Shown here one piece after another: positions 1 through 64,000 of a stretch of DNA of 64,000 bases (positions are counted from its first letter, which is position 1; each line of letters opens with the position of its first letter). Under the pieces are notes generated by a model. That model saw only the letters and a list, made by a program, of their open reading frames with translations, searched no databases and was not told the DNA's origin. Source of the DNA: Natronospirales bacterium (GTDB lineage Bacteria; Pseudomonadota; Gammaproteobacteria; Natronospirales; JAIVGZ01); NCBI GenBank assembly GCA_020201335.1, contig JAIVGZ010000033.1:29329-93328 (forward strand), given 5' to 3'. The position numbers were made by a program, and so were the translations under genes.

Positions 1-217
1 CGCGGCGCTCGCCATAGCCGTCCGCCGGCTCGACGGTAACGCGCGACTTGAAGCCCGTTTTCGCGCCTTCGAGCGCGTTCTCGAGCCCGGGTACGATGTT
101 GCCGTGGCCGTGCAGGTAGCTGAGTGGTTCACCGCCCGTCGACGAATCCAGCACGTTGCCGTCGTCGGCGGTCAGGGTGTAATGCATCGAGACGATCTTG
201 TCGCGGGAAGCTTGCAT
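1..217 (-). CDS. slyD: FKBP-type peptidyl-prolyl isomerase SlyD, N-terminal part (3' end lies beyond the left edge)
   Basis: Own reverse-strand translation from ATG 217-215: MQASRDKIVSMHYTLTADDGNVLDSSTGGEPLSYLHGHGNIVPGLENALEGAKTGFKSRVTVEPADGYGERR. The YLHGHG..PGLE.ALEG core matches SlyD. Absent from the ORF track because there is no stop inside the window. Confidence 0.85.
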   Translation of the reverse strand, partial: MQASRDKIVSMHYTLTADDGNVLDSSTGGEPLSYLHGHGNIVPGLENALEGAKTGFKSRVTVEPADGYGERR

Positions 218-266
218 CGGGGTGCCTGTATAGAATGCGTGAACAGGGAATTGTACCCTCTCGTCC

Positions 267-1058
267 ATGAGCCAGAAACCCATCGAGCGCCTGCTCGGCA
301 TCATGGCGCGGCTGCGCGACCCGGAGCGCGGCTGCCCGTGGGACCGCGCGCAGGACTTCCGCTCAATCGTGCCGCACACGATTGAAGAAGCGTACGAAGT
401 CGCTGAGGCCGCCGAGCGCGACGAACTGGTTGCGATGCGCGACGAACTCGGCGACTTGCTGTTCCAGGTAGTGTTCCTCGCCCGACTCGCGGAAGAGCGC
501 GGCGCGTTCGACTTTGATGCCGTCGCGACTGCCATCGCGGACAAGCTTGAACGGCGCCATCCACACGTGTTCGGCGATGTGGCCTTCGGGTCGGCGGCCG
601 CGCAGACCGCTGCGTGGGAAACGCAGAAAGCCGATGAACGTGCGGACCGCGGGCTGGATGGCGCGCTGGACGGCGTGCCGGCGGCACTGCCCGCGCTGAC
701 GCGCGCGCTCAAACTCGGCAAACGCGCCGCTCGCGTCGGCTTCGACTGGCCGGCGCTCGCCGGTGCGCGCGAAAAAATCGATGAAGAGGTCGGCGAACTA
801 GACGAAGCGCTACAGCGCGGCGACGCCGCCGATATCGAACACGAAATCGGCGATGTGCTGACGGCGACGGCGAACCTCGCGCGGCACGCCGGTGTCGACC
901 CCGAACAGGCGCTGCGCGCTGCGAACCGGCGCTTCGAAGACCGGTTCCGCGAAGTCGAAGCCGCCGTCGCGCGCGATGAGCGCGCGCTTGGGGAGTTGAC
1001 GCTCGATGAGCTGGAACGGTACTGGCAGCAAGCGAAAAAGGCGCTGGAGCAGGATTAA
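267..1058 (+). CDS. mazG: Nucleoside triphosphate pyrophosphohydrolase MazG
   Basis: 263-aa ORF with two MazG half-domains: EEAYEVAEA...RHPHVF, then EEVGELDEA...GDVLTATANLARH. Confidence 0.9.
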   Translation: MSQKPIERLLGIMARLRDPERGCPWDRAQDFRSIVPHTIEEAYEVAEAAERDELVAMRDELGDLLFQVVFLARLAEERGAFDFDAVATAIADKLERRHPHVFGDVAFGSAAAQTAAWETQKADERADRGLDGALDGVPAALPALTRALKLGKRAARVGFDWPALAGAREKIDEEVGELDEALQRGDAADIEHEIGDVLTATANLARHAGVDPEQALRAANRRFEDRFREVEAAVARDERALGELTLDELERYWQQAKKALEQD

Positions 1059-1091
1059 GATCTCTCTGGTCGCGATGGCACATCGTCAAGG

Positions 1092-1140
1092 AATCGCGAA
1101 TCACAGATTCGCTCCCACAGGCCAGAGGGCCGCTCCTACA
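1092..1140 (-). repeat. Composite REP-like block (two head+hairpin units)
   Basis: Minus strand reads TGTAGGAGCGGCCCTCTGGC then CTGTGGGAGCGAATCTGTGATTCGCGATT. The hairpins are GGCC-CTCT-GGCC and GCGAATC-TGT-GATTCGC. Confidence 0.85.
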
Positions 1141-1262
1141 TTGAGTACCGCGTCCCGGCGCAAGCGCGAAGCGACTTATGGGTTTCAGCCGGCTCTGTAA
1201 AAGCCGGTGAACCCATAGGAGCGAGCGGTGCGGCGGGCGCGGTGCCACTTGAGACCTCTGCC

Positions 1263-1330
1263 ATCGCGGTGCGGAGCACCGCTCCCACAATCACAGATTC
1301 GCTCCCACAGGCCAGAGGGCCGCTCCCACA
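1263..1330 (-). repeat. Composite REP-like block (three stacked units, three hairpin types)
   Basis: Minus strand reads TGTGGGAGCGGCCCTCTGGC + CTGTGGGAGCGAATCTGTGAT (3' arm missing) + TGTGGGAGCGGTGCTCCGCACCGCGAT. Confidence 0.85.
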
Positions 1331-1337
1331 AACAAAT

Positions 1338-1940
1338 TCAGATGGCGTCCAACCGCCGGCACAGGTCGACCAGCATCGCTGCCGTCGCGCCCCACACCAG
1401 CCGGCCGTCGCACTGGTAGGCCCAGTACGACACCTCGACATCGCCGAACTGCCTGCGGCGGCGCTCACGCAGCGCCGGGTCTCTAAAGGTCGCCAGCGGA
1501 ATCTCAAACGCGTCTGCCACCTCAATTGGGTCCGGGCGCAGTACGAAGCCAGGGGTGACCAGGCCGAGCACCGGGGTGACCCTGAAATTCGTGACAGTCA
1601 TGTAAGGGGTCAGCGTGCCGACAATCTCGACCGAAGAAGGCTCGATGCCGACTTCCTCCCAGGTTTCGCGTAATGCAGCGTCGACTGGGCCGGAGTCAGC
1701 AGGTTCGATGCGACCACCAGGAAAGCTGATCTGTCCGGCGTGGTAGGCCAGCGCCGTTGCCCGTAACGTCAGCAGGACGGTTGGCCCGGCCGGATGCGCG
1801 ATGACCGGGATCAGCACGGCCGCGGCCTGCTTGGGGCGTGTCGGCTGCAGTCGCTGCAAGCCGGGTGGAAGGTCGCCATGCGCCGCCACTTCGGCGCGTA
1901 CCGCGGCCGTGAGAAGTTCGCGCAACGCGTTCAGTTGCAT
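1338..1940 (-). CDS. nudL: CoA pyrophosphatase, NUDIX family
   Basis: 200-aa ORF. It has the NUDIX box GGRIEPADSGPVDAALRETWEEVG, preceded by the CoA-type motif LLTLRATALAYHAGQISFPGG. Confidence 0.8.
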   Translation of the reverse strand: MQLNALRELLTAAVRAEVAAHGDLPPGLQRLQPTRPKQAAAVLIPVIAHPAGPTVLLTLRATALAYHAGQISFPGGRIEPADSGPVDAALRETWEEVGIEPSSVEIVGTLTPYMTVTNFRVTPVLGLVTPGFVLRPDPIEVADAFEIPLATFRDPALRERRRRQFGDVEVSYWAYQCDGRLVWGATAAMLVDLCRRLDAI

Positions 1941-1942
1941 CG

Positions 1943-1970
1943 GTCGCGAATCACAGATTCGCTCCCACAG
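1943..1970 (-). repeat. REP-like element (GCGAATC-TGT-GATTCGC type)
   Basis: Minus strand reads CTGTGGGAGCGAATCTGTGATTCGCGAC, ending 2 nt before the nudL ATG. Confidence 0.85.
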
Positions 1971-2031
1971 TCATTTCTTGTTATCTCTCATAACCTACAT
2001 ATAATCATGTCTTTAAGAGACTTTTATGATG

Positions 2032-3420
2032 TTATTTCTTGATACCGCCACGCGTCAAATCCGCCGGGTCAAGCAAGCGTGCCAGGTCCGCATCGCTGAG
2101 ATCCGTCATCTCCTTCGCGACGTCGCGCACCGGCCGCCCTTCCGCGTACGCTCGCTTTGCGATTTTCGCACCGAGTTCGTATCCGATGACCGAGTTCAGC
2201 GCGGTCACGAGTATCGGGTTACGGTCGAGCGCCTCGCTCACCCGGTCCTCGTTGATGGTGAAACCCGCGATTGCTGAGTCCGCGAGTGCGCGCGCGCCGG
2301 TTCCCAATATTTCGATGCTCTGCAGCAAGTTGTACGCGATGACCGGCAGCATCACATTCAGCTGGAAATTACCCGCCTGACCGCCAACGGTGACCGTCGC
2401 GTCGTTGCCGATCACCTGCGCGCCGATCATCGCCACCGCCTCGGGTACGACCGGGTTCACCTTGCCGGGCATGATCGACGAGCCCGGCTGCAACGCGGGC
2501 AGGCTGATTTCAGCAAGGCCCGCGAGCGGCCCGGAGTTCATCCAGCGCAGGTCGTTCGCGATTTTAATCAGCGACACCGCCACCACTTTCAACTGTCCGG
2601 ACAATTCGACCGCGGTGTCCTGGGTCGCCAGCGCTTCGAACCGGTTCGCCGCAGGCTTGAACCCAATTCCCGTCTGCGCCGCCAGCCGCTTCGCGAACGC
2701 GGCGGCGAAGTCCGGATGTGCGTTGATGCCGGTGCCGACCGCAGTACCCCCTTGCGCGAGGCCGTGCAGGCGCGGCGCAACAGCCTCCAAGCGTGCGCTG
2801 CCGGCACGGACCTGGGCGGCCCAGCCACCGAGCTCCTGACCGAAGGTGACCGGCATGGCATCCATCAAGTGCGTGCGACCTGTCTTCACGACGCCGTCGA
2901 GCTCCCGTGCGCGCTTCTCAATTGCGGACGCGAGGTGTTCGAGCGCAGGCAGCAGGTGCTTCGTTACGCGCAACGCGGCGCTGACGTGTATTGCCGTCGG
3001 GATAACGTCGTTGCTGGACTGGCCCATGTTCACGTGGTCGTTCGGATGGACCGCGCTGCCGAGCGTGCGCGTCGCGAGGTTGCCGATGACCTCGTTCGCG
3101 TTCATGTTCGTACTGGTGCCGGAGCCCGTCTGGAACACGTCAATCGGGAAGTGTGCGTCGTGTGATCCATCAGCGACTTCCCGCGCAGCGGCCACGATTG
3201 CGTCGGCGGTCGCCGCGTCGAGCAGGCCAAGCTCGCGATTCGCCTCCGCCGCCGCGGCCTTGATCAGCCCGAGCGCCTCGATGAAAGCGCGCGGCATTGC
3301 GAGCCCGCTGAGCGGGAAATTCTGCACGGCGCGCTGCGTTTGCGCGCCCCATAGGGCATCCATGGGCACGTCCAGGTCGCCGAAGCTGTCACGCTCAGTA
3401 CGGAAATGCTGCTTGCTCAT
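2032..3420 (-). CDS. fumC: Fumarate hydratase class II
   Basis: GSSIMPGKVNP signature plus the full-length fumarase/aspartase pattern. I chose the start at MSKQHF (ATG 3420) because CTCCT (GGAG on the coding strand) lies 6 nt upstream. This gives 462 aa, close to E. coli FumC. Confidence 0.95.
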   Translation of the reverse strand: MSKQHFRTERDSFGDLDVPMDALWGAQTQRAVQNFPLSGLAMPRAFIEALGLIKAAAAEANRELGLLDAATADAIVAAAREVADGSHDAHFPIDVFQTGSGTSTNMNANEVIGNLATRTLGSAVHPNDHVNMGQSSNDVIPTAIHVSAALRVTKHLLPALEHLASAIEKRARELDGVVKTGRTHLMDAMPVTFGQELGGWAAQVRAGSARLEAVAPRLHGLAQGGTAVGTGINAHPDFAAAFAKRLAAQTGIGFKPAANRFEALATQDTAVELSGQLKVVAVSLIKIANDLRWMNSGPLAGLAEISLPALQPGSSIMPGKVNPVVPEAVAMIGAQVIGNDATVTVGGQAGNFQLNVMLPVIAYNLLQSIEILGTGARALADSAIAGFTINEDRVSEALDRNPILVTALNSVIGYELGAKIAKRAYAEGRPVRDVAKEMTDLSDADLARLLDPADLTRGGIKK

Positions 3421-3434
3421 GGAATCTCCTATAA

Positions 3435-4838
<1,404 letters not shown>

Positions 4839-4839
4839 C

Positions 4840-5961
4840 GTGCCTGCGCCGCTCGGCGCGCTGACGCCCGCAGCGTTCCTCCATGATTATTGGCAGAAGC
4901 GGCCGCTGCTCGTCCGAGGGGCGTTCCCTGGATTTGGATCCGCGCTCGACGGCGACGAACTCGCCGACCTCGCGTGCGACGCGGATGTCGAGAGCCGCAT
5001 CGTCAGCCGTGCCGATGGCCGCTATGAGACGCGTATCGGGCCGTTCTCCTCCGAAGATTTCGGCGCCCTCGGCGACCGCGACTGGACGCTGCTCGTACAA
5101 GATGTCGACAAGCAGGTGCCGGAGCTCGTCACCGTACTCGACCAGTTCACGTTCCTGCCCGCCTGGCGCATCGACGACCTGATGGTGTCGTGGGCAGCTG
5201 ACGGCGGCTCCGTCGGTCCGCACGTAGATCAGTACGATGTATTCCTATTGCAGGGTTCCGGAACCCGCCGCTGGCAAGTCGGCACGCTCGATGCGTCCGG
5301 CTTCGTCGCAACCGACGAATGGTTGCTGCAACCCGGCGACATGCTGTACCTGCCGCCCGGGCTGCCGCACTGGGGCGTAGCTGTTGGCCCGTGTATGACA
5401 TGGTCTATCGGGTTGCGCGCGCCTTCCGCCGCCGAATTGGTTTCCGATTTCTGCGAACGGGCATCGGCACCGCTCACGGACGCAGAGCGTTATTCGGACC
5501 CTGACCTCACGGCAGACGAAGGCGGCGACGGACGGCTGTCGGAAGCGGCGCTGGCACGCGCGCGCGCGCTGCTCGACGCGACGCTGGCAGCCACGCACGC
5601 CGACTTGCCGCGATGGTTTGGCGAACTCGTGACCGCACCGAAGGCCTGGCTGCACCCGGTACCGCCTGACACCCTGCTCGACCGCGAAGCGCTTGCGGCG
5701 TGCGCCGACACGCAGCGCTTGGTGCGCGACCCTCGCACCCGTATCGCCTGGTTCCCGATGCCCGACGGCACGCTCCGCGTCTGCGTCGACGGCCACTCGG
5801 AAGTCGTGCCTGCGGCGCTTGAGCCCCTGGTGCGGCGGCTGTGCGGGCCGCGTGAGTTTCCAGCGGGTACGCTGACGCGTTATCTTGACGACGACGGTGC
5901 GGCCGCGCTGGTGCTGCGGCTATACAACGGCGGACAGCTGACGGAGGCCGATGATGATTGA
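4840..5961 (+). CDS. roxA: Cupin-4/JmjC ribosomal protein L16 arginine hydroxylase (YcfD/RoxA-like)
   Basis: FLHDYWQKRPLLVRG...WRIDDLMVSWAADGGSVGPHVDQYDVFLLQGSGTRRWQVG aligns with E. coli YcfD as I remember it. A GTG at 4840, just after the purB stop, gives 373 aa. The ATG at 4801 would overlap purB. Confidence 0.8.
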   Translation: MPAPLGALTPAAFLHDYWQKRPLLVRGAFPGFGSALDGDELADLACDADVESRIVSRADGRYETRIGPFSSEDFGALGDRDWTLLVQDVDKQVPELVTVLDQFTFLPAWRIDDLMVSWAADGGSVGPHVDQYDVFLLQGSGTRRWQVGTLDASGFVATDEWLLQPGDMLYLPPGLPHWGVAVGPCMTWSIGLRAPSAAELVSDFCERASAPLTDAERYSDPDLTADEGGDGRLSEAALARARALLDATLAATHADLPRWFGELVTAPKAWLHPVPPDTLLDREALAACADTQRLVRDPRTRIAWFPMPDGTLRVCVDGHSEVVPAALEPLVRRLCGPREFPAGTLTRYLDDDGAAALVLRLYNGGQLTEADDD

Positions 5962-6394
5962 AGCGGACGCGTTCGAAGTACGCATCGCGCGCTGGCCCGA
6001 AGACAGCCTCGCAATCCGGGAGGTGCGCGAAGCGGTGTTCGTCGTCGAGCAACGCGTCGCGGCCAAGCTCGAATGGGATGGCCTCGACGAAGAGTGCACG
6101 CACGCGTTGGCGCTGACCGCCGATGGTATACCGGTCGGTACCGGTCGCCTCGCGCCAGACGGCAAGATCGGGCGGATGGCGGTACTCCGCGAATACCGCG
6201 GCCGGGGCATCGGCGAAGCAATCCTCAAGTGCCTGTTGGACGTCGTGCGCGACCGCAACCTGCCCCGCTGCTACCTGCACAGCCAGACCCACGCACTCGG
6301 CTTCTACACGCGCCACGGTTTCGTCGCGCATGGCCCTGAGTTCGACGAGGCCGACATCCCGCACCGGGAGATGGTGCTGGAGGCAGACGCATGA
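5951..6394 (+). CDS. GNAT family N-acetyltransferase
   Basis: 147 aa. The acetyl-CoA binding motif is RMAVLREYRGRGIGEAIL (the Q/RxxGxG/A pattern). Confidence 0.8.
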   Translation: MMIEADAFEVRIARWPEDSLAIREVREAVFVVEQRVAAKLEWDGLDEECTHALALTADGIPVGTGRLAPDGKIGRMAVLREYRGRGIGEAILKCLLDVVRDRNLPRCYLHSQTHALGFYTRHGFVAHGPEFDEADIPHREMVLEADA

Positions 6395-6873
6395 GCGACA
6401 ACCGCCGCGAGTTGGAAAGCTGGACGGACAATCAGGTGGCTGCGGTAGAAGTCGGCACGGCCGCGCGGCGTGCATTGCGCCTGCTGAGTTACGACCTTGA
6501 ACCGCAGATTTACGGCGAGCAAGATTTCATCGACGTGGTGCGGAGCGTCGCGACCTCCGGCCGCTTCGCCAGCGTACGCGTGCTGGTGCAGGACTCCGCG
6601 CGCGCAGTGCGCGACGGCCACCGACTCGTCGAACTGGCCCGTCGCCTGCCGACCTTCATCGAGTTGCGCAAACCCCATTCTGACCACCGCAGCCTGATCG
6701 AAGCGTATCTGGTCGCTGACGAACGGGCGCTGCTCTACCGCAAGCAAGCCGACCGTTATGAAGGCTTTGTGGATGTCGACGACCCGCTGCAGGCTCGCCG
6801 ACTCGTCCGTGAGTTCGACCAGGTGTGGGGCCGCGCCACCCCGGACCCGGAACTGCGCCGCCTCGGCCTTTGA
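6391..6873 (+). CDS. Hypothetical protein (no family recognised)
   Basis: 160-aa ORF with host-like composition. It overlaps the GNAT stop by 4 nt and the NUDIX start by 1 nt. Confidence 0.5.
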   Translation: MSDNRRELESWTDNQVAAVEVGTAARRALRLLSYDLEPQIYGEQDFIDVVRSVATSGRFASVRVLVQDSARAVRDGHRLVELARRLPTFIELRKPHSDHRSLIEAYLVADERALLYRKQADRYEGFVDVDDPLQARRLVREFDQVWGRATPDPELRRLGL

Positions 6874-7325
6874 TGCGCGGCTTTCGGCCGCACCTGACAG
6901 TCGCTGCAGTCATCGAGCGCGGCGGACGCTTCCTGCTGGTCGAAGAGCATGTCGGCGGGCAACGTGTATTCAACCAACCCGCCGGCCACGTCGAGGACGG
7001 CGAGACGCTGCTCGACGCGGTGCGCCGTGAAACGCACGAGGAGACCGGCTGGGCGTTCGAGCCGACGCTGCTGCTCGGCGTTTACCGGTGGTTTAACCCT
7101 GAGAACGGTGAAACCTTCATCCGCTTCGCCTTCCGCGGCGAACTCGGCCAGCAGCTCGCGCCTGGCCCCGTGGACCCGGCAATTGTCGCCGCAGACTGGC
7201 ATGGCGACGAAGCGGTCCACGACGGCACACTGCCCCTGCGCAGCCCGCTGGTACGGCGTTGCATCGTGGATTATCGAGCCGGTTGCGGGTATCCCCTGAC
7301 GGCCCTCGTCGACCTGTCCGGTTAG
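6873..7325 (+). CDS. NUDIX hydrolase (NudJ-like, upstream of mnmA)
   Basis: NUDIX box GHVEDGETLLDAVRRETHEETGW. The start at MRGFRPHLTVAAVI is an ATG overlapping the upstream TGA. The position upstream of mnmA-hflD matches nudJ in E. coli. Confidence 0.8.
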   Translation: MRGFRPHLTVAAVIERGGRFLLVEEHVGGQRVFNQPAGHVEDGETLLDAVRRETHEETGWAFEPTLLLGVYRWFNPENGETFIRFAFRGELGQQLAPGPVDPAIVAADWHGDEAVHDGTLPLRSPLVRRCIVDYRAGCGYPLTALVDLSG

Positions 7326-7334
7326 AATCACACC

Positions 7335-8411
7335 ATGTCCAAGCCACTCACAATCGTCGGCATGTCCGGCGGCGTCGATTCGTCGGTTGCCGCATGGCTG
7401 CTGCGCCGCCAGGGCGAGCGCGTCGAAGGCTTGTTCATGGACAACTGGGCAGACAACGATTCGTATTGCACGGCCGCCGAGGATTTTCAGGACGCGCGGC
7501 GCGTGTGCGAGGAGCTGGAAATTCCTCTGCACCGTGCGAACTTCGCCGACGAATACCGCGACCGCGTGTTCGCGCATTTCCTTGACGAATACCGCGCCGG
7601 CCGCACGCCGAACCCCGATGTACTGTGCAACCGCGAGATCAAGTTCGGTGCGCTGCTCGATTACGCGCGGCGGCTCGGCGCGGATACCGTCGCTACCGGC
7701 CATTACGCGCGCATCGCGACCAACGGCACGGCGCGTCTGCTGAAAGGCCGAGACCGCGCGAAAGACCAGAGCTACTTCCTGCACCAGGTCCCTGAGGCGG
7801 CGCTACGCAGCGCAGCGTTCCCGGTTGGTGAACTGGCAAAGGACGAAGTACGCGACATCGCAAAGAGCGCCGGCTTCGAGAACCATTCGAAAAAGGACTC
7901 GACCGGCATTTGCTTCATCGGCGAACGGCCGTTCCGCGAATTCCTCGCGCGCTATCTGCCAGCGCAGCCCGGCGACATCGTCGCTGACGACGGCACGCTG
8001 CTCGGCCAGCACAATGGGCTGATGTATTACACCCTCGGCCAGCGCTCCGGGCTCGGCATCGGGGGCGTCGATGGCCGCGCCGAAGCGCCGTGGTTCGTCG
8101 TCGGCAAGGATCTGCCGCGCAACCGCCTCATAGTTGGCCAAGGGCACGACCACCCTGCGCTGCTGTCGTCGACGCTCGTTGCATGCGCTTTGCACTGGAT
8201 CGGCACGCCGCCGCCTGCTGGAAAACGCTGCACAGCGAAAATCCGATATCGGCAGGCCGACCAGCCGTGCACGCTGATCGAGGTCAACCACGAGCGGCTC
8301 GTCGTCACATTCGATACGCCGCAACGCGCGGTAACGCCCGGTCAGTATGTAGTCGTGTATGACGGCGACCAGTGCCTCGGCGGCGGCGTGATTCTGGAGC
8401 GACGCCCATGA
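7335..8411 (+). CDS. mnmA: tRNA 2-thiouridine(34) synthase
   Basis: P-loop [30 protein letters not shown], and the full-length MnmA pattern. Confidence 0.95.
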
Positions 8412-9022
8412 GCCCGCGGGAAGAGCGCGCGCTGGCGCTTGCCGGCGTGTTTCAGGCGGCGGCGCTCGTGCATGAAGCCGCCTGGCAAGGAAAGACCGAC
8501 GACGGCGCGGCAGAAGCGAGTCTCGGCAGCCTGTTCCATTTTGATGCGCCGGATACGGCGTCCGTGTTTGGCGGCGCGCGCGGCGTTGGGCTGGGGCTGC
8601 GCACGATGGTCGCGCACCTGACGGGGCGGGCGCAGCCGGGTGAAATTCCAGTCATGCGTTACACGCTCGCGCTGATGCACCTCGAGCGGAAAGCAGATGC
8701 GCGCGGCGGTGTGTGGGAGGCCCTGCATGCCGGGCTGCGCGCCGCCGAGCGTCAACGCGACGGTTTCGGGCTGATGCACGAGAACACGGTCGCGGCGCTG
8801 GCGGGTCTTTACGCCGACCACGTCAGCCCGGCCGGCGCCCGCATCATGGTCGAAGGCGAGACCACGCACCTGCGCGACGCGCGCAAGGCCGCGCTGATCC
8901 GGGCGCTACTGCTCGCGGGCATCCGCGCGTCGGTGCTTTGGCGCCAGCTCGGCGCAACGCGTTGGTCGCTCCTGTTCAGCCGCAAGCGGCTGATCGACGA
9001 CGCCGAGCAGTGGCTGGCCTGA
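8408..9022 (+). CDS. hflD: High frequency of lysogenization protein HflD
   Basis: Contains [21 protein letters not shown] and sits after mnmA. The start at MSPREE makes an ATGA overlap with the mnmA stop. 204 aa. Confidence 0.8.
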
Positions 9023-9023
9023 C

Positions 9024-9040
9024 GTAGGAGCGGTGCCGCC
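9024..9040 (+). repeat. Degenerate REP-like remnant
   Basis: GTAGGAGCGGTGCCGCC has the head plus the left arm of the GCGGTGC-TCC-GCACCGC type. The right arm is lost. Confidence 0.5.
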
Positions 9041-9043
9041 CCA

Positions 9044-9051
9044 TGTATAAT
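9044..9051 (+). promoter_or_regulatory. Possible extended -10 promoter element for acnA
   Basis: TGTATAAT (TGnTATAAT consensus) lies 36 nt upstream of the acnA ATG. I saw no good -35. Confidence 0.3.
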
Positions 9052-9086
9052 CAGCTTTTTTGCACCTTTTCCTACCGGAGCCTCCC

Positions 9087-11825
<2,739 letters not shown>

Positions 11826-11836
11826 GCTTAGATGAC

Positions 11837-12133
11837 CTACCCCCCGTGGCCGTGGGCGATCGGCCCGTCTGTGAACAGGCGCTCCTTCAGTTCTTTCGAG
11901 AAGAGGGGGTCCTTGCGGCGGATCCACTCAAGCACCATCACGGCGTGCTCCTTCTCCTCGTCCCGGTTGTGCTTCAGGATCTCGCGCAGCTCGGGGTCGG
12001 TGCAGGCGTCGGCCCGTTGCTGGTACCAGTCGACGGCCTCCAGTTCCTCCATCAGAGACAGGATCGCGCGATGCATGTCGCGCGTTTCGTCCGATAGATG
12101 CTCGTAGGGTTCGTGGTAGCCTTCATTCGCCAT
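11837..12133 (-). CDS. Encapsulated-ferritin-like protein (EncFtn family), no shell gene adjacent
   Basis: MEELEAVDWYQQRADA and HNRDEEKEHAVMVLEWIRR match the EncFtn di-iron motifs of the R. rubrum and H. ochraceum proteins as I remember them. 98 aa, ending GPIAHGHGG. Confidence 0.8.
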   Translation of the reverse strand: MANEGYHEPYEHLSDETRDMHRAILSLMEELEAVDWYQQRADACTDPELREILKHNRDEEKEHAVMVLEWIRRKDPLFSKELKERLFTDGPIAHGHGG

Positions 12134-12183
12134 GCCGCACTCCTTCCAATAAGATAGAACCAGTCTAAACCGGAGGATTCACC

Positions 12184-13002
12184 ATGTCGACGCTGCGCGG
12201 GAAAACCATATTCATCTCCGGCGGCAGCCGCGGAATCGGTCGCTCGATAGCGTTGCGTGCCGCCGCAGACGGCGCGAATGTCGTGATCGCGGCCAAGACT
12301 ACCGAGCCACACCCCAAACTTCCTGGGACCATCTTCTCGGTTGCTGACGAAATAAAGGCAGCCGGTGGAACCCCACTACCCCTCGAAGTCGACATCCGCG
12401 ATGAAGCGGCCGTCCGCGACGCGGCAGAGCGTACCGCCGCGACTTTCGGCGGCATCGACATCGTCGTGAACAATGCGAGCGCGATCAACCTGACGCCGGT
12501 TGCTGACACGCCGATGCGCCGTTACGACTTGATGATGGGCGTCAACGCGCGCGGCACCTTCGCGGTCACACAGGCCTGCCTGCCGTGGCTGAAGAAGTCA
12601 GACAACCCGCATGTTCTTGTGCTGTCGCCGCCAATCAACCTCGACCCGAAATGGTTCGCGCGGCACACCGCGTACACAATGTCGAAGTACGGGATGAGCA
12701 TGTGCGTGATCGGCATGGCTGCCGAGTTTGCCGCGGACGGCATCGCAGTCAACGCGCTTTGGCCACGCACAGTCATCGCGACCGCGGCGCTTGCGATGCT
12801 CGGCGGGCTTGTGAACCCCGACAATTGCCGCAAACCGGAGATCATGGCTGATGCCGCGCACGCAGTATTGACGCGTGTTAGCCGCGACCACACCGGCAAG
12901 TTCTACATCGACGACGAAGTGCTGAAGGAAGCCGGTGTCACCGACTTCTCGAAATACGCGGTCAAGCCGGGCGCACCGCTCGCCCCCGACCTGTTCCTCT
13001 AA
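12184..13002 (+). CDS. SDR family oxidoreductase
   Basis: Contains ISGGSRGIG, NNAS, and YTMSKYG (the YxxxK pattern). Confidence 0.85.
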   Translation: MSTLRGKTIFISGGSRGIGRSIALRAAADGANVVIAAKTTEPHPKLPGTIFSVADEIKAAGGTPLPLEVDIRDEAAVRDAAERTAATFGGIDIVVNNASAINLTPVADTPMRRYDLMMGVNARGTFAVTQACLPWLKKSDNPHVLVLSPPINLDPKWFARHTAYTMSKYGMSMCVIGMAAEFAADGIAVNALWPRTVIATAALAMLGGLVNPDNCRKPEIMADAAHAVLTRVSRDHTGKFYIDDEVLKEAGVTDFSKYAVKPGAPLAPDLFL

Positions 13003-13052
13003 AAGGGCGGTAGCGCACAGAGCGCGCAATCGGGAAGCGCCATCATTGATGC

Positions 13053-13226
13053 ATGGCCGTTACTGCGACAGACCCACTCAAGATCATCCTGGCGATTCTG
13101 CTACCGCCGGTCGGCGTGTTCCTGGAGGTCGGCCTGACGGCGCACTTCTGGCTGAACCTGCTGCTCACCCTGCTCGGCTACATCCCCGGCATCATCCACG
13201 CGCTATGGGTAATCCTTAAGCATTAG
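13053..13226 (+). CDS. YqaE/Pmp3 family small membrane proteolipid
   Basis: Own translation (57 aa, below the ORF-track cutoff): MAVTATDPLKIILAILLPPVGVFLEVGLTAHFWLNLLLTLLGYIPGIIHALWVILKH. The LPP(L/V)GV...LLT.LGYIPGIIHA pattern is typical of Pmp3. Confidence 0.8.
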   Translation: MAVTATDPLKIILAILLPPVGVFLEVGLTAHFWLNLLLTLLGYIPGIIHALWVILKH

Positions 13227-15117
13227 GTCGTCGGACGGATGCGCCACACGCGATGGATTTTCGGGCGGCGCTTGAAATCCTCCGGCAACATTTGCGCGGA
13301 GATATCCTCAACTGACAAATGTGCCAGCGCGTCGGCATCCAGCTTGAAGCCCTGGTAGTTCGTCGAGAACAACAGTGTGCCGCCTGCCGCCGTGCACTTC
13401 AGCGCATCCTCTATCAGCGCGACGTGGTCGCGCTGCACGTCGAGTACGCCCTCCATCCGCTTTGAGCTCGAGAAGGTCGGCGGGTCGAGCAGGACAAGGT
13501 CGTAACGCGCGGTAGACGCCTTCATCCACACCAACGCATCGGCCTGTACCAGTTCGTGCCGCGAATCATCGACGCCATTCAGCAGGAAATTGCGCCGCGC
13601 CCAGTCAAGATAGGTGCGCGACATGTCGACCGAGGTACTCGAAACTGCGCCGCCGAGCGCCGCGTGCACAGTAGCGCTGGCCGTGTAACAGAACAGGTTC
13701 AGGAACGATTTTCCTTTCGCCTGTTGCCGAATCGCCGCACGCAGCGGCCGGTGGTCGAGGAACAATCCTGTATCGAGATGCTCTGTGAAGTTCACCCAGA
13801 AACGCGCCGGGCCCTCCGACACCTGGTGGAAGCGTCCGTGTTCGGCGAGCTTGCCGTAGCGTTCGCCGCCCTTGCCGCGTTTGCGCTGCTTCAGGAATAC
13901 ATTGGAAGGGTCTATGCCGAGCACCTCCGGTAACACCGCCAGCGCGCCGTCCAGACGGGTACGGGCCTTCACCGGGTCGATCGTCTTAGGCGGTGCATAC
14001 TCCTGCAGGTGCACGAATGCCCCGTACAGGTCGATTGCGAGCGCGTACTCGGGCAGGTCTGCGTCGTATACACGGTAGCATTCGATTCCTTCGCGTTTCG
14101 CCCACTTCGCCAGATTCTTCGCATTCTTGCGCAGCCGGTTTGCGAAATCGTCGGCAGGCGGTGTGGCTGCCGCGCGCCCTTCCGCGTGCCGATGCACTTC
14201 GAACTAGCGGGCGGCTCGGTGGATTCGACGGTGCCGACCTCGAAAAGGATGTGATCTGCGAACCCGGCGACCGCCGCGTTGCGTTTTGCGATTTCGATTA
14301 CTTTCTCGTCCCGGTCCCGGCCAACCATAACCGGCAGTTGCGCGAGTCCGGCTTCGTGCCGGTCGGCCGCCTCAACCATAAGCCCGTGCCATATCTTGCG
14401 GTCGTGCCCGGCCCAGCCCCTCGGCCCCGCCGTGCCCCACAGCAAGCCGGGCGCGGTGTCGGATGCCATCAGCGCAGCCTCGATCGGCAGCGTGCCGGCG
14501 CCGCACATCGGGTCGAGCAGCGCGCCCCCTGCAGCGGCAACCGCCGGCCAGCCGGCGCGTACGAGCAGCGCCGCGGCGAGCGTTTCGCGCAACGGCGCCT
14601 CGCCCGCCTCGCGCCGGTAGCCGCGCCGGTGTAGCGGCCGGCCGGCCAAGTCGAAAGACAGCGTCGCACGCTCATCTCGTAGCCGCACGAAAAGCGCGAG
14701 GTCCGGGTCTTTCGCGTCCACCGACGGCCGCTCGTCCCGTGCCGCACGCAGCGAGTCGACGACTGCGTCCTTCACCTTCAATGCAGAGAAATGGCTGTTT
14801 GTCAGTGTTTTCGTCGTGCCAGTCACCTGCACGGCGATGCTCGCGCCCGGCTGGTGCAGCGCCGGCCAGTCGAGCGCGCTCACGCCTGCGTATAGCTGGT
14901 CGGCATCGGCGGCGGGGAATTCACCAAGTTCACACAGGATGCGGCTTGCCAGCCGGGACCACAGGCACGCACGGTAGCCGTCGGCGAGGTTGCCGGCAAA
15001 GGTGACGCCGGCACCCGACTCGCGCACCTGCTGCAAGCCGAGCGCGCGCAATTCGTCGGCGAGCAGGAAGCCCGTACCGCGCGCTGCCGTGGCAAAATAC
15101 CGGTATGTCATCGTCAT
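13223..15117 (-). pseudogene. rlmL: 23S rRNA m2G2445/m7G2069 methyltransferase RlmKL, disrupted by an internal deletion and frameshift
   Basis: ORF 13969-15117 matches the RlmL THUMP and methyltransferase motifs I-III (LLDPMCGAGTLPIEAAL, GRDRDEKVIEIAKRNA) only up to residue 306 (..FEVGTVESTEPPASS, about nt 14200). It then runs out of frame. ORF 13223-14197 (GTG start, TAG just upstream) resumes at ..ADDFANRLRKNAKNLAKWAKREGIECYRVYDADLPEY, the RlmK half. No NPPYGER motif IV appears in any frame. Confidence 0.7.
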
Positions 15118-15311
15118 CCGAACGCCTTACAGAACTCGAAATCCGTATCGCGCACCTTGAAGCGGCGCTGCAGACGCTCAGCGACGAACTCGCCGCGCAG
15201 CACCGTCACCATGACACGCTGCTCGCCGAGATGCGCGCTTTGACCGCGCGCGTTGCGGCTGCCGACTCGCAGGAGCCTGAGCCGCCGGACCAGCGGCCGC
15301 CGCATTACTGA
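15105..15311 (+). CDS. slyX: SlyX family protein
   Basis: 68 aa. It has the coiled-coil ERLTELEIRIAHLE.. and the C-terminal PPHY typical of SlyX. Confidence 0.85.
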   Translation: MSSSSERLTELEIRIAHLEAALQTLSDELAAQHRHHDTLLAEMRALTARVAAADSQEPEPPDQRPPHY

Positions 15312-16045
15312 GTGAGTTCGACCCAGTCGGGTACGAGGCGACGCGCCTCGCGCAGGTCGCGTTCGGCCCGGCGCCACTGCGGCGAGAACCTCTCGACCTT
15401 CGCCCAGAATCTCGGCGAGTGGTCGAGCTGGCGCAGGTGGCAAAGTTCGTGGATGAACAGATAGCGCACCAGCCGCGGCGGCAGGAACAGCAAGCCGTAA
15501 TTCAGGCTGATCGTGCCGGCATCCGAACAACTGCCCCACCGGGTGCGCTGCCCGCGAACCTGCGCGCGCCTGAAGCGCACGCCCATCTCGTTCGCCACCG
15601 CTTCCAGCCACGGCACCAGTTCCTGTTTCGCGTGTTGTTGCAGCCACTGCCGAAGTAACGGCCCCCAGGTCTCGGGTGCAAGGTGGTCGGCTTCTATGAC
15701 GAGCCGCTCCGATGCCTCGCGCAAGCGCGGTACCGCGCCAGGCGTGCGCCGAAACTGGACGGTCCAGGTCGCGCCGGTCGCCCTCAGCACAAGGCGCGTC
15801 GGCAACACCAGCCGCGGCGCAGGTCCATATTCCCGTTCGAAATCGCGTAGTGTCCGGCGGATCCAAGCCCGGTTTTCGGAAACGAACCGTGCGATGCCCG
15901 CAGCGCTGTGGCGTGCCGGCACGACAACCTCGACCCGGCCCCAGCGTGATACGCGCAGCCACATGCGGCGCGTGCGGCGGCTGACCCGCACGGTGTAAGG
16001 CGGTAGCGCCGGTGCAGCCTTGCGCAGCAGTGCGCCCACGGTCAC
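15305..16045 (-). CDS. YgjP-like metal-dependent hydrolase (DUF45, HExxH)
   Basis: IHELCHLRQLDHSPRFW motif. 246 aa with a GTG start. Confidence 0.8.
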   Translation of the reverse strand: MTVGALLRKAAPALPPYTVRVSRRTRRMWLRVSRWGRVEVVVPARHSAAGIARFVSENRAWIRRTLRDFEREYGPAPRLVLPTRLVLRATGATWTVQFRRTPGAVPRLREASERLVIEADHLAPETWGPLLRQWLQQHAKQELVPWLEAVANEMGVRFRRAQVRGQRTRWGSCSDAGTISLNYGLLFLPPRLVRYLFIHELCHLRQLDHSPRFWAKVERFSPQWRRAERDLREARRLVPDWVELTQ

Positions 16046-16785
16046 CCGCCGTCGGCGCTCCCATCGGTTGCGTCAGCGTCGGCTGCGGATTGTCCGTCGT
16101 CGTCGCCGAAATACTCCGGCTCGGCACCAATGATCTCCCCGACCTGCGCTTCGCGATGGATGCGCAGCTTGACCGGTCGCTCGAATTCCAACCGCCCTTC
16201 GACACGCACGCCGCGTTCGATCAGCACCTCTGGGCGCTCCTCCCGCAAAGACACACCGCGGGGTCTGCGCACCACGACATCTCCGTGGACCAAAGTCGCA
16301 CCGAGCAGGCGGATGCCGCCGTTTACGTTCTGTATCCCGCCATGCACGACCGCGTCCTGGACTGTGATGCGGCCGTTTACTGCGCTCACGAGCCCGGCGA
16401 TCTCGCCGCCCTCTGCGACGGTGACTGCACCATTGACGGTATTGATGTCTGCGCCAACGTGCACGCGCGAGGCCAGGATTACCGAACCGTTAACCGTACT
16501 GAGTTCACCGGTCCGCGTTTCCTCACCGATCCGGATCGAGCCGTTGACTACCGAAATCGACGGCACGACGCTCCGTGCACCGACCGTCGCAGAGCCGTTC
16601 ACCGAGCGGAACGAACCACTGGTGACCGTCACGTCGTCGCCGACGCGGATGCGCCCATTGACCGTCTGTGACGCGGTAGCGTCGCGTGTGCCGTCCTCGA
16701 TGACCACCGGCGAGTTGATTGAGCCGTTGCAGCCCGCTAGAACCAGCGCGATGGCAGCGGCAGCCGCTTTGAAGTTTGTGTTCAT
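16042..16785 (-). CDS. Lipoprotein with seven xVNGxI/V repeats (bactofilin-like beta-helix suspected)
   Basis: Start at MNTNFKAAAAAIALVLAGC (lipobox LAGC). Seven spaced VNG units are present: TVNGRIRV, SVNGSATV, VVNGSIRI, TVNGSVIL, TVNGAVTV, AVNGRITV and NVNGGIRL. The C-terminal tail is acidic. Confidence 0.65.
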   Translation of the reverse strand: MNTNFKAAAAAIALVLAGCNGSINSPVVIEDGTRDATASQTVNGRIRVGDDVTVTSGSFRSVNGSATVGARSVVPSISVVNGSIRIGEETRTGELSTVNGSVILASRVHVGADINTVNGAVTVAEGGEIAGLVSAVNGRITVQDAVVHGGIQNVNGGIRLLGATLVHGDVVVRRPRGVSLREERPEVLIERGVRVEGRLEFERPVKLRIHREAQVGEIIGAEPEYFGDDDGQSAADADATDGSADGG

Positions 16786-16835
16786 GGCACGAACTATAGC
16801 GCAGTTGCGGTACGATACGGACGAGGCACGAATCG

Positions 16836-19800
16836 ATGGAGTACCTGATGCGATTGAACTTCCTGCTGCTGGCCGCCGCCTTGGTTGCCGCCCCGCTGTC
16901 CGCTGCCGAAGAGAACGGCTCCGAATGGGAAGTTTCCTCCCCCCCGCTCGATACCTACGAAGCGACGCTGTCGGTCTCCGAGGGGACGTGGATGAACGTC
17001 GATGTAAGCCCCGACGGCCGGGAAATCGCGTTCGACCTGCTCGGCGAAATTTATGTGATGCCAATTGGCGGCGGCGAAGCCCGCGCGCTGACCGGCGGCA
17101 TCGAGTGGAACATGCAGCCGAAGTACAGCCCCGATGGCCGCTGGATCGCGTTCACCTCGGACCGTTCGGGCGGCGACAACATCTGGGTGATGGCGCGCGA
17201 CGGCTCCGACCCACGGCAGGTGACCGACGAGTCGTTTCGCCTGCTGAACGGCCCAGCCTGGACACCCGACAGCGAGTTCATCGTCGCGCGCAAACATTTC
17301 ACTGGAACCCGTTCGCTCGGAGCCGGCGAGATGTGGCTGTACCACCGCAGCGGCGGTTCCGGGGTGCAGCTGACCACCAAGCCGGACGACCAGAAGGACG
17401 TCAACGAGCCGGTGTTTTCACCGGACGGTCGTTACCTTTACTACAGCCAGGACACGACGCCAGGCCCGTTCTTCCAATACAACAAGGACGTCAACGAACA
17501 GATTTATGTCATTCAGCGCCTCGACCGCGAGACCGGGGACACCATCGTCTTTGCAGGTGGGCCGGGTGGCGCAATCCGCCCGACGCCATCGCCGGATGGC
17601 CGCCAGTTGGCGTTCGTCCGCCGCATCCGCGGCGACAGCGTGCTGATGCTGAAGGACCTGCGCTCGGGGATCGAGACGCCGCTCTACACGGGCCTCGAGC
17701 AGGACCTGCAGGAGATCTGGGCGATCCACGGCGTGTACCCGGCATTCGCCTGGACACCGGACTCCCGCACCATCGTGTTTTGGGCGGGTGGCAAGATTCA
17801 CCGCATCGACGCCCGCAGCGGTTCGATCGCCGAAATCCCGTTCCGTGTCGAGGACACGCGCCAAATTGTTGAGGCCCAGCATGTAAGCGTCGACCCCGCG
17901 CCCGCGCGCTTCGACCTGAAAATGTTGCGCTGGGTTCAGGTCAGCCCGCGCGGCGACCGCGTCGTGTTCCAGGCGCTCGGCCACCTGTATGTGCGTGACC
18001 TGCCGAACGGCACACCGCGCCGTCTGACCCGCCAGAACGACCACTTCGAGCTGCAGCCGTCGTTCTCGCGCGACGGTCGCTTCATCGTATACACCAGCTG
18101 GAGCGACCGGGAGCTCGGCGCAGTACGCGTCGTGTCGGCGCGTGGCGGTACGGGACGCGCGGTGACCACCGAACCGGGCCACTACCACGACCCGGCCTTC
18201 TCTGCTGACGGGCGGCTCATCGCATTCCGAAAATCAGCGGGGAACAACCTCGTCTCCCCGCACTGGGGCCTGAATCCCGGCATCTATGTCGCGCCGGCTG
18301 CCGGTGGCGACGCACGCCTGCTGACCGACGACGGCTTCCAACCCCAGTTCGGCGCCGGATCCGACCGCGTCTACTACCTGCGCGTCGCTGATGGAAAGCG
18401 CCTGCTGTCCAGCATCGACGTCAACGGCGCCGAGCAGCGCGACCACCTGAGCAGCGAATGGGTGACCGAGTTCGCGCTGTCACCGGACGGCCGCTGGGTC
18501 GCGTTCAAGGAAAGGTATCAGGCGTTTGTGGCGCCGTTCATTGCGACCGGCGGCATCGTTGATGTCGGCCGGAACATGAAGTCGTTACCTTTGCGGCGCG
18601 TGTCGCGCGATGCCGGCGATTACCTGCACTGGTCCGGCGATTCTGACCGGCTGCACTGGTCGCTCGGACCCGAGCTCTACACGCTTGAGTTACGCGAGGC
18701 GTTCGCGTTCGCGGACGGTGCGCCGGAAGAATTGCCTTCACAGCCGGAAAGCGGCATCAACCTCGGCTTCACGGTCGCACATGACATCCCTGACGGCGTC
18801 ATCGCACTGACCGGCGCTCGGCTGGTCACGATGCGTGGCGACGAGGTTATCGAGGACGGCACGATCGTCATCGAGAATAACCGCATCCGTGCGGTCGGCC
18901 CGCGCGCCGAAGTCACCGTCCCGCGCGGCGCCCGCGTAGTCGATGTCGCCGGCGCAACCGTGATCCCCGGCCTCGTCGATGCGCACTGGCACGGCGCACA
19001 CGGGTCGAACCAGGTAATCCCACAGGAGAACTGGTACAAGCTGGCTGCGCTCGCGTTCGGTGTCACCACGATCCACAACCCTTCGACAGAATCGACACAG
19101 GTGTTCGCGGCCTCGGAGATGGTACGAGCCGGCAGGCTTACCGGTCCACGCACCTTCTCGACCGGCACAATCCTGTATGGAGCCACCACCGCGTTCACCG
19201 CGGAAGTCGAGGATTACGAAGATGCGCTGTCGCACATGCGGCGCTTGCGCGCGATGGGCGCGTTTACGGTGAAAAGCTACAACCAGCCACGCCGTGACCA
19301 GCGCCAGCAGTTCATCAAGGCGGCACAGGAGCTGGACATGATGGTGCACCCGGAAGGTGGTGCGCTGTTCCAGCACAACATGACGATGATCGCCGACGGC
19401 CACACCGGTATCGAGCACTCGCTGCCGGTGCCGATGGTGTACGAGGATGTGTTGCAGTTCTGGAGCCAGAGCCGCACGCGATACACGCCGACCCTTGGCG
19501 TCGCGTACGGGGGCATCCAGGGCGAACGCTACTGGTACCACCACACCAATGTGTGGGAGAACGAGCGGCTGAACGCGTTCGTGCCTCGCGAGGTGATCGA
19601 CCCCGCGTCACGGCGCCGGACCATGGCGCCCGACGAGGAATACAACCATATCCGCATTGCACGCGTTGCTAAGTTGCTGTCCGACCGTGGCGTGCCGGTG
19701 CAGCTCGGCGCGCACGGCCAGCGCGAAGGGCTCGCTGCGCATTGGGAGCTCTGGATGTTCGTACAAGGCGGGATGTCGCCGCATGAAGCGCTACGCGCCG

Positions 19801-20024
19801 GCACCTTGAACGGAGCCGCCTACCTCGGCATGGGCGAGCACCTTGGGTCACTGGAACCCGGCAAGCTCGCAGACCTCGTCGTAATAGACGGCAACCCGCT
19901 TGAGGACATCCGCCAATCGGAACGCGTCCGCTACACGATGGTGAACGGGCGTCTCTATGACGCCGCGACCATGAACGAAATGTGGCCGCGGCAACGCGAG
20001 CGCGGCCGCCTCTGGTGGGAGTGA
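16836..20024 (+). CDS. Secreted TolB-like beta-propeller / amidohydrolase fusion protein
   Basis: 1062 aa. It has a signal peptide (LLLAAALVAAPLSAAE), repeated PD40-type SPDGR..AF motifs, and a C-terminal metal-dependent amidohydrolase region with VDAHWHG. Confidence 0.8.
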   Translation: MEYLMRLNFLLLAAALVAAPLSAAEENGSEWEVSSPPLDTYEATLSVSEGTWMNVDVSPDGREIAFDLLGEIYVMPIGGGEARALTGGIEWNMQPKYSPDGRWIAFTSDRSGGDNIWVMARDGSDPRQVTDESFRLLNGPAWTPDSEFIVARKHFTGTRSLGAGEMWLYHRSGGSGVQLTTKPDDQKDVNEPVFSPDGRYLYYSQDTTPGPFFQYNKDVNEQIYVIQRLDRETGDTIVFAGGPGGAIRPTPSPDGRQLAFVRRIRGDSVLMLKDLRSGIETPLYTGLEQDLQEIWAIHGVYPAFAWTPDSRTIVFWAGGKIHRIDARSGSIAEIPFRVEDTRQIVEAQHVSVDPAPARFDLKMLRWVQVSPRGDRVVFQALGHLYVRDLPNGTPRRLTRQNDHFELQPSFSRDGRFIVYTSWSDRELGAVRVVSARGGTGRAVTTEPGHYHDPAFSADGRLIAFRKSAGNNLVSPHWGLNPGIYVAPAAGGDARLLTDDGFQPQFGAGSDRVYYLRVADGKRLLSSIDVNGAEQRDHLSSEWVTEFALSPDGRWVAFKERYQAFVAPFIATGGIVDVGRNMKSLPLRRVSRDAGDYLHWSGDSDRLHWSLGPELYTLELREAFAFADGAPEELPSQPESGINLGFTVAHDIPDGVIALTGARLVTMRGDEVIEDGTIVIENNRIRAVGPRAEVTVPRGARVVDVAGATVIPGLVDAHWHGAHGSNQVIPQENWYKLAALAFGVTTIHNPSTESTQVFAASEMVRAGRLTGPRTFSTGTILYGATTAFTAEVEDYEDALSHMRRLRAMGAFTVKSYNQPRRDQRQQFIKAAQELDMMVHPEGGALFQHNMTMIADGHTGIEHSLPVPMVYEDVLQFWSQSRTRYTPTLGVAYGGIQGERYWYHHTNVWENERLNAFVPREVIDPASRRRTMAPDEEYNHIRIARVAKLLSDRGVPVQLGAHGQREGLAAHWELWMFVQGGMSPHEALRAGTLNGAAYLGMGEHLGSLEPGKLADLVVIDGNPLEDIRQSERVRYTMVNGRLYDAATMNEMWPRQRERGRLWWE

Positions 20025-21754
20025 CCGGCCGCATACGAAGGTGGTTGCCCGCCGCGGACTGGCTGCCGGCCCTCCGCGACCCGCGGGTTTTGCGCACCGA
20101 GACGGTCGCGGGCGTTTCGGTCGCGATGATCTTGATACCGCAGGCGGTCGCGTACGCGCAGCTTGCGGGCCTGCCGCCACAGTCCGGCCTGTACGCGGCT
20201 TGCCTGCCGGTGATGGTCGCTGCGTTGTTTGGCGTCGCCCGCCCGTTGCAGGCAGGCCCGACCGCACTTATCTCATTGATGACTGCGGCGGCGCTCGCGC
20301 CGATTGTCGCGGCCGGCGGCACGGCCTGGATCGTCTACGCACTCGCGCTCGCGTTCCTGGTCGGCGTGTTCCAATTCGCATTCGGGCTACTGCGGCTCGG
20401 CCAACTCGTTAACTTCCTCGCGAACCCGGTTGTCGCCGGCTTCACCTCGGCGGCGGCAATCATCATCGGCACCTCGCAGCTCGGCGTGCTGTTCCGCATC
20501 GAACAGCCGCACGAAGGCTGGCATTTTCTGGGCGTTGTACGTGTGCTCGCCGAAATCCCCACGGCGGCGCACCTGCCGACGGTCCTGCTCGCGCTGTTGA
20601 CCGCCGGGGTTATCCTGCTCGTGAAACGGCTGGCGCCAAGGCTACCCGCGTACCTCATTGCACTCGCACTCGCGACCCTCGTCGCGTGGAGCAGCGGATT
20701 CGCGCGCGCGGGGGGTTCGGTGATTGGCACGCTGCCGACTGGGTTCCCGATGCTGACGCTACCCTCTCTCGCCCCGTGGATCATCGCGGACCTCTTTATC
20801 GCGGCGGTCATCATCGCTTTGATCGCTTTCGTCGAGTCGGCGACTGTCACCCGCACACTTGCCGCCCGGTCGCGGCAGTCGCTGGACCTCGACCGCGAGA
20901 TGATTTCCCAAGGCCTCGCCAACATGACCGCCGGCATCGCGCAGGGTTACCCTGTATCAAGTTCGCTCGCGCGTTCGCATTACGCATGGACCGCGGGTGC
21001 GCGTACCGGCTTCGCGGCACTGGTCGCCGGCGCTGTCGCCGGGGTGACAATCCTTTTTGCAGCGCCACTGTTTTATCACTTGCCGCGCGCGGCGCTGGCA
21101 GTGGTCATCATCTTCGCGATTGGCGGATTGCTCAGCTTCAAGCCACTGCTGCGCGCGTTGCGCGCACACCGCCAGGATGGCATTACCGGCATCGTGACTT
21201 TTGTCGTCGCGCTTTTGGTCGCGCCGGCATTGCACCAGGCGGTGCTGATTGGGGTCGCGCTATCCCTCGGCCTCTTTCTGTACCGCTCGATGCGGCCGCA
21301 TGCGCTGGCGCTTGGTCGCCACCCGGATGGCAGCCTGCGCAACGCGACGCTATACAAACTACCACCGTGCGACCAGATCACCGTGCTGCGCTTCGACGGG
21401 CCGCTGTATTTCGCGAACGCCGGACACTTTTCGGACTCGGTTCTTGCAGCGCTCTCTGCGAAGCCGTCGTTGCGCTACATAATCGTCGACTGCAGCGGGA
21501 TTGCGGAGATGGATGCGACCGGCGAACAGGTGCTGGCTGCGGTGCAAAGGGAACTGCACGAGGCTGGCGTCGTGCTGATGCTGACCGCCGTGCGCAGTAC
21601 AGTGCGCGATGTGCTGGTACGCACGAGGCTGCTGAAGACCATTGGGCTAGACCACACCTTCCGGGACACCGACGCGGCGCTCGAATGGGCGTGGCAGCGG
21701 CTCGAGCCGGGCCACCGCGACCGCTGCCCACTGCGGCTGTTCCCAACGGGGTGA
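20021..21754 (+). CDS. SulP family inorganic anion transporter with C-terminal STAS domain
   Basis: Contains VAGVSVAMILIPQAVAYAQLAGLPP and the C-terminal STAS pattern (YIIVDCSGIAEMDATG). I chose the GTG at 20021, which makes a GTGA overlap with the upstream stop. Confidence 0.85.
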   Translation: MTGRIRRWLPAADWLPALRDPRVLRTETVAGVSVAMILIPQAVAYAQLAGLPPQSGLYAACLPVMVAALFGVARPLQAGPTALISLMTAAALAPIVAAGGTAWIVYALALAFLVGVFQFAFGLLRLGQLVNFLANPVVAGFTSAAAIIIGTSQLGVLFRIEQPHEGWHFLGVVRVLAEIPTAAHLPTVLLALLTAGVILLVKRLAPRLPAYLIALALATLVAWSSGFARAGGSVIGTLPTGFPMLTLPSLAPWIIADLFIAAVIIALIAFVESATVTRTLAARSRQSLDLDREMISQGLANMTAGIAQGYPVSSSLARSHYAWTAGARTGFAALVAGAVAGVTILFAAPLFYHLPRAALAVVIIFAIGGLLSFKPLLRALRAHRQDGITGIVTFVVALLVAPALHQAVLIGVALSLGLFLYRSMRPHALALGRHPDGSLRNATLYKLPPCDQITVLRFDGPLYFANAGHFSDSVLAALSAKPSLRYIIVDCSGIAEMDATGEQVLAAVQRELHEAGVVLMLTAVRSTVRDVLVRTRLLKTIGLDHTFRDTDAALEWAWQRLEPGHRDRCPLRLFPTG

Positions 21755-21756
21755 GC

Positions 21757-22341
21757 CTATAACGGCCTGACCGGAGCGGCACCCGCGGGTCTGACGCCGT
21801 GCGCGCCCACGAAGTACGCAGCCAGCGCGGCGAAATCCGCCGCCACCTCGCCTGTCAACGGTACTGCGTCGCCAATCCGTATTTCCTTTCGTTTTCCGTC
21901 AATCGCTACCGGAACGACCGGGACCCCCGCTCCGTGTGCAATCCGGTAGAAGCCGAGCTTCCAGCCGGCCGCGGCGCGGCGCGTTCCTTCCGGTGCAATC
22001 GCGACCAGCATCTCGTCGGCATCCTGTACCGCCGCAGCGACCCGCGCGACGGTGTCGCCGGGCTGGCTGCGGTCGACCGGCATGCCACCGAGGTAGCGCA
22101 TCCACACCCCGAGCGGCCCGCGGAACAGCGTGTGCTTGCCGAGGAAGGTCACATGCAGCCCGAGCGCGAACTTCGCCAGCAGCCCGATGATGAAGTCCCA
22201 GTTCGACGTATGCGGCGCGACGACAATCACGGCCTTGGGAATCGACGGGAATGTGCCGACGATGCGCCAACCGAACAGGCGAAGGAGCAAGCGGCTCACG
22301 TCAAATCGCGGTGCGGAGCGCCGCTCCCACCGAGGAGTCAT
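21757..22341 (-). CDS. 1-acyl-sn-glycerol-3-phosphate acyltransferase family protein
   Basis: HxxxxD motif (APHTSNWDF) and PEGTR motif. Start at MTPRWE, with an ATGA overlap on the upstream gene. Confidence 0.75.
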   Translation of the reverse strand: MTPRWERRSAPRFDVSRLLLRLFGWRIVGTFPSIPKAVIVVAPHTSNWDFIIGLLAKFALGLHVTFLGKHTLFRGPLGVWMRYLGGMPVDRSQPGDTVARVAAAVQDADEMLVAIAPEGTRRAAAGWKLGFYRIAHGAGVPVVPVAIDGKRKEIRIGDAVPLTGEVAADFAALAAYFVGAHGVRPAGAAPVRPL

Positions 22342-23270
22342 GGTCGCCAAGCGGGACCCAGCGGCACGATCCCAGTCGGATTGATCGTGTGGTGGCTGCG
22401 GTAGTAGTGCTGCTTGATGTGGTCGAAATTCACGGTATCCGCAACGCCCGGGACGCGGTACAGCTCGGCGAGGAAGCGACTGAGCGCTGGGTAGTCCGCA
22501 ATGCGGCGAACGTTGCACTTGAAGTGGCCGTGGTACACAGGGTCGAAGCGGATGAGCGTCGTGAACAGGCGCCAGTCAGCCTCGGTGATGCGGTCACCGC
22601 ACAAGAAGCGTCGATCCGCGAGCCTTGCATCGAGTTCATCCAGCGCGCCAAACAGATTTTTGCACTCATCGTCGTACACGCGCTGCTCGGTTGCGAAGCC
22701 CGCCTTGTACACGCCGTTGTTCACGCGGTCATAGACGAACGCGTTGACTTTATCGATCTCGACCCGTAGTTCCGGCGGGTAAAAGTCGAGCGATGCGTCG
22801 CCGATTGCGTCGAATTCGCTGTTGAACATGCGGATGATCTCAGCCGACTCGTTGTTGACGATTGTCTGCGCTTCGCGGTCCCACAGCACCGGCACGGTCA
22901 CGCGCCCCGTGTATTCGGGTTTCGCCAGTGTGTAGATTTCGTGCAGGAAGCGCGCGCCGTTCACATCGTCCGGGATGCAGCCCGGGCCGTCGCTGAACGC
23001 CCAGCCATCCTTGCCCATGTATGGGTCAACAATCGACAGCGATATCGCTGACTCGAGCCCCTTCAACTTGCGGAAAATCAGCGTGCGGTGCGCCCACGGG
23101 CATGCGAGGGAGACATACAGGTGGTAACGACCCGCGACCGCAGGATGGCCGCCCGCACCGTCTGCAGCGACGCGGGCCCGGAACCCACTGTCCTCGCGCA
23201 CGAATTTTCCGCCGGTCGACTTGGTGTCGTACCACTCGTCCGACCACTCGCCTTTTATCAATCTACCCAT
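22338..23270 (-). CDS. yqjG: Glutathionyl-hydroquinone reductase (Xi-class GST, YqjG-like)
   Basis: Starts MGRLIKGEWSDEWYDTKSTGGKFVR and contains the catalytic YVSLACPWAHR (CPWA) motif. Confidence 0.85.
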   Translation of the reverse strand: MGRLIKGEWSDEWYDTKSTGGKFVREDSGFRARVAADGAGGHPAVAGRYHLYVSLACPWAHRTLIFRKLKGLESAISLSIVDPYMGKDGWAFSDGPGCIPDDVNGARFLHEIYTLAKPEYTGRVTVPVLWDREAQTIVNNESAEIIRMFNSEFDAIGDASLDFYPPELRVEIDKVNAFVYDRVNNGVYKAGFATEQRVYDDECKNLFGALDELDARLADRRFLCGDRITEADWRLFTTLIRFDPVYHGHFKCNVRRIADYPALSRFLAELYRVPGVADTVNFDHIKQHYYRSHHTINPTGIVPLGPAWRP

Positions 23271-23309
23271 CGCTGCATTGTAACGCCCACAATCCGCTAA
23301 CATCAGCAG

Positions 23310-24077
23310 ATGCTCGGATTTCTCCGCTCGCTGCGGCGCAAACGGCTGCTGGCGAACAATTCGATTCCTGACCGCGCGTGGCAGTCGCTGCTAGCGACCG
23401 CCCCGACTTTGCAACGGCTCGACCCCAGCCAGCAGGCGCGGCTCCGCGAACTCGCTTTGCTGTTTCTGCACGAGAAGCGGCTCGAGCCCGCCGGTGAGCT
23501 TCAGCTCACCGACGCGATGCGGTTGCGAATCGCGGCATTGGCAGTGCTTCCGATTCTGGAACTCGGCCTCGACCTGTACGACGGATTCGTCTCGGTCATC
23601 GTCTACCCGGGGGAGTTCGTGGTGCGGAACCGCGAGCACATCGATGAGGCAGGCGTCGTCCATACCGCGGACGACGTTCTGAGCGGCGAAGCGTGGGAAC
23701 GCGGCCCGGTGGTACTGGGCTGGACCGATGTCGACGCGAGTGGGCGCGGCGACGGGTACAACGTCGTGATTCATGAATTCGCGCACAAGCTGGACGCACT
23801 TGATGGGGTAACCAACGGCATTCCACCGCTTCACCGCTCGATGCGCACGCGCGCCTGGAGCGAAGCGTTCCAGCAGGCCTTCGACCGGCTGAACGCGGAA
23901 CTCGACCGCGACGAGGAAACCTGGCTGGATCCGTACGCGGCCGAGAGCCCGGCCGAATTCTTTGCGGTGTGCGTCGAGATGTTTTTCGAGGTGCCGGACA
24001 CGTTCGCCGCGCGCTACCCGGAGGTGTACGGACAGCTTGCCGCCTATTTCCGGCAGGACCCCGCGGGCGTTACTTGA
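23310..24077 (+). CDS. mtfA: M90 family zinc peptidase MtfA
   Basis: VIHEFAHKLD motif and the full-length MtfA pattern. 255 aa. Confidence 0.85.
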   Translation: MLGFLRSLRRKRLLANNSIPDRAWQSLLATAPTLQRLDPSQQARLRELALLFLHEKRLEPAGELQLTDAMRLRIAALAVLPILELGLDLYDGFVSVIVYPGEFVVRNREHIDEAGVVHTADDVLSGEAWERGPVVLGWTDVDASGRGDGYNVVIHEFAHKLDALDGVTNGIPPLHRSMRTRAWSEAFQQAFDRLNAELDRDEETWLDPYAAESPAEFFAVCVEMFFEVPDTFAARYPEVYGQLAAYFRQDPAGVT

Positions 24078-24633
24078 CGCGAGCCGCGCACGCGGCCAGC
24101 CCGTACCATGCGTCATCCCAAGCGGCACCGGGCGGCGCCGCCAGCAGCGCATCGAGCGCTTCGCCGAGCGTATCAATCGTGACGGTTGCTTGCGGAGTGC
24201 CTTTCGGGAACGACACAGGGCCCAGTAGCACGACCAACCCGTGTACCGGAACGCCGGGGACCAGGCTACGTACCGCGAGCACGCGTGATCGGTTCGACGC
24301 CACCGGGTTCCGGAATTTATGGGCCCGGCGCCCAGCCATTACCGTCCACTCGTCGATCGACGGCGCGCCGAATACCGCGCCTGCCACCGGTACCACGTCG
24401 ACGACGACGAAGCCCGCATCGGTCCGCAATATGTGTGACACATGTATCTGACCGTCCAGCCCATCCGGAATCAATAGGTCGCGCAACAAGGCGTCGCCGT
24501 GGGCTCTGAGCACTGCACGCAAGCGCCAGCGGTAACTGCGCCGACGGCGCATCACCAGCCATGTGGCGAGGCCGGCCACGGCGAGCGCACCGGGTATGGC
24601 CCACGATGTCCACTGCGGAAGGTCGGAGAGCAT
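24070..24633 (-). CDS. Membrane-anchored NERD domain protein (tentative)
   Basis: Start at MLSDLPQW. It has one N-terminal TM segment, then ..QIHVSHILRTDAGFVVVDVVP.., which resembles the NERD core (iDHlli..Gi.vvE.K). Confidence 0.5.
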   Translation of the reverse strand: MLSDLPQWTSWAIPGALAVAGLATWLVMRRRRSYRWRLRAVLRAHGDALLRDLLIPDGLDGQIHVSHILRTDAGFVVVDVVPVAGAVFGAPSIDEWTVMAGRRAHKFRNPVASNRSRVLAVRSLVPGVPVHGLVVLLGPVSFPKGTPQATVTIDTLGEALDALLAAPPGAAWDDAWYGLAACAARVK

Positions 24634-24643
24634 CTGCACGCGG

Positions 24644-25525
24644 TCAGTATAAATGCTTCTGCGCCAACAAGATGCCGCCGAGGTACACAGCGACTGCGCT
24701 CCAGATGAAGGTGAACGCGACCAGGCGGGCGCCGCCGAATGGCTCTTCGAACACGAACACAGCGAGCAGGAATGCAATGCTCGGCGCGAGGTACTGCATG
24801 AAACCAATCGTCGTCAGCGGCAGCCGACGCGTCGCCTGCGTGAACCAGTACAGCGGCACCGTAGTCACGATGCCCGCGGCGACCAGCAGCAGGTCGGTCG
24901 AAATGCCGGCCTGCAGGAAGTGCCCCTGCCCCGTTCGGTATAACCATGCGACACCCGCGTACGCAAACGGCGCAAGCATCAGCGTCTCGATGAAGAGGCC
25001 TTGCAGCGACTCGGCCCGCACCGTCTTGCGCACGAGCCCGTAGAAGCCGAAGGTGAACGCAAGCACCAGCGCAATCCACGGCAGCCCGCCCTGCGCCCAG
25101 GTCATCCAGCCCGTACCGACGACAGCCAGCATGACGGCAACCCACTGGAACGGTCGTAGCCGCTCGCGCAGAAAAATCATGCCCAGCACCATGCTGACCA
25201 GCGGATTGATGTAGTAGCCGAGGCTCGCCTCGAGCAAGCGGTCGGTCTGGATTGCGATGATATACACGAGCCAGTTTGTGCCGATCAGGAGCGCGCTGAC
25301 CGCGAGCATCCCGAACGCGCGCCGGTCGAGTGGCCGCCATGCCCGCTGCCACCACACGAACACCGCCAGCATCGGTACCGCCCAGACGATCCGATGCGCG
25401 AGCAATTCGATTGCAGGGACGTGTGCGACGGCCTTGAAATAGATTGGCGCGAAGCCCCAGAACAGGAACGCGGCCAGCCCGTAGGCGAGTCCGGCGCGGC
25501 GCTCGATTTGCGGGTCTTGGGTCAT
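24644..25525 (-). CDS. rarD: EamA/RarD family transporter
   Basis: GLAAFLFWGFAPIYFK and 10-TM hydrophobicity. Start at MTQDPQ gives 293 aa. An upstream ATG at 25558 is also possible. Confidence 0.8.
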   Translation of the reverse strand: MTQDPQIERRAGLAYGLAAFLFWGFAPIYFKAVAHVPAIELLAHRIVWAVPMLAVFVWWQRAWRPLDRRAFGMLAVSALLIGTNWLVYIIAIQTDRLLEASLGYYINPLVSMVLGMIFLRERLRPFQWVAVMLAVVGTGWMTWAQGGLPWIALVLAFTFGFYGLVRKTVRAESLQGLFIETLMLAPFAYAGVAWLYRTGQGHFLQAGISTDLLLVAAGIVTTVPLYWFTQATRRLPLTTIGFMQYLAPSIAFLLAVFVFEEPFGGARLVAFTFIWSAVAVYLGGILLAQKHLY

Positions 25526-25550
25526 CGCGGCGCGCAGCGTACCATACGGC

Positions 25551-25856
25551 ATGGCCACAGCATTCCAGAGCTTCCGGGACTTCTACCCGTATTACCTGTC
25601 GGAGCATTCGAACGTCGTTTGCCGGCGCCTGCATTTTGTCGGCTCATGGGTCGCACTGGTGTTCGCCGGGCTCGCGGTCGGTACGCTGAATCCCTGGTGG
25701 TTACTCGGCGCGCTGCTGTCCGGCTATGCATTCGCGTGGGTCGGCCATTTCGTGTTTGAGAAGAACCGCCCCGCGACCTTCCGGTACCCGTTCTACAGCT
25801 TTGCCGGGGATTGGGTGATGTTTGCCGACATCCTCCGCGGAAAGGTCCGCATCTGA
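25551..25856 (+). CDS. DUF962 (Mpo1-like) membrane protein
   Basis: FYPYYLSEHSNVVCRRLHFVG...GHFVFEKNRPATF pattern. Confidence 0.75.
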   Translation: MATAFQSFRDFYPYYLSEHSNVVCRRLHFVGSWVALVFAGLAVGTLNPWWLLGALLSGYAFAWVGHFVFEKNRPATFRYPFYSFAGDWVMFADILRGKVRI

Positions 25857-25861
25857 CCTAT

Positions 25862-25972
25862 CCCTGTGGGAGCGAATCTGTCCCCCCTCCCTGTGGGAGC
25901 GAATCTGTCCCCCTCCCTGTGGGAGCGAATCTGTCCCCCTCCCTGTGGGAGCGAATCTGTGATTCGCGACAG
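25862..25972 (+). repeat. Tandem array: three head-only REP units plus one complete REP
   Basis: CTGTGGGAGCGAATCTGT begins at 25864, 25891, 25917 and 25943 (periods 27, 26 and 26 nt). The first three copies are followed by CCCCC(C)TCC. The last is followed by GATTCGCGAC, which completes the hairpin. Confidence 0.9.
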
Positions 25973-25998
25973 GTGGGGGTTCACCTTCAGCACCATTA

Positions 25999-26013
25999 GG
26001 ACTAAAATGGTCC
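25999..26013 (+). promoter_or_regulatory. Possible suf promoter/operator (TAAAAT inside a GGAC..GTCC inverted repeat)
   Basis: GGACTAAAATGGTCC ends 3 nt before the ATG at 26017. It could be a -10 for a near-leaderless transcript and an autoregulatory Rrf2 site. This is speculative. Confidence 0.25.
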
Positions 26014-26016
26014 ACT

Positions 26017-26457
26017 ATGCTGAGGATGAGCAAATTGACCGATTACGGCACCGTGCTACTGGCCTATATGGCCCGCGAGCCCGGGCGGCTGTTTTCGGCC
26101 CAGGAACTCGCTGAGCGCACGCAACTCGCCGCGCCGACCGTGGCAAAGCTGCTGAAGGCCTTGGGTAAAGCGGGCCTCCTGGACTCGCAGCGTGGCGCCC
26201 GCGGCGGCTACGCCCTCGCGCGCGCGCCTGCAGACATCTCAGCGGTCGACATCATCGACGCAATTGAAGGCCCGGTGGCACTCACCGAATGTGCAACCGG
26301 CCACAGCACCTGCAACATCGAAGCAGGCTGCGGCGTCGGCCACAATTGGCAACGCATCAACTCCGGTATTCGCAGCGCGCTCAAGGCGGTCACGCTCGCC
26401 GAACTGACTCGCCCGATGGCGGTGCCACTCATTGACCTGCGCGCCCAGCGGCGCTGA
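26017..26457 (+). CDS. Rrf2 family transcriptional regulator heading the suf operon
   Basis: Contains [15 protein letters not shown] and [10 protein letters not shown], plus a Cys-containing C-terminal region ([17 protein letters not shown]). An ATG at 26026 is an alternative start. Confidence 0.85.
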
Positions 26458-26468
26458 CGCGGATACCC

Positions 26469-27917
<1,449 letters not shown>

Positions 27918-27935
27918 ATGATCCAAACGAACAAA

Positions 27936-27963
27936 TGTAGGAGCGGTGCTCCGCACCGCGATT
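27936..27963 (+). repeat. REP-like element (GCGGTGC-TCC-GCACCGC type)
   Basis: TGTAGGAGCGGTGCTCCGCACCGCGATT lies in the sufB-sufC spacer. Confidence 0.9.
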
Positions 27964-27972
27964 GGAGTGGAA

Positions 27973-28728
27973 ATGCTGAAAATTGAAAACCTGAAAGTCC
28001 GCGTCGCCGGCCAGGAAATCCTCAAGGGCCTGGACCTCGAGGTGAATGCCGGCGAGGTACACGCGATCATGGGTCCGAACGGCTCCGGCAAGAGCACCCT
28101 CGCCCATGTACTCGCGGGCCGCCCAGGCTACGAGGTCACCGGCGGTAGCGCGCTGTACGAAGGCCGCGACTTGCTCGCAATGGCACCCGAGGAGCGTGCG
28201 CGCGAGGGCGTGTTCCTGGCATTCCAGTACCCGGTCGAGATCCCTGGCGTCAACAACGTGTACTTCCTGAAGGCGGCGATTAACGCCGTGCGCCGCCATC
28301 GCGGCGAGCAGGAGCTCGACGCGATGGACTTCCTCGCGCTGGTCAAAGAACGAATCAAGCTGGTCGAGCTCGACGAGAGCCTGCTGAACCGCTCGATCAA
28401 CGAAGGCTTCTCCGGCGGCGAGAAAAAGCGCAACGAAATATTCCAGATGGCGGTGCTCGAGCCCAAGCTCGCCCTGCTCGACGAGACCGATTCAGGCCTC
28501 GACATCGACGCACTACGCGTCGTCGCTGCCGGCATCAACGCGCTGCGATCACCGGACCGCGCGATGGTGCTTGTCACCCATTACCAGCGTCTGCTCGACT
28601 ACGTAAAGCCGGATGTCGTGCATGTGCTCTCCGCCGGCCGCATCGTAAAGAGCGGCCCCCCGGAACTTGCGAAGGAACTGGAGACGCGAGGTTACGACTG
28701 GGTCGTGCAGGAGGCGCGCAGCGCATGA
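27973..28728 (+). CDS. sufC: Fe-S cluster assembly ATPase SufC
   Basis: Starts MLKIENL, with Walker A GPNGSGKST and the ABC signature FSGGEKKR. 251 aa. Confidence 0.95.
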   Translation: MLKIENLKVRVAGQEILKGLDLEVNAGEVHAIMGPNGSGKSTLAHVLAGRPGYEVTGGSALYEGRDLLAMAPEERAREGVFLAFQYPVEIPGVNNVYFLKAAINAVRRHRGEQELDAMDFLALVKERIKLVELDESLLNRSINEGFSGGEKKRNEIFQMAVLEPKLALLDETDSGLDIDALRVVAAGINALRSPDRAMVLVTHYQRLLDYVKPDVVHVLSAGRIVKSGPPELAKELETRGYDWVVQEARSA

Positions 28729-29870
28729 ACGCGCTGGTCGACTGGTTGCCACGTCCCGGAGACGAGGCGTACAAGTACACCTCGTTCGCCGCGCTGGCGC
28801 GCCGCAAGTACGCGGCGCCGGCACCCGGCACGGTCGATGCCGCGCAGCTGCCCGCGCCATTTGGCGCCCGCCTCCTATTCGTCGATGGCCGCCTTCAGGA
28901 CCGCGACGGAGCGCCTGAATGTGGGAGCGGTGCTCCGCACCGCGATTTGCCTGAATCTGCCACCGCCCTCCGCAAGATGAACGCGGCCCTTGCGACCGAA
29001 TCCATCACACTCGACATCCCTCCCGACACCGACGCGGGCGTCATCGAACTCCTGTTCGCGTCCAGCGACCACGCCACGCCCGTAGCCTCGTACCCGCAGG
29101 TCACAGTCACGGTCGGCGCAAACGCCAAGGTCACGCTGGTCGAACGCCATGTCGCACTTGGCGAGGCGCAAGACTTCACTAACCTTGCCATAGACATGCA
29201 GGTTGCACGCGGTGCGTGCGTAACCCACATCGCGTTGCAACAGGGAGCGACCGGCGCCGCGCTGGCGACCGGGCTCCACGCGACGCTCGCGGTGGATGCG
29301 CAATTCGACAGCCACGCTGTGCACCTTGGGGGCGCACTCGTGCGTGCCGACCTGACGGTCACGCTGGCCGGGCGCGGTGCGCGCTGCGCGTTATACGGGG
29401 TGCACCTGCCCGGCATGCGCCAGCACATCGACACACATACCCGCATCGAGCACATGGTACGCGACACGACCAGCGTCGAGGAATATCGCGCCGTCGTCGA
29501 CCGCGGCGGTCGCTCGGTGTTCAACGGCAAGGTTTTCGTTGCAAAGGGTGCGGACGGCACTGACGCGCAGCAGTTCAACGCGAACCTGCTTCTGTCCGAG
29601 CAGGCGGAAGCGGACACCAAGCCGGAGCTCGAGATATACGCCGACGACGTTAAATGTGCGCACGGCGCGACGGTCGGCAAGCTCGATGAGGCCGCAATGT
29701 TCTACCTGCGCACGCGCGGCATCGGCGTGGAGGCCGCACGCAGCGTACTCATTTGGGCGTTCGTCGAGACGGTACTGACGAAAATTCCGTTGGCTGACGC
29801 ACGCCGCTCAATCGAGGATGCGGTGCTGGCGCGGCTGCCGGATGCGGGCCTGATCGGGGAGTTCCGGTGA
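28725..29870 (+). CDS. sufD: Fe-S cluster assembly protein SufD
   Basis: Sits after sufC with a 4-nt overlap. C-terminal SufBD pattern (KPELEIYADDVKCAHGATVG). Confidence 0.9.
   Translation: MNALVDWLPRPGDEAYKYTSFAALARRKYAAPAPGTVDAAQLPAPFGARLLFVDGRLQDRDGAPECGSGAPHRDLPESATALRKMNAALATESITLDIPPDTDAGVIELLFASSDHATPVASYPQVTVTVGANAKVTLVERHVALGEAQDFTNLAIDMQVARGACVTHIALQQGATGAALATGLHATLAVDAQFDSHAVHLGGALVRADLTVTLAGRGARCALYGVHLPGMRQHIDTHTRIEHMVRDTTSVEEYRAVVDRGGRSVFNGKVFVAKGADGTDAQQFNANLLLSEQAEADTKPELEIYADDVKCAHGATVGKLDEAAMFYLRTRGIGVEAARSVLIWAFVETVLTKIPLADARRSIEDAVLARLPDAGLIGEFR
28920..28947 (+). repeat. REP-like element embedded in frame in sufD
   Basis: TGTGGGAGCGGTGCTCCGCACCGCGATT is translated as ECGSGAPHRDL. 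It is flanked by GCCTGAAT at 28913-28920 and 28949-28956. Confidence 0.9.
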
Positions 29871-31108
29871 GCGCGCGTCCTGCCCCACCTGCGCTCGACG
29901 CCGCCCGCGTACGCGCGGATTTCCCGTTGCTCGCACAGAGCGTGCACGGCAAGCCGCTCGTCTACCTCGACAACGCCGCGACGACACAGAAGCCGCGCCA
30001 GGTACTTGAGGCGCTCGACGCGTATTACCGCACCGACAACGCGAATGTTCATCGCGGTGTGCACCAGTTATCGGAACGCGCGACCGCTGCGTACGAAGGT
30101 GCGCGCGACCGCATCGCAGGCTTCATCAACGCCGCGAGTCGGCGCGAGCTCGTGTTCGTGCGCGGCACCACCGAGGCGATCAACCTGGTTGCCCAATCGT
30201 TTCTGCGGCCACGGCTCCAGCCCGGTGACGAAATCCTCGTCAGCCAGCTAGAACACCACTCGAACATCGTGCCGTGGCAGCTCGTCGCCGAGCAGACCGG
30301 CGCGACCGTACGAACAATCCCGATGAACCGGGAAGGCGAGCTGGTACTCGATGCCCTGGACGGCCTACTGCATGAGCGGACGAAGCTCCTGGCGGTCGGC
30401 CATGTTTCAAATGCGCTGGGCACGGTCAACCCGCTAGACACGATAATTGCCGCAGCGCGGCGCCACGGCGTCCCGGTACTGGTAGACGGCGCGCAGGCGC
30501 TCCCGCACATGGCGGTCGACGTCCGCGCGCTGGGCTGCGACTTCTATGCGTTCTCCGGCCACAAGATGTTTGGGCCCACCGGTATCGGCTGCCTGTGGGC
30601 GCGCGAGTCGCTGCTCGAAGCGATGCCGCCATGGCAAGGAGGCGGCGACATGATCCGCTCGGTGCGCTTCACTGGTTCCGAGTGGGCCGAGCTGCCCTAT
30701 AAGTTCGAGGCCGGCACCCCAAACATCGCCGGTGCGATTGGGCTCGGTGCCACGGTCGATTACCTCGTAGACATCGGTATGGACCGCATAGCGGCATACG
30801 AGCATGAGCTACTCGCGTACGCGACCGACGCGTTGCGCGGCGTTCCGGAGCTCACGCTGGTCGGCACCGCCCGCACCAAAGCCGCGGTGCTGTCCTTCAC
30901 ACTCGGGAGCATCCATCCGCACGACATCGGCACGATTGTCGATGCGGAAGGGGTGGCAATCCGCACCGGCCACCACTGTGCGATGCCGGTTATGGAGTTT
31001 CTTGGTATCCCGGCGACCGCACGCGCGTCGCTCGCGTTCTACAACACGCGCGCTGACATCGACGCTCTGGTGCGGGCGCTCGCACGCGTGCGTGAGGTGT
31101 TTCACTGA
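29867..31108 (+). CDS. sufS: Cysteine desulfurase SufS
   Basis: Contains NANVHRGVH, SGHKMFGPTGIG (PLP lysine) and HHCAMP (catalytic Cys loop). Confidence 0.95.
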   Translation: MSARPAPPALDAARVRADFPLLAQSVHGKPLVYLDNAATTQKPRQVLEALDAYYRTDNANVHRGVHQLSERATAAYEGARDRIAGFINAASRRELVFVRGTTEAINLVAQSFLRPRLQPGDEILVSQLEHHSNIVPWQLVAEQTGATVRTIPMNREGELVLDALDGLLHERTKLLAVGHVSNALGTVNPLDTIIAAARRHGVPVLVDGAQALPHMAVDVRALGCDFYAFSGHKMFGPTGIGCLWARESLLEAMPPWQGGGDMIRSVRFTGSEWAELPYKFEAGTPNIAGAIGLGATVDYLVDIGMDRIAAYEHELLAYATDALRGVPELTLVGTARTKAAVLSFTLGSIHPHDIGTIVDAEGVAIRTGHHCAMPVMEFLGIPATARASLAFYNTRADIDALVRALARVREVFH

Positions 31109-31545
31109 TGGACCTGCGCGACCTGTACCAGGAAGTGATAGTCGACCATAACCGGTCGCCGCGGAACTTCCGCCGCATCGACGCGCCGACGAAAAGCCTC
31201 GAAGGCTTCAACCCGCTGTGCGGGGACCGCCTGACCGTTTACCTGACGGTAAACGACGGCACGATTTCCGACGTCGCGTTCGAAGGCAGTGGCTGCGCGA
31301 TCTCGGTCGCGTCGGCGTCGCTGATGACCGAAGCGCTGAAAGGCAAGCCAATCGCCGAAGCAGACCGTCTGTTCGCGCAGGTGCATGGGCTGCTGACCGG
31401 TGCCACCGATGCCGCGCCCGAGGGCAAGCTCGCGGTGCTCGGCGGTGTGCGCGAATACCCGTCACGCATCAAGTGCGCGACGCTCGCCTGGCACACGCTC
31501 ACCGGCGCGCTGCACGGCGCCGACCGCCCGGTGTCGACAGAATGA
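31108..31545 (+). CDS. sufU: SUF system NifU/IscU-like sulfur acceptor SufU
   Basis: Contains LYQEVIVDHNRSPRNF, NPLCGD and GSGCAIS. Confidence 0.85.
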   Translation: MDLRDLYQEVIVDHNRSPRNFRRIDAPTKSLEGFNPLCGDRLTVYLTVNDGTISDVAFEGSGCAISVASASLMTEALKGKPIAEADRLFAQVHGLLTGATDAAPEGKLAVLGGVREYPSRIKCATLAWHTLTGALHGADRPVSTE

Positions 31546-32099
31546 CCGCGTCGCTCAACACGCGCGAGCCGGTTGTGCTCGAACGCGATACCGATGCGGT
31601 GCTGATCCCAGCCGGCACGCCGGTGCGCATCCCGGCCGGCACCGAGGTCGTGATCACGCAGGCGCTCGGCGGTACCTTCACGGTGTTCGTCAACGGCAAC
31701 CTCGCGCGCATCGAAGCGAAGGACGCCGATGCGCTCGGTATCGAAGTCGCACAGCAGGCCGCTCAGCCAAAGACCGCAGACGGCCCGGTCAGCCCCGATG
31801 AAGTCTGGGCGCAGCTCAAGACCTGCTACGACCCGGAGATCCCCGTCGACATCGTTGAGCTCGGGCTCATCTACGACATGGCCGTCGAGCCGACCGACGA
31901 GGGCGGCAACCGCGTCAAGGTCACGATGACGCTCACCGCGCCCGGCTGTGGCATGGGCGAATACCTGAAGGCAGACGTCGAGCAGAAGGTCCGCGCGGTG
32001 CGCAACGTCACCGACGCGGAAGTTGAACTCACTTTCGACCCGCCGTGGGACCGTGACCGTATGTCGGATGCCGCGAAACTCGCGCTCGGGATGTACTGA
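31542..32099 (+). CDS. sufT: SufT-like Fe-S assembly protein (DUF59/MIP18 domain)
   Basis: Start at MTASLN, an ATGA overlap with sufU. C-terminal DUF59 pattern (LKTCYDPEIPVDIVELGLIY...MTLTAPGCGMG). Confidence 0.75.
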   Translation: MTASLNTREPVVLERDTDAVLIPAGTPVRIPAGTEVVITQALGGTFTVFVNGNLARIEAKDADALGIEVAQQAAQPKTADGPVSPDEVWAQLKTCYDPEIPVDIVELGLIYDMAVEPTDEGGNRVKVTMTLTAPGCGMGEYLKADVEQKVRAVRNVTDAEVELTFDPPWDRDRMSDAAKLALGMY

Positions 32100-32416
32100 T
32101 GGCGTGGGTCGAGGTCGGGCGCACCGACGAGTTTCTGCCGGGCACACATCGGGTGGTCGAAGCCGGCGGTACCTTCATCGCCGTGTTCAACCTCGACGGA
32201 AACTTCTACGCAATTGAAGACATCTGCACGCACGACGGCGGCGAGCTGACCGGCGGCACGGTCGAAGGCGACGAGGTCATCTGCCCACGCCACGGCGCAC
32301 GGTTCTGCATCAAAACCGGCAACGCCCTGACACCGCCGGCCTACGAACCGACCGCGGCGTTCCCGGTTGTCGTCGAAGACGGCGTGATCAGGACGCGGGA
32401 CGACCGCTGGGACTAG
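32099..32416 (+). CDS. Rieske [2Fe-2S] ferredoxin-like protein
   Basis: Rieske ligands CTHDGGEL...CPRHGARF. 105 aa. Confidence 0.85.
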   Translation: MAWVEVGRTDEFLPGTHRVVEAGGTFIAVFNLDGNFYAIEDICTHDGGELTGGTVEGDEVICPRHGARFCIKTGNALTPPAYEPTAAFPVVVEDGVIRTRDDRWD

Positions 32417-32424
32417 CGTGAGTC

Positions 32425-33222
32425 TCACTTCGTTGGAAGCGTCGCGGTGGGAATGTCCTCAGGATCCATAATCAGCGGGCGCTGCGGCATATAATCAAGC
32501 AACATGTCTGTTTCCTTCTTGACCACTTTGTAGCACTCGCAACTCAGGGTTTCGAGTTTCTTCCGGTCAAGCACCTTGATTAACCCACGCGAGTAGGAGA
32601 TTACGCCCAGGTGTTGCAATTTTATCGCGGCTTCGGTGACCCCTTCGCGGCGAACGCCAAGCATGTTGGCGATAAACTCCTGCGTCATCGTCAAATGGTT
32701 ATGTGACAAGCGATCCATGGAAAGCAGGAGCCAGCGGCAAAGCTGCTGGGCGATTGAATGATGGCGGTTGCAGACTGCGGTCTGCGAGACTTGAGTAATC
32801 AAGGCCTGTGTGTAGCGCAGCATCAGCAGCAGCAACTGGCCGTGGCGGTCGAACTCCTCTCTCACCCGAGGCCTTGGGAGCCGATACGCGTAACCGGCGC
32901 TCTGTACCAATGACCGGCTAGGGGTACTCTCCCCGCCCATAAACAATGTGATGCCCAGCAAGCCCTCGTTTCCCACCACCGAGATTGCAGTCGAATCCCC
33001 GTTTTCCATCATGTACTGCATGGAGACGATGGAGTCCGTGGGAAAGTAAACGTGTTGCATGGGGCGTCCGGATTCATACAGGAGCGCGCGCAACGGCAGC
33101 GGCACCAGCTCCAAATGCTGAAACAAACGCCCCTGAACTTCTGGCGACAAAGCCGCCAGCAGATGATTCTGCTGCGGATTAGGCGCGGCAGACTCGTCCT
33201 GAACTTTCTTTCGTGGCGTCAC
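32425..33222 (-). CDS. Crp/Fnr family transcriptional regulator
   Basis: Contains NHLLAALSPEV, a cNMP-binding-like beta-roll, and a C-terminal HTH (TQEFIANMLGVRREGVTEAA). G+C is clearly lower than in the flanks. Confidence 0.85.
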   Translation of the reverse strand: MTPRKKVQDESAAPNPQQNHLLAALSPEVQGRLFQHLELVPLPLRALLYESGRPMQHVYFPTDSIVSMQYMMENGDSTAISVVGNEGLLGITLFMGGESTPSRSLVQSAGYAYRLPRPRVREEFDRHGQLLLLMLRYTQALITQVSQTAVCNRHHSIAQQLCRWLLLSMDRLSHNHLTMTQEFIANMLGVRREGVTEAAIKLQHLGVISYSRGLIKVLDRKKLETLSCECYKVVKKETDMLLDYMPQRPLIMDPEDIPTATLPTK

Positions 33223-33851
33223 TGGTTTATCCCCCCAGTTCTCTTTTTCATTTCAGCAGAGATTACGCGACCATTGTCATCTTGCAAACTGAGACGCTCG
33301 ATGATGTTCCGATAGCTCTCAGCGTCCCGGTCCTGGCTCAATTTGAAGACCGTATCCAAGTCCGTCACTTCGATTTCGAAAGCGACGATCAGTTCCATCA
33401 TTTTCTCCCGGAAGCCTTCCGGGAGGTTATCAAACACCGTTGGAGATTGCGGGTCGTTGTTTTCGAAATGGAGGCTGGTCTTGCGGAGAACATCTATCAA
33501 TTGCGCGTCACCCAGGAAACTGATGACGCCTTTCGCGTACACGCTCATGTAGTTCCACGTGGACGGCAAGTGCGGATCGCTATACCACGAGGCGCTCACA
33601 TACGAGTGTTCGCCGATGAAGACCGCGAGCACATTCGGATTGGACTCGAAGGCCTCGCGATGGTCCGTACCCTTCATCAGGTGCCCACTCAACCACATGC
33701 GTCCGCCGCGCTCCTCCATCAACAAAGGAATCTGGCTCGCAACCGGCATCCCATTGCGATCGCATCCCGTCAGCAGCGCGAACGGATGCTGAAGGATGAA
33801 CTGTTTGATGACCTCCGCGTCATGTTCCTTATGGTATGGAAGGTCATACAT
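33219..33851 (-). CDS. paiB: FMN-binding negative transcriptional regulator, PaiB family
   Basis: Starts MYDLPYHKEHDAEVIKQFILQHPFALL, then ..SQIPLL..GHLMKGTDH..KLSQDRD pattern. 210 aa from the ATG at 33851. Low G+C. Confidence 0.8.
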   Translation of the reverse strand: MYDLPYHKEHDAEVIKQFILQHPFALLTGCDRNGMPVASQIPLLMEERGGRMWLSGHLMKGTDHREAFESNPNVLAVFIGEHSYVSASWYSDPHLPSTWNYMSVYAKGVISFLGDAQLIDVLRKTSLHFENNDPQSPTVFDNLPEGFREKMMELIVAFEIEVTDLDTVFKLSQDRDAESYRNIIERLSLQDDNGRVISAEMKKRTGGINQ

Positions 33852-34248
33852 CGGGCGGTGCCTGGTACAGGCGGGTGACCGCAGCACGGCCCCACCGAGG
33901 GACGGTGACGATAAACACATCGCCGTAACGGTCCTCGGAAATCTCGCCGACATTTCGGCCGGACAGCGCGGCGACCAACACGGGTACCGTGTTGCTGTGC
34001 CCGACAATCACGATCGTGTCCGAGCGGTGCCGCGAGCGGATCTTTTCGATGAAGCGTTCTGTCTCGGCCGCATCGTAACGCTGTATCGGCAGCGACAGCC
34101 GTTCGGCGAGCGGCGTCGCAGTTTCGCCGGTGCGGCGGTACTGGCTCGCGTAGATTGCGTCGATGCGGGCCGATGCCAAGAGCTCGGCGAGGCGTTCGGC
34201 ACGCGCCTGTCCGGCCTGCGAGAGCGCCGGGTCGGTCGGTACGCGTCG
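33844..34248 (-). pseudogene. Histidine phosphatase (SixA/PhoE-like) lacking its N-terminal catalytic RHxE segment
   Basis: The in-frame stretch RRVPTDPALSQAGQARAERLAELLASARIDAIYASQYRRTGETATPL...IVIVGHSNTVP matches the family from the DPxLS motif onward. A TAG sits immediately upstream. There is no RH(A/G)E motif or signal peptide, and the first possible start is a TTG at 34179. Confidence 0.55.
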
Positions 34249-34563
34249 CTACTCACGGTTGCGCTCACGGCGTTCGTCCACGACCCGGAAATCGCCCTCG
34301 ACGGTAGTGGAACCCGCCTCCTTGTCCGTGCGCACACCGTCATCGCCGGCTTCGCGCCGCCAACGCCGCTTTATGTACCACCAGCGGATGGCGAACACCA
34401 GCCAGATAATCGCAATGAGGCCAAGCAGCGTCAGCGCGACGAATGCGCCGACGAACAGGCTGGCCACGAGCAACAGCGCTGTCGCTACGATGGCGATGAT
34501 ACGAACAAGGACTTCCAGGACCCCGCCAGAGCGGGTGGAACCCGGGGGTAGCTGATTTGTCAT
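34249..34563 (-). CDS. Small membrane protein (2 predicted TM segments, charged C-terminal tail)
   Basis: 104 aa, MTNQLPPG..VLVRIIAIVATALLLVASLFVGAFVALTLLGLIAIIWLVFAI..RRWRRE. It starts 7 nt after the CHAT gene stop. No family recognised. Confidence 0.5.
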   Translation of the reverse strand: MTNQLPPGSTRSGGVLEVLVRIIAIVATALLLVASLFVGAFVALTLLGLIAIIWLVFAIRWWYIKRRWRREAGDDGVRTDKEAGSTTVEGDFRVVDERRERNRE

Positions 34564-34570
34564 CCGGCGA

Positions 34571-35680
34571 TTATAACCCGCCCCACAGTTGCCATCCGCT
34601 CCAGTGGTACGGGTGCCGGTACGGCTCGCCGTGGTCGCCGCGCGCGAACGCCCGCTGTACCCGCGTAACTGCGGCGTCCGGACGCAGGCCGCGTGCAAGC
34701 TCGGCAAAAAGTGCGGCGACGAACTGTGCGCTCGCCGCATCGTCGACCCGCCACAGCGTCAGCAGCGTCATCCCAACACCCACCCGCGCGCCCGCCTCGG
34801 CGAACCCAGCTCCATTTGCGGTTTCGCACGCGGAGAGCACGACCAATTCGGCAGTGAACTGCAGGTGCAGCGCGTCGACCGGCGTGAACGGTGCGGCGTC
34901 CGTATCAGCCAACTCGAGCGCGAACATGCCGTCTCGCTGGACGGTATGAGTGGCCACCAGAATGAAGCGCGCGCCAGTGAGCGTGCCGTCGTATGCGGCC
35001 AAGCGCAGCCGCGCCAGCGCACCGGGCCCTGATAGCAACTCAGCGGGGCCACCGAGCGCGGCCGCAGCGAGCGCAATTTCGGCGCGGGCGGCCGGCAATG
35101 CATCCGGATCGTCTGCGGCGTTGCGTGCGAAACCCAGCAGAGTTGGTGGGCGTCGCCTCGCCGCTGCGGCACGGGATGCGGCGACCGCCGCGCTGCGCTC
35201 GGATAGCGCGTGCACGATTGGGACATCGGTGATAATTGCGAATGGCAGTTCGGACAGTGCGCCATCCGTCGCAAATACCCACGGACCAGTACGGGGAAGG
35301 TGCGGCTGCACGGCGGCGAGCAGCGCACGCAGCAAGCCAACTGAGCGCGCGGGCGGTTCGCGACCGGCGATGACCGCCGTGCGCACTGCTGCGACTGCTG
35401 CCACGACCTCCGCGCCATCCGCGACGCGGCGCGCCCACGGCGCCGGCGTGCGACCGTACGCAATGAGATCATCACTCGCGGCGACCCAGCCGATATAGGT
35501 AGACGGCGCCGGCAACTGCTGCGCGAGGTGCGGGCGAAGCCAGCTTGCGCGCTCGCGTTCGGCGACTGCGATTGCGATCTCGACCTGCCCTGCTGCGACG
35601 AGCCTGGCGACCTCGTCGCGCCAGTCGGCGCCTGCGGTACACGCCCAACACAGCGAAAGCAGAAGCCAAAAGAGTCGCAT
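34571..35680 (-). CDS. Secreted minimal CHAT domain (caspase-like) protein
   Basis: Start at MRLFWLLLSLCWACTAGA (signal peptide). CHAT dyad context FILVATHTVQRDG and ELVVLSACETANG, plus C-terminal HPYHWSGWQLWG. 369 aa with no TPR or other partner domains. Confidence 0.7.
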   Translation of the reverse strand: MRLFWLLLSLCWACTAGADWRDEVARLVAAGQVEIAIAVAERERASWLRPHLAQQLPAPSTYIGWVAASDDLIAYGRTPAPWARRVADGAEVVAAVAAVRTAVIAGREPPARSVGLLRALLAAVQPHLPRTGPWVFATDGALSELPFAIITDVPIVHALSERSAAVAASRAAAARRRPPTLLGFARNAADDPDALPAARAEIALAAAALGGPAELLSGPGALARLRLAAYDGTLTGARFILVATHTVQRDGMFALELADTDAAPFTPVDALHLQFTAELVVLSACETANGAGFAEAGARVGVGMTLLTLWRVDDAASAQFVAALFAELARGLRPDAAVTRVQRAFARGDHGEPYRHPYHWSGWQLWGGL

Positions 35681-35754
35681 CGACCGATTGTCGCGCGCGC
35701 CGGGTGTCCCGGTGCGTGGCTTGTGTCCCGTCGCGCGCGCGGTATGCTGACACA

Positions 35755-37227
35755 ATGACCGCCAAGGACCGTGTCGCGTGGGCCGGCCTTGCCGCCGGGC
35801 CCATCCTCGCTGCCCTCGCCTACGCAACGGTGCCCGATGCCGCGGCCGGTGGGCTCGACCACCCCGGCCGGGTGACCGTCGCCATCGGCGTATGGATGGC
35901 AACCTGGTGGATGACCGAAGCGATTCCGCTGCCGGCGACTTCTTTGTTGCCGGTGGTGCTGTTTCCGTTGTCAGGCGCGTTGGACGCGACGCAGGCATTG
36001 CGGCCTTACGCGTCCGAAATCGTGTTCCTGTTCATGGGCGGTTTCATGATCGGCCTGGCAATGCAGCGCTGGGACCTCCACCGACGCATCGCTCTCGGCA
36101 TCGTGCGGGCGGTCGGCACGGCACCCGCCCGCCTCGTGGCCGGATTCATGCTCGCGACCGCGTCACTGAGCCTCTGGATTTCAAACACCGCCGCGACTGT
36201 TATGTTGCTGCCGGTCGGCATCAGCGTAATCGAGTTATTGCGACGGCACCTGGACCCCGGGGATGCGGTGGCAGCGTCCAATCTACGCAACTTCGCAACC
36301 TGCCTGATGCTCGGCATCGCGTATGGCGCGTCAATCGGTGGACTCGGCACGCTGATTGGTTCGCCGCCGAATCTGGTACTCGCGAACTTTGCCCGCGCCG
36401 AACTCGACCTCGACATCACGATGCTCGACTGGATGCGCGTTGGCATGCCGCTGGTCGCATTGTTGCTGCCGGTGACCTGGCTCTACCTGACGCGCGTGGT
36501 TTTCCCGTTGCGGCTACGGATACCTGAAGCGGCCGGCACCGAGATCCGCGGGGAGCTTTCGACGCTCGGCCCGATGAGCACCGGCGAACGCACGGTTGCC
36601 ATCGTGTTTCTATGCACGGCGCTGGGCTGGATACTTCGTCCGCAGTTGGCCGCGTGGACCGGGCTCACCGCGCTGTCTGACGCGATGGTTGCGATGCTCG
36701 GCGCACTCGCGCTGTTCGTGATCCCGGTCGATTGGCGGGCACGGGTGTTCGCACTTGATTGGGACACCGCGCAGCGCCTGCCTTGGGGCATCCTATTGTT
36801 GTTCGGCGGTGGCCTCAGCCTCGCAGCGGCAATCAGCGCCAATGGCGTTGACGCATGGCTCGCGTCCGGCTTCGCGGGCCTTGAAGGTGTCCGCACGCTG
36901 TGGGTGCTGCTTGCTGCGGCGACGCTGGTGGTGTTCCTGACCGAGCTTGCGAGCAACACCGCTGTTGCCAATACCTTCATCCCGATCCTCGCCGCGGCGG
37001 CGATTGGCCTCGGCATTGAGCCGATGCCGGTGCTGTTCGCCGCAGCGCTGGCCGCTACCTGCGCGTTCATGCTGCCAGTCGCGACGCCGCCGAACGCAAT
37101 CGTGTTCGCCTCCGGGATGGTGAGTATCGGCCAGATGATGCGTGCGGGCGCAGGACTTAATTTGATTGCGATTGTGGCAATCGCATTGGTACTGAAGATA
37201 TTCGGAGAATGGTTGCTGCCGTTTTAA
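35755..37227 (+). CDS. DASS/SLC13 family anion:sodium symporter
   Basis: Start at MTAKDRVAW. Two SNTA hairpin motifs (WISNTAATVMLLPVG and ELASNTAVANTFIPI). 490 aa. Confidence 0.85.
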   Translation: MTAKDRVAWAGLAAGPILAALAYATVPDAAAGGLDHPGRVTVAIGVWMATWWMTEAIPLPATSLLPVVLFPLSGALDATQALRPYASEIVFLFMGGFMIGLAMQRWDLHRRIALGIVRAVGTAPARLVAGFMLATASLSLWISNTAATVMLLPVGISVIELLRRHLDPGDAVAASNLRNFATCLMLGIAYGASIGGLGTLIGSPPNLVLANFARAELDLDITMLDWMRVGMPLVALLLPVTWLYLTRVVFPLRLRIPEAAGTEIRGELSTLGPMSTGERTVAIVFLCTALGWILRPQLAAWTGLTALSDAMVAMLGALALFVIPVDWRARVFALDWDTAQRLPWGILLLFGGGLSLAAAISANGVDAWLASGFAGLEGVRTLWVLLAAATLVVFLTELASNTAVANTFIPILAAAAIGLGIEPMPVLFAAALAATCAFMLPVATPPNAIVFASGMVSIGQMMRAGAGLNLIAIVAIALVLKIFGEWLLPF

Positions 37228-37236
37228 TATCGCTGG

Positions 37237-37758
37237 CTAGTCGATGACGCCGCAGAAGAGCCGAGCGCCGCCACCGCCAAGCGGTTCCGGATGGTCGGCG
37301 TGGTTGTCGCCGCCTGCGTGCACCATCAGCGCGCGGCCTCTGACCTGGTCCATGGTGAGCCGCGGCGCCAACACCGGGTAATCAGCAGTGCCGTCCGCAG
37401 CGACATACAGCGCCGGCAGGTCGCCCAGGTGCCCGTCGCCCCAGGGCGTGCCGTGCAACCCACTGCCCTCAGGGTCTAAGTGGCTACCGGCGGCACCGCC
37501 GGGGACCGTGCGGCCTTCAGCACGCGACGACGCGCAGCTAGCGTTTTCGTGCACGTGGAAGCCGCGGATGCCCGGCGGCATGCCGTGCAGTCGCGGGCTG
37601 AACAAGAGGCCGTGCGCTGTCGTCGAGACCGTCACATGACCGACAACCGGGCCCAGCCCATCGCGGTCGACTGCGCGCATCAGTACTTCGACGCCGTCAT
37701 CTGCCGCAGCACCGGTGGTGGACACCGCGAGCGCTGCAGCTGCGAATAAATACTTCAT
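37237..37758 (-). CDS. sodC: Periplasmic superoxide dismutase [Cu-Zn]
   Basis: Contains [44 protein letters not shown] and [12 protein letters not shown], close to E. coli SodC. 173 aa from MKYLF with a signal peptide. An ATG at 37773 is an alternative start. Confidence 0.92.
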
Positions 37759-38525
37759 TGCGTTCGTGACCATATCAATTCCGGGTAATCGGGCAGGATT
37801 GTCGGCGATGCGAGTAGTGTATCGCATGCATCGCGGTCACCGACAAGTACCGGAAAACACCCGCGGTTCACGCACTCAGCGGCATGGAGCCGCAGCTTCG
37901 CCGGCGGATCGATTAGCGAAACGAAACGGCCGTTCCGCACCACGACTACCGTATGCACTGCGCCGAGCGAATAGAGTGCCGCTGAGTCTTCGGTCCAGGG
38001 TTCGGACGGGTCGAATGGGGAGTGGTTTTCTGCGCGTACCGTCAGTCGGTAGCAGTGCTCACTGAGGCGCTGTGCCTGGATGATGACTTCGCCGGTGATG
38101 AGACGGCGAGTGCGCACCTGGACGCAAACCACGCGGCCGTCTCCGTCGCGCAGCGGTTGGGTCTCGCGGGCCGCATCGAACACGAAGCGTTGGCGTAACG
38201 GCTCATCGCACGCCTGCGCCAGCGTGAACGGAACGATCTGCAACTCGCGTTCGATCGCCTCGCGCTGATGTCCGGGGTCCCGCTCGATCGCCTGCAGGCA
38301 ACGCACGCACACCTCGACCACGGTGTCCGGCGGCCCATCGACCAGGCACTGCATTTGCTGCGCGTACGACACGCCTTCCGGTGCCCAGACGCTATAACCT
38401 CGCGGGTACAATCCGCCGAAGCTCCAACGCCGCTGGCGCGTGGTCTGCGCTCTCCGATACGGATAGATGTTGAAGCCGTCGTACAGCAGCGTTTCTGCGA
38501 CGCGCCGGGCCGGCTCCAGGTTCAC
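37755..38525 (-). CDS. Uncharacterised protein B (256 aa), translationally coupled to protein A and sodC
   Basis: The GTG start lies inside a GTGA overlap with the upstream stop, with GGAGG 7 nt upstream. N-terminus is [13 protein letters not shown]. No signal peptide, TM segment or motif that I can assign. Confidence 0.65.
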
Positions 38526-39100
38526 CGGTGGGCCTCCACCGGCCGTTCGTCCAGCAGTTCTGTGACCGCCTGCTCCCAGCGCGGCAGCCCGTGGTCGCTC
38601 CGGTAGCGTTGCAGGCGCTCAAACACGGTGCGCGGCAACCGAAGCCAGACAGTGTCCGGATAATGGTGGTTCATCATGTCCTGCCAGACGCGCACGGGCA
38701 GCATGTACCGGGCTTCCTTGGTCCATGGCACCTGCTCAGCCCGCAGGGTTCCACTGGCATCCGCGTAGATCACCGTACCGTTGAACAGAAATTCGAGCGG
38801 AACCTCACCATGGGGAAGGCGGTGGAAATATCGGGTCGCCGCAACATTGAAATCGAAGCTGCAGTGCAAAAGGAGCTTCGCGATACATGAGCCATTAAAC
38901 GGCGGCACATGACAGGCAGCCTGAGTCCAGTACAGGTTTTCGCGTATGCCTGCGCGAATCCGCACCTGGGCGTCGAGCGAAATGCTGCGCACCTGCGTAG
39001 ACGGGTCCGCGTTGATCACGCACAAGCGGACCGCCAGCTGCGGTGAAACGCTGCGCTGCTCCGCTTCGATGGACTCGACCGCAAACAGGAGTTCAGGCAT
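38522..39100 (-). CDS. Uncharacterised protein A (192 aa), first gene of the A-B-sodC unit
   Basis: ATG with GGAG 6 nt upstream. Contains QVPWTKEARYMLPVRVWQDMMNHHYP. No signal peptide or TM segment, and no family assignable from memory. Confidence 0.65.
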   Translation of the reverse strand: MPELLFAVESIEAEQRSVSPQLAVRLCVINADPSTQVRSISLDAQVRIRAGIRENLYWTQAACHVPPFNGSCIAKLLLHCSFDFNVAATRYFHRLPHGEVPLEFLFNGTVIYADASGTLRAEQVPWTKEARYMLPVRVWQDMMNHHYPDTVWLRLPRTVFERLQRYRSDHGLPRWEQAVTELLDERPVEAHR

Positions 39101-39226
39101 TGAAATCTCCGAAGGAAATTGAAGCTATCGTAAAGATTACGTGACGCTTTTGTATGTACGGTTGGCAACAGATTTTAAGGTATACCGCGTCAACGGCGGG
39201 CACCACCGGGGAAACACCTGAATTCG

Positions 39227-40345
39227 TCAGCGGCCTGGCGGTGCCAGCCGCAGCACGCGGCCGTCCTGCGCGAGGTCAGTCAACACGAAGATTGAGCCAT
39301 CGGGGCCGACGCGGACATCTCGCACTCGCTCGTCGCGGTCGTGCAGCAACAACTGCTCGCGTTTGACTACACCGTCGGAGATACGCATGCGGTGGACGCC
39401 CCGCTCTTGCGTCAGCGCCGCAACCAGAATGTCGCCGTCCCATTCCGGAAACAGCGTGCCGCGATAGATGACCATTCCAGCCGGCGCGATTGACGGCGAC
39501 CAGTGGTGTGCCGGCGGCATGAAACCGGACAGTGAACGGAACGGTGTGATACGGGCGCCCGAGTAATCGAGACCGAAAGTCACCACCGGCCAGCCGTAGT
39601 TGCCACCCGGCTCAAGTACATTCAATTCGTCGCCACCGCGCGGGCCGTGTTCAATCGCCAGCAGGCGCTGATTCGCTGCATCGTAGAGCACGCCCTGCAC
39701 GTTGCGGTGGCCGTAGGTGAAGACCTCGGGCGCGTGGTCGGCGCGGCCGACGAATGGATTGTCTTCCGGATAAGAGCCATCAAGGTTCAGGCGCACGATG
39801 GTCCCGATGTGGTTGCCAGGATCCTGCGCCTGCTCGCGAAAATCGAAGCCGTCGCCGAGCCCAAGGACGAACGAGCCGTCCGGCAGGAACGCGATGCGGC
39901 CACCGTAATGTGCATTGCCGCGCTTCATCGGTTGCGCGGTGAATATTGTCTGGACATCGCGGAGCCGGTCGCCGTCGAAGCGCGCGCGCGCCACACAGGT
40001 ATTGTTCTGCTCCCGCGTACCGCAGGCGTAGCTGAGAAGTAAGGTGCCGCTCTGCTCGAAGTCCGGCGCCAACGCGACCTCGAACAGCCCCGCTTGACCG
40101 CCGCTATGCACTTCGGGAACACCTTGCACCGGTTCCGCGCGCAGCGAGCCATCGGCGTCAATGAGGCGCAGGCGCCCCGGCCGCTCAGTGACGAGCATAC
40201 GACCGTCGGGCAGGAACGCGAGCGACCAGGGGTGCTCGAGGCCGGACGCCACCGTTTCGACGCGGTAGTCGATTGGCTGCGCCATGGCAGCGCCGGCGAT
40301 CAGTGCAACCGCAAGGCCAGCCGCTGCACGAATGGACGCGGTCAT
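39227..40345 (-). CDS. yliI: PQQ-dependent soluble aldose sugar dehydrogenase (YliI-like)
   Basis: Contains LEHPWSLAFLPDGRMLVTERPGRLRLI and GHRNVQG. Signal peptide starts at MTASIRAAAG. 372 aa. Confidence 0.85.
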   Translation of the reverse strand: MTASIRAAAGLAVALIAGAAMAQPIDYRVETVASGLEHPWSLAFLPDGRMLVTERPGRLRLIDADGSLRAEPVQGVPEVHSGGQAGLFEVALAPDFEQSGTLLLSYACGTREQNNTCVARARFDGDRLRDVQTIFTAQPMKRGNAHYGGRIAFLPDGSFVLGLGDGFDFREQAQDPGNHIGTIVRLNLDGSYPEDNPFVGRADHAPEVFTYGHRNVQGVLYDAANQRLLAIEHGPRGGDELNVLEPGGNYGWPVVTFGLDYSGARITPFRSLSGFMPPAHHWSPSIAPAGMVIYRGTLFPEWDGDILVAALTQERGVHRMRISDGVVKREQLLLHDRDERVRDVRVGPDGSIFVLTDLAQDGRVLRLAPPGR

Positions 40346-40770
40346 CGACCGGGCCTCAGCGCGATGCGTGCGAACACCCAAGTCGCGAAGCCGACGGCGA
40401 GCATCATCGTCAGCGTGCCGACCGTACTTCGCGTCGCGCCAATGAAGGTCGGCATCGGCAGCAACGCGTCAATGAGTTGGAACGAAACCCAGATGCCGAC
40501 CGCGCCGGCGGCGAAAAACAAGATGCCGGTCAGTGCGGGCATCAGCCGCGCGAGTAAGGCGGCAAGTGGCAGCGCGACCAACAGCGTCGCGAAGACGATG
40601 GTGCCGAAAACCGGCGTGAACATGCCGAGGTCGTGCAGCGTTGTGGCCAGCCGAGTGCCTAACGATATATCGACGCCGAGGCCGGAGATCGCCGCGAGGT
40701 TGAACTGCGTCTGCACGATTGAACCGAGCGCCGTCGCGACGAGCACTGCGCCGACGAAGCTGAGCAGCAC
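40342..40770 (-). CDS. Hypothetical membrane protein (about 4 TM segments)
   Basis: Hydrophobic 142-aa ORF from the GTG at 40770. The ORF-track extension to 41013 reads through the tRNA and is rejected. No clear SD, so the start is uncertain. Confidence 0.45.
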   Translation of the reverse strand: MLLSFVGAVLVATALGSIVQTQFNLAAISGLGVDISLGTRLATTLHDLGMFTPVFGTIVFATLLVALPLAALLARLMPALTGILFFAAGAVGIWVSFQLIDALLPMPTFIGATRSTVGTLTMMLAVGFATWVFARIALRPGR

Positions 40771-40781
40771 GCGCTTCGAAA

Positions 40782-40871
40782 TGGCGGAGAGGGTGGGATT
40801 CGAACCCACGAACGGGTTTCCCCGTTGCCGGTTTTCAAGACCGGTGCCTTCAACCACTCGGCCACCTCTCC
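40782..40871 (-). tRNA. tRNA-Ser (anticodon UGA)
   Basis: Minus strand reads GGAGAGGTGGCCGAGTGGTTGAAGGCACCGGTCTTGAAAACCGGCAACGGGGAAACCCGTTCGTGGGTTCGAATCCCACCCTCTCCGCCA. It folds with a 7-bp acceptor stem, anticodon loop CTTGAAA, a long variable arm, a TTCGAAT T-loop and an encoded CCA. Confidence 0.95.
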
Positions 40872-40890
40872 TTAAAAAATAGACTCTACA

Positions 40891-41019
40891 CGTTGCCGGT
40901 TTTGCTCGGCCCTTCCCTGGGCCTCGCCCTCGCTTCGCTCGGGTCCGCCTGCGGCGGCACCAAATCGCTCCCGGCGATTTGGTCAAGACCGGTGCCTTCA
41001 ACCACTCGGCCACCTCTCC
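40891..41019 (-). pseudogene. Interrupted, 3'-truncated pseudo-copy of tRNA-Ser(UGA)
   Basis: 40983-41019 is identical to tRNA nt 1-37 (through CTTGA of the anticodon loop). A structured 79-nt insert follows (40904-40982). Then 13 nt (40891-40903) are identical to AAAACCGGCAACG of the anticodon-stem 3' side. No variable arm, T-arm or acceptor 3' strand is present. Confidence 0.8.
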
Positions 41020-41034
41020 TTCTTTAGGTTTCTA

Positions 41035-43634
<2,600 letters not shown>

Positions 43635-43635
43635 C

Positions 43636-44037
43636 TCAGTGCTCGAAACGGCGCTCGAAGAGCACCAGCGTGCCGGCGAAGCGCGTACGCGCGAACAAGA
43701 GGCCCGCCGTGACGCCAAGCGCATTTGCGGCCATGTCAGCGAACGAGAACCACCGATACGCGGCGAAGTACTGCACGATCTCGAGCCCGATACCCATCAG
43801 GATTAGCAGCAGCGCAATCCAGACGTGTCCGCCGCGCAGGTAGATGAAGCCGAACCAGCACATCAGCGCGAAGTACGCGAGCGCGTGCCCTACCTTGTCA
43901 ACGTGGTCGAAGCCAACATCGATGCGAGGCATTTTGGGCGACAGGCTGAGCGCAATCACTAAAACGACCAGCAGCCAACCAATGCCGAGCCACAGCGGAC
44001 GCCACTTTAGCGAGCGGGGCTCCAGCCAGGCCGGCAT
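43636..44037 (-). CDS. VanZ family membrane protein
   Basis: 133 aa with 4 TM segments and the VDKVGHALAYFAL motif typical of VanZ-like proteins. Confidence 0.55.
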   Translation of the reverse strand: MPAWLEPRSLKWRPLWLGIGWLLVVLVIALSLSPKMPRIDVGFDHVDKVGHALAYFALMCWFGFIYLRGGHVWIALLLILMGIGLEIVQYFAAYRWFSFADMAANALGVTAGLLFARTRFAGTLVLFERRFEH

Positions 44038-44681
44038 CAGCGGATGACGTCAGCGCCGGGTGGCGGCACAAAGCGAAACACACCGTCGTCAATCTCGACG
44101 TTGCGCGCGACGCCGGTGAATTCGATGCGTGTGGTCTGTCCGAATCCGTCGACCAATTCCATCACCGCGAGCTCTTCCCCGCGAAAGGCGATGCGCACCG
44201 CCTCGAATTCTGTGTCGCGCTCGTGCGGGATAAGCCCGACCCAGGCCAGCCCACCGGCGCCGTCGAGCGCAACGACTTCCGAATGTGCGCGGAGGTCGCC
44301 GCTACCGGACAAAAGCATTGCCGGCGTGGACGCGAGCGTCCGGTCGAGTGCCCGCACGGTCACTTGAGCCAATTCTTCGTCATACATCCAGAGGTCCTGA
44401 CCGTCTGCGACGATCACCTGTACGTACGGCTCGCGGTAATCCCAACGGAAGCGCCCGGGCTTGCGCACGGCCAGCGTACCGCTGACCTGCTGCAGCGTCT
44501 CGCCGTCGGCGTCGACGACCGACTGCGTGAAATCGGCGCGCAGCGTCGTCACCTCAGCCAGGAAGCGGTCCAATGCCACCTCTCCACCAGCAGCATGCGC
44601 GGGTGTGGGAGCGATGCTCCGCATCGCGATTAACAAAGCGACCGCGGCAATCTTCAGGGTGAATCGGCTCATCGTCATCAA
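44037..44681 (-). CDS. lolA: Outer-membrane lipoprotein carrier LolA
   Basis: Contains [23 protein letters not shown] and [14 protein letters not shown]. It has a signal peptide and sits between ftsK and rarA. Confidence 0.9.
44604..44631 (+). repeat. REP-like element inside the lolA signal-peptide coding region (antisense to lolA)
   Basis: TGTGGGAGCGATGCTCCGCATCGCGATT. Read on the lolA strand it encodes [10 protein letters not shown]. The stem is GCGATGC/GCATCGC, against GCGGTGC/GCACCGC in the other copies. Confidence 0.85.
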
Positions 44682-47035
44682 TCCTTTGGTGGCGGCGGCG
44701 CAAGCACTTCGCGCGTGCCGTTCGACTGCAGCGGCCCGACGACGCCGGTCGCTTCCATTTCCTCAATCATCCGTGCAGCACGGTTGTAGCCGATCTTCAA
44801 CCGGCGCTGCACCCCGGAGATCGACGCCTTGCGCGATTCGGTGACGATGCGCACCGCCTGGTCGTACAACGCATCCTGCTCGCTCGCGCCCTCGTCGCCG
44901 CCGTACAACGTCGCGTCCGCACCACCACCACCCGTCGGTGCCGACGGTCCTTCCAGGATCTCGTCGATGTACGACGGCTCGCCCTGCTTGCGCAGGTCGT
45001 TCGCGACGCGGTGCACCTCGGCGTCCGAGACGAACGCACCGTGTACGCGCTGTGGCACACCGCTGCCCGGCGGCAGGTACAGCATGTCGCCATGGCCCAA
45101 TAGTTGCTCCGCGCCCTGCTGGTCGAGGATCGTGCGCGAGTCGATGCGCGACGACACCTGGAACGCAATGCGCGTCGGGATGTTGGCTTTGATCAGCCCG
45201 GTAATCACGTCGACCGATGGACGCTGCGTCGCAAGAATCAGGTGGATGCCCGAGGCGCGGGCCTTCTGGGCGAGCCGTGCAATCAGCTCCTCGACCTTCT
45301 TGCCGACCACCATCATCATGTCGGCCAGCTCGTCCACTATGACCACGATGTAAGGCAACGGTTCCAATATCGGCGCCTCAGGTGGCTCCTCACCCTCATC
45401 GAGGCCGAACGGGGGCGGCGCCCGGAACAGCGGGTCGCGGATCGGCTGACCCTTCGCCGCGCCATCCTTGAGCTTCCGGTTGAACCCGGCGATGTTGCGG
45501 ACGCCGAGTGCGGACATCAGACGGTAGCGCCGGTCCATCTCGAACACCGCCCAACGCAGCGCGTTCGCCGCCTGCTTCATGTCGGTGACGACCGGCGCCA
45601 AAAGATGCGGGATACCCTCGTACACGCTGAGCTCGAGCATCTTCGGGTCAATCATGATTACGCGAACCTGCTCGGGCGTCGCTTTGTACAACAAGCTCAG
45701 AACCATCGCGTTGATCGCGACCGACTTGCCCGAGCCGGTGGTGCCGGCAACCAGCAAGTGCGGCATACGCGTCAGGTCCGCGACAACCGGGTAACCGCTG
45801 ATGTCCTTGCCAAGCGCAAGCGTCAGTGGCGAATGTTCGGCATCGTATTCCTTCGAGGTCAGGATCTCGGACAGCGCAACAAGCTCGCGCACCTCGTTGG
45901 GCAGTTCCAGGCCGACGGTGGGTTTGCCCGGAATTACCTCGACGACGCGTACGCTGATTGCGGCGAGCGAACGTGCGAGGTCCTTCGCAAGGGTCGTGAT
46001 CTGGCTGACCTTGACGCCGGGCGCCGGCTGCAGCTCAAAGCGCGTGATGACCGGGCCCGGGTGCACCGCGACGACCTCGACCTCGATGCCGAAGTCACGC
46101 AACTTCATCTCGACCTGGCGCGACATCGCTTCGAGAGAAGTCTCTGAATAGCCGACCTTGCGTTCCGGTGCCGGGTCGAGCAGCGACAGCGACGGTAGCT
46201 CTCCGGGTCCGCTGGTCTCGAACAACGGGACCTGCCGCTCCTTCTGCGCCCGCACGCTCGGCTCGATTGCCTTGACGACCGGCTCGATGCGGACCGGTAT
46301 GCGCTTCTCGACCTTCTCCTTCTGCACCCGCACAGCCGACACCTGCTCGCGGCGCGCCCGCCGCGTGTCGATCCATGCAAGCAGCCGGTACCAGCGCGTC
46401 TGCGTCCGCTCACCCAGGTCGAGCGCAAGCCTGCCGGTCACATCGACCAGCGCGAGCCAGGACAGGCTGGTGAACAGCGTGACGCCCGCCAGGAACAGGG
46501 CCAGCAGCAGCAGGGTCCCACCGAGGAAGCTGAACACGCTGACGAAGAGCCCGCCGGTCACATCGCCGAGCACCCCGCCTGCAGTAGTGACCGGCAGCGA
46601 GCCCGAGGCCACGCTGAAGTGCAAATGCGTGAGGCCGGCCCCGGTCATAACCGTCAGTACGAAGCCACAGACCCGGCCGATCAGTGTCGCTCGGTCCTGC
46701 CGCGCTTCAGCGTTGCGGCCGCGGAACAACAGCCAGCCGGCGTACGCGAGCATCACCGGCACGAGGTAGGCGACATAACCGAAAAGGTATAGGGCCACGT
46801 CGGCGAACCACGCGCCGAACCACCCGCCAGCATTGACGACGCTTTCGGCGGAACCACTGCGTGACCAGCCTGGGTCTGCGGGGTCGTAAGTGAACAACGC
46901 GAGCAGCGCCAGCAACGCAACCGCGCTGAACACGAACAGCGCCCCCTCGCGGAGGCCCCGGTTCAGGTGGGCGCCGAACAGCCCTGTCACGGTGTCCGCC
47001 TTCTTGCGTGTCGCTTGCGCCAACTTAACCCCCAC
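44678..47035 (-). CDS. ftsK: DNA translocase FtsK
   Basis: 785 aa. It has N-terminal TM segments, the motor domain (Walker [17 protein letters not shown]) and the C-terminal gamma wHTH ([21 protein letters not shown]). Confidence 0.95.
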
Positions 47036-47075
47036 CTTAAGAATAATTCCTAAGGCTCTATTGTATATATATTTT

Positions 47076-48984
<1,909 letters not shown>

Positions 48985-49040
48985 TAACTGTCCGTACGGT
49001 CCAATCTGTCCATCAGGTACCTGCGAAAGACTGGCAGGCG

Positions 49041-50111
49041 ATGGCCGGTGCGGATAACCCGTTCGCGAGCCATGCGTTTCTGTCGGCGCTCGAGGACAGC
49101 GGTGCGGTCGGTGCCGGAACCGCATGGGAACCGCATCACCTGGTCGCCACCCGCGACGACGGCGCGCTCACCGGCATCCTGCCGCTGTACCTGAAACACG
49201 ACTCCTTCGGCGAGTTCGTGTTCGATTGGGCCTGGGCAGAAGCGTGGCACCGCGCCGGGCGCGCGTACTACCCGAAGCTGATCGCGGCAACCCCTTACTC
49301 GCCCGTCGGCGCGCCGAAGCTGCTGTTGAGCGCTGGCGCAGATGCGCAACCGATAGTCGACGCCGCGCTTGGATTGGTCGAAGACCTCGATGCCTCCTCG
49401 CTGCACTGGCTGTTCGTCGAGGACGCGCTCACGCAGGTGCTCGTGGAATCTAGTCACTTGCTGCGCAATGATTGCCAGTACCACTGGCAGAACGATGGTT
49501 ACCGCGACTTCGACGATTTCCTCACACGCTTCCGCTCGGCGAAGCGAAAGGCGTTGCGCCGCGAGCGCAAGCTGGTCGCCGCCAGCGGTCTCGTGATTCG
49601 CCGGCATTCAGGCACTGAGATCGACGACGCGCTATGGACGCGGCTGCACGCACTCACCGCGCGCAGCTTCCACCTGCGTGGCAACCCGCATTACCTGAGC
49701 GCCGCGTGCTATCGGCTGCTCGGAGAACGCCTCGGCGACGCGGTGCAGGCATTCGTTGCGTGGGACGATGACCGACCGGTCGCTTGCGCACTCTGCATCG
49801 ATAGCAACGACGTGCTGTTCGGCCGTTATTGGGGTGCTGAAGTTAACGTACCGGGGCTTCACTTCGAACTCTGCTACTACCAGGGCATCGAGTATTGCAT
49901 CGAGCGCAAGCGCATGCGCTTCGAACCCGGCGCCCAGGGGGAGCACAAGCTGGCGCGGGGTTTCGAACCCGTCCGCACCGTATCTGCGCACTGGGTGCGT
50001 GATGGCGAACTCCGTGCGCCGGTCGCGGACTGGTGTCGGCGTGAACGCGAGATGGTCGCCGACTACATGGAGTCGGCGCGCAACCACCTGCCGTTCCACC
50101 GCGATGAGTGA
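49041..50111 (+). CDS. DUF482 / FemAB-like GNAT-fold acyltransferase
   Basis: NPFASHAFLSALEDSGAVG...WEPHHLV pattern. The in-frame upstream sequence ([20 protein letters not shown]) also looks like family N-terminus but contains no ATG, GTG or TTG. Confidence 0.6.
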   Translation: MAGADNPFASHAFLSALEDSGAVGAGTAWEPHHLVATRDDGALTGILPLYLKHDSFGEFVFDWAWAEAWHRAGRAYYPKLIAATPYSPVGAPKLLLSAGADAQPIVDAALGLVEDLDASSLHWLFVEDALTQVLVESSHLLRNDCQYHWQNDGYRDFDDFLTRFRSAKRKALRRERKLVAASGLVIRRHSGTEIDDALWTRLHALTARSFHLRGNPHYLSAACYRLLGERLGDAVQAFVAWDDDRPVACALCIDSNDVLFGRYWGAEVNVPGLHFELCYYQGIEYCIERKRMRFEPGAQGEHKLARGFEPVRTVSAHWVRDGELRAPVADWCRREREMVADYMESARNHLPFHRDE

Positions 50112-50772
50112 ACTGCCGGAAGGATTGGTCGCGGTCGGTGGCCCGTTGACGCCGGACCGACTGCTGGTCGAGTACCGCCGCGGCGTCTTCCCATGGTACA
50201 TGCCCGGGCAGCCGGTGCTCTGGTGGAGCCCGGAGCCGCGCGCGGTGTTCGACGGCTGCCGCGTGCGCGTATCGCGCAGCCTGCGCAGGCGGCTCAGACG
50301 CGGTGAATTCCGCTTCACACTCGATGCCGCATTCGACGACGTTATTTCAGGTTGCGCTCAGCCGCGCGCAGCTGGCGAAGGGACTTGGATCACTGCGGAG
50401 ATGAGTGCCGCATATCGCGCGTTGCACCGGCGTGGGTATGCGCATTCGCTGGAGGTGTGGCTGGACTCGGAGCTGGTCGGCGGAGTGTACGGTGTCGCGC
50501 TTGGCCGCGTTTTCTTCGGGGAATCGATGTTTAGCCGGGCGGCCGATGCATCGAAGGCGGCGCTCGCTGTTCTGGCAGCCTACTTAAGGCGGGAACGCTT
50601 CACGATGATCGATGCACAGCTCCCGAACGCGCACCTCGCACGCCTCGGTGCAAGTGAATGGAGCCGCGCTGCGTTCCTCGCGCGGCTGGCCGTCGACGCC
50701 GAAGCACCGGACCCGATTGGGCGCTGGATGTTGCCTGCACGACTCAGCGATGGTGCGAGCGCGGTTGAATAA
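50104..50772 (+). CDS. aat: Leucyl/phenylalanyl-tRNA--protein transferase
   Basis: Start at MSELPEG. Contains LLVEYRRGVFPWYMPGQPVLWWSPEPRAV. 222 aa. Confidence 0.9.
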   Translation: MSELPEGLVAVGGPLTPDRLLVEYRRGVFPWYMPGQPVLWWSPEPRAVFDGCRVRVSRSLRRRLRRGEFRFTLDAAFDDVISGCAQPRAAGEGTWITAEMSAAYRALHRRGYAHSLEVWLDSELVGGVYGVALGRVFFGESMFSRAADASKAALAVLAAYLRRERFTMIDAQLPNAHLARLGASEWSRAAFLARLAVDAEAPDPIGRWMLPARLSDGASAVE

Positions 50773-50802
50773 AACCGGGAAGTGTTGCAGAATCCGCGCC
50801 GG

Positions 50803-51021
50803 ATGCCGAAAGAAGACCATATCGAAATGGAAGGCACGGTCACCGAGACCTTGCCCAACACCATGTTCCGCGTGACCCTCGACAACGGTCACGTCGTGAC
50901 TGCGCACATCTCAGGCAAGATGCGGAAGCACTACATCCGCATCCTGACCGGCGACCGCGTAACCGTTCAGCTGACGCCGTACGACCTGTCGAAAGGCCGC
51001 ATTACTTTCCGCGGCCGTTGA
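50803..51021 (+). CDS. infA: Translation initiation factor IF-1
   Basis: [70 protein letters not shown]. 72 aa. Confidence 0.97.
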
Positions 51022-51041
51022 TTCTGTCGCGCTCGCGGCGC

Positions 51042-51131
51042 CGGACCGTTTTTTCCGGGAACGCCGCAAGTACATCCCTGTAGGCTCCGGCGGCGACATC
51101 CCTGTCGCCGACGGTCCCGGAAAAAAGTCCG
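51042..51131 (+). repeat. REP-like hairpin nested inside a 17-19 nt inverted repeat
   Basis: The outer arms are CGGACCGTTTTTTCCGGGA (51042-51060) and TCCCGGAAAAAAGTCCG (51115-51131). The core is CTGTAGGCTCCGGCGGCGACATCCCTGTCGCCGAC, with the stem GGCGACA-TCCC-TGTCGCC at 51092-51109. Confidence 0.7.
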
Positions 51132-51276
51132 CGCGCCACTCGCTTCCGTCACTACGAGCGCGAGCCAGCGAGCCACGCCCGCACGCAAGCGCGCGATTTT
51201 GGCCCGGTCTAGGAGGTTGGTCGCGGCACCAGCCGGGCCGCATGAGCAAGCGGTGCGTGCGGCGTGGCGAGTGGAA

Positions 51277-53538
<2,262 letters not shown>

Positions 53539-53539
53539 T

Positions 53540-53857
53540 TCACGCTTCCTCCATCGTGCACAGCAGTGGGTGCTGGTTGTCCCGCGAATACTGGTTGACC
53601 AGCGCAACCTTCGTTTCTGCGATGTCGAACGTGAAGAGGCCGCAGACACCCTTGCCACGCGTGTGCACATGCAGCATCACCTGGGTCGCCTTGCCGCGGT
53701 CCATGCGGAAAAACCGTTCGAGCACCTCGACGACAAATTCCATTGGCGTGTAGTCATCATTCAAGAGCACGACCTTGTACAACGGCGGCCGTTTGATAGA
53801 CGGGCGCGCTTCGTCGACAGCAAGACTATGGTCCGGTCTGTGCTCGGATTCGCTCAT
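53540..53857 (-). CDS. clpS: ClpA adaptor protein ClpS
   Basis: Contains [27 protein letters not shown]. 105 aa, immediately upstream of clpA. Confidence 0.95.
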
Positions 53858-54050
53858 GGCTCGATTTTAGCTCATCTGGAAAGCGACCGTGCGTGGCACA
53901 GCGAACCGAGCCGCGCGGGCGTCCGGTCATCCCGCGGCGTTCATCCCCATCGTTATCACGCACTTGGCGTTTAACGCGCTCCGTTATCTGCACGCGCTAA
54001 TGAGAATGCCGGTCGCAAAAGCCGGTATTCCGAAACCGGAATGCGGTGCG

Positions 54051-54557
54051 TCAGCGATTCGCACCCGGGCGCGGCGGCTCGCTCGCCTTTCGGGCGCCGG
54101 CGCCGGCCATCGCCATCAGCTCTTCTTTGCGGTCGGCGAGTTGCGCGCCTATGTCGTCCTCATCGAAGTCCGATGCCTTCTTCGCTTTCGGGAACAGCTC
54201 CTCTTCCTCTTCCTTCACGTGGTGCTCGACGTATTCTTTCAACACGGTCACTTTGGCATCGAACATATCGTCGGACGGCTCCATCGCCTTGAGTTCCTCA
54301 ATGAGGTCCTTGATGCCAGCGTGCTCGACGACGGCTTCGTCGATCAAGTCTTCGTCATCCAGCGCTTTGCGTGCCGCGGGGTAAAATAATTCTTCCTCGA
54401 TCTGCGCGTGTACGGTCAGCTCGTGGCAAATCTGCTGGACGAGCGTCAGCTTCTCATCGTCGCGGCTATCATCACCGGAAAGGTCCTCGTACTCCTCAAA
54501 CATCGCCTTCACCTGGTGATGGTCGTCGGTTAGCATTTCAATCGCATTGCTTGGCAT
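54051..54557 (-). CDS. Hemerythrin (HHE cation-binding) domain protein
   Basis: Contains LTDDHHQVKAMFEEYE, HAQIEEELFYP and HHVKEEEEELFP, which are His/Glu ligand motifs. Confidence 0.75.
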   Translation of the reverse strand: MPSNAIEMLTDDHHQVKAMFEEYEDLSGDDSRDDEKLTLVQQICHELTVHAQIEEELFYPAARKALDDEDLIDEAVVEHAGIKDLIEELKAMEPSDDMFDAKVTVLKEYVEHHVKEEEEELFPKAKKASDFDEDDIGAQLADRKEELMAMAGAGARKASEPPRPGANR

Positions 54558-54604
54558 GTGAGCGCTCCTGGCATTTCGTTGGACAGTGGGACGAAGTTAG
54601 GGCT

Positions 54605-54636
54605 GGCGGCGCAACGGGTCGGTGCGTTGCGCCGCC
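54605..54636. other. Perfect 12-bp GC-rich stem-loop in a divergent promoter spacer
   Basis: GGCGGCGCAACG-ggtcggtg-CGTTGCGCCGCC. No flanking T-run and no REP head. Confidence 0.6.
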
Positions 54637-54712
54637 TATCGGGTGAACTCCTTAGGTACGGTTGCGTCCGATGTTCTATCCTGTTTAGATTGCGTGAATC
54701 CCGGACCCTTGA

Positions 54713-55567
54713 ATGAACGACTCCATCGCGATACCTCTGCGCCGCTTCCAGGCCCGCCTCCGGGAAAGCGGCTGGCTGGACCGCCTGCCGGTGGTTGTCA
54801 GTGTCGCGTTGGTAATCCTGATTGCGTGGACTGCGGCGGGGCTCACATGGTCGCTGCTCTCACCCCAGGCGCCCGCCGCCGGACCGGTGGCAATGCGGGC
54901 CGGACCAGCCGAGCCAATGCCGGACCCGGACCGCATCGCGTCGCGCAGCCTGTTCGGCAGCGCCGAAGATGCGCCCGTGCAGACGACCATCGACGCACCC
55001 GAGACGCGCTTGAACCTCACGTTGCGTGGCATCTCCGCGTCGGCCGACGCGGCTTACGCCCGTGCTGTAATCGCGGGATCCGATGGCAAGGAGCGGGTCT
55101 ACGCCGCACGCGACGAAGTTCCGGGCGGCGCGGTGGTGCATGAAATCCATGCGGACCGCGTTATCCTGAACCGGCGTGGTACGCTGGAGACGCTGCGTCT
55201 GCCGCGGCTTGGCAGCGATTCACCGGTGCTCGGCTCCGCCGCCTCACGGCCGCTGACGCCGGTTGCCGTCGACAACCTGCGGGACCAGGCGGCGACCGAG
55301 CAAATGGCTGAAATCATCCGCCCACAGGCGGTGATGGTCGGCGGGCAGTTGCGCGGCTACCGTGTCTATCCGGGCCGCGACCGGCAACGATTCGCCGCAC
55401 TGGGTCTGCGGGCAGGCGACCTCGTCACAGCGATTGATGGCATACCTCTGAACGACCCGGCGCGCGGGCTCGAGGCGATGCAGGTACTGACCGGCAGCCA
55501 AGAGGCCGTCGTCACCGTCGAACGGGGCGACCAGACCGAGACCGTCACCGTGCGCGCGGTGCAATGA
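54713..55567 (+). CDS. gspC: Type II secretion system protein C
   Basis: It has an N-terminal TM segment, an HR domain (VVHEIHADRVILNRRGTLETLRL) and a C-terminal PDZ domain (GYRVYPGRDRQRFAALGLRAGDLVTAIDG). It lies directly upstream of the secretin. Confidence 0.75.
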   Translation: MNDSIAIPLRRFQARLRESGWLDRLPVVVSVALVILIAWTAAGLTWSLLSPQAPAAGPVAMRAGPAEPMPDPDRIASRSLFGSAEDAPVQTTIDAPETRLNLTLRGISASADAAYARAVIAGSDGKERVYAARDEVPGGAVVHEIHADRVILNRRGTLETLRLPRLGSDSPVLGSAASRPLTPVAVDNLRDQAATEQMAEIIRPQAVMVGGQLRGYRVYPGRDRQRFAALGLRAGDLVTAIDGIPLNDPARGLEAMQVLTGSQEAVVTVERGDQTETVTVRAVQ

Positions 55568-57528
55568 CAACGACACAAGGACAAGGCATGACGGGACTTC
55601 GTATGACACTGCTGGCTGCAATCGGTGTGGCAGCGCTCGCGCTCGTGCCGCCCGCGCCCGCACAGCAGAATGAAGAAACAATCACGCTGAACCTGCGTGA
55701 TGCGGACATCCTTGAAGTGATCGCGATGGTGTCCGAGGTCACCGGACGGAACTTCGTCGTCGACCCGCGCGTGCGTGCCCGCGTCACCGTGGTCTCTGCG
55801 AGACCCCTGACACCGGATGGGCTTTACCAGACCTTCCTGTCGGTTCTGCAGGTCAACCAGTTCGCCGCCGTACCCACCGGCGACACCATCAAGATCGTGC
55901 CAGTAATAGAAGCGCGCCACAGTAGTGGCGTCGAGCCGCCACCCCCGCATGGCGAGGAAGACATCGTCACGCGCGTAATCCAAGTCCAGAACGTACCTGC
56001 CGCGCAGATGCAGGCGGTACTCCGCCCGCTCGTGCCGCAGTTCGGTCACATCGCAGCGTTCGCGCCATCGAACATGCTCGTCATCTCGGACCGGGCCGGC
56101 AATGTCGACCGCCTGGCGTCGATCATCGGTCGCATCGACCAGGCGACCGATGACGAGGTCGAGGTCATCCGGCTACAGCACGCTAGCGCCGCCGACGCGG
56201 TGCGCCTGCTGACCGCACTGACGCAGGCGCAGGCGCGCGGCGAAGGCGCAAGCCCGCCAACGATAGCAGCGGACGAGCGTACCAACAGCGTTCTGCTCGG
56301 AGGCCACCGGGCCTTGCGGCTGCGGCTGCGGGCGCTGCTCGCGCACCTTGACACGCCGCTCGACATTGAGGGCGCGACCCAGGTCGTCTATCTCCGCTAC
56401 GGTGATGCGCAGAACATCGCCTCAATCCTTTCCGGCTATGCAGAGAGTCAGGCGCAACGCCAGGCCGCAGCCCAAGGCACCCGCGAAGGCCAGACCGCAT
56501 CCACGGCACGCCGCGAGAGCACCACGATCCTCGCTGACATGGAAACCAATTCGCTGGTCATCACCGCGGCGGCGTCGGAAATGCGCAACCTTCGGTCAAT
56601 CATCGACCAACTCGACATCCGGCGCGCGCAGGTGCTCGTAGAAGCGTTGATCGTCGAAGTGACCTCCGACCGCAGTGCGGAGTTCGGGGTGCAGTGGGGG
56701 CTCGACGGGACCGACTCGAACCGCGGCGCGGGCATCATCAACTTCTCCGCTGCGGGCCTGACCGCTGCGCAGGTCCTGACCGGCACGATCACCAGCGCGC
56801 CCGACGGCGCGTCGCTCGCCATAGGCCGCGTGCGCGACGGCAGCACGAGTATCGGCGCCCTGATTCGGGCGTTCGCCGGCGAGGCGAACACGAATATCCT
56901 GTCGACCCCGACCCTGGTCGCAATGGACAACGAGGAAGCAACAATCAACGTCGGCCAGACCGTGCCGTTCATCACCGGGCAGTTCACGGGTGCTCAGGAC
57001 GGCGCCGGCCAGGTGAACCCGTTCCAGACGATCAATCGGGAAGACATCGGCCTGAAGCTGACAATCACGCCGAAAATCAATGAAGGCGACGCCGTGCAGC
57101 TGCTGATTCACCAGGAGGTTTCGAGCCTCGCACCCGGCACCACCGGCGCGGTCGACCTGATCACCAACAAGCGCGAGATCAGTACGCGCGTAATCGTCCA
57201 GGACGGCGACATCATCGTGCTCGGCGGCCTGATTGACGATACCGTGCAGCACAACCAGCAGCGCGTACCGATTCTGGGCAGCATCCCGATCCTCGGCCAT
57301 GCGTTCCGCTACCAGCGCACGACCGCGGTCAAGCGCAATCTGATGGTGTTCCTGCAGCCGCGCATCCTGCGTGACGCCGAGTCGGCGACGCTGCAGACGA
57401 ACCAGCGCTACCGGCGCATGCAGCAGCTGCAGCAGATGCTGGAAAGCGAGCAGGTGCCACTGATGCCGGACGTGCGCCGCCCATCGCTGCCACCGATCGA
57501 CGAACCCGAGCTGCAGCGCGAGCCTTGA
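55564..57528 (+). CDS. gspD: Type II secretion system secretin GspD
   Basis: 654 aa. It has a signal peptide, N0-N3 repeats and a secretin domain (TPTLVAMDNEEATINVGQ..PILG). An ATGA overlaps the gspC stop. Confidence 0.92.
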   Translation: MTTTQGQGMTGLRMTLLAAIGVAALALVPPAPAQQNEETITLNLRDADILEVIAMVSEVTGRNFVVDPRVRARVTVVSARPLTPDGLYQTFLSVLQVNQFAAVPTGDTIKIVPVIEARHSSGVEPPPPHGEEDIVTRVIQVQNVPAAQMQAVLRPLVPQFGHIAAFAPSNMLVISDRAGNVDRLASIIGRIDQATDDEVEVIRLQHASAADAVRLLTALTQAQARGEGASPPTIAADERTNSVLLGGHRALRLRLRALLAHLDTPLDIEGATQVVYLRYGDAQNIASILSGYAESQAQRQAAAQGTREGQTASTARRESTTILADMETNSLVITAAASEMRNLRSIIDQLDIRRAQVLVEALIVEVTSDRSAEFGVQWGLDGTDSNRGAGIINFSAAGLTAAQVLTGTITSAPDGASLAIGRVRDGSTSIGALIRAFAGEANTNILSTPTLVAMDNEEATINVGQTVPFITGQFTGAQDGAGQVNPFQTINREDIGLKLTITPKINEGDAVQLLIHQEVSSLAPGTTGAVDLITNKREISTRVIVQDGDIIVLGGLIDDTVQHNQQRVPILGSIPILGHAFRYQRTTAVKRNLMVFLQPRILRDAESATLQTNQRYRRMQQLQQMLESEQVPLMPDVRRPSLPPIDEPELQREP

Positions 57529-57542
57529 GGCGCCCCTGACCC

Positions 57543-59018
57543 ATGGAAGCCGAACGCCGCCTGCCGTACGCGTTCGCGAAACGCCACGGCGTGGTCATCA
57601 CCGCGGTGCGCGAAGACGCCGTCGAGGTGATGCACCGCCCGGCATTGACTCCCGAAGCATTGATCGAGCTGCGCCGCTTCGCCGCGCGGCCGTTGCAGCT
57701 CATCGAAGTCGCGCCTGAAGTTTTCGACGGGTTGCTGCAATCATCGTACGAACTCGGCACCGGCGGTGCACAGGCTGCAGCCGACGCGTTTGACGAAGAC
57801 CTTGACCTCGCGCGCGTCGCCGAAGAACTTGGCGAGCCCGAAGACCTCCTCGAGAGTCAGGACGACGCGCCAATCATCCGCCTGATCAATGCGCTGCTCA
57901 CCGAGGCGGTCAAGCTGAACGCGTCGGACATCCACATCGAGCCGTTCGAAAACCGACTGGTCGTGCGTTTCCGCGTCGACGGCGTACTGCGTGAGGTGCT
58001 CGCCCCGAAGCGTGCGCTCGCGCCATTAATCGTGTCCCGCATCAAGGTGATGGCAAAACTCGACATCGCAGAGAAACGCCTGCCGCAGGACGGACGCATC
58101 TCTTTGCGCATCGCGGGACGACCTGTCGATGTGCGCGTATCGACTTTACCGTCCGGCCATGGCGAACGCGTGGTGCTGCGCCTGCTCGACAAGCAGGCCG
58201 GGCGCCTCGAACTCGAGCAGCTCGGCATGGCGGTCGACCAGCGCAACCTGATAGACGAACTGATCCGTAAGCCGCACGGCATCATCCTTGTGACCGGCCC
58301 TACCGGTTCCGGCAAGACCACGACTCTCTACGCCGCACTCGCCCGCCTGAACGACCACAGCCGCAACATCATGACGGTCGAGGATCCAATCGAGTACTTC
58401 ATCGATGGTATCGGTCAGACGCAGGTGAACACGCGCGTCGACATGACCTTCGCCCGCGGCTTGCGTGCAATCCTGCGCCAGGATCCGGATGTGGTGATGG
58501 TGGGCGAAATCCGGGACCTCGAGACCGCGGAGATCGCCGTCCAGTCGTCGCTGACCGGCCACTTGGTGCTGTCGACGCTGCACACCAACTCGGCGGTCGG
58601 CGCGATCACGCGGCTGCGCGACATGGGCGTCGAGCCGTTCTTGCTGTCGAGCTCATTAATCGGCCTGCTCGCGCAGCGGCTGGTACGCACGCTGTGTGTG
58701 TCGTGTCGGCGCGCCGAGCCGGCGAGCGCGCGTGAGGCGCAACTGTTGGAGGCGGACCCCGCGGACCCGCCGGTCATCTACCACCCGGTCGGCTGCGAGC
58801 GCTGTGCGAGCACCGGGTTCCGCGGACGCAGCGGCATCTACGAACTGGTCTCGATTGACGAAACGATGCGCGGAATGATCCATGACGGCGCCAGCGAGCA
58901 AGCACTCGACAAGCATGCACGCAAACACGGGCCCAGCATCCGCAGTGACGGCCGGCGCCGCGTCCTTGCCGGCGAAACAACCCTCGAAGAGGTATTGCGT
59001 GTTACTCGGGTTGATTAA
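57543..59018 (+). CDS. gspE: Type II secretion ATPase GspE
   Basis: Contains Walker [17 protein letters not shown] and [12 protein letters not shown], plus the tetracysteine motif (CVSCR...CERC). Confidence 0.95.
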
Positions 59019-59020
59019 AA

Positions 59021-59036
59021 GCTCCGCACCGCGATT
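59021..59036 (+). repeat. REP-like remnant (right half only)
   Basis: GCTCCGCACCGCGATT lies in the gspE-gspF spacer. The head and left arm are missing. Confidence 0.5.
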
Positions 59037-59055
59037 CGCATGACCGGCACTCCCC

Positions 59056-60270
59056 ATGCCTGCGTATGAATATGTAGCCGCCGGCGGCGACGGCCGCCAG
59101 GTGAAGGGCGTACTCGACGGAGACTCCGCTCGGCAGGTCCGCGCGCAACTGCGAGACCAGGGCCTGTTCCCGCTGTCGGTGGACGAAGTGGAGCGCCAGG
59201 AGACGGGTCGTGGACGGCGCCTCGGCATGCGCCGCGGCGTGTCCGCAAACCAACTCGCGGTGATGACACGCCAGCTTGCGACGCTCGTACGCGCAGCCTT
59301 GCCGCTCGAGGAAGCGCTGTACGCGACCGCGCAGCAGACGGAACAACCAAGACTCACGAGCCTGCTGCTCGCCGTGCGGGCCCGCGTGATGGAGGGCCAT
59401 ACGCTAGCCGATGGGCTTGCAGAGTTCCCGCAAGCGTTCCCCGAGATTTATCGTTCGACGGTTGCCGCCGGCGAGCAGTCCGGCCGGCTCGACCTTGTGC
59501 TCGAGCGGCTCGCCGACTGGACCGAAAGCCGGCAGGAACTCCAGCAGAGCCTGCGCGCGGCGATGATCTACCCGATTTTCCTCGTGGCGATGACGCTGGC
59601 GGTAACGATGTTGTTGCTCGCCTACGTCGTGCCGGAGGTCGTCACGGTTTTCGACAACCTCGACACCGACCTGCCCCCATTGACGCAAGGGCTGATTGCA
59701 TTGTCCGACTTCCTGCGCGCATGGGGCGTCTGGCTCGCTGCCGCGATTGTCATCGCGGCATGGCTGTTCAAACGGGCGCTGCGCGCGGATGCGTTCCGTT
59801 ACCGTTTCCACCTATTTTTGTTGCGCCTGCCACTCATCGCGAAGCTGATCCGAGGCGTCAATGCCGCGCGGTTCTCGCGCACACTCGCAATCCTGTCAGC
59901 CGCCGGAGTCACCGTGCTGGACGCGCTGCGCATCAGCGCTGCGACCGTACTGAATCTTCCGATGCGCGCCGCGGTCGAGCACGCGGCGGTCCGCGTGCGC
60001 GAGGGCGCGCCGATTGCAAAGTCGCTCGGCGCGAGCGGCTTGTTCCCTCCCCTTACAATCCATCTGATCGCAAGCGGTGAATCTTCCGGGCGCCTGAGCG
60101 AGATGCTCGAGCGCGCGGCAACCGCGCAGGAGCGTGAGATGCAGAGCACAATCGGCACGCTGATGGGGGTGCTCGGCCCAGTGCTGATCCTGCTGATGGG
60201 CGCGCTGGTCCTGATGATCGTTCTGGCAATCCTCCTGCCTATCTTCGACTTCAACCAGATGCTGCGGTGA
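59056..60270 (+). CDS. gspF: Type II secretion inner-membrane platform protein GspF
   Basis: 404 aa with the duplicated GspF/PilC domain pattern (LATLVRAALPLEEAL.., FSRTLAILSAAGVTVLDAL..). Confidence 0.92.
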   Translation: MPAYEYVAAGGDGRQVKGVLDGDSARQVRAQLRDQGLFPLSVDEVERQETGRGRRLGMRRGVSANQLAVMTRQLATLVRAALPLEEALYATAQQTEQPRLTSLLLAVRARVMEGHTLADGLAEFPQAFPEIYRSTVAAGEQSGRLDLVLERLADWTESRQELQQSLRAAMIYPIFLVAMTLAVTMLLLAYVVPEVVTVFDNLDTDLPPLTQGLIALSDFLRAWGVWLAAAIVIAAWLFKRALRADAFRYRFHLFLLRLPLIAKLIRGVNAARFSRTLAILSAAGVTVLDALRISAATVLNLPMRAAVEHAAVRVREGAPIAKSLGASGLFPPLTIHLIASGESSGRLSEMLERAATAQEREMQSTIGTLMGVLGPVLILLMGALVLMIVLAILLPIFDFNQMLR

Positions 60271-61067
60271 CGCACTACCGGGACAAGGTGGTCTGGGTCA
60301 CCGGCGCCTCCGCCGGAATCGGCGCGGCGCTCGCACGCGTGTTCGCGCGCGACGGCGCGCGCCTTGTGCTGTCAGCGCGACGGCTGCCCCAGCTCGAGGA
60401 GACCCGCGCCAGCTGTCTGGCACTGGGCGCGGCCGCCGTCCTCGTTGTTCCTCTCGACCTGGAGGATCCGGATGCGCACGGCGCGGCGGTCGACCACGTT
60501 GTTGCCGAATTCGGTCGCATCGACCTCCTCGTCAACAACGCCGGCATCAGCCAGCGTTCGCTCGCCGCTGACACGGTACTCGAGGTTGACCGCCGCTTGG
60601 TCAACGCCAATTACCTCGGCACCGTGAGCCTGACGAAGGCGGTCCTGGCGGTGATGCGCCGCCAGCGGAGCGGACAACTCGCCGCAGTAACGAGCCTGGT
60701 CGGCCACATCGGCACACCGATGCGCTCGTCGTACGCAGCGTCAAAACATGCGTTGCACGGCTTCTTCGACTCACTGCGCGCGGAGGTCTGGCGCGATGGC
60801 ATCTCGGTAACGCTTGCCTGCCCCGGCTTCATCCGCACCGATGTGTCGGTCAATGCGCTGTCGGCCGACGGAAGCCCACACAATGTAGTCGACCGCGGCC
60901 AGGCCAACGGCATGGACCCCGACCGATGTGCGGAGCGGATTGTGCGCGGATTGCGTAAAGGCAAAGCCGAGGTGTGGGTCGGCGGCAAGGAAGTGTTCGC
61001 AGTGTGGATCGAACGATTCATGCCGGCGGTGTACCGGGTGATGGCGAAACGAATAGACCCAACCTGA
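60267..61067 (+). CDS. SDR family oxidoreductase
   Basis: Contains VTGASAGIG, NNAG and YAASKHAL. The GTG start makes a GTGA overlap with the gspF stop. Confidence 0.85.
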   Translation: MTHYRDKVVWVTGASAGIGAALARVFARDGARLVLSARRLPQLEETRASCLALGAAAVLVVPLDLEDPDAHGAAVDHVVAEFGRIDLLVNNAGISQRSLAADTVLEVDRRLVNANYLGTVSLTKAVLAVMRRQRSGQLAAVTSLVGHIGTPMRSSYAASKHALHGFFDSLRAEVWRDGISVTLACPGFIRTDVSVNALSADGSPHNVVDRGQANGMDPDRCAERIVRGLRKGKAEVWVGGKEVFAVWIERFMPAVYRVMAKRIDPT

Positions 61068-61094
61068 ATCTCGGTGCGGAGCACCGCTCCTACA
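61068..61094 (-). repeat. REP-like element filling the whole convergent spacer
   Basis: Reverse complement reads TGTAGGAGCGGTGCTCCGCACCGAGAT. It begins 1 nt after the SDR stop (61067) and ends 1 nt before the fabH stop (61095). Confidence 0.9.
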
Positions 61095-62066
61095 TTAGTA
61101 TCTAATTAGAGCAGAGCCCCAGGTGAAGCCGCCGCCGAATGCTTCGAGCAGCAGCATATCCCCTCGCTTGATACGCCCGTCGCGGACCGCAACGTCGAGC
61201 GCCATCGGAACCGATGCAGCGGAAGTATTACCGTGCTCGCCGACGGTGACAACGACCCGTTCCATCGGCATGCCGAGCTTGCGCGCGGTCGCCTCGATGA
61301 TCCGGATGTTTGCCTGGTGCGGGATCAGCCAGTCGATATCCGCCTTCTCAAGATTGTTGGCAGCAAGCGTCTCATCAACGATGCGCCCCAGCGTCATCAC
61401 TGCGACCTTGAATACCTCGTTGCCCTTCATCCGAACTGCGTCGTGGCCGGGCACCAGTTTGTCAGCGCCCTGTGACACGCCCCACGGGTGATACAGGAGG
61501 TCCTTGTACTGACCGTCGGCATGCAGATGGGTGGAGATGATGCCGGGCTCATCGGCTGTTTCGAGAATGACCGCGCCGGCCCCGTCGCCGAACAGCACGC
61601 AGGTCGTGCGGTCCTGCCAGTCGATCATCCGGGACAGCGTCTCGGCGCCAACCACCAGCGCGCGCTTCGCGTCGCCGAGCCGGATGAACTTGTCGGCGAG
61701 CGACAGTGCGTAAAGGAAGCCGGTGCATGCTGCTTCAAGGCCGAACGACGGGCACGCGGTGCGTATGCCGAGCCGGTGCTGCAGCAGCACGCCCATGTTC
61801 GGGAACACCTGATCGGGCGTAGTGGTCCCGACCAGGATGAGGTCGATATCGCCCGGGCCTACCCCGGCCGCTTCCATCGCCTGCAGGGCGGCACCTTCAC
61901 AAAGGGTGAGTGTGGTCTCGTCGTCGCCGGCGATGTGCCGCTGGGAGATTCCGGTTCGCTCGCGTATCCACTCATCGCTGGTATCCACGGACTTCGCAAG
62001 CTCGGCGTTCGTGACAACCTTTTGCGGCAGGCAGCGGCCCGTTCCGGCGATCCGGGAATACTTCAC
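61095..62066 (-). CDS. fabH: Beta-ketoacyl-ACP synthase III
   Basis: The GTG start gives (M)KYSRIAGTGRCLPQKVVTN. The active-site Cys context is EAACTGFLYAL, with HQAN and GGGFTWG. 323 aa. Confidence 0.93.
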   Translation of the reverse strand: MKYSRIAGTGRCLPQKVVTNAELAKSVDTSDEWIRERTGISQRHIAGDDETTLTLCEGAALQAMEAAGVGPGDIDLILVGTTTPDQVFPNMGVLLQHRLGIRTACPSFGLEAACTGFLYALSLADKFIRLGDAKRALVVGAETLSRMIDWQDRTTCVLFGDGAGAVILETADEPGIISTHLHADGQYKDLLYHPWGVSQGADKLVPGHDAVRMKGNEVFKVAVMTLGRIVDETLAANNLEKADIDWLIPHQANIRIIEATARKLGMPMERVVVTVGEHGNTSAASVPMALDVAVRDGRIKRGDMLLLEAFGGGFTWGSALIRY

Positions 62067-63091
62067 TGTTGCGGCACCTCTTTCAACTGTTCGTCGAGCA
62101 GCGCCTCTATGCGTTTTGGCACAGCTTTTTCGCACTCAAGAACGGCAATGCGAATCGCGTGGCCGAATGCGTGTTCATCCGCGCCACCGTGGCTCTTGAT
62201 CACGATACCACGCAGGCCGACCAGGCTCGCGCCGTTGTGGTTACGTGGGTCGACACGGTCGCGAAAACGCTTCAGCGCCGGCAACACGGCGAGCGCAGCG
62301 ATCTTGCTCAGTATGGAACGCGTAAACTCCTCGCGCAGGAACTGGGACACCATTTTGCCGAGCCCCTCGGCGGTCTTCAAAGCGACGTTGCCTGAAAACC
62401 CATCGCTGACGATGACGTCGACGCGGTCAGAGAAAATGTCGTTACCCTCAACGAAGCCGATGTAGTTCAGGTTACTGGCCTGCAAGCGTTGACCCGCCTC
62501 ACGAATCACCTCGTCGCCCTTCATCTCCTCGGCACCGATATTCAACAGGCCGACGCGCGGGTTCGGTTGTCCATGGATTGCGCTGGCTACCACCGCGCCC
62601 ATCACGGCGAACTGGAACAGGTGGTCGGCGCTGCAATCCGCGTTCGCGCCCAGGTCGAGCATCAGCGTGGTGCCGCCGATAGCGGGCAGCTCGGCGAGGA
62701 TCGCCGGGCGGTCGATGCCGGGCAGCGTCTTCAGCACAAAGCGCGCGGTCGCCATCAACGCTCCCGTGTTGCCGGCGCTGATGCACGCGTCCACTTCGCC
62801 TTCTTTCACGAGGTCGATTGCGACCCGCATCGAGGAATCCTTCTTGCCGCGGAGTGCGGCCGAAGGCAGCTCGTCCATCAGGACGACCTGCGTCGCATGA
62901 CGTAGCTTGATGCGGGGGTCAGTCTGGGCGCCACGCTCGGCGAGCAGACGCGTCAGCGTCGGCTCATCGCCGACGAGCGTCAGTTCGAGCGACGGGTGCG
63001 TGGTGATCGCGCGTAGCGCGGCGGGCACGATGACCGAAGGCCCGTGGTCACCGCTCATCGCGTCGAGCGCTATGTGTACCGGCTTGGTCAT
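62063..63091 (-). CDS. plsX: Phosphate acyltransferase PlsX
   Basis: Contains IALDAMSGDHGP and SDGFSGNVALKT. 342 aa. Confidence 0.95.
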   Translation of the reverse strand: MTKPVHIALDAMSGDHGPSVIVPAALRAITTHPSLELTLVGDEPTLTRLLAERGAQTDPRIKLRHATQVVLMDELPSAALRGKKDSSMRVAIDLVKEGEVDACISAGNTGALMATARFVLKTLPGIDRPAILAELPAIGGTTLMLDLGANADCSADHLFQFAVMGAVVASAIHGQPNPRVGLLNIGAEEMKGDEVIREAGQRLQASNLNYIGFVEGNDIFSDRVDVIVSDGFSGNVALKTAEGLGKMVSQFLREEFTRSILSKIAALAVLPALKRFRDRVDPRNHNGASLVGLRGIVIKSHGGADEHAFGHAIRIAVLECEKAVPKRIEALLDEQLKEVPQQ

Positions 63092-63119
63092 CCGGGAGGC
63101 CGGCCGCAGGCGGGCCGGA

Positions 63120-63311
63120 CTATTCGTCCGCGATATCCTTGCGGGTTTCGATGACTTTCTTGCCGCGGTAGTAACCGTCCGGCGTGATGTGGTGACGACG
63201 ATGCGTCTCGCCAGAAGTCGGGTCGACCGACAGCGTGGGCCCCGTCAGTGCATCGTGCGAACGGCGCATGCCGCGCGTCGAGCGTGTTCTACGGCTTTTC
63301 TGGACTGCCAC
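63120..63311 (-). CDS. rpmF: 50S ribosomal protein L32
   Basis: (M)[21 protein letters not shown]. The start codon is GTG (63311-63309) with no visible SD, and it lies inside the yceD reading frame. Confidence 0.9.
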
Positions 63312-63721
63312 AGAGCCAGTATCAATTCGTCTTCAACTACCGCGAGCGGCGACACATGGCCATCGTCACTCAACACCGGCTCGATTCCGTCGGGCAGGCG
63401 ATCCGCTTGCGCGTCATCGTCCACCAAACCAAGCCGGAAATCCGTTGCCACCTGCACCGGCAGTGCATCAAGGCACCGCTGGCAGGTCACAGTCAGCATC
63501 GCCGCTGCGTGACCGTCAATCACAACCCGGTCGGCAGCGTCACGCACAAAGCCCATCTGCGAGCGGACCGTTCCGGTGTTATCGGCGAGCATCCCTGCGA
63601 GCCTAAGCATCGTCGCGACCGGCGTATCGTTCTCGATGCGCGCGCCGCGCCCGGCCAAGCGGATTGCGTCCACACGGCTGGGCAGGGCTTCCGGCATAAG
63701 CGCGGCATGATACGGCGACAC
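63245..63721 (-). CDS. yceD: YceD (DUF177) 23S rRNA accumulation protein with an aberrant 3' end overlapping rpmF
   Basis: Contains [10 protein letters not shown] and [10 protein letters not shown]. After LAL the frame reads through the rpmF start ([21 protein letters not shown]) instead of the usual P..P..C...NPFA tail. The overlap with rpmF is 67 nt. Confidence 0.6.
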
Positions 63722-63779
63722 CCGATTGATGTCAAAGGGATACTACGGCAAGCTGTTGTTTTTCCTGCAAGGAAACCTG

Positions 63780-64000
63780 ATGGCCGCACCGCTCATCCTG
63801 GCTTCGACTTCGCCGTATAGAAACGCGCTGCTCGCGCGTCTTGGGCTGCCGTTCCGGACGTGCCGGCCGGAGGTCGACGAAACACCTGACCCTGAGGAGA
63901 CACCCACAGCGTTGGTGCTCCGCCTGTCGGGCGCAAAAGCGGCAGCGGCCATACGTTTCTTCGATGACGGCTTGGCGATCGGCTCGGACCAGGTCGCCGC
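63780..64000 (+). CDS. maf: Maf-like nucleoside triphosphate pyrophosphatase (YceF type), N-terminal part
   Basis: Own translation from the ATG at 63780: MAAPLILASTSPYRNALLARLGLPFRTCRPEVDETPDPEETP... The gene runs off the right edge and is divergent from yceD, as in other proteobacteria. Confidence 0.8.
   Translation, partial: MAAPLILASTSPYRNALLARLGLPFRTCRPEVDETPDPEETPTALVLRLSGAKAAAAIRFFDDGLAIGSDQVA

Follow-up and report, generated by a model that had tools for sequence, protein, structure and literature searches.

Single-strand insertion of the IS200/IS605 type produces no target-site duplication, and the insertion point of IS608 and ISDra2 lies on the 3' side of a fixed tetra- or pentanucleotide. 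Rickettsia palindromic elements (RPEs), reportedly described by Ogata and co-workers in 2000, are said to lie in frame within ORFs, and we know of no association between them and RAYTs. This in-frame location is also cited in the study closest to the present one, a 2013 account of intragenic GTAG-type REPs (Di Nocera, De Gregorio & Rocco, BMC Genomics 14:522, PMC3733652). The intragenic REPs of that study were proposed to sit in flexible loops or linkers, different REPs were found near the same recB site in two Xanthomonas species, and more than 50% of the intragenic inserts were dimers or groups; the words 'duplication' and 'target site' are absent from its main text. The anatomy of GTAG-type REPs (PMC2817692, PMC3733652) is also the anatomy of the family described here, and how REPs disseminate is still unknown (PMC8266576). 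REPs are usually bordered by intergenic DNA that is under no constraint, and natural footprints of their insertion are therefore rare. In an important and well-conserved gene a REP is useful in that the flanks are constrained and the orthologues of the gene form a series, which in the present case includes genes with one copy, two copies, copies on the opposite strand, a half-deleted copy and none.

The REP in question lies in a 64-kb stretch of DNA (64,000 nucleotides, hereafter the window), in which positions 28913-28956 read GCCTGAAT-GTGGGAGCGGTGCTCCGCACCGCGATTT-GCCTGAAT, a 28-nt REP between exact 8-nt direct repeats. The left repeat (28913-28920, +) is read in the codons ..CCT GAA T.., and its last three nucleotides, AAT, fit the extended 5' consensus of the REPs given below. 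The REP body (28921-28948, +) has the head GTGGGAGCG, with GTGG as its tetranucleotide, and the tail CGCGATTT, and is read as (C)GSGAPHRD(L); the right repeat follows at 28949-28956 (+). Its hairpin is a short palindrome with a 7-bp GC-rich stem, GCGGTGC/GCACCGC (28927-28933 paired with 28937-28943), and a TCC loop. When it was checked as an intrinsic terminator, the hairpin was found to be followed by only three T and its fold z-score was -1.4. Since the added length is 28 + 8 = 36 nt, or 12 codons, the sufD frame is kept. The REP lies within codons 66-75 and is thus not extragenic, the location otherwise characteristic of REPs. It is open in all six reading frames, and a GTAG variant is closed in one, so that a length in multiples of three and the tolerance of the loop are the only filters acting on this REP within a gene. 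An independent assembly, GCA_046260275.1, encodes an identical SufD with the REP and both 8-mers on contig JBHEPN010000017.1; this contig and JBHEPN010000015.1 are 99.7-100% identical to the window, with SNPs and several indels elsewhere. Because a second, independent assembly carries it, the insert is not an assembly artefact. The earlier note, made from the letters of the window, had proposed that a genuine REP copy is read in frame within the variable N-terminal domain of SufD and is tolerated there; the sequence, the translation and the repeat family agree with the former, and the presence of the insert in two strains bears out the latter.

The host gene (ORF 28725-29870, +) encodes a 381-aa SufD of the short form, which lacks the ~50-aa N-terminal extension. 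Its identity is given by the SUFBD core (PF01458), by a match to E. coli SufD at E=4e-44 over residues 8-370, by the β-helix of its AF2 model (mean pLDDT 92.6) and by the gene order sufB-sufC-sufD-sufS, which is part of the operon Rrf2-sufB-sufC-sufD-sufS-NifU_N-SufT-Rieske. The insert corresponds to residues 66-77 and is located in a variable N-terminal loop, between the FVDGR strand and the ALRKMNAAL helix; the translation across it is ...DRDGAPE-CGSGAPHRDLPE-SATALRKMN..., or in wider context ...FVDGRLQDRDGAPE-CGSGAPHRDLPE-SATALRKMNAAL.... In the AF2 model these residues form a short strand and coil ahead of the helix at 81-89, with a block pLDDT of 83-91, slightly below the model mean. The loop from FVDG to ALxxMN measures 25-32 aa in all short-form SufDs, REP-bearing or REP-less, and that of the window would measure 13 aa without the insert. 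REP-derived codons can thus form a third to a half of a length-conserved protein loop, in which the 12 encoded residues would serve as neutral or spacer residues. A peptide that would mark this stretch of SufD is ECGSGAPHRDLPESATALR.

The 28-nt element is an ordinary member of the main GTRG-headed REP family of its genome. With up to 3 mismatches, the 28-mer has 6 copies in the 64 kb as against 0 in 100 shuffles, and a looser search found ~12 family copies in the window; in the REP-bearing genomes the density is 0.16-0.56 REPs per kb. A metagenome scan for the REP returned just 3 loci. When 24 copies from six genomes were aligned, the head GT(A/G)GGAGCG and the tail CGCGA were conserved, with the hairpin between them. 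GT[A/G]G followed by an invariant GAGCG was present in 22 of the 24, and three of the six predicted stem pairs showed compensatory double-sided changes, in 7-9 sequences each. Most copies are singlets. In both the window and a related locus (L004, below), the sufD copy belongs to the REP subfamily of its own genome.

All other copies in the window are intergenic and typically fill gaps between convergent or co-directional genes. The nearest to sufD, at 27937-27964 (+), belongs to the sufD subfamily with 2 mismatches and lies between sufB and sufC, with 8 nt separating it from the ATG of sufC. A copy with 1 mismatch (22303-22330, -) fills the gap between two same-strand genes, one with the compensated stem change GCGATGC/GCATCGC (44605-44632, +) is intergenic, and another (61066-61093, -) fills a 27-nt gap between convergent genes; none of these four has a flanking repeat. 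The AATC/GATT-stem subfamily is represented at 1094-1118 (-), where a truncated GGCC-stem REP precedes it in a composite that recurs in L021 beyond the window, and at 1944-1968 (-), an intergenic copy that is identical in the other strain. A chain at 1261-1329 (-) consists of a 3'-truncated GTGGGAGCGGCCCTCTGGCC, a T, a 3'-truncated GTGGGAGCGAATCTGTGATT and then a full sufD-subfamily copy at 1261-1288. Upstream of the suf regulator gene, a 26-nt tandem array of 3.8 copies (25861-25969, +) ends in a full REP (25945-25969), and each of its units joins 10 nt of flanking sequence to the initial 16 nt of the REP, up to the hairpin apex. Local duplication tied to REPs therefore occurs in this genome.

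REPs were also found in the same SufD loop of four related species, whose SufDs are 62-68% identical to that of the window. L001 (68%) carries two + strand REPs 36 nt apart, ttgaat-GTAGGAGCGGCGTCTCGCCGCGAT-gaaaaattcact-GTAGGAGCGGTACCTTCGCGCCGCGAT. L004 (66%) has one + strand REP, orthologous to the second copy of L001 with 5/27 differences, together with CTCGCCGGCGAT, the 3' half of the first copy, left by an 18-nt in-frame deletion. L012/L013 (65%) have at least one + strand copy, GTAGGAGCGACGCAATGCGTCGCGAC, with a break in both assemblies immediately upstream, such as a repeat is expected to cause. L007 (62%) has two opposite-strand REPs in a 42-nt duplication, and its protein reads QDSRPEGRSH twice. 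In L014, L002 and L016 (60%, 58% and 55%), sufD is REP-less, and no REPs of this family were found in the 2-21 kb available for these three. In every + strand case (the window, L001, L004 and L012/L013) the CGCGAY tail is read as Arg-Asp/Glu, and its distance to the conserved GCC CTC CGC (ALR) codons is 15-30 nt, always a multiple of 3. The heads are read in different frames because the REPs at the loop are 24, 26 or 27 nt long. In a neighbor-joining tree of SufD only, the REP-less L016 falls inside the REP-bearing group, a placement in a single-protein tree with which shared ancestry and independent gains are both compatible.

Nor is the insertion of the window simply new, as these relatives bear REPs at a positionally equivalent place with the same tail frame. 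REPs at the sufD site clearly change over time; copy number (1-2), strand, frame and decay vary from one relative to the next. The comparison by position and by frame makes the sufD loop appear as a long-standing REP site with turnover, or as one that has been repeatedly re-colonised. The site was probably colonised long ago, with the window copy as its latest occupant; it is position and reading frame that point to this occupancy of an old site. We also considered a decayed older REP in the flanks of the insert, and rejected it because the best local alignment score was equalled by 30% of random window segments.

An empty site, ..GCGCCTGAATCTGCC.. or in a synthetic version ..GACGGAGCGCCTGAATCTGCCACC.., was sought and not found, because the databases hold no sufD between 68% and 100% identity: the protein database had none in this range, and a genome scan for near relatives gave just those at 68% and 58%. 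GCCTGAAT is absent from the sufD of the REP-less orthologues, which at 58-60% identity are too diverged to align in the loop. Between the two strains, all of the shared REPs compared are identical and none forms a clean filled/empty pair. The only difference in presence or absence is the copy at 27937, missing from the other strain, and it lies within a diverged ~80-nt patch (27914-27993) that includes synonymous changes at the ends of sufB and sufC and shows no duplication. As the whole patch is diverged, we regard it as a recombination patch and not as an insertion. Strain indels at 32414-32430, 34235-34238 and 63310/63311 were inspected and are unrelated to REPs. That the REP of the window was inserted, and in one step, is accordingly inferred.

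To describe the borders of the element, the flanks of 27 copies were compared. Position -3 is A in 15/27 and position -1 is T in 17/27; after CGCGA, +1 is T in 18/27 and +2 is T in 14/27. From this extended consensus, with A at -3, T at -1 and TT on the 3' side, the true REP unit is probably AMT-GTRGG...CGCGA-TT. The AAT of the left 8-mer may then be part of the element, which may leave a duplicated target of anything from 5 nt (GCCTG) to 8 nt. Of the 26 family copies examined, ~24 lack a flanking repeat that reaches 6 nt, as expected from IS200/IS605 insertion; exact 8-nt repeats flank just two, the one in sufD and one between sufB and sufC in L001. The L001 repeat, TGGTAACG, was considered as independent support and is weakened in that role because the motif GGTAACG occurs three times in the same spacer. 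The exact repeat noticed in the earlier note is real; its further reading as a target-site duplication that marks REP transposition finds no support in the form given, with ~24/26 copies of the family repeat-less and no empty site found. The search it suggested for similar 8-nt repeats around other REPs gave this one ambiguous case. Nor is the non-RAYT mechanism drawn from the repeat supported in that form, given that most copies lack one, that the L001 case stands in a GGTAACG-rich spacer and that the only strain difference involves no duplication.

From these observations, the explanation that we favor, with a probability of roughly 55%, is that the loop is an old or re-colonised REP site, whose latest REP came in by one 36-nt event that was kept through selection on the frame. 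REPs would have been present in the loop before the related lineages split, or would have repeatedly re-colonised it, and its copies would have been gained, locally duplicated, inverted or re-inserted, partly deleted and replaced, with only the frame-keeping states, those in multiples of three, surviving in sufD. The exact match to the family consensus and the exact flanking repeat suggest that the REP of the window is the latest occupant. One event would have added 36 nt, consisting of the REP and a 5-8-nt target duplication, possibly by fill-in of a staggered break or by a template switch at the hairpin. Selection would thus have enriched a rare, atypical 36-nt product, which would not be a regular signature of REP spread. 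A duplication would be visible at sufD and not elsewhere because 28 nt inserted alone would put sufD out of frame, and such an allele would not survive. Among the points against this explanation, the exact, abutting 8-nt repeat resembles a regular target-site duplication, and the second 8-nt case, in L001, favors that stronger reading.

A regular duplication would imply an enzyme that makes 8-bp staggered cuts, of the DDE type or another, with old duplications decayed at most copies. We consider this unlikely. The sufD repeat directly abuts the REP, 8-nt repeats occur at 2/26 copies against 0.08 expected when the L001 TGGTAACG is included, and the unknown mechanism of REP dissemination (PMC8266576) leaves room for such an enzyme. 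However, once the copy that prompted the analysis is excluded, 1/25 at p=0.003 each gives P ~0.07, and that one case comes from the GGTAACG-rich spacer of L001. The element ends implied by the two cases differ (ACAG+REP+T vs REP+TT), the near-consensus copies at 27937, 22303, 1261 and L021x 457 have no flanking repeat, and a 28-nt hairpin lacks terminal inverted repeats of the kind bound by DDE transposases. Still a little less probable is a RAYT or IS200/IS605-like event, in which a 36-nt unit, made of the REP and 8 nt of the donor's 3' flank, would have been pasted 3' of a TGAAT-like motif. The donor would then have read REP followed by TTGCCTGAAT, and the repeat would be accounted for by a cleavage motif that is the same on the left and on the right, extended by 3 nt that agree by chance. 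The non-random 5' flank fits this reading, as do AAT or TGAAT ahead of the first L001 REP, of the window copies at 27937 and 61066 and of L004 9216, and GTAG-headed REPs are known RAYT substrates (PMC2817692, PMC3733652). On the other hand, a repeat of the 5' pentamer on the 3' side of the REP falls short of significance (P=0.08-0.10), which gives a fixed, IS608-like target pentamer no significant backing. The extra GCC match would be needed by chance (~3%), and AAT may instead be the foot of the palindrome, AAT...ATT being complementary. A tblastn search with an E. coli YafM query found no RAYT gene at E<3 in the 64-kb window and the loci, which cover a small part of the genome.

It is also conceivable, though in our view doubtful, that the REP is an ancient orthologous copy kept by gene conversion or by compensation in place, and that the 8-nt repeat arose later, by slippage or by a frame-restoring duplication after a change in length between 26 and 27 nt. 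The tail frame and the spacing to the ALR codons shared by four lineages would be explained in this way, as would head frames that differ exactly as the REP lengths do (26, 24, 27 nt). The second L001 REP and the L004 REP are clearly orthologous, with half of the first L001 copy kept in L004, and local duplications at REPs are seen in this genome. Yet the two-step route passes through a frameshifted sufD, an 8-nt duplication across a 28-nt hairpin is no simple product of tandem slippage, and the opposite-strand copies of L007 require at least one independent event anyway. Gene conversion between dispersed 26-nt repeats is, moreover, inefficient by RecA pathways. A chance origin of the repeat, with the two GCCTGAAT copies coincidental and the REP inserted or inherited without duplication, is very improbable as an explanation of the site; taken by itself, chance is unlikely but not negligible. 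Because of coding periodicity, 8-mers recur exactly 36 nt downstream six times in the 64 kb, and after correction for the look-elsewhere effect over the ~12-26 REP copies inspected the probability is ~1-4%, or up to ~7% on the most generous count. Against chance, a direct repeat of at least 8 nt that comes to within 6 nt of a 28-nt gap on each side is found at 0.3% of random window positions, the probability per site is at most ~1e-3, the repeat adjoins the element with no gap, and it provides precisely the 8 nt required for the frame.

The 8-nt repeat is a single footprint and a weak clue to the mode of REP insertion, suggestive but unproven. That it is a true insertion footprint, with at least some GTRG-type REPs entering double-stranded DNA where a staggered break of 8 bp (or 5-8 bp) is then filled in, is a tentative reading to which we give a minor share of our belief. 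If true, it would mean a dissemination route unlike the duplication-free IS200/IS605 model assumed for RAYTs, and the sufD loop would be a natural trap for footprints, its coding flanks being constrained. The sufD orthologues form a record of how REPs are gained, are duplicated and decay while the reading frame acts as a filter.

Compared with the systems described at the outset, the phenomenon of intragenic REPs is known, and sufD adds a gene and a lineage as an unusually rich example. As in the intragenic REPs of 2013 (PMC3733652), a short GT(A/G)G-headed palindrome lies wholly inside a known protein gene and in frame, and the grouped inserts there have their likeness in L001 and L007. The genes highlighted in that study are of DNA replication and repair, whereas the host here is sufD. 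In addition, five lineages share the sufD site and together form a turnover series, with REPs in either orientation, heads read in two frames and one copy deleted in part. With the REP/REPIN-RAYT systems (Nunvar 2010 PMC2817692; Bertels & Rainey 2011 PMC3116915; Corneloup 2021 PMC8266576), the family shares a conserved 5' tetranucleotide ahead of a GC-rich hairpin, a large number of dispersed copies, subfamilies set apart by compensated stem changes, clusters and chains, and the head-to-head doublets found in the sufB-sufC spacers of L001 and L004. It differs from them in that most copies are singlets and not REPIN doublets, in that no RAYT gene was located in the 64 kb or the loci, and in that the sufD copy lies within a gene and is flanked by a direct repeat not predicted from IS200/IS605-type chemistry. 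The RPEs are likewise selfish palindromic repeats tolerated in frame in functional, even essential genes, typically in surface loops, but they are ~100-150 bp long, unrelated in sequence and of CGTC-type or other families. Finally, MITEs mobilised by DDE transposases, such as Correia and RUP, are also small non-autonomous repeats whose new insertions carry short target-site duplications. They measure 70-300 bp, end in terminal inverted repeats of 15-30 bp and show, at most copies, a duplication of constant length, whereas the element in sufD is 28 nt long and has no such ends, only an internal 7-bp stem, in a family with a repeat of 6 nt or more at 2/26 copies.

The window SufD (28725-29870) and its relatives P0002-P0007, from a small clade of uncultured Gammaproteobacteria, are of a short form (380-388 aa) that lacks an N-terminal extension of ~50 residues (PF19295) and ~15 loop residues. 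Both are present in typical SufD proteins of 430-450 aa, including the 55%-identical SufD of locus L016. For the relative with 65% SufD identity, the two independent assemblies (L012, 1-45, and L013, 1-30) both stop ≤20 nt upstream of the REP in sufD, and this shared break suggests that a repeat cluster that short-read assemblers cannot cross lies upstream of the REP in this species. Because the assemblies end so near to the REP, the gene caller reports a truncated SufD of 310 aa whose start is inside the REP.

Just upstream of the suf operon's Rrf2-type regulator, the window contains a 26-nt tandem array (25861-25969; 3.8 copies, 98% matches), each unit of which consists of 10 nt of flank, CCCCCTCCCT, and REP nucleotides 1-16, stopping at the hairpin apex, and the array is terminated by one complete REP. 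The array looks like the product of repeated template switching at the hairpin. REPs are also joined in chains, at 1261-1329 (minus strand) and 1094-1140 of the window and at ~19800-19835 of L021, a locus of the other strain. In these chains, the upstream REPs are truncated to 20 nt, comprising the head, both arms of the stem and the loop but lacking the CGCGAT tail, and abut the next REP directly. One composite, in which a 20-nt REP with a GGCC stem is followed by T and a REP with an AATC stem, is present at at least three loci and, given this recurrence, may itself be a repeated unit. One REP subfamily, GGAGCGGCGCTCCGCGCCGCGAT, has a conserved 5' extension of ~19 nt, CCGTCGCTGG(A/T)TGC(G/A)TCAG, which is shared by copies at non-orthologous loci of two related species (L001, 2139-2180, minus strand; L004, 18785-18828), and hence the subfamily's mobile unit is longer than the hairpin.

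The window and the other strain also differ outside the REPs. A stretch of 136 nt in the other strain (L021 14256-14391), comprising the ATG of rpmF (L32), the spacer and the final ~39 codons of yceD, is absent from the window at 63310/63311, where the junction creates a new GTG in the place of the L32 ATG; either the deletion is genuine or the assembly is at fault here. Two further segments are present in the other strain and absent from the window, one of ~470 nt with a DUF6678 gene, 3' of the Rieske gene (L011 13690-14161; window 32414-32430), and one of ~150 nt at the start of the His_Phos_1 gene (L011 15968-16120; window 34235-34238), and neither of these two window junctions has a REP.

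Between the otherwise near-identical strains, a patch of ~80 nt (window 27914-27993 vs L011 9206-9270) also differs, and it resembles a short stretch imported by recombination. The patch covers the sufB stop codon (TGA vs TAG) and the entire sufB-sufC spacer, in which a REP is present in the window and absent from L011, and reaches the first sufC codons, where the changes are synonymous. In the window, the GGAG ribosome-binding site of sufC appears to be supplied by the REP tail, CGCGATTGGAGTGGAAATG. REPs occupy this spacer in relatives as well (L001 2137-2219, L004 9176-9241 and L007 423-446), and as many as three sites in the clade's suf operon therefore hold REPs, one lying 5' of the regulator, one in the sufB-sufC spacer and one inside sufD. 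The L007 spacer has a single REP, and those of L001 and L004 have head-to-head inverted doublets, a REPIN-like arrangement.

Follow-up and report, generated by a model that had tools for sequence, protein, structure and literature searches.

Organization of the A–B–sodC genes

The question raised by this locus is why two genes encoding proteins without an apparent export signal are tied to the gene of an exported superoxide dismutase. The stretch of DNA analyzed, referred to here as the window, comprises 64,000 nucleotides and contains the following genes:

38522..39100, minus strand, protein A gene: short-form DUF6084 protein, 192 amino acids
37755..38525, minus strand, protein B gene: PHG069-type N-terminal beta-rich domain, 256 amino acids
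37237..37758, minus strand, sodC: periplasmic Cu,Zn superoxide dismutase, 173 amino acids (Pfam and NCBIfam)

The initial annotation had described a minus-strand chain of three genes with overlaps of 4 nt, and a direct reading of the sequence confirmed this arrangement. The gene of A starts with ATG, 6 nt downstream of a GGAG, and encodes 192 amino acids as claimed; that of B starts with a GTG, which overlaps the stop codon of A in a GTGA and lies 7 nt downstream of a GGAGG. Both starts agree with those of the homologues in the alignments. The start codon of sodC (ATG at 37758) overlaps the stop codon of B in an ATGA, and no Shine–Dalgarno sequence of its own was seen for sodC at this junction. 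The longest sodC open reading frame (ORF) begins at 37827; the homologues align from the MKYLF start instead. A host-like composition of A and B had also been stated and is reflected in GC3 values of 0.73–0.75 compared to 0.70–0.84 for the other ORFs of the window. By inspection, neither N-terminus resembles a signal peptide. SodC was assigned by Pfam (Sod_Cu, 1.7e-29) and by the NCBIfam equivalog NF007628 (174.8 bits, cut-off 165); its translation, by inspection only, contains a signal-peptide-like N-terminus, the motifs HVHE, GSHLDP, GHLGDLP, and VHAGGDN, and two cysteines. A terminator scan of the region returned a single terminator-like match, which is located inside B and scored no better than shuffled sequence.

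Family assignment of A and B

A had been tentatively assigned to DUF6084 and B to DUF5947. The first assignment is correct: A matched Pfam PF19562 with 3.2e-60 and 203.7 bits (cut-off 25 bits) in two stretches, the best of which spans model positions 77–209 of 213. PHG068 of Cupriavidus necator pHG1 shares 41% identity with A, which lacks an insertion of about 24 residues present in hydrogenase-linked DUF6084 members (alignment A3). The second assignment had to be abandoned, as no Pfam family, DUF5947 (PF19372) included, matched B even at E ≤ 10. DUF5947 is encoded by a separate gene, located before that of DUF6084 in hydrogenase gene clusters and not found in the window.

B corresponds instead to the N-terminal domain of an unnamed family, termed PHG069-type here, which is encoded by the next gene after DUF6084 in these clusters. 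A word-indexed search gave 36 matches to B, and the homologues are located between DUF6084 and HycI in group 1h clusters. In tblastn, B matched PHG069 of C. necator pHG1 with 3e-32 and was 32% identical to residues 7–283. It carries the beta-rich domain with the motif LYxGYxLYPYR and an invariant Cys, His, and Cys (alignment A1); B may bind a metal via these residues (C60, H191, C218). Missing are an insertion of about 40 residues, a helical C-terminal region (APESPGDLFDGTEIDE...), and the C-terminal domain, which comprises about 75 amino acids in the PHG069-type family and is common to the N-termini of some HupD proteins. B and all other short forms end at column 312 of alignment A1, whereas the C-terminal region is present in nearly all of the best 150 of 4,181 family representatives. 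The residues invariant throughout each family are retained in A and B and in the corresponding proteins of related genomes (alignments A3 and A1, respectively). With 4,181 clusters in a profile search (approximately 4,200 at 50% identity), the PHG069-type family is large, yet no curated Pfam or NCBIfam model matched it.

The AF2 model of A (pLDDT 82.5) displays an Ig-like beta-sandwich followed by C-terminal helices. Foldseek retrieved generic Ig-like or E-set folds only (Kir channel cytoplasmic domain, arrestin, ApaG; TM approximately 0.3), and a fold-based function for A was rejected. The same applies to B (pLDDT 85.5), for which Foldseek gave no match in the PDB (best E 0.02, TM approximately 0.12). 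Neither sequence nor profile searches with A and B returned anything from the PDB.

Origin in group 1h hydrogenase gene clusters

Group 1h [NiFe] hydrogenases are high-affinity, oxygen-tolerant enzymes that scavenge H2 from the air, and the full-length counterparts of A and B are normally confined to their gene clusters. To our knowledge, these clusters always carry a conserved block of genes of unknown function (PHG066 to PHG069 in C. necator), and the Hhy cluster of Mycobacterium smegmatis presumably holds equivalents of PHG068 and PHG069. The initial annotation had suspected an origin of the pair in such clusters, which is borne out by the gene order in four independent clusters: HhyS-HhyL-HhyE(NifU-like)-DUF5947-DUF6084-PHG069-HupD. 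In each of these four clusters, the genes of DUF6084 and PHG069 share a 4-nt overlap; the overlap between A and B is thus inherited. The following slot, also with a 4-nt overlap, is occupied by hupD in canonical clusters and by sodC or an aminotransferase gene in loci devoid of hydrogenase genes (orphan loci).

The best comparison is the actinobacterial-type (group 1h/5) cluster on megaplasmid pHG1 of C. necator H16, in which PHG068 and PHG069 show the same gene order and overlap as A and B. In contrast to pHG1, the window harbors no hydrogenase, hyp, NifU-domain, or DUF5947 genes near the pair. A and B are both shorter than their counterparts, B by about 190 C-terminal residues, and the place of hupD downstream is taken by sodC. 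That the pair occurs without a hydrogenase, as had been noted, holds for the whole 64-kb window: a PHG069-type gene follows that of A, while DUF5947, hhyS, hhyL, and hyp genes are absent. What PHG066/HhyE and PHG067 do is a matter of debate, with PHG067 having been proposed as an electron acceptor, and PHG068 and PHG069 are unstudied; beyond HhyE, just further hypothetical proteins are mentioned downstream (PMC6883350). Our literature search found no paper on the function of DUF6084 or DUF5947 or on PHG068/PHG069. Judged by gene order and similarity, A and B are reduced descendants of the consecutive group 1h accessory genes DUF6084/PHG068 and PHG069.

A reduced module in related Gammaproteobacteria

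The genes in the window belong to a rare gammaproteobacterial clade with 13 loci in all (given as L numbers where needed). The orphan loci encode some or all of the following parts: a peptide of 64 to 80 amino acids (small ORF), a short DUF6084 protein, the PHG069 N-domain, and, in one lineage, a HupD-like protein. In a neighbor-joining tree without support values, the orphan B proteins form one clade, sister to the hydrogenase-linked L017/P0006. A metagenome scan with the short-form alignment returned only two loci, both long-form and hydrogenase-linked.

The small ORF, which heads the module in the relatives, matches the first approximately 55 residues of the proteins in HhyE position. Its profile hit the HhyE N-terminus of L017 with an E-value of 2.5e-9, and the HhyE proteins of L002 and pHG1 were the next best among 2,090 ORFs. 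HhyE/PHG066 is a NifU-like putative iron–sulfur protein required for Hhy activity; its NifU domain (residues 93–158 in PHG066) is lacking in the small ORF of the relatives. In the window, the small ORF is deleted and only its upstream DNA is left.

In L012 and L014, A is followed by a gene, absent from the window, that according to tblastn and Pfam belongs to the HycI/HupD family of hydrogenase maturation endopeptidases (HycI 34 bits, cut-off 23; TIGR00072 89 bits), but its product scores below the cut-off of the hupD subfamily. The metal ligands of this family are Glu16, Asp62, and His93 (E. coli HybD numbering). In the L012/L014 proteins, Asp62 is kept, but Ala and Tyr occupy the Glu16 and His93 columns (alignment A5), where Asp and His are found in each of the four HupD proteins linked to a hydrogenase. 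These comparisons show that the accessory segment HhyE-DUF5947-DUF6084-PHG069-HupD was whittled down to a mini-module in this small clade.

The lineages retain different subsets: small ORF plus B; small ORF, A, and B; A and B; or small ORF, A, and the HupD-like gene. Since progressive decay would look alike, the genes might be non-functional, degenerating leftovers of a hydrogenase cluster that was deleted, located beside sodC by chance. The truncation of every member relative to the hydrogenase-linked forms and the presence of sodC or an aminotransferase gene in the canonical hupD slot would also fit such relics. However, the ORFs are intact in 13 loci, with B diverged down to about 40% identity, and the start/stop codon overlaps are preserved. 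The dN/dS ratio is 0.05–0.13 for most pairs of A (0.10–0.13), B (0.13), and the small ORF, at dS values of up to 1.5; the ratio for the small ORF between L012 and L014 is 0.34, and flanking genes range from 0.12 to 0.20. The substitution pattern thus argues firmly for purifying selection on the mini-module, and decaying relics are highly improbable.

Alternatively, the system could be split, with a group 1h hydrogenase encoded elsewhere in the genome that is still served by A and B in maturation or electron transfer, the adjacency of sodC being incidental. The retention of the family-wide invariant residues, the selection on both genes, and the HycI-family gene in L012 and L014 are compatible with this alternative, and the absence of a hydrogenase covers 64 kb of the source genome only. 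In the relatives, hydrogenase and hyp genes were not found in L006 (21 kb) or L007 (14 kb). Against a split system stand the absence of DUF5947, the reduction of HhyE to a peptide without NifU domain and its outright deletion in the window, the loss of the C-terminal regions of B, and the replacement of two of three metal-ligand positions in the HupD-like protein. Furthermore, for each of A, B, and HupD there is a lineage that does without it. We consider a split system unlikely.

A conserved promoter-like element upstream of the module

The leader features listed in the initial annotation are present, namely a spacer of 126 nt up to the stop codon (39227) of the preceding gene, a TTGACG, and the palindrome GGTATACC at 39179–39186. 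The palindrome was rejected as a conserved element, as L013, whose A is 92% identical, has GGTATATC. A different sequence, about 27 nt upstream of the start codon of A, is conserved:

39127..39169, minus strand, promoter-like element: GTTGCCAACCGTACATACA (39169–39151), an 18-nt spacer, and TACGAT (39132–39127)

This element has 22 invariant positions in eight orphan loci (alignment A4); direct reading revealed it in L016 and L018 as well. A pattern search detected one copy in each of the seven orphan loci with upstream sequence that it covered (L016 and L018 are additional to these) and none in the hydrogenase-linked loci; the window holds one exact copy. The upstream neighbor is exchanged among the loci (CtaG in L018; GSDH in the window, L013, and L001), and the break is always located just above the element. 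Its conservation suggests that the element is a promoter or an operator. A generic sigma-70 scan of the A–B–sodC region gave no promoter, including at the element, and none of the known sigma factor or regulator consensus sequences considered could be fitted to it. A search of the leader against Rfam at E < 1 gave only a chance-level match and no RNA element. A dedicated conserved element would not be expected for mere relics, and its restriction to orphan loci argues against a split system as well.

Association with sodC

The initial annotation had linked A and B to SodC in function. The genomic part of this claim stands, with sodC located at most two genes downstream of B in seven of eight informative loci; a functional partnership is only weakly supported. 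If A and B were dedicated SodC partners, for instance in copper and zinc supply or redox handling, the tight translational coupling would be explained. The ATGA overlap in the window, the spacing of 0 to 15 nt that separates sodC from B in L005 and L015, and the copper theme of the ancestral neighborhood (the Caa3-type CtaG assembly factor and COX1) point in this direction. SodC, however, is exported and receives its metals in the periplasm. Because SodC folds and gains its metals in another compartment, A and B, which show no export signal, would not act on it directly. The known kind of SOD partner is represented by the copper chaperone for SOD (CCS) and by copper suppliers of SodC in the periplasm such as CueP, whereas A and B contain no HMA, SOD-like, or CueP domain, and the window sodC is an ordinary equivalog.

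The distribution of the genes also speaks against dedicated partners. L001 keeps A and B under purifying selection (dN/dS 0.13) without sodC, and genes for an iron permease or an aminotransferase interrupt B and sodC in L004, L006, and L007. A is missing from seven loci of the B–sodC type; its absence was read directly at the junction of small ORF and B in L004, L006, L007, L015, and L016, and is indicated for L005 and L008, the contigs of which begin at or inside B, by the lack of a tblastn match only. Dedicated SodC partners are therefore improbable. On either side, synteny is conserved far past sodC, as common descent would predict; together with the lack of sodC in L001, this suggests that the link to sodC may be historical rather than functional.

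Proposed role of the A–B pair

We favor, with a probability of roughly 55%, the interpretation that A and B constitute an exapted cytoplasmic scaffold or chaperone module that is co-transcribed with sodC without being a dedicated SodC partner. The conserved element would act as the promoter of a single A–B–sodC transcript in the window, with translation of B coupled to that of A and translation of sodC to that of B. Co-transcription is suggested by the ATGA overlap, by the recurrence of sodC close to B, and by the finding that sodC has no Shine–Dalgarno sequence and the region neither a sigma-70-like promoter nor a terminator above chance level. The predicted pair of cytoplasmic beta-sandwich proteins would no longer serve a hydrogenase and would be co-expressed with the periplasmic superoxide dismutase in aerobic or oxidative-stress physiology.

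As a working analogy, the accessory proteins of the HoxL/V/O/Q/R/T type of O2-tolerant [NiFe] hydrogenases may be considered, which are small, non-catalytic, and cluster-specific, and are thought to aid metallocentre assembly in air; no similarity of A or B to them in sequence or fold was detected. The retention of three trimmed genes under selection, with a promoter-like element of their own and no hydrogenase nearby, suggests an activity that is not strictly hydrogenase-specific. More tentatively, and with odds that we put clearly below even, the mini-module might work without any hydrogenase. It would then represent a transferable core of the accessory functions of group 1h clusters, put to new use together with SodC and the assembly genes of cytochrome oxidase. 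Such a core could, for instance, act as a chaperone, either protecting the assembly of metal centres against oxygen or reactive oxygen species or tethering partner proteins to the aerobic respiratory chain. A weak pointer to a role in the physiology of oxygen or metal centres is that the module recurs beside sodC and genes for cytochrome oxidase assembly. The short forms also mark the indispensable core of each protein, and a hydrogenase-free module would make this clade a simple system for assigning roles to the unknown proteins in the gene clusters of atmospheric H2-oxidizing hydrogenases.

Flanking genes

The module is flanked by cytochrome oxidase/CtaG genes on one side (a GSDH gene in the window) and by a block of sodC and a CHAT-domain gene on the other. 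In the window, the latter side includes:

approximately 35755–37227, plus strand, Na/sulfate-type symporter gene: convergent, separating the CHAT gene from sodC
34571..35680, minus strand, secreted CHAT-domain protein (Pfam CHAT, 5.6e-31): syntenic neighbor downstream of sodC

A role in anti-phage defence was considered because of the CHAT neighbor and was discarded, as none of the four proteins compared with the PADLOC models (A, B, the small ORF product, and the CHAT protein) gave a match. CHAT homologues directly follow sodC in L005, L006, L007, L008, and L015, and in L001 the CHAT homologue comes after the symporter.

Gene organization in the window

The two genes A and B and the downstream superoxide dismutase gene sodC form a chain on the minus strand, as the initial annotation had stated and as was read again from the sequence.

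38522-39100, minus strand: A, 192 amino acids, ATG start, GGAG 6 nt upstream
37755-38525, minus strand: B, 256 amino acids, GTG start (GTGA, overlapping the stop codon of A), GGAGG 7 nt upstream
37237-37758, minus strand: sodC, 173 amino acids, ATG start (ATGA, overlapping the stop codon of B)
about 35755-37227, plus strand: Na/sulfate or citrate-type symporter, convergent to sodC
34571-35680, minus strand: CHAT-domain (caspase-like) protein with signal peptide, a conserved sodC neighbor
34249-34740: small membrane protein
33844-34179: histidine phosphatase

The longest ORF of sodC begins upstream of the chosen ATG (at 37827), but the alignment of SodC homologues begins at the MKYLF start. No Shine-Dalgarno sequence precedes this ATG, and neither a promoter nor a convincing terminator was found between the genes in the A-sodC stretch. 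Because the genes overlap as well, co-transcription of A, B, and sodC is likely. The sequence also confirms the 126-nt spacer upstream of A, its TTGACG motif, and the palindrome (39179-39186), and codon-position GC agrees with the host-like composition described before. In the matching Xanthomonadaceae MAG, A is annotated as "DUF6084 family protein" and B as "hypothetical protein" (MCA1798973.1).

Family assignment of A and B

The initial annotation had tentatively equated A and B with the DUF6084/DUF5947 pair of hydrogenase clusters. This was correct for A, which matched Pfam DUF6084 with 203.7 bits. B had been misassigned: neither NCBIfam nor Pfam, the latter searched up to E ≤ 10, gave a match, and DUF5947 was therefore ruled out. 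Homologues of B are mostly 320 to 440 amino acids long, and on longer contigs they occur solely in group 1h [NiFe]-hydrogenase clusters, which bears out the proposed origin of the pair. The gene order, checked in the hydrogenase-linked loci P0012, L002/L003, and L017, is small subunit, large subunit, NifU-like HhyE, DUF5947, DUF6084, B-family protein, and HycI/HupD protease. A matching annotated gene set, including DUF5947 and DUF6084, is found on the Cupriavidus necator H16 megaplasmid pHG1 (L011). The PHG numbers below are presumed from the pHG1 gene order; the record shows H16_RS locus tags only.

PHG066: NifU family protein
PHG067: DUF5947
PHG068: DUF6084
PHG069: hypothetical protein, 476 amino acids
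PHG070: hydrogenase maturation protease

The PHG069-type proteins themselves matched no Pfam or NCBIfam model. A profile run against 1.84 billion cluster representatives gave 4,181 members at E ≤ 1e-3, so that the B family is large as well as unnamed. A single literature statement on the genes downstream of HhyE was found, according to which the hypothetical proteins encoded there, PHG067/MSMEG_2717 being named, might serve electron transfer or assembly (PMC6883350).

The small-subunit gene of the actinobacterial-type hydrogenase of pHG1 (L011 4214-5269, H16_RS31840) carries the RefSeq label "hydrogenase expression protein HypE." This is probably a misannotation, since the product is 76% identical to that of the L002 gene bearing the NiFe small-subunit Pfam domains.

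A reduced module apparently detached from hydrogenase genes

Thirteen loci including the window, which make up a rare clade, encode short forms of A or B, each on a contig without a hydrogenase gene; a search for hydrogenase or hyp genes in the window, L006, and L007 gave none. In several of these orphan loci, the module is headed by a small ORF (64-80 amino acids) overlapping the start of the next gene.

Gene orders of the short-form loci ("<", opposite strand; slash, co-orientation or adjacency broken; coordinates are those of the small ORF unless specified)
Window: GSDH / A-B-sodC / <symporter / CHAT
L013: GSDH-A-B, contig end
L018: DUF2231-<UPF0093-CtaG-A-B, contig end
L001: GSDH / small ORF-A-B / <symporter / CHAT, without sodC; 1073-1267
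L012, L014: COX-associated genes-CtaG-small ORF-A-HycI-like, contig end; 2332-2574 and 549-791; HycI/HupD-family protease homologue 3148-3657 and 1365-1817
L006, L007: COX1-...-CtaG-small ORF-B-iron permease-sodC-CHAT; 9810-10004 and 3385-3579; low-affinity iron permease (PF04120, 128 amino acids) 10836-11222 and 4411-4788
L004: CtaG-small ORF-B-aminotransferase-sodC; about 520-714
L016: CtaG-small ORF-B-aminotransferase, contig end; 595-786
L005, L008: B-sodC-CHAT, contig start at or inside B
L015: small ORF-B-sodC-CHAT; 1-195

In a search against 2,090 six-frame ORFs, the small-ORF profile matched residues 5-57 of the protein in the HhyE position of L017 (E 2.5e-9), followed by the HhyE N-termini of L002 and pHG1, above all other background entries. 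The small ORF thus corresponds to the N-terminal ~55 residues of HhyE/PHG066; the NifU domain lies further downstream (residues 93-158). With this match, the orphan module is collinear with HhyE-(DUF5947)-DUF6084-PHG069-HupD, each gene being trimmed. The window, L013, and L018 have lost the small ORF by deletion, and the window leader retains the DNA that precedes it in L001.

Compared with the hydrogenase-linked members, B lacks an insertion of ~40 residues, a helical C-terminal region (APESPGDLFDGTEIDE...), and a C-terminal domain of ~75 residues, while A lacks an insertion of ~24 residues. Residues invariant throughout the families are kept in both proteins (C60, H191, C218, R33-W34, and the PVLVG block in B; C80, D83, W58, W126, and W139 in A). 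The AlphaFold2 models are confident predictions, with a beta-rich fold and an N-terminal helix for B (pLDDT 85.5, pTM 0.84) and a beta-sandwich with C-terminal helices for A (pLDDT 82.5). The PDB structure search gave no neighbor for the B model and only generic Ig-like domains for that of A.

Judged from Nei-Gojobori dN/dS values, the module genes are being maintained and not decaying. For A, the ratio was 0.10 between the window and L013 (dS 0.47) and 0.13 between the window and L001; for B, 0.13 (window and L001) and 0.06 (L006 and L007); and for the small ORF, 0.05 (L006 and L007) and 0.34 (L012 and L014), the weakest value. The flanking comparison genes GSDH, symporter, and sodC gave 0.12-0.20. 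In a neighbor-joining tree, orphan B forms one clade, sister to the hydrogenase-linked L017/P0006 pair; taken at face value, the tree, which carries no support values, indicates that they arose once. The orphan set is a new, reduced, apparently hydrogenase-detached form of a known, uncharacterized accessory gene set, and is of interest mainly as a handle on the role of those widespread proteins.

The ~75-residue domain missing from B (RVRLRP...DDDPGRDLG...GHRFFF..EEVE) is located C-terminally in some B-family proteins and elsewhere N-terminally in the HycI protein (L002 11059-11895 and L010 949-1836, compared with the C-termini of P0012, P0023, and PHG069). This domain swap ties the B family to the maturation protease and suggests, as a Rosetta-stone-type link, that the PHG069-type protein and HycI work together. 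The HycI-like products of L012 and L014 pass the family HMMs, but carry Ala and Tyr at columns that are Asp and His in all four hydrogenase-linked proteases. These columns are taken to hold Glu16 and His93, which bind the metal in E. coli HybD. The protein could thus act as a pseudo-protease or have gained a new specificity.

A conserved upstream DNA element

Upstream of the first module gene, the element GTTG(C/G)(C/G)NA(C/A)CG(A/T)ACATACA-N17-18-TNTA(C/G)GAT was identified, with 22 invariant positions in eight aligned loci. The pattern search gave one match in each of the seven orphan loci covered that have upstream sequence and none in any hydrogenase-linked locus. The window has a single copy, and the element can be read as well in L016 and L018, which were outside this search. 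The ATG of the small ORF lies 6 nt past the end of the TA(C/G)GAT hexamer in L001, L004, L006, L007, and L016, and by homology in L015, from which we infer a leaderless mRNA in these six loci. In the window, the element would give a leader of ~27 nt carrying GGAG. The upstream neighbor varies even among close relatives: L018, where A is 89% identical, has CtaG, and the window, L013, and L001 have GSDH. The break always lies just above the element.

Association with sodC

The tight coupling noted initially could mean that A and B are dedicated partners of SodC. Indeed, in seven of the eight loci in which this stretch is visible, short-form B is followed by sodC at a distance of no more than two genes, and the two adjoin directly in the window, L005, L008, and L015. 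The case for such a partnership is nevertheless weak. L001 lacks sodC, yet A and B are kept there under selection, and unrelated genes separate B and sodC in three loci; in the L006/L007 lineage, the iron permease start overlaps the B end. A is absent from seven loci of the B-sodC type, as read directly at the small-ORF/B junction in L004, L006, L007, L015, and L016, and judged only by a lack of matches on the contigs of L005 and L008, which start at or inside B. Furthermore, the maturation of SodC, an ordinary equivalog, takes place in the periplasm, but neither A nor B carries an export signal. Synteny also continues upstream (COX1 to CtaG) and past sodC, where the window and L006 share the CHAT, small membrane protein, and histidine phosphatase genes, which is what common descent would predict. 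The canonical clusters have a 4-nt overlap of hupD with the B-family gene; exactly this slot is taken by sodC in the window, and by the aminotransferase gene in L016.

CHAT homologues are encoded in L001, L005, L006, L007, L008, and L015; the window protein had no PADLOC match. The symporter gene, 9 nt from the sodC stop codon, divides the otherwise conserved sodC-CHAT pair, an insertion common to the window and L001. In L008, the sodC match (709-1201) falls into two segments that overlap but are read in different frames, suggesting a frameshift that stems from an assembly error or marks a pseudogene.

Two further regions of the window were recorded. The GC content of 32425-34007 is 0.51-0.60, compared to 0.64 for the whole window; two ORFs were identified here by eye only. 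The ORFs 40342-41013 and 40659-40865 run across a tRNA gene and are at least partly artefacts of its sequence.

32425-33222: Crp/Fnr-like regulator
33219-34007: PaiB-like
40782-40871, minus strand: tRNA-Ser(UGA), flanked by the serS (41035-42306) and GSDH genes
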